A DNA stretch of 64,000 nt from Octopus vulgaris (taxonomy: Eukaryota): positions 2,604,001-2,668,000 of the forward strand of contig OX597831.1 of NCBI GenBank assembly GCA_951406725.2, read 5' to 3'. Under the pieces are notes generated by a model. It was not told the origin of the DNA and did no database searches. It saw only the letters and a program-made list of their open reading frames with translations. The stretch's first letter is position 1. Every line of letters begins with the position of its first letter. Positions 1-64,000 of the stretch are shown here, piece after piece. The position numbers and the translations under genes are program-made.

Positions 1-28711: not shown

Positions 28712-28899
28712 TCATCATCATCATTGTTCGACCGTGGTCGAGACAATGGAATTTACCATGCTACGCCAGACTTCACGGTCCATCATGGCATTACGGAGGT
28801 CCTGTTGCTGGATGCCTGTATCCCTGGAGATTACATCAGGGTAGGAGAATGTGCGCCCTCTGGTATTGTGAGTAGATGGCTTCCAGAGGAGAAGACTAG
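28712..28899 (-). mobile_element. Young 5'-truncated RTE-like LINE with 13-bp TSD
   Basis: LLLWKPSTHNTRGRTFSYPDVISRDTG...AMMDREVWRSMV, (TGA)n tail, and TSD AAATATAGTTCCA at 28699-28711 and 28900-28912. Confidence 0.8.
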
Positions 28900-28947
28900 A
28901 AATATAGTTCCAGTCAAGAACTGGGGTCAATTTCATCGACTAGACCT

Positions 28948-29336
28948 ATTTCTTTATTACCCACAAGGGGCTAAACACAGAGGGGACAAACAAGGACAGA
29001 CATAGGTATTAAGTCGATTACATCGACCCCAGTGCGTTACTGGTACTTAATTTATCGACCCCGAAAGGATGAAAGGCAAAGTCGACCTCGGGAATTTGAA
29101 CTCACAACGTAACGCAGAATTTGAACACAAGGGCTAAACACAGAGGGACAAACAAGGACAGACATAGGTATTAAGTCGATTACATCGACCCCAGTGCGTA
29201 ACTGGTACTTAATTTATCGACCCCCGAAAGGATGAAAGGCAAAGTCGACCTCGGCAGAATTTGAACAACATAATGCAGACGAAATACCGATATGCATTTC
29301 GCCCGGCGTGCTAACGATTCTGCCAGCTCGCCGCCT
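28948..29336 (-). mobile_element. Family A SINE with duplicated body and 17-bp TSD
   Basis: TSD TTTCATCGACTAGACCT at 28931-28947 and 29337-29353. Confidence 0.85.
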
Positions 29337-29783
29337 TTTCATCGACTAGACCTGCTTCCTTCTATGGCCTTCTCTTTCTTTTATATCTTACTTATTTCGG
29401 TCATTGGACTGAGGCCATGCTGAAGCACCACCTTGAAGTGTTTAGTCAAACATCATCAACATCAGCAGTTATTTTCCGAGTCTTGAACTTATTCTGTCAG
29501 TTCCTTTTTCCCAAGCTGCTAAGTTATGGTGACATGAACTGGTTGCAAGTGTTGGGGATAGGAGACAGATACAAACATAGAAACACACACACGCACACAC
29601 ACATATGTGTATAACATATACATATAGGTGTAGGAGTGGCTGTGTGGAAAGTAGCTTGCTTAGTAACCACATGGTTCCGGGTTCAGTCCCACTGCATGGC
29701 ACCTTGAGCAAGTGTCTTCTACTATAGCCTTGGGCCGACCAAAGCCTTGTGAGTGGATTTGGTAGACAGAAACTGAAAGAAGC

Positions 29784-29836
<53 letters not shown>

Positions 29837-32239
29837 GTGTATATGTTTGTGTGTCTTTGTTTGTCCCCCCAACATCGCTTGACAACCGATGCTGGTGTGT
29901 TTATGTACCTGTAACTTAGCAGTTCGGCAAAAGAGACCGATAGAATAAGTACTAGGCTTACAAAGAATATGTCCTGGGGTCGATTTGCTCGACTAAAGGT
30001 AGTGCTCCAGCATGGCCACAGTCAAATGACTGAAACAAGTAAAAGTATACGTATGAAAAAGGGATCAAAAGTCTTTCCCAATGCTATAGGCTCATAAGGC
30101 TGGTTTCCAAAGATTCTGTGGTGTATAAGTTGCTTGTGATAGACTAGTGTTCAGTCATCTGCAATTAATGAAGACCATGATTTCATCTATGGAGTTGATC
30201 TATTATTATGTGTCCATAGATGGCTGATGAAGTTAATTCTGGCACAGAAACGGTGGCTACAGTCAGGATATGTGATCTGTGGCTTCGTTTAAAGTTCTGG
30301 TTGACCAGGCTTTGTAGAGTACAATTTTAGATTCTGTTCTCTGAATCTATGTCTCTTGCAAAGATTTTGTACTTTTGCTGTTGGGAGTATGCTTTAGATG
30401 GCTGAGGGGAAATATATCAGAGGAGGGTTACTCTTTTACTCGTTTCAGTCATCTGACTGCGGCCATGCTGGAGCACCGCCTTTAGTCAAGCAAATCGACC
30501 CCAGGACTTCTTATTCTTTGGAAGCCTAGTACTTATTCTACTGGTCTTGTTTGCCAAACTGCTAAGTTATGGGACGTAAACACACCACCATCAGTTGTCA
30601 AACGAAGTTGGGGGACAAACAAACAAACAAACACACACACATATATACGACGGGCTTCTTTCAGTTTCCGTCTACCAAATCCACTCACAAGGCTTTGGTC
30701 AGCCTGAGGCTATAGTAAAAGACACTTGCCTAAGGTGCCACGCAGTGGGACTGAACCCAGAACCATGTGGTTGGTAAGCAAGCTACTTACCACACATCCA
30801 CTCCTGTGCCTATAAATTACATATAAATTACAAATATGGTAGGGTCTCACATATGTAACATAGTGAACTGGAAAACTTTGATACAGAGGGTTTCCAAAGC
30901 AATTTGCAAATGGGAACTTCCTCTAAAATTGGTTAACATCTAAAACCAATAAGGGTGATAACTCCAATAAAATCAGTTGATTTTTGGACAAGAGAGAATA
31001 TAATAAATAAATATATAAGGTGCACGTGTGGTAAGAAGTTTGCTTGCCAACGCCCTGGTTCCAAGTTCAGTCCCACTGCACGGCACATTGAGCAAATGTC
31101 TTCTATAGCCTCAGGCTGACTAAAGCCTTGAGAGTGGATTTGGAAGAAGGAAACTGAAAGAAGCCCATCGTATGTGTGTGTGCTTGTCTCCCAGCACTGC
31201 TTGACAACTGGTGTTGATGTGTTTATGCTTGTAACTTAGTGGTTTGGCAAAAAAGATGATAGAATAAGTTCCAGGCTTAAAAAATAAATACTAGGGTCAA
31301 TTTATTCAACTAAAATTTCTTGAATTTATTCGATTAAAAATTCTTGAATTTATTCGACTAAAGATTCTTGAAGACTGAAACAAATAAAAATAGGAAAAAA
31401 TTCTTATTGGATTTAACTACCTTGATTGTTTGCAAATTTTAAAATAAAACATTCCTGGAAGTTTATGTCGACTAATGATTTAGCCAACCTTAGTCAATCA
31501 AAGGCTTTCAACTTGCTACATTACACATATGAAACTCTCTCTATATATTTGGATGATGATGATGATGGTAGGCAGTTGACATTAATGAAAATGTAGGTAG
31601 ATGGCTGTACACAAAGATGACTACAAGTAACTTTCATGTATTTTTAATATATGAACTGATACATAAAAAGCACTATCCAAATCGTGGCCGATGCCAGCGC
31701 TGCCTCGACTGGCTTCCGTGTCGGTGGCACGTAAAAAGCACCATCCGAATCGTGGCTGAAGCCAGTGCCGCCTCGACTGGCTTCCGTGCAGGTGGCACGT
31801 AAAATGCACCAATCCGACCGTGGCCGATGCCAGCCTCGCCTGGCACCAGTGCAGGTGGCACGTAAAAAGCACCCACTACACTCACGAAGTGGTTGGCGTT
31901 AGGAAGGGCATCCAGCTGTAGAAACATTGCCAGATAAGACCGGAGCCTGGTGCAGCCTTCTGGCTTCCCAGATCCCCGGTCGAACCGTCCAACCCATGTT
32001 AGCATGGAGAACGGACGTTAAACGATGATGATGATGATGATGTTTAATGCAGACAACTGAAACTGGCTCCTTGTAATTTGAAAAATAGGAGTGACAGATT
32101 GATGGATAATGGTTGTGAATGACTCTGAATAGGAACTACTGAAGCTGGTGATAGTACAAATGAATGATTTGGCTTTTATTCTGTTGAACAATCTGTACTA
32201 CCTGCACCAGGAAAGTTTATATTTTAAGTAGAATAGATT

Positions 32240-32765
32240 TTTGCTGTGTGAATAATGATGGATGTAAAACAAGATTAAGAACAAATTTAAGAGGAAGTGA
32301 GTGCATAGTACTACTGAGATCCTTAGAAACAAGGGTTTGGATCTTGAAAGTTATGAAAGGTTATCATGACTGTTGGAAAGAAAGATATTATTCAAGTTAT
32401 TTGCCAAATTTCAGCATAATTAGCAGCTAGCTTACTTTTATGTGACAGTTTGTTTCCCCTGACAAAAGTATTGAATTTCTTGTCAGATTCTAATGACATT
32501 AAATCTTGTAAAGAGGGCTTTGAAGAAAATTGGATTTGGTTAATAACATCTTCCTCTCATTAAAATAGTTAGATAAATCAAATCTTTCAGATGTAGAGTC
32601 ATCAGAATCTGATTTTAAGGCAGCTAACACTTGAAGTGTTACAAAACATTGATGATATTTTATAGACGTTTCAGTTTATTTCCTTACAGATTATTAAGCT
32701 TTGTTGATAACTTTAATTAAGTCACACTTTTTCCTAATATGTAAATGTGTTTTGGAAAATGCTTC
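32240..32765 (+). pseudogene. Possible highly degenerate hAT-like transposase relic
   Basis: Weak motifs LLRSLETR(W) and AASLLLCDSLFPLTKVLNFL. Confidence 0.3.
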
Positions 32766-32937
32766 AAATAACATAGACACAGGTGTGGCTGTGTAGTAAG
32801 GAGCTTCCTTTTCAACCACATGGTTACCAGATTCAGTCCCTCTGTGTAGCACCTTGGGCAAGTGTCTTCTACTATTGCCCTAGGCCAACCAAACCCTTGT
32901 GAGGGGATTTGGTAGACAGAAACTAAAAGAAGCCATT

Positions 32938-33016
<79 letters not shown>

Positions 33017-33304
33017 CTTTACTGCCCACAAAGGGCTAAACATAGAGGGGACAAACAAGGACAGACAAACGGATTAAGTCGATTACATCGATACCAGTGC
33101 GTAACTGGTACTTTATTTATCGACCCTGAAAGGATGAAAGGCAAAGTCGACCTCGGCAGAATTTGAACTCAGAATGTAACGGCGGACGAAATACGGCTAC
33201 GCATTTCGCCTGGCGTGCTAAGTCAATGTCTCATGTGTCCAGAAAAGAAGCACACTCTAAAGTGTAGAGCAGTAAAGTGTTCAAGTTATAAAGTTAATAC
33301 ATTA

Positions 33305-33900
<596 letters not shown>

Positions 33901-33907
33901 TAATAAA

Positions 33908-34019
33908 GTTAATATCTGGTCATAGAGTGACCAATGGCTTCGCATTCACAAAAGCTGTAGCTTCGCCGATGACTCATCAGACTCTAGTCTATTGGTCACT
34001 CTATGACCAGACATTAACT
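33908..34019. repeat. Short MITE-like inverted repeat
   Basis: AGTTAATATCTGGTCATAGAGTGACCAAT / ATTGGTCACTCTATGACCAGACATTAACT. Confidence 0.85.
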
Positions 34020-34053
34020 TTATTTCTTTAATATATATATATATATATATATA

Positions 34054-35707
34054 CTAGCAGTATCGCCCGGCGTTGCTCGGGTTTGTTTCGACCCGCTGGA
34101 ATTGTAATTTTGAAAAGTAAAAATTTTGTGAACATTTTTCTGGTCGAAATACACCGAAAAGTGGCGACACAGCAGTGAAAAAATCGTAAAAAATAGGGAT
34201 TTTCATAGAAAAAAGCATCTTTTTGATGTAAATAATTTTTGGTGTTAACATGGTCCGATTTGAATTTTATGTTCTACGGAAGGAAGAGCAACCCTTCTTC
34301 TACCATACTCTCAATTTTGGTCAACTTGCGCCGCAGGGTCTCGGAGGAGATAGTGTTAGTTGAAGGTTACCATTCTAGGTGCCTGAGTAACAACCTCGCG
34401 GATTTACAGATAAATGAATTAATTACTATTTTACAGAATAAAATTAAATAATTCTTGAAAATTAATTAATATTAATATTTTTTGAACAAAGTAAATAATT
34501 TTTAAAACTTAAATAATAATTTTTTTTACACAAACGCGAACGGGGAAAAGGGGGTGGCGAATTCGATTTACATACCTAAATTTTTTCTTTTTCATGACAT
34601 TGTAGCAAAATAGTAGTGAATTATATAAATACCAGCAGTACATTTTTTTTCTGGGGTATTTTTTTCAACCTCGTCACATATTTGCCCCTTTCAATTTAAA
34701 CAAAGTCTTAATTAAGCAATTACGGCAGCTTAGCAATGGTTTCAATACAGGCGTGACATCTGTATCTCAATTGTTCAAAACCCTTCGAATTTTTTCGCAC
34801 GTGATGATATCATAGTGAAAACTTTCAATTACGCGCGCTTAGAAGTACGCTCACAAATTAATACTACCAAAATTTTGAAGTTCGCGCTCCGCTTGTGTGT
34901 GTGTGTGTGCGTGCTTTAGGTGTACGTAGGTATGTGTTTTTGTGTGTGTGTGTCACTGAAGCCATACATACATATATACATACATAACTTTTCTCTCTCA
35001 GTCACTCACTACAAAAAGTGAATAAAAAAAGTTCAGTTATTTCTGTCTTTCACTCTGTCTGTCTCTTTACACACACTAACAAAAGCACTTCACTTACACA
35101 CCACACTTTCTGTGTCGCACAGCCCATCAAACACACACACACACACACACACACACTCACGCACGCACACATGTACATCAATGCTTTCGGAGTGAAATGT
35201 TAAAATATTGAGTTTTCTCGAATTTTGTCTTAATTGGGGGTGAAATTGAAAGAAATATATTATGGCATGACCGAATGGAGTACTTTGAAAAATCTTAGGT
35301 AAACTCTAATTGAAGAAATTGTGTGAAGAGTAAATCGTTATGTATTTATTTGTTTCTGTTTGCTGTGTTTTTTTATTTTTTGAGTAGTGGTTTAAATACT
35401 TTCAGTTTAGTCTTCCTCAAATCACTCTGTCGCTATTTACTTTCATTTTATTCGTTGCACACTCTGTGTGTGCGTGTGCGTGTGGTGTAAACCACATTAA
35501 GAAAAGCATTTGACATACACACCAGAATGTGAGTTTTCTGTAAATTTTGCTTAATTGGAGTTTAAATTTTAAAAACTGGACCTGGCATGACCCGATGCAT
35601 TCTACTCTTAAAAATGCTAGGTAAATTGTAATTGAAGAAATCCTATATTGTAGATTTCTATAAGTTACAAAGGGAGGCAGATAAAATCTACCTTTTATAA
35701 TAAGAGA
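34054..35707 (-). mobile_element. Non-autonomous Helitron with both termini
   Basis: On -: A|TCTCTTATTATAAAAGG ... CCCGAGCAACGCCGGG hairpin - CGATACTG - CTAG|T. No TSD. Internal diverged duplication at 35210-35320 and 35530-35640. Confidence 0.85.
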
Positions 35708-35709
35708 TA

Positions 35710-36140
35710 TAGGAGGAATTACAACCGTGTTTCGTGGTCTGCTACCACAACAGCTCCTTTATAGGATCCAGTTAGCTCAAGACATCATCAGGAGGAACCA
35801 TGTCCGGTTTCGGCCCCTACTCCTCTACTGTTTTGATGTGGCGGGACCCCCCCTTTCGGAGGTGTCTTCAGCTCTGGTGTTGGGTGCATGTCTTCTTTCT
35901 TCTGTTCCCTGGCCTCTTTGATGTATCGTCAGCGAGTGTCAGCCGGTGACTGACTGTCTTGTCAAATTTTTCCCTTTAAATACCTGCCGCATAGGCTCCA
36001 GCAGGCAGCCCCAGCAAGTTGTCACGTGACACTGTCTCACCTTAACTGACTAGTGAAGGCATGTAGTTTTAGCCCGCTTTTTTTCTAAACGACCGTCACC
36101 TGACAGGCAGTTCCAGCAAGTTGTCACGTGACACTGTCTC

Positions 36141-36146
<6 letters not shown>
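35710..36146 (-). mobile_element. PLE-like terminal repeat with three CUGANGA motifs and a permuted hammerhead
   Basis: On -: TATTTAAA TATA-like box, CTGACGA (35926-32), CTGAAGA (35865-71), CTGATGA (35785-91) and several GAAA. A 43-bp direct repeat lies at about 36002 and 36104. TA-flanked. Confidence 0.6.
35785..35848 (-). ncRNA. Candidate non-circularly permuted hammerhead ribozyme
   Basis: GGTCCC-g-CCACATC-aaaa-CAGT-A-GAGGAG-ta-GGGGCC-GAAA-CCG-GACATGG-TTCCTC-CTGATGA. Confidence 0.55.
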
Positions 36147-36177
<31 letters not shown>

Positions 36178-36182
<5 letters not shown>

Positions 36183-36385
36183 ATCCAAACAAGAAAACAC
36201 AAAAAAAACACAGCAACGCGAGGATGTGGAACAAATAAAGTATTATTGGATGCTCAGGAAAGAAGGGAAGAAGGAGGGTTTAACATTTCGAGCGGAGCTC
36301 TTCGTCGGAAACATAGGAGAAGGAAAGATCCCGAGAAGGGAAGACAGAGGGAAAAAAATCGCTGGCGGTACTCACGAGGTCACAT
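36178..36385 (-). mobile_element. PLE-like short repeat with minimal hammerhead variant (36278-36312)
   Basis: On -: GTTT-CCGACGA-A-GAGC-TCC-GCTC-GAAA-TGTT-AAAC. Stems I and II are intact and core U4 is C. Confidence 0.65.
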
Positions 36386-39300
36386 ATGCACATTAATATA
36401 TACTGACTGTAATGGATTCTTGCCTCCAACAGTTGTAGTGTTTATATATGTGTTTGGGTTAGAGTTTGGCTTTAGAGTTGGACAAGCCATCAATAGGGCC
36501 AGGCCCTTTCTGGATGCGAAACCATAAACTTAATTGAATATAAGTATGTGTGTGTGAGTGTGTGTCTTTGTGTCTCTGTTTGTTCCCCTTGACTGCTTGA
36601 TAATTGTTGGTGTGTTTATGTTTCTGTAACTTAGCGGTTCTGTAAAAGAGACCAAATAGAATAAATAATAGGTGTTAAAAATAAGCCTTAGGGTCAATTT
36701 TTTTGACTGAAAACCCTTCAAGGTGGTGCCCCAGCATGGCCACAGTCAAATGACTAAAAGAAGTAAAAGATAAAATATAACGGTCAGCTCTGTTTCAGAA
36801 TTCACTTGAGTGAAAGCGGTGAGCTAGCAGAAACGTTAGCACACTGGGTGAAATGCTTAGCAGTATTTCATCTGTCTTTACACTCTGAGTTCAAATTCCG
36901 CCGAGGTCGACTTTGCCTTTCATCCTTTCGGGGTCGATAAATTAAGTACCAGTTGTGTACTGGGGTCAATCTAATCGACTGCCCCCCACCTCCTCCAAAA
37001 TTTCAGGCCTTGTGCCTAGAGTAGAAAAGAATTCACTTGAGTGAAAAAGTTTGCTTTTCATTGAAAGATATAATTTTCAGAGAAAAGTAGTTTTCTGTGA
37101 AAATATATAGCTTGGTGCAGGTGTGGCTCTGTGGTTAAGAAGTTTGTTTTCCAACCATGTGATTCCAGGTTCAGTCCTACTGTATGGCACCTTGGACAAG
37201 TGTCTTATACTATAACTTCAGGCAGACCAATACTTCGTGAGTGAATTTTGTAGGCAGAAACTGTGTGGAAGCCCACAGTATGTATTGTATATATGTGTAT
37301 ATATGTTGTATATATATATATGTGTGTAAATATAATACTGGCCCTTGTACTGGTGGCACGTAAAAGCACCCACTACACTCTTGGAGTGGTTGGCGTTGGG
37401 AAGGGCATCCAGGTGTAGAAATTTTGCCAGATCAGATTGGAGCCTGATGCAGCCATCTGGTTCACCAGTCCTCAGTCAAATCATCCAACCCATGGAAAGC
37501 GGGCATTGAACGATGATGATGATGATGATGTATTTTGATGTCTCCCTGTTTTGCATTCATGTGTTTGTTGCAAATGAGTGTCACTGTTATACAAGCGGTG
37601 TCATTCATTTCCAATATTCTGTGAAAACACATCTGACTGTGGAGAAATATTACTTTGCTTGGAGACAGGTAAGTGTTGGTGACAGGAAGAGCATCCAGCT
37701 GCAGGAAATCTTCGTCAACAAATTTCTTCTGACCCATGAAAGGATGGAAAAGTAGATTTTAAAATGACGATGATGATAATGATGAGTTCTCAGGAAAAAG
37801 TATAGGCCTGTGAGAAAAATATAGGGCTGTTTGTAAAATATAGTTCTGATTGAAAGATATAATTTCCAGTGAAAAATACAGCTCTGTATAAAAAAAAAAA
37901 AAATATGGCTATGTTTGTAAAATATAGCTTTTACTGAAAGATATAATTCTTAGTGAAAAATATGGCACTCTGTGAAAAATATAGCGCTGTTTGTAAAATA
38001 TAATTCTCAGGGAAAAGTACAGATCTCTGTGAAAAAATAGCAATTTTAGAATTGGAAATAAAAGTCAAGATTGGTTGAGAATACAATTCAATAAAATTAA
38101 AATGAAAAGTAGTGAGTTTTATATCAGCCATGGAAAGAAATTTAGTAGAAAGTTATGCTTTTTATGGAAAAAAAAAAAACAACTACTGAAAAAAAAAGGA
38201 AATAAATTTTGACAGGAATAATAAATTATTTCTGCATGAGAAAATTGTTTAGCAACACGAAGCACTAGAACATTTTTAAACTCATTACTGTTTTTTATTT
38301 TTTTATGCATTAGTAACTAAATTACCATTTATAATATTTTTTTTATAAACTTCAGTTATCTAGAAGATGAAAAAAAATAACTCAGACATTTATGGAGAGA
38401 GAAATTTTGAGAAAATAAAAAAACTTTTACTGAGGTTCATTCTTTATTTTTCTGAAAATATTCTAGAAGTCAAAGATCAACTGATTCTTCAAACACTTCA
38501 TTTTTTTGACAACTGGCGGTGGGAAGCTAACCTTTTCTCTCTTTTCAAAGCCCAAATTAGTACTTATTCACTCCTTAACTCTCCAGCCATATCCACCCTA
38601 AATAATGTACCTGTTTCATGATCAAACAGGCCAGATCCAGCCTCTCACACCTACCCTACAATGTCATTGTAAAAGTAAACAATCACATCATTGAAATCTT
38701 GATGGTACAAGATAATGCATGGTTCATTCAGAACAATGTGAGTAAATATGAACACCACCCTGTACTTAACTCCATGTCCCCCTACATGGCCTTGCTATTT
38801 GCTTTTGAGCCAAATTAACTAACTAACTAACTAACTAACTAACATTTGAGAGTGTAATCTGGGCGCTAAAGGGTCAATGTACCTTATATATGAGAGTTCG
38901 CCAGACCTCAGTCAAATTGTCCAACCCATGCTAGCATGGAAAGCAGACGTTATACTATGATGATGATGACACCAAATTTTATCTGACCTGTCAATATATA
39001 CACACTGCATTTATCTGGCCAGTCAGTGTAAATAAATTATATCCATTTATCCAGTCAAGAGGTCCATCCAATGAAGGCCTTTTATTCCTCATTTATACAC
39101 AATGTCTAAAAATCTACTTAACATCAACGTATTGTGTCTCTCTGCTCAAAATCTGCATAGCAGCTCTACTTATCCAGTCTTCATAACACTTCTGTATATT
39201 TTAGCATGTACACACACATGATTCAATGGGATAGTATTGATGTGATTGTTCATCCTACTATAAAAAGCAGTGAAATCACCTCCAAATCACACTTTGTTAT

Positions 39301-40749
39301 CACAGATGATAGAGTAGGACACATCGCTTAATTTAGTTATGATAAAAAGAAAAAGACAGGACTTTCAAACCTGGAACACCATTCACTGCTGACCTAAGGC
39401 TATAAAGCAACAACAACAACAATGACACTGTGATCACTGCCACCATCACCACCACCACCGACAACAACAAAATCTTGAACACACTGTAGTTGGCATTTGG
39501 AAGGGCATCCAGCTGTAAATAGCATGCCAAAACTGATCTCGCCTGTGCTGGTGCCATGTAAAAAACACTCATTCCACTCTATGGAGTGGTTGGTGTTAGG
39601 AAGGGCATCCAGCCATAAAATCCCTCCCAAAACAGACACAGTAGCCTGAGGTAGTCTTCTACCTGGTTGGCTCCTGTCAAGCTGTCCGACCCATGCCAGC
39701 ATAAAAGGCAGATGTTAAACGATGATTATGATAATGATGATGATGATGATTGAGTGCTTTTTATGTGTTGGTGCCACATAAAAAGTACTCAGTCCACTCT
39801 GTGGGGTGGTTGGTGTTATGAAGGGCATCTAGCCTGCCGAAAACCCTCCCAAAACAGACACAGTAGCCTGGCATAGTTTTCTACCTATCCAGCTCCTGTC
39901 AAACTGTCCGACCCATGCCAGCATAAAAGGCAGGTGTTAAACGATGATTATGATGATGATGATGATGATGATGCTTGTATTTTACATTCAAAATACGAAC
40001 ACTATTCAATTATTCAATATTTGCATGCTGCTTACTTAGTCAACATCTGCAGTGTTTATGTAATTTTGAACATGAACAATCACATCATTGAAATCTCAAG
40101 ACTACGAAATAATGCAGGATAAATTCAAAATATGCATAAACAGCTGACAGAGTAGTCTGAATGCTAAAGGCTTAATAAACATCTGTACACAGTGTCTGGC
40201 CACTGAACATGTACACTGTACATGTACTTATAAGGTAGCGAGCTGGCAGAAACGTTAGCGCGCTGGGCGAGATGCTTAGTGGTATTTCGTCTGCTGTTAC
40301 GTTTTGAGTTCAAATTCCGCCAAGGTCGACTTTGCCTTTCATCCTTTCGGGGTCGATACACTAAGTACCAGTTACGCACTGGGGTCGATATAATCAACTT
40401 AAACCGTCTGTCTGTCCTTGTTTGTCTCCTCTGTGTTTAGCCCCTTGTGGGTAGTAAAGAAATATGTACATGTACTCTAAAATTGGTACTCTGTCACTTA
40501 TGGTGGCAAGGGTCCTGGTTGAATTGGTCAATAGAACAGCCTGCTCATGAAATTCTCATACAAGTGGCTGAGTACTCCTACAGACACATGATTCTCAGGG
40601 AGATTCAGTGTGACACAGAATGTAACAAGGTTGGCCCTTTGGAATACATGTCCTACTCATTTTTGCTAGCTGTGTGAACAGGAGCAACATGAAATAGAGT
40701 GTCTTGCTCAAGGACACATTCCTGTCCTTATGGTTGTGAACCGGATACC

Positions 40750-42600
40750 CAGTGGAGGATCCACAATATTGGGGCCCTGAAACTTAAAACGTTACGGGGG
40801 CCCCCTTTACAACCAGTAACAGTAGTGTAACATCCAACAAGGGTTAAATAATTTTTGTGCCCTTGCAAGGAATTTCAGCCTTGAGACCCTGATAACCCAA
40901 ATGGTGGAGTGGTGAGATGGAGTCCTTAAAAATGTATCTGACAGTGATCCCTCTTTCCACCAGAAATGAGGTGTGGCTAATCACCAATATCTTTGTTGAT
41001 GTGGTTGTTCCAAGGCAGATCATCACAATTTTCTTTACAAATTTAAGCACTACATTTCAGGTTGTTATTCTCAAAGTCACTGGTGTGAACAAATTGTTTC
41101 CAGGCTATGCCTTACACTTTTAGAATTATGAGGAATGAAAATTAGGCGAACGTTATATACATGCATGATGCATCATAGAATAAAGACATAAAACATAACA
41201 AATACCACAGTCAATATAATCTAATATTGATTTTATATTCAACCCTTTTGTTACCAACCCGGCTGAAACTGGCTCTGGCTCTGTTGTACAAATATCTTGT
41301 TTTCTTAAGGTTTTAATTAAACTCTTCCACCAAACCTTAGTCACAATTTATGTTCCTAACATTAGCTGAATGATAACTAAGTTATTTTACTAAATTCTTT
41401 GTTATATTTAGAGTAATTGAAAGAAACACAGAGCATCTCAAAATAAATACAGTAACGAAAAGGTTAAGATACATATGAGAATGACAAAATACTCTTCTTT
41501 TTTTTTGTTTTTTTGCAGCAACATATTCCCTTATAGTTTTGTCATATCTGAGCTTCCTTGCAATGCCATTTTCTAGAGATAATATACATAAGGAATTTAA
41601 GTGCTTTTCAATCATTGTAGATCGAAATTTATTCTTTATAACGGAAAGCTTTGAGAAGTTCCTTTCTGATTCACAGCCTAAGTGCAGTGGTAATATTAGA
41701 GAACACTTCAATTAATTATTGCTCGTAAATGAGCTGAAGAACTTCTGTGCATTGCATTTTAGATGGTGTCTTTTCTTCTGTTTTTCTGGAATTTTCTAAG
41801 GTGTAGATACTCTTTGAACTGATAACACTCATTTATTAATTCGGGGTCAATATCGCCTTTGTAATGTGATATTATAAGTTTGATGCTGTTCTCATCAAAT
41901 TTTGAATTGTTCATCAATTCTGAGAGGAACTTGATTGAACCTTTGCATAGTCTGCTCGTATAAGTCCATCCTCTTGCTTAACTGGATTGTTAAGCAGTCA
42001 TAGGCTTGATTTAGAACTTCTATCCTAAATTTTTCAGGCCCTATCATAAAAACCCTCTCACTTGTTCCATCTGAAAATTTTTTCTGTAATAATGCGTTTG
42101 GAAGCATCAGAATAATTTGAGGTGATATATTCACACAAACCTTTTGCTACTGATTCATAGTGTGCAATCTTGTTGGCTGACATTTCTTGTAGTTCTTTAA
42201 TAAATGAAAGCAAAGATGCTAGCAGAAGGTAACCTTCGAATACATCAGAACTGGGGGTTTGAAGTTTCTTACTTGTTTTGTTAAAATGCTCCATAACTTC
42301 TACCCAAAACGACTGTTAAAACAACATATTCGAATTTTACTAGCTTGTGGTATAAATTCTTTTGCATCCCACTTACATCAAGGCTTCTCTTCTGAGTCTT
42401 CAAACATATGTTTGAGAGTTTGTAAAATATCCCTATATCCATTTTTTATTGCCTGGACTCCTTCATTGTGTGGAGACCATCTGGTTACACTTAATCTCTT
42501 TAGAGAAAAGGCTAGATTGCCTTGTGTGTTTAAAATTCCCCATCTTGTTCAAAGTGATATTCAAGCAATTTTTAAAGTAGAAAAAATGCTTTTTTGCTGA
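40750..42600 (-). mobile_element. hAT transposon relic with a piggyBac-like MITE inserted
   Basis: LKRLSVTRWS, HFNKTSKKLQ, FRIEVLNQAYDCLTIQLSKR and CESERNFSKLSVIKNKFRSTM...LNSLCILSLE (hAT dimerisation domain). hAT-like terminus CAGTGGAGGATCC...GGGGCCC at 40750. Confidence 0.85.
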
Positions 42601-57139: not shown

Positions 57140-60100
57140 AACAGGTCTGCAACCTAAAAATTGTTTCACATTTATTGGGTGAAATTGATAATTTTTACCT
57201 GTGATATCAAAAATTACAAAGAAATTAATTATCCTACCATGTACAGTTTCTTCACAAAATTAATCATTGCATTTTACCATTATGCCTGAATTTGACTATT
57301 GTCTTTCATTGTTACTATTAATTACCATACGTAGGAGTGGCTGTGTGGTAAGTAGCTTGCTTACCAACCACATGGTTCCGGGTTCAGTCCCACTGCGTGG
57401 CACCTTGGGCAAGTGTCTTCTACTATAGCCTCGGGCTGACCAAAGCCTTGTGAGTGGATTTGATAGATGGAAACTAAAAGAAGCCCGTCATATATATGTA
57501 TGTATATATATATGTATGTATGTATGTGTGTGTATATGTTTGTGTGTCTGTGTTTGTCCCCCAACATCGCTTGATAATCGATGGTGGTGTGTTTACGTCC
57601 CCGTAACTTAGCAGTTTGGCAAAAAAGACCGATAGAATAAGTAGTAGGCTTCCAAAGAATAAGTCCTGGGGTCGATTTCCTCAAGTAAAGGTGGTGCTCC
57701 TGTATGGCCACAGTCAAATGACTGAAACAAGTAAAAGAGTAAAAGAGTATATTCATTTAAATGGTAAATCAAATATATAATGTCAAAAAATGTCCCCTTC
57801 TTCTTTCTTACAGACCCCCCCGCATCATTTGAAGCAAGGATGTCTTCTAGAAGATGTGAAGCAAGTCCAGAGAAACCTTATCAAGTGTGTCAAAATATCT
57901 TATTGTGCCTACTTTGGTGTGAAATTAGAGACCAAGATAAGAAGAGGGCTTCTTATCAATCCTGGTTAATTTGTGTTGAAGAACTAAGACAATGGACAAA
58001 ATGTACAAAGTCATTTGATTTTGGGGGTCCAGTGATATGGAGGGAGCCGAAAAATCAGTGCTGATTGCTACCTTTGTTAATGTAAAGTATAGGGACGCAA
58101 TTCAAAGAATGGGAAAACATTATTTATCCAAACTGCCCATTTGCATTGTGATTTGTTCCCCATTGACCAGATGTTCCAGGTCCATCACTACCAGGAAACC
58201 TTAAAACATATGCTTGAGATTTGAGTCTGAAGGCATAAATAATAATAACGATGAAGATGCAGTAATCATGAAGGAAACATGAAAATTTGGTGTCACTCTT
58301 ACACAAGATTAAATTCAAAGATCACAACTAGATGATTTGCAGCGACTTGAAAAAAATATTTATTTCTTTACTACCCACAAGGGGCTAAACACAGAGAGGA
58401 CAAACAAGGACAGACAAAGGGATTAAGTCGATTACATCGACCCCAGTGCGCAACTGGTACTTAATTTATCGACCCCGAAAGGATGAAAGGCAAAGTCGAC
58501 CTCGGCGGAATTTGAACTCAGAACGTAACGGCAGACGAAAAACGGCCACGCATTTCGCCCGGCGTGCTAACGTTTCTGCCAGCTCGCCGCCTTTAAAGAA
58601 ATATTGCATGTTGCTTGGACAACAGTCAGACTTCACAGAGTTTCCTTGTTTCTTGTGTGAATTGGACAGTAGAGCCAGGGACCTCCATTGGTCTAAAAAG
58701 AATAGCCAAGTAGGGAGATGCTTATACTAGAAACATATCCTTTGAGAAAGTTTAGATCATCCGAAAAGGGTTCTTTTGTATCCTCTACATATAAAACTTG
58801 GCCTCATGAAGCAACTTATAAAAAATTTGCTGCAGGATGGAGAGGGCTTCATGTATTTGTGTATGAAATTTCCTGCTCTATCAGATACCAAGATTGAAGA
58901 GGATGTATTTGTAGGACCAGATATAAGGAAACCTATGAAGGATAAAAATTTTGAAAACTCTCTTAGTGATTCTGAATAAGTTGCATGGATTAGTTTTAAA
59001 GATGTGATGAAGAACTTCTTGGGTAATCAGAAGGATCAAAATTACAAAGACATAGTGGGAAGAATGCTGGAAAATTTCAAAGCCTTAGGATGTAAAATCA
59101 TCATCATCATCATCATCATCATTTGATGTCCAGTCTCCATGCCTGTATGGGTTGGATGGTTTGATATGGAGCTGAACAGCAGGGAGCTGTCCAGATTCCA
59201 ACTGTCTGTTGTGGCATGGTTTCCACAGCTAGATGCCATTCCTAATGCCAACCACTTAACAGAGTGTGTTGGGAGCTTTTTACATGTCACTGTCATGGCT
59301 ATGTTTACACAGCACTGACTTGGGTGCTTTTTAAGTGGCACCAGCATCTGAAAGGATGAGCCTGTATGTATGGAAGACAATGATTTTATTTAGCCTGAGG
59401 TGAACATTAAATTTCATATCCTACATGCCCATCTGGATTTCTTTCTGGAAAGTCTGGGAGATATGAGTAAGGAGTAGAGGAAAGGTTTCACCAAGACATA
59501 AAGAGGATAGAAAGATGTCAGGGAAGATGGAATGTCAGTATGATGGCTGATTACTGCTGGATGATCCCTCAAATGCCCATAAGTGAAAGAGTTCCAGGCA
59601 AAAGAGTTCCAAGTGAAAAAGAAGAGATTTTGAGGTGCTGAATCCAAAAAATGAAAGGAGCCCTCCTAAAATTCTGTTTCTTTACCTTTCAATTGCACTT
59701 GTGCCATTTTATTTTTGCTAAATAAAGAGCCAAGTCCATTTTTATTAGTTTTGTAATGAGCCAGGAAAGCTGTTTGTGTTGCTGTGATGCAGTACAGTTG
59801 TGCTATCACATACTCCAGTGAATCAGAGTTGGACATGTAGGAATACAAAAGGCAGTTCTCTGCCCAAGCAGAGAAGCACTATTTTTAAGCAGTTGGTGAA
59901 AAAATAGCACAGATACAACAGTTCTTTCAATATGAAATAGCTTCTGGCTTTTGACCACCAACTTCGTTCAGCCATCTTGGAGTTATATTGGCTCTCAACT
60001 TGTCACCTCCTGAACAATCTAGTTCATTTATGCTAACTTTGCTTCTGAAAGGTCTGGATGACTCAGCCACAACTCTGCCTCATAACGAACAGTATATTTT

Positions 60101-60786
60101 CGTTTAACCCTTTAGCATTTAAACTGGCCATATCCAGCCAAAAGTATTCTGTCTGTTTTATGTTCAAACTGGCCAGATCTGGTCTCTTACACCAACCCTA
60201 CAATATTGTTTGAATAATTAACAGCTACTTCATCAAAATCTCATAGTTACAAGATAATGCATGATTAGTTCAAAACAATGTGGATAAAAAAGCATTAATC
60301 TTGGCAGAATAATGCAAACACTAAAGGGTTAAGCTAGCTTTGTTCCTATTACCTTACAATGGCTTCCAACAGAATCATTTTGTGCAAAAGTAAGTTATAA
60401 TACTTTACCTGGCTCACATACACATACAGGCTATACACTTTTACTGCTTGTCAGCATTCAATTCTATTTTAATAAAAGTTACAATGTTTCATTTAAAAAC
60501 TGCCTTCTGGCATTCATTACACATGCCTCAAAAGCACATTTAATGGATTTTGTCACAAACACTTTCATACTTTAAATTAGTGACCACTCTCACTGAAGTT
60601 TCATTTTGTCCTACCATATGTTGATTTACCTACAAATGATGGTATATTTGATCATTAAATTTGTGTCAAAATCTCAGGTAATGGGAAAGAGCTTTTTTAA
60701 TATTCCGAACTAACACCTCAAAAATGTATAAAGTAACATACAATTATGAAAACAATTCTCAAATGATTTTGTTCTGCAGACCTGTG
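57140..60786 (+). mobile_element. Chapaev3-like (CMC) DNA transposon relic with four nested insertions
   Basis: TIRs (A)ACAGGTCTGCA / TGCAGACCTGTG. Transposase pieces IRDQDK...VIWREPKN, FPCFLCELDSRA, PLHIKLGLMKQ...FVGPDIRK, FLGN, FHILHAHLDFF and QGRWNVSMMADYCW. Family assignment is from recalled motifs. Confidence 0.8.
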
Positions 60787-61202
60787 TTTATTGATCGTTA
60801 TTTTATTGATTATTGATAGTATATTATTGGTTATGGATATTAACCTATTGATTATGGATATGAACTTATTGGTTATTAATATTATTTTAATTGATTAAGG
60901 TAGCAAGCTGTCAAAATTGTTAGCAACTGTCAAAATGCTCAGCAGCATTCCAATAGTCTATATGGTCTGAGTTCGACTTTGCTTTTCATCTTTTCAGAAG
61001 TCTATAAAATTAGCACCAATTAAGCACTGAGATTGATGTGGTTGACCAGCCTGCCTCACCTGAAATTACTGGCCTTGCACCAAAATTTGAAACCAATATT
61101 GATTTAATTGATTGAGATTTGAACGTCAAATATATAGAATCATAACAACACAAAGTGTTTGGATCAGTGTATTACCCTTTTGGTCTCTCTGCACATATGC
61201 TT

Positions 61203-61388
61203 ACATACATACACATACATACATACATACATACATACATACATACATACATACATACATACATACATACATGCATACATGCATACATACATACATGCAT
61301 ACATATACATACATACATACATACATACATACATACATACATACATACATACATACATACATACATCATACATACATACATACATACA

Positions 61389-61420
<32 letters not shown>

Positions 61421-61726
61421 CATACATACATACATACATACATACATACATACATACATACATACATACATACATACATACATACATACATACATACATA
61501 CATACATACATACATACATACATACATACATACATACATACATACATACATACATACATACATACATACATACATACATACATACATACATACATACATA
61601 CATACATACATACATACATACATACATACATACATACATACATACATACATACATACATACATACATACATACATACATACATACATACATACATACATA
61701 CATACATACATACATACATACATACA

Positions 61727-61758
<32 letters not shown>

Positions 61759-61838
61759 CATACATACATGCATACATACATACATACATACATACATGCA
61801 TACATACATACATACATGCATACATACATACATACATA
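61203..61838. repeat. (ATAC)n microsatellite
   Basis: Direct reading. Confidence 0.95.
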
Positions 61839-61861
61839 CTTCCACACATGCCAGCTTAATT

Positions 61862-62208
61862 TAATCCGTCTTTAGTCGAAAGACACCTGTTGTTATGTCC
61901 TGTTATTTATATTTGTGTAACATTTCTGGGGTTTTTTTTCCGTCCTTGTTTCATATACATTCGTTGCTTTCTTCCAAGGAATGTAATGCTCTTAGCTTAT
62001 TTTTCCTTGGGGCTGACCAGATTGGAGCAATCTCGAGTATAACCAGCTGAAATTGCAAAGATAATCTGGAACTCGACTGAGGATAGAAAACTCCGAATGA
62101 TCCGGCCTTGTTTTCCATGTATCATCTGTCTGGATATTTTGTTTTCCTTGTTTTGTTTCACCTAACTGTCTGGATGTTTTGCGTTCTTGTCCCATATTTG
62201 TATTTTTT
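61862..62208 (+). mobile_element. PLE-like repeat in (ATAC)n carrying a permuted hammerhead
   Basis: Homologous to 3852-4056 (-) and 24886-25015; microsatellite on both sides. Confidence 0.7.
62011..62083 (+). ncRNA. Candidate non-circularly permuted hammerhead ribozyme
   Basis: GGCTG-a-CCAGATT-gga-GCAAT-C-TCGAGT-ataac-CAGCT-GAAA-TTGC-aaagat-AATCTGG-a-ACTCGA-CTGAGGA. Predicted cut after C62032. Confidence 0.6.
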
Positions 62209-62835
62209 ATACCTACATACATACATATATACATACATACATTTATATATACATAAATGCATACATACATACATACATACATATATACATAAATACATAC
62301 ATACATGCATGGTAGAAGTCAGCTCGCACCATCTAAATGCAGTGAGTCCAAACAAATATTTTGAGAGTCCAAGAAGTTATTGTACATTAATTTGTTTTGA
62401 GTGGATTAAAGTATTGCACAGCACTGAGCCCATTTTTCAGTGCTATCAGCTATAAAACCAATGGTACCACAAAGGCTGAGACGACCAGAAATCAACTACA
62501 TTTCATGTTGTTTACGGTTTTTTCGTATTTCATGTTTACAGTTTGTGATGTCCTGTACCCATATATGCATATATATATCATTTATAGCTGCATTATATGG
62601 CTAATAGGTTAAATGAAACATACCTATCTTCATGGCCGAAACAGCTGTCAGTTATAATGTAAATGTATTTTTATATCTTGTTATATTTATTTAGTTATAT
62701 CTCACCATATTATTTGTAATTATTGTACTGTATTAATGTCTAATCTCATTGCTATTGTGTAGTGTTTTAATAAAGTATATGATTCGGTATTATCTGATAG
62801 ATGATGATTGATTTAGATATATTTCTCCATTTTCT

Positions 62836-62879
<44 letters not shown>

Positions 62880-62897
62880 ATTATTATTATTATCATT

Positions 62898-62939
<42 letters not shown>

Positions 62940-62944
<5 letters not shown>

Positions 62945-63173
62945 GAATGGCCAAAAGTCACCTGACAGTAGATCAAAATTCCATAAATGATTTTCAATTT
63001 TATTTATTCATTCCAATTATGAATGTTTAATAATTAAATACTGAGTTAAAATCATGATTTTTTTTCAACATTTGTTTATTTATTAGAGAATTCTCATATA
63101 AAATAATTTTTTGTTTTAATCTTGGAATTAAATGGGTTTTGATTTACTGTCAGGTGACTTTTGGTCAACCCTG
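62940..63173. mobile_element. Tc1/mariner-type MITE
   Basis: TIRs GGCCAAAAGTCACCTGACAGTAGATCAAAA / TTTTGATTTACTGTCAGGTGACTTTTGGTCAACCCTG with TA flanks. Confidence 0.85.
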
Positions 63174-63244
63174 TATATATAGTGTACTGTTCTGTGGTGG
63201 TAAGATCAACATGTATTCCATCTTGTGAGACATAAATATTATGT

Positions 63245-63457
63245 AATAAACGCAATATATATTTTTATGTGCTACTATTAGTTTCATGTGCTGAGAACAT
63301 GCCAAACACTATTTTATAACATGTCTGACATCTTGTTATGCCATGTTGGTAGTGCCTACTGACTATGCCGAGATGTCAGATGTGTTATAAAATAATGTTT
63401 GGCATGTTCTCAGCACATGAAACTAATAGCAGCACATAAAAACATATTGTGTTTATA
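63245..63457. repeat. Near-perfect palindrome with arms of about 90 bp
   Basis: TTTTTATGTGCTACTATTAGTTTCATGTGCTGAGAACATGCCAAACA...CTGACATCT mirrors AGATGTCAG...TGTTTGGCATGTTCTCAGCACATGAAACTAATAGCAGCACATAAAAA. Confidence 0.9.
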
Positions 63458-64000
63458 AAATAATTTTTTTTTTCTCATCTGTTTTTTCTTGTTATCCAAT
63501 GCAACAACTCTATTTTGATATCCCGTAATGTTTTGATGATTCTCCAGAGTCATGAGTAGATTCAACCAATCAGAAAACCTACCTGTTGTAAGTGATATTT
63601 GGTATTTGGAAAAGAGGGTAAGCAAAACAGGATATACAGCCTTTGCTCTTTGAGTAAACTAACCAGGATCTCATCACAGTCTGGCCATTTTACAATCTGT
63701 TTACACTGCTTTTATTTGAGAAGCCACTGTTTTAATCCTGGAACCATGTGGTTGGGAAGCAAATATCTTACCAAATGACCACACTTGCACCTATACATAA
63801 TTTGTTCTATTTTGAAAAAACAAAACAAAACAGAATAAAAACTGATTTCTTGTATCGAACAATTCTGCCTGAAATCATTATCAATTTTCTATGAAATCAC
63901 TGAATTTATTCCCTGGTTCATACGTCTGCTTTGTTTCTCGTTGTTCCAAGGTACTTTGGTACTGACACAGTGATCATCATTTATATGGGCTAAAAAGATG

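Follow-up and report, generated by a model that had tools for sequence, protein, structure and literature searches.

Analysis of a 64,000-nt window of the Octopus vulgaris genome (contig OX597831.1, positions 2,604,001 to 2,668,000; all coordinates below are those of the window) indicated that a repeat at 35.8 kb derives, by its sequence, from a HERO-type retrotransposon, whose 3' UTR carries a conserved hammerhead fold that is present here in decayed form. The fold resembles type-SGC hammerheads but has a split core; it falls outside every described type and, in intact copies, is predicted to cleave. We consider that the fold is almost certainly under selection and that intact copies very probably self-cleave. 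The features assigned in the window copy, and the corresponding region of a second family at 62 kb, are as follows.

35711-36146, minus strand: 5'-truncated 3' UTR copy of a HERO-type RLE non-LTR retrotransposon (family 1), adjoining a (TA)n run
36104-36146, minus strand: 43-bp duplicate of an internal piece of the tail at the 5' junction, a template-switch-like scar, as at integration
35863-35877, minus strand: 5' strand of helix E, pairing with 35768-35784
35849-35862, minus strand: hairpin F with a GAAA tetraloop and no spacer to E or A
35843-35848, minus strand: A (GGTCCC), 5' strand of stem II; G35848 is the G10.1 equivalent
35835-35841, minus strand: B (CCACATC), a strand of the stem I/II interaction helix; CpG decayed at 35837
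35826-35830, minus strand: C (3' strand of stem III) and the GUA triplet; CpG decayed at 35829
Between 35826 and 35825, minus strand: predicted cut, placed by analogy
35820-35825, minus strand: D (GAGGAG), 3' strand of stem I
35812-35817, minus strand: A' (GGGGCC), 3' strand of stem II
35808-35811, minus strand: GAAA (G12 to A15.1)
35805-35807, minus strand: C', 5' strand of stem III
35798-35804, minus strand: B' (GACATGG); CpG decayed at 35801
35792-35797, minus strand: D' (TTCCTC), 5' strand of stem I
35785-35791, minus strand: CTGATGA core (CUGAUGA, C3 to A9)
35768-35784, minus strand: E', starting immediately past A9 and pairing with the upstream E strand
35711-35769, minus strand: 3'-terminal segment of the element, with a motif common to close relatives
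61958-62099, plus strand: split-core fold of family 2 (E, F, A, B, AUC triplet, predicted cut after 62032, core at 62077-62083)

Inspection of the sequence found the complete hammerhead core letters in the window copy, i.e., C3-U-G-A-N-G-A9, G12-A-A-A15.1 and U16.1-H17. The copy differs from the family majority at 4 of 115 positions (35846, 35837, 35829 and 35801), all of them within helices, and its stem III has just 2 bp beyond A15.1-U16.1; it is probably impaired as a ribozyme and would represent a 5'-truncated by-product of the element. The element ends ~113 nt past the predicted cut site. Its terminal part, 3' of helix E (35739-35769, minus strand), carries a motif (TCC-loop-GGAGCT, then AGCA) that is common to the closest relatives (L194-L197, L205, L226 and L237). 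We also considered a second canonical hammerhead at 35720-35765 (minus strand) and rejected it, the family-majority core at this place reading CTGTTGT. Elsewhere in the window, other repeat families form short tandem arrays, with a unit of 62-63 bp or units of 162-179 bp (10904-11023, 11570-11784 and 22952-23117; 49-410; 28962-29266), and yet another repeat reads GGCC-GAAAC-AGCTGTC at 62634-62649 (plus strand), which resembles half of a Penelope-type hammerhead.

A preliminary description of this DNA had placed segments A, B, C, the GUA triplet, D, GAAA and the core on the minus strand, and each of them was found at its position; helices E and F, the host element and the likeness to type SGC had been overlooked. 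It had further proposed that the permuted order is shared with an unrelated family at 62 kb. The 62 kb copy (plus strand, core at 62077-62083) does have the identical order, and the two families differ in origin, since the 35.8 kb repeat is the tail of a HERO LINE and the other is a non-coding unit of ~780 nt arranged in head-to-tail partial tandems, with no ORF found in 30 loci.

The same description had attributed the CA mismatches in helices B and C to methyl-CpG decay. This was examined in genomic copies chosen by their upstream flank or by their ORF, to avoid bias; 27 of 29 flank-picked and 25 of 29 ORF-picked copies were aligned, and the remaining 2 and 4, respectively, were dropped for poor alignment. 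G was the majority letter at 35837, 35829 and 35801 both in the flank-picked copies (23/26, 24/27 and 24/27, respectively) and in the ORF-picked copies (21/25, 24/25 and 22/23), and divergence was higher at CpG sites than elsewhere in both sets (0.111 vs 0.032 flank-picked, 0.089 vs 0.038 ORF-picked). Thus, the mismatches in B and C are CpG-derived; the third CpG lies at 35801-35802 rather than 35800-35801. The T at 35846 in helix A is private to the window copy as well; C is found at this position in 15 of 24 flank-picked copies, and the length of the G run varies.

The strands of the motif follow the order E-F-II5'-B, cleavage block, GAAA block, B' and I5'-CUGANGA-E', and with D/D' taken as stem I, A/A' as stem II and C/C' as stem III, the block order is S-G-C. 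A9 continues into helix E, and hairpin F brings in G10.1, such that E and F form a spacer-free four-way junction (core, E, F and II) between A9 and G10.1. Because E and F are interposed at this point, stem II is completed by a strand from upstream. We also tried the strand 3' of CTGATGA as stem II, which would make the motif an SGC hammerhead proper, and rejected it: the first pair forms in only 2 of 34 cores, and in all 34 the pairing partner is located upstream. A type I, II or III assignment was rejected too, the motif having the order S-G-C with crossing helices rather than a circularly permuted C-G-S nested three-way junction, and an Rfam search gave no match for the motif. As for type SGC itself, the block order S, G, C, the short linker between stems I and II and the interaction helix are all present, but block C, which that type has unbroken, is split.

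Results from several searches supported the earlier claim that the fold is real and selected. A structure descriptor matched 34 of 80 metagenome loci (the best 80 of 512 relatives), all on the sense strand and mostly 100-850 nt past the ORF match, compared with 0-2 matches per replicate in shuffled controls (5 replicates, one strand), and the fold was seen by eye in 5 further loci. Downstream sequence of 450 nt or more was available for 45 loci, of which 23 gave descriptor matches and 5 were recognized by eye; the 17 in which no fold was seen even by eye belong mostly to distant branches of a quick tree. From these and the octopus genome we assembled 34 distinct cores (31 metagenome and 3 own-genome), which are related, so that counts among them are not counts of independent events. 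Stems I, II, III and B had been selected by the main descriptor. The 10.1:11.1 pair is G-C with the upstream strand in 33 of 34 cores. Helices E and F, which the search did not demand, are there without any gap in 26 of 33, compared with a mean of 1.2 and a maximum of 5 over 200 shuffles.

In a 10-row MAFFT alignment of close rows, 94% of cells pair, vs 74% when shuffled and 38-50% when slid, and both sides change in 16 of 20 pairs; this test omits E and F, which MAFFT shifted. A helix-only descriptor with free core slots was also run on 64 regions and gave 26 matches, 15 of which contain GAAA, RUH and CUGANGA together, including 13 of the 13 that score 34 or more; none of the 6 shuffled matches contains them. 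Thus, the core was recovered without prompting. In L209 and L235, related cores have U in place of C3 (UUGAAGA), with helices that are otherwise intact.

In 100 dinucleotide shuffles of the window, the descriptor gave 2 strict and 7 relaxed matches, and it gave 1 match in the real window, namely the 62 kb copy; the 35.8 kb copy fails the requirement for a 3-bp stem III and was found once 2 bp were permitted. CTGANGA is not enriched in the window (28 vs 25.5 expected). Nested MFE folding of the window copy gave nothing unusual (z -0.10), as is understandable for a fold that is multiply pseudoknotted and decayed.

To identify the host element, the repeat was followed through the 2.8-Gb genome, where 1362 first-look candidates for the repeat region were found, and a 28-nt stretch had 541 exact matches, vs none for the reversed control. 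In four long copies, which are collinear over 1.3-1.6 kb, an ORF ending in zinc knuckle and RLE motifs is followed by a ~450-nt 3' UTR containing the motif, and a longer copy includes the RT domain (RVT_1, E 8.4e-22). The motif lies downstream in 28 of 30 loci selected by ORF. The single ORF encodes RT, a CCHC-type knuckle and a C-terminal RLE, the knuckle and the PD..E..K..Y motifs having been read in the translations against PMC5678591; Pfam recognized no family in the RLE part. By eye, the RT agrees with the HERO-1_BF and HERO-2_DR rows of the alignment published in the supplement of PMC5678591, and HERO LINEs are described as carrying an RLE (PMC9004415). Named homologues come from fish, lancelet, mussel and an argonaut, and a metagenome scan with a single protein and a viral scan returned no relatives. 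A Naiad origin of family 1 was considered and rejected, the ORF being RT then RLE without an N-terminal GIY-YIG before RT. The octopus genome also holds a second, younger HERO-like family (family 3), which has the same fold with different helices.

Next, we examined how copies of these two families begin. The element's start and its own tail meet at a single, fixed base, and the copies displayed have no extra letters there. When copies were picked by the 5' leader, the tail preceded the start in 19 of 19 family 3 copies; 16 extend beyond the cut site, and none stops within 5 nt of it. Of the 19 family 1 copies, 4 break off within the leader, and the 15 that reach the junction all have tail (13 by BLAST and 2 short ones by eye), with 11 extending beyond the cut site and none stopping there. 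Altogether, 27 of 34 tails pass the predicted cut and 0 of 34 end within 5 nt, with tail lengths ranging from ~15 to >1470 nt. Among short copies, 5' ends are not enriched at the cut: 2 of the 18 family 1 copies with a non-A at position 17 (among the 541 exact 28-nt matches) start there, as does 1 of 6 in family 3. Since full-length copies have no free 5' end and their tails continue through both the junction and the cut, the template should be either circular or an uncut concatemer. The metagenome contigs L203, L216 and L271 have terminal overlaps of 111, 55 and 127 nt, respectively, as of elements assembling as circles or collapsed tandems, and the contig with the 111-nt overlap bears the fold.

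The predicted cleavage products have helices II, B, III and E in common (median of 26 inter-product bp), and because the products share these four helices, the ends of a monomer would hold each other. We propose that the transcript of a partial tandem carries two ribozymes one unit apart, that intact copies would cleave after the RUH triplet and that cuts at both would free a monomer. Its ends, clamped by helices II, B, III and E, would favor ligation by RtcB or by the ribozyme itself to give a circle, and this unit-length RNA circle would serve as the template for insertion. Target-primed reverse transcription may then start internally, ~113-119 nt past the ligation point, and continue for more than one round of the circle, which would yield tail-before-head copies. 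This whole chain, i.e., cutting, clamping, ligation, internal priming and rolling reverse transcription, is in our analysis a reasonably probable account. It is favored by the shared-helix clamp together with the circularization by RtcB of animal retrozyme monomers (Cervera 2020, PMC7229834). In the 5' leader of both HERO families (L125, reverse strand 2770-2860; L324, just past the tail-head junction) there are short hairpins in series with GAAAGA-like loops, and in 3 of 22 metagenome loci the core is followed by RGAAAGAC at least twice in exact form. On a circle, these elements would be located just 3' of the priming point, where they might position RT.

Run-through tails are, however, equally expected from a slow or inactive ribozyme and an uncut concatemer template. 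An active ribozyme may operate without a circle, either trimming linear RNA, as the HDV-like ribozyme does at the 5' end of R2, or cutting some of the transcripts, while tail-before-head copies come from an uncut concatemer or from very precise template jumping. R2 excises its own RNA from a co-transcript by self-cleavage (PMC7650587), ribozymes of the SGC type are slow (0.007-0.19 per min, PMC10085705), such that uncut RNA may persist, and partial tandems could be re-transcribed into concatemers. On the other hand, linear RNA generated by the cut predicts tails of 113-119 nt, which is at odds with the absence of ends within 5 nt of the cut and with the 27 tails that go beyond it. A one-base junction without added letters, as in the copies shown, is also not the usual outcome of template jumping. 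We regard a circle-free ribozyme as rather unlikely.

We consider it unlikelier still that the element is non-catalytic or nearly silent, e.g., a hammerhead-shaped structure at the 3' end that binds protein, stabilizes the RNA or positions RT. The broken link between A9 and G10.1, the span of each inserted copy across the predicted cut, the absence of a 5'-end spike there and the U at C3 in L209 and L235 would all suit such a role. Nevertheless, all catalytic letters, the RUH triplet and the G10.1-C11.1 pair persist among elements whose RT-RLE proteins share just ~30-60% identity with the query, the SGC strand order is a proven cleaving form (PMC10085705), and an upstream loop supplying helix II works in the PK hammerhead (PMC11300833). 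Finally, a chance arrangement in GC-rich repeats, caught by a flexible pattern, would fit the unremarkable nested folding and CTGANGA count and the failure of the window copy under the strict descriptor, but the shuffle controls, the restriction to the sense strand, the covariation and the recovery of the core without prompting speak against it. The comparison of the 34 cores and the helix-only search have already largely refuted this reading, which is hardly credible.

We then compared the split-core fold and its host with known systems. Type-SGC ribozymes (HRIMA-1 and variants, PMC10085705) are alike in their S-G-C order, short linker between stems I and II, extra helix joining the sides of stems I and II (B here) and full core. 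However, the available text of Eckert 2023 (PMC10085705) assumes that CUGANGA leads directly into stem II and that block C is uninterruptible, whereas in the split-core fold the S block is preceded by both the 5' strand of stem II and B, and A9 runs into E, with F. The split-core fold would thus break the stated rule that CUGANGA must run directly into stem II. As described in the same text, SGC ribozymes come from metatranscriptomes, with none in the genomes of known organisms, while animal retroelements carry the split-core fold, with copy numbers from the hundreds to the thousands; this would place non-circularly permuted ribozymes in animal genomes at high copy number. The available part of Perreault 2011 (PMC3088659) describes short core insertions only. 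A partial precedent for the wiring is the PK hammerhead (Zhan 2024, PMC11300833), which likewise forms the equivalent of helix II with a strand from another part of the RNA and retains cleavage; it differs in that one pseudoknot with the helix IV loop replaces helix II, in contrast to the two helices (II and E) and the non-circular block order here. The literature searched contained no tested natural ribozyme of split-core form. We also found no description of the wiring, or of a hammerhead in HERO, in this mainly open-access literature; subscription papers, the paper on Zebulon and the Eckert and bioRxiv supplements may bear on novelty. Zebulon, a pufferfish element, reportedly has a tandem structure. 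A term search of the available text of a 2026 retrozyme preprint (10.64898/2026.07.22.740005) gave no occurrence of "Hero".

Among related retroelements, Naiads were reported in the available text of Craig 2021 (PMC8557442) to have no canonical hammerhead and 8 "half core" cases, including Naiad_Ovul. The tails of Naiad_Obim and Naiad_Ovul given in the supplement of PMC8557442 have the split-core order by eye, with a weak E, which makes the fold a candidate for the missing ribozyme of Naiads. Animal retrozymes (PMC7229834) and the pseudo-LTR hammerheads of PLEs (PMC8557442) resemble the HERO families in having one ribozyme per unit and head-to-tail or partial tandem copies. They carry type I hammerheads, and retrozymes are non-coding, whereas the split-core host is an autonomous RLE LINE; RNA circles made by RtcB were shown for retrozymes (PMC7229834), while for HERO the circle is proposed from genomic junction patterns. 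We judge the chances evenly balanced that this is a seventh natural hammerhead architecture, with the catalytic strand opened into a four-way junction such that the cut ends clamp each other, common to two unrelated retroelement classes (HERO LINEs and Naiad PLEs) and their non-coding parasites, and that HERO is an autonomous LINE retrotransposing from circular RNA, with internal priming followed by rolling reverse transcription. RLE LINEs are generally believed to prime at the 3' end of a linear RNA, and a circular RNA template would offer a mechanism by which such a LINE inserts as pseudo-LTRs and partial tandems; a self-clamping, cut-and-rejoin ribozyme would serve RNA circularization and RLE-based gene insertion. 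The host element has the single ORF with RT, zinc knuckle and RLE of the HERO clade, and R2 offers a parallel for a ribozyme that processes element RNA; that of R2 is HDV-like and located at the 5' end, whereas the split-core fold of HERO lies in the 3' UTR.
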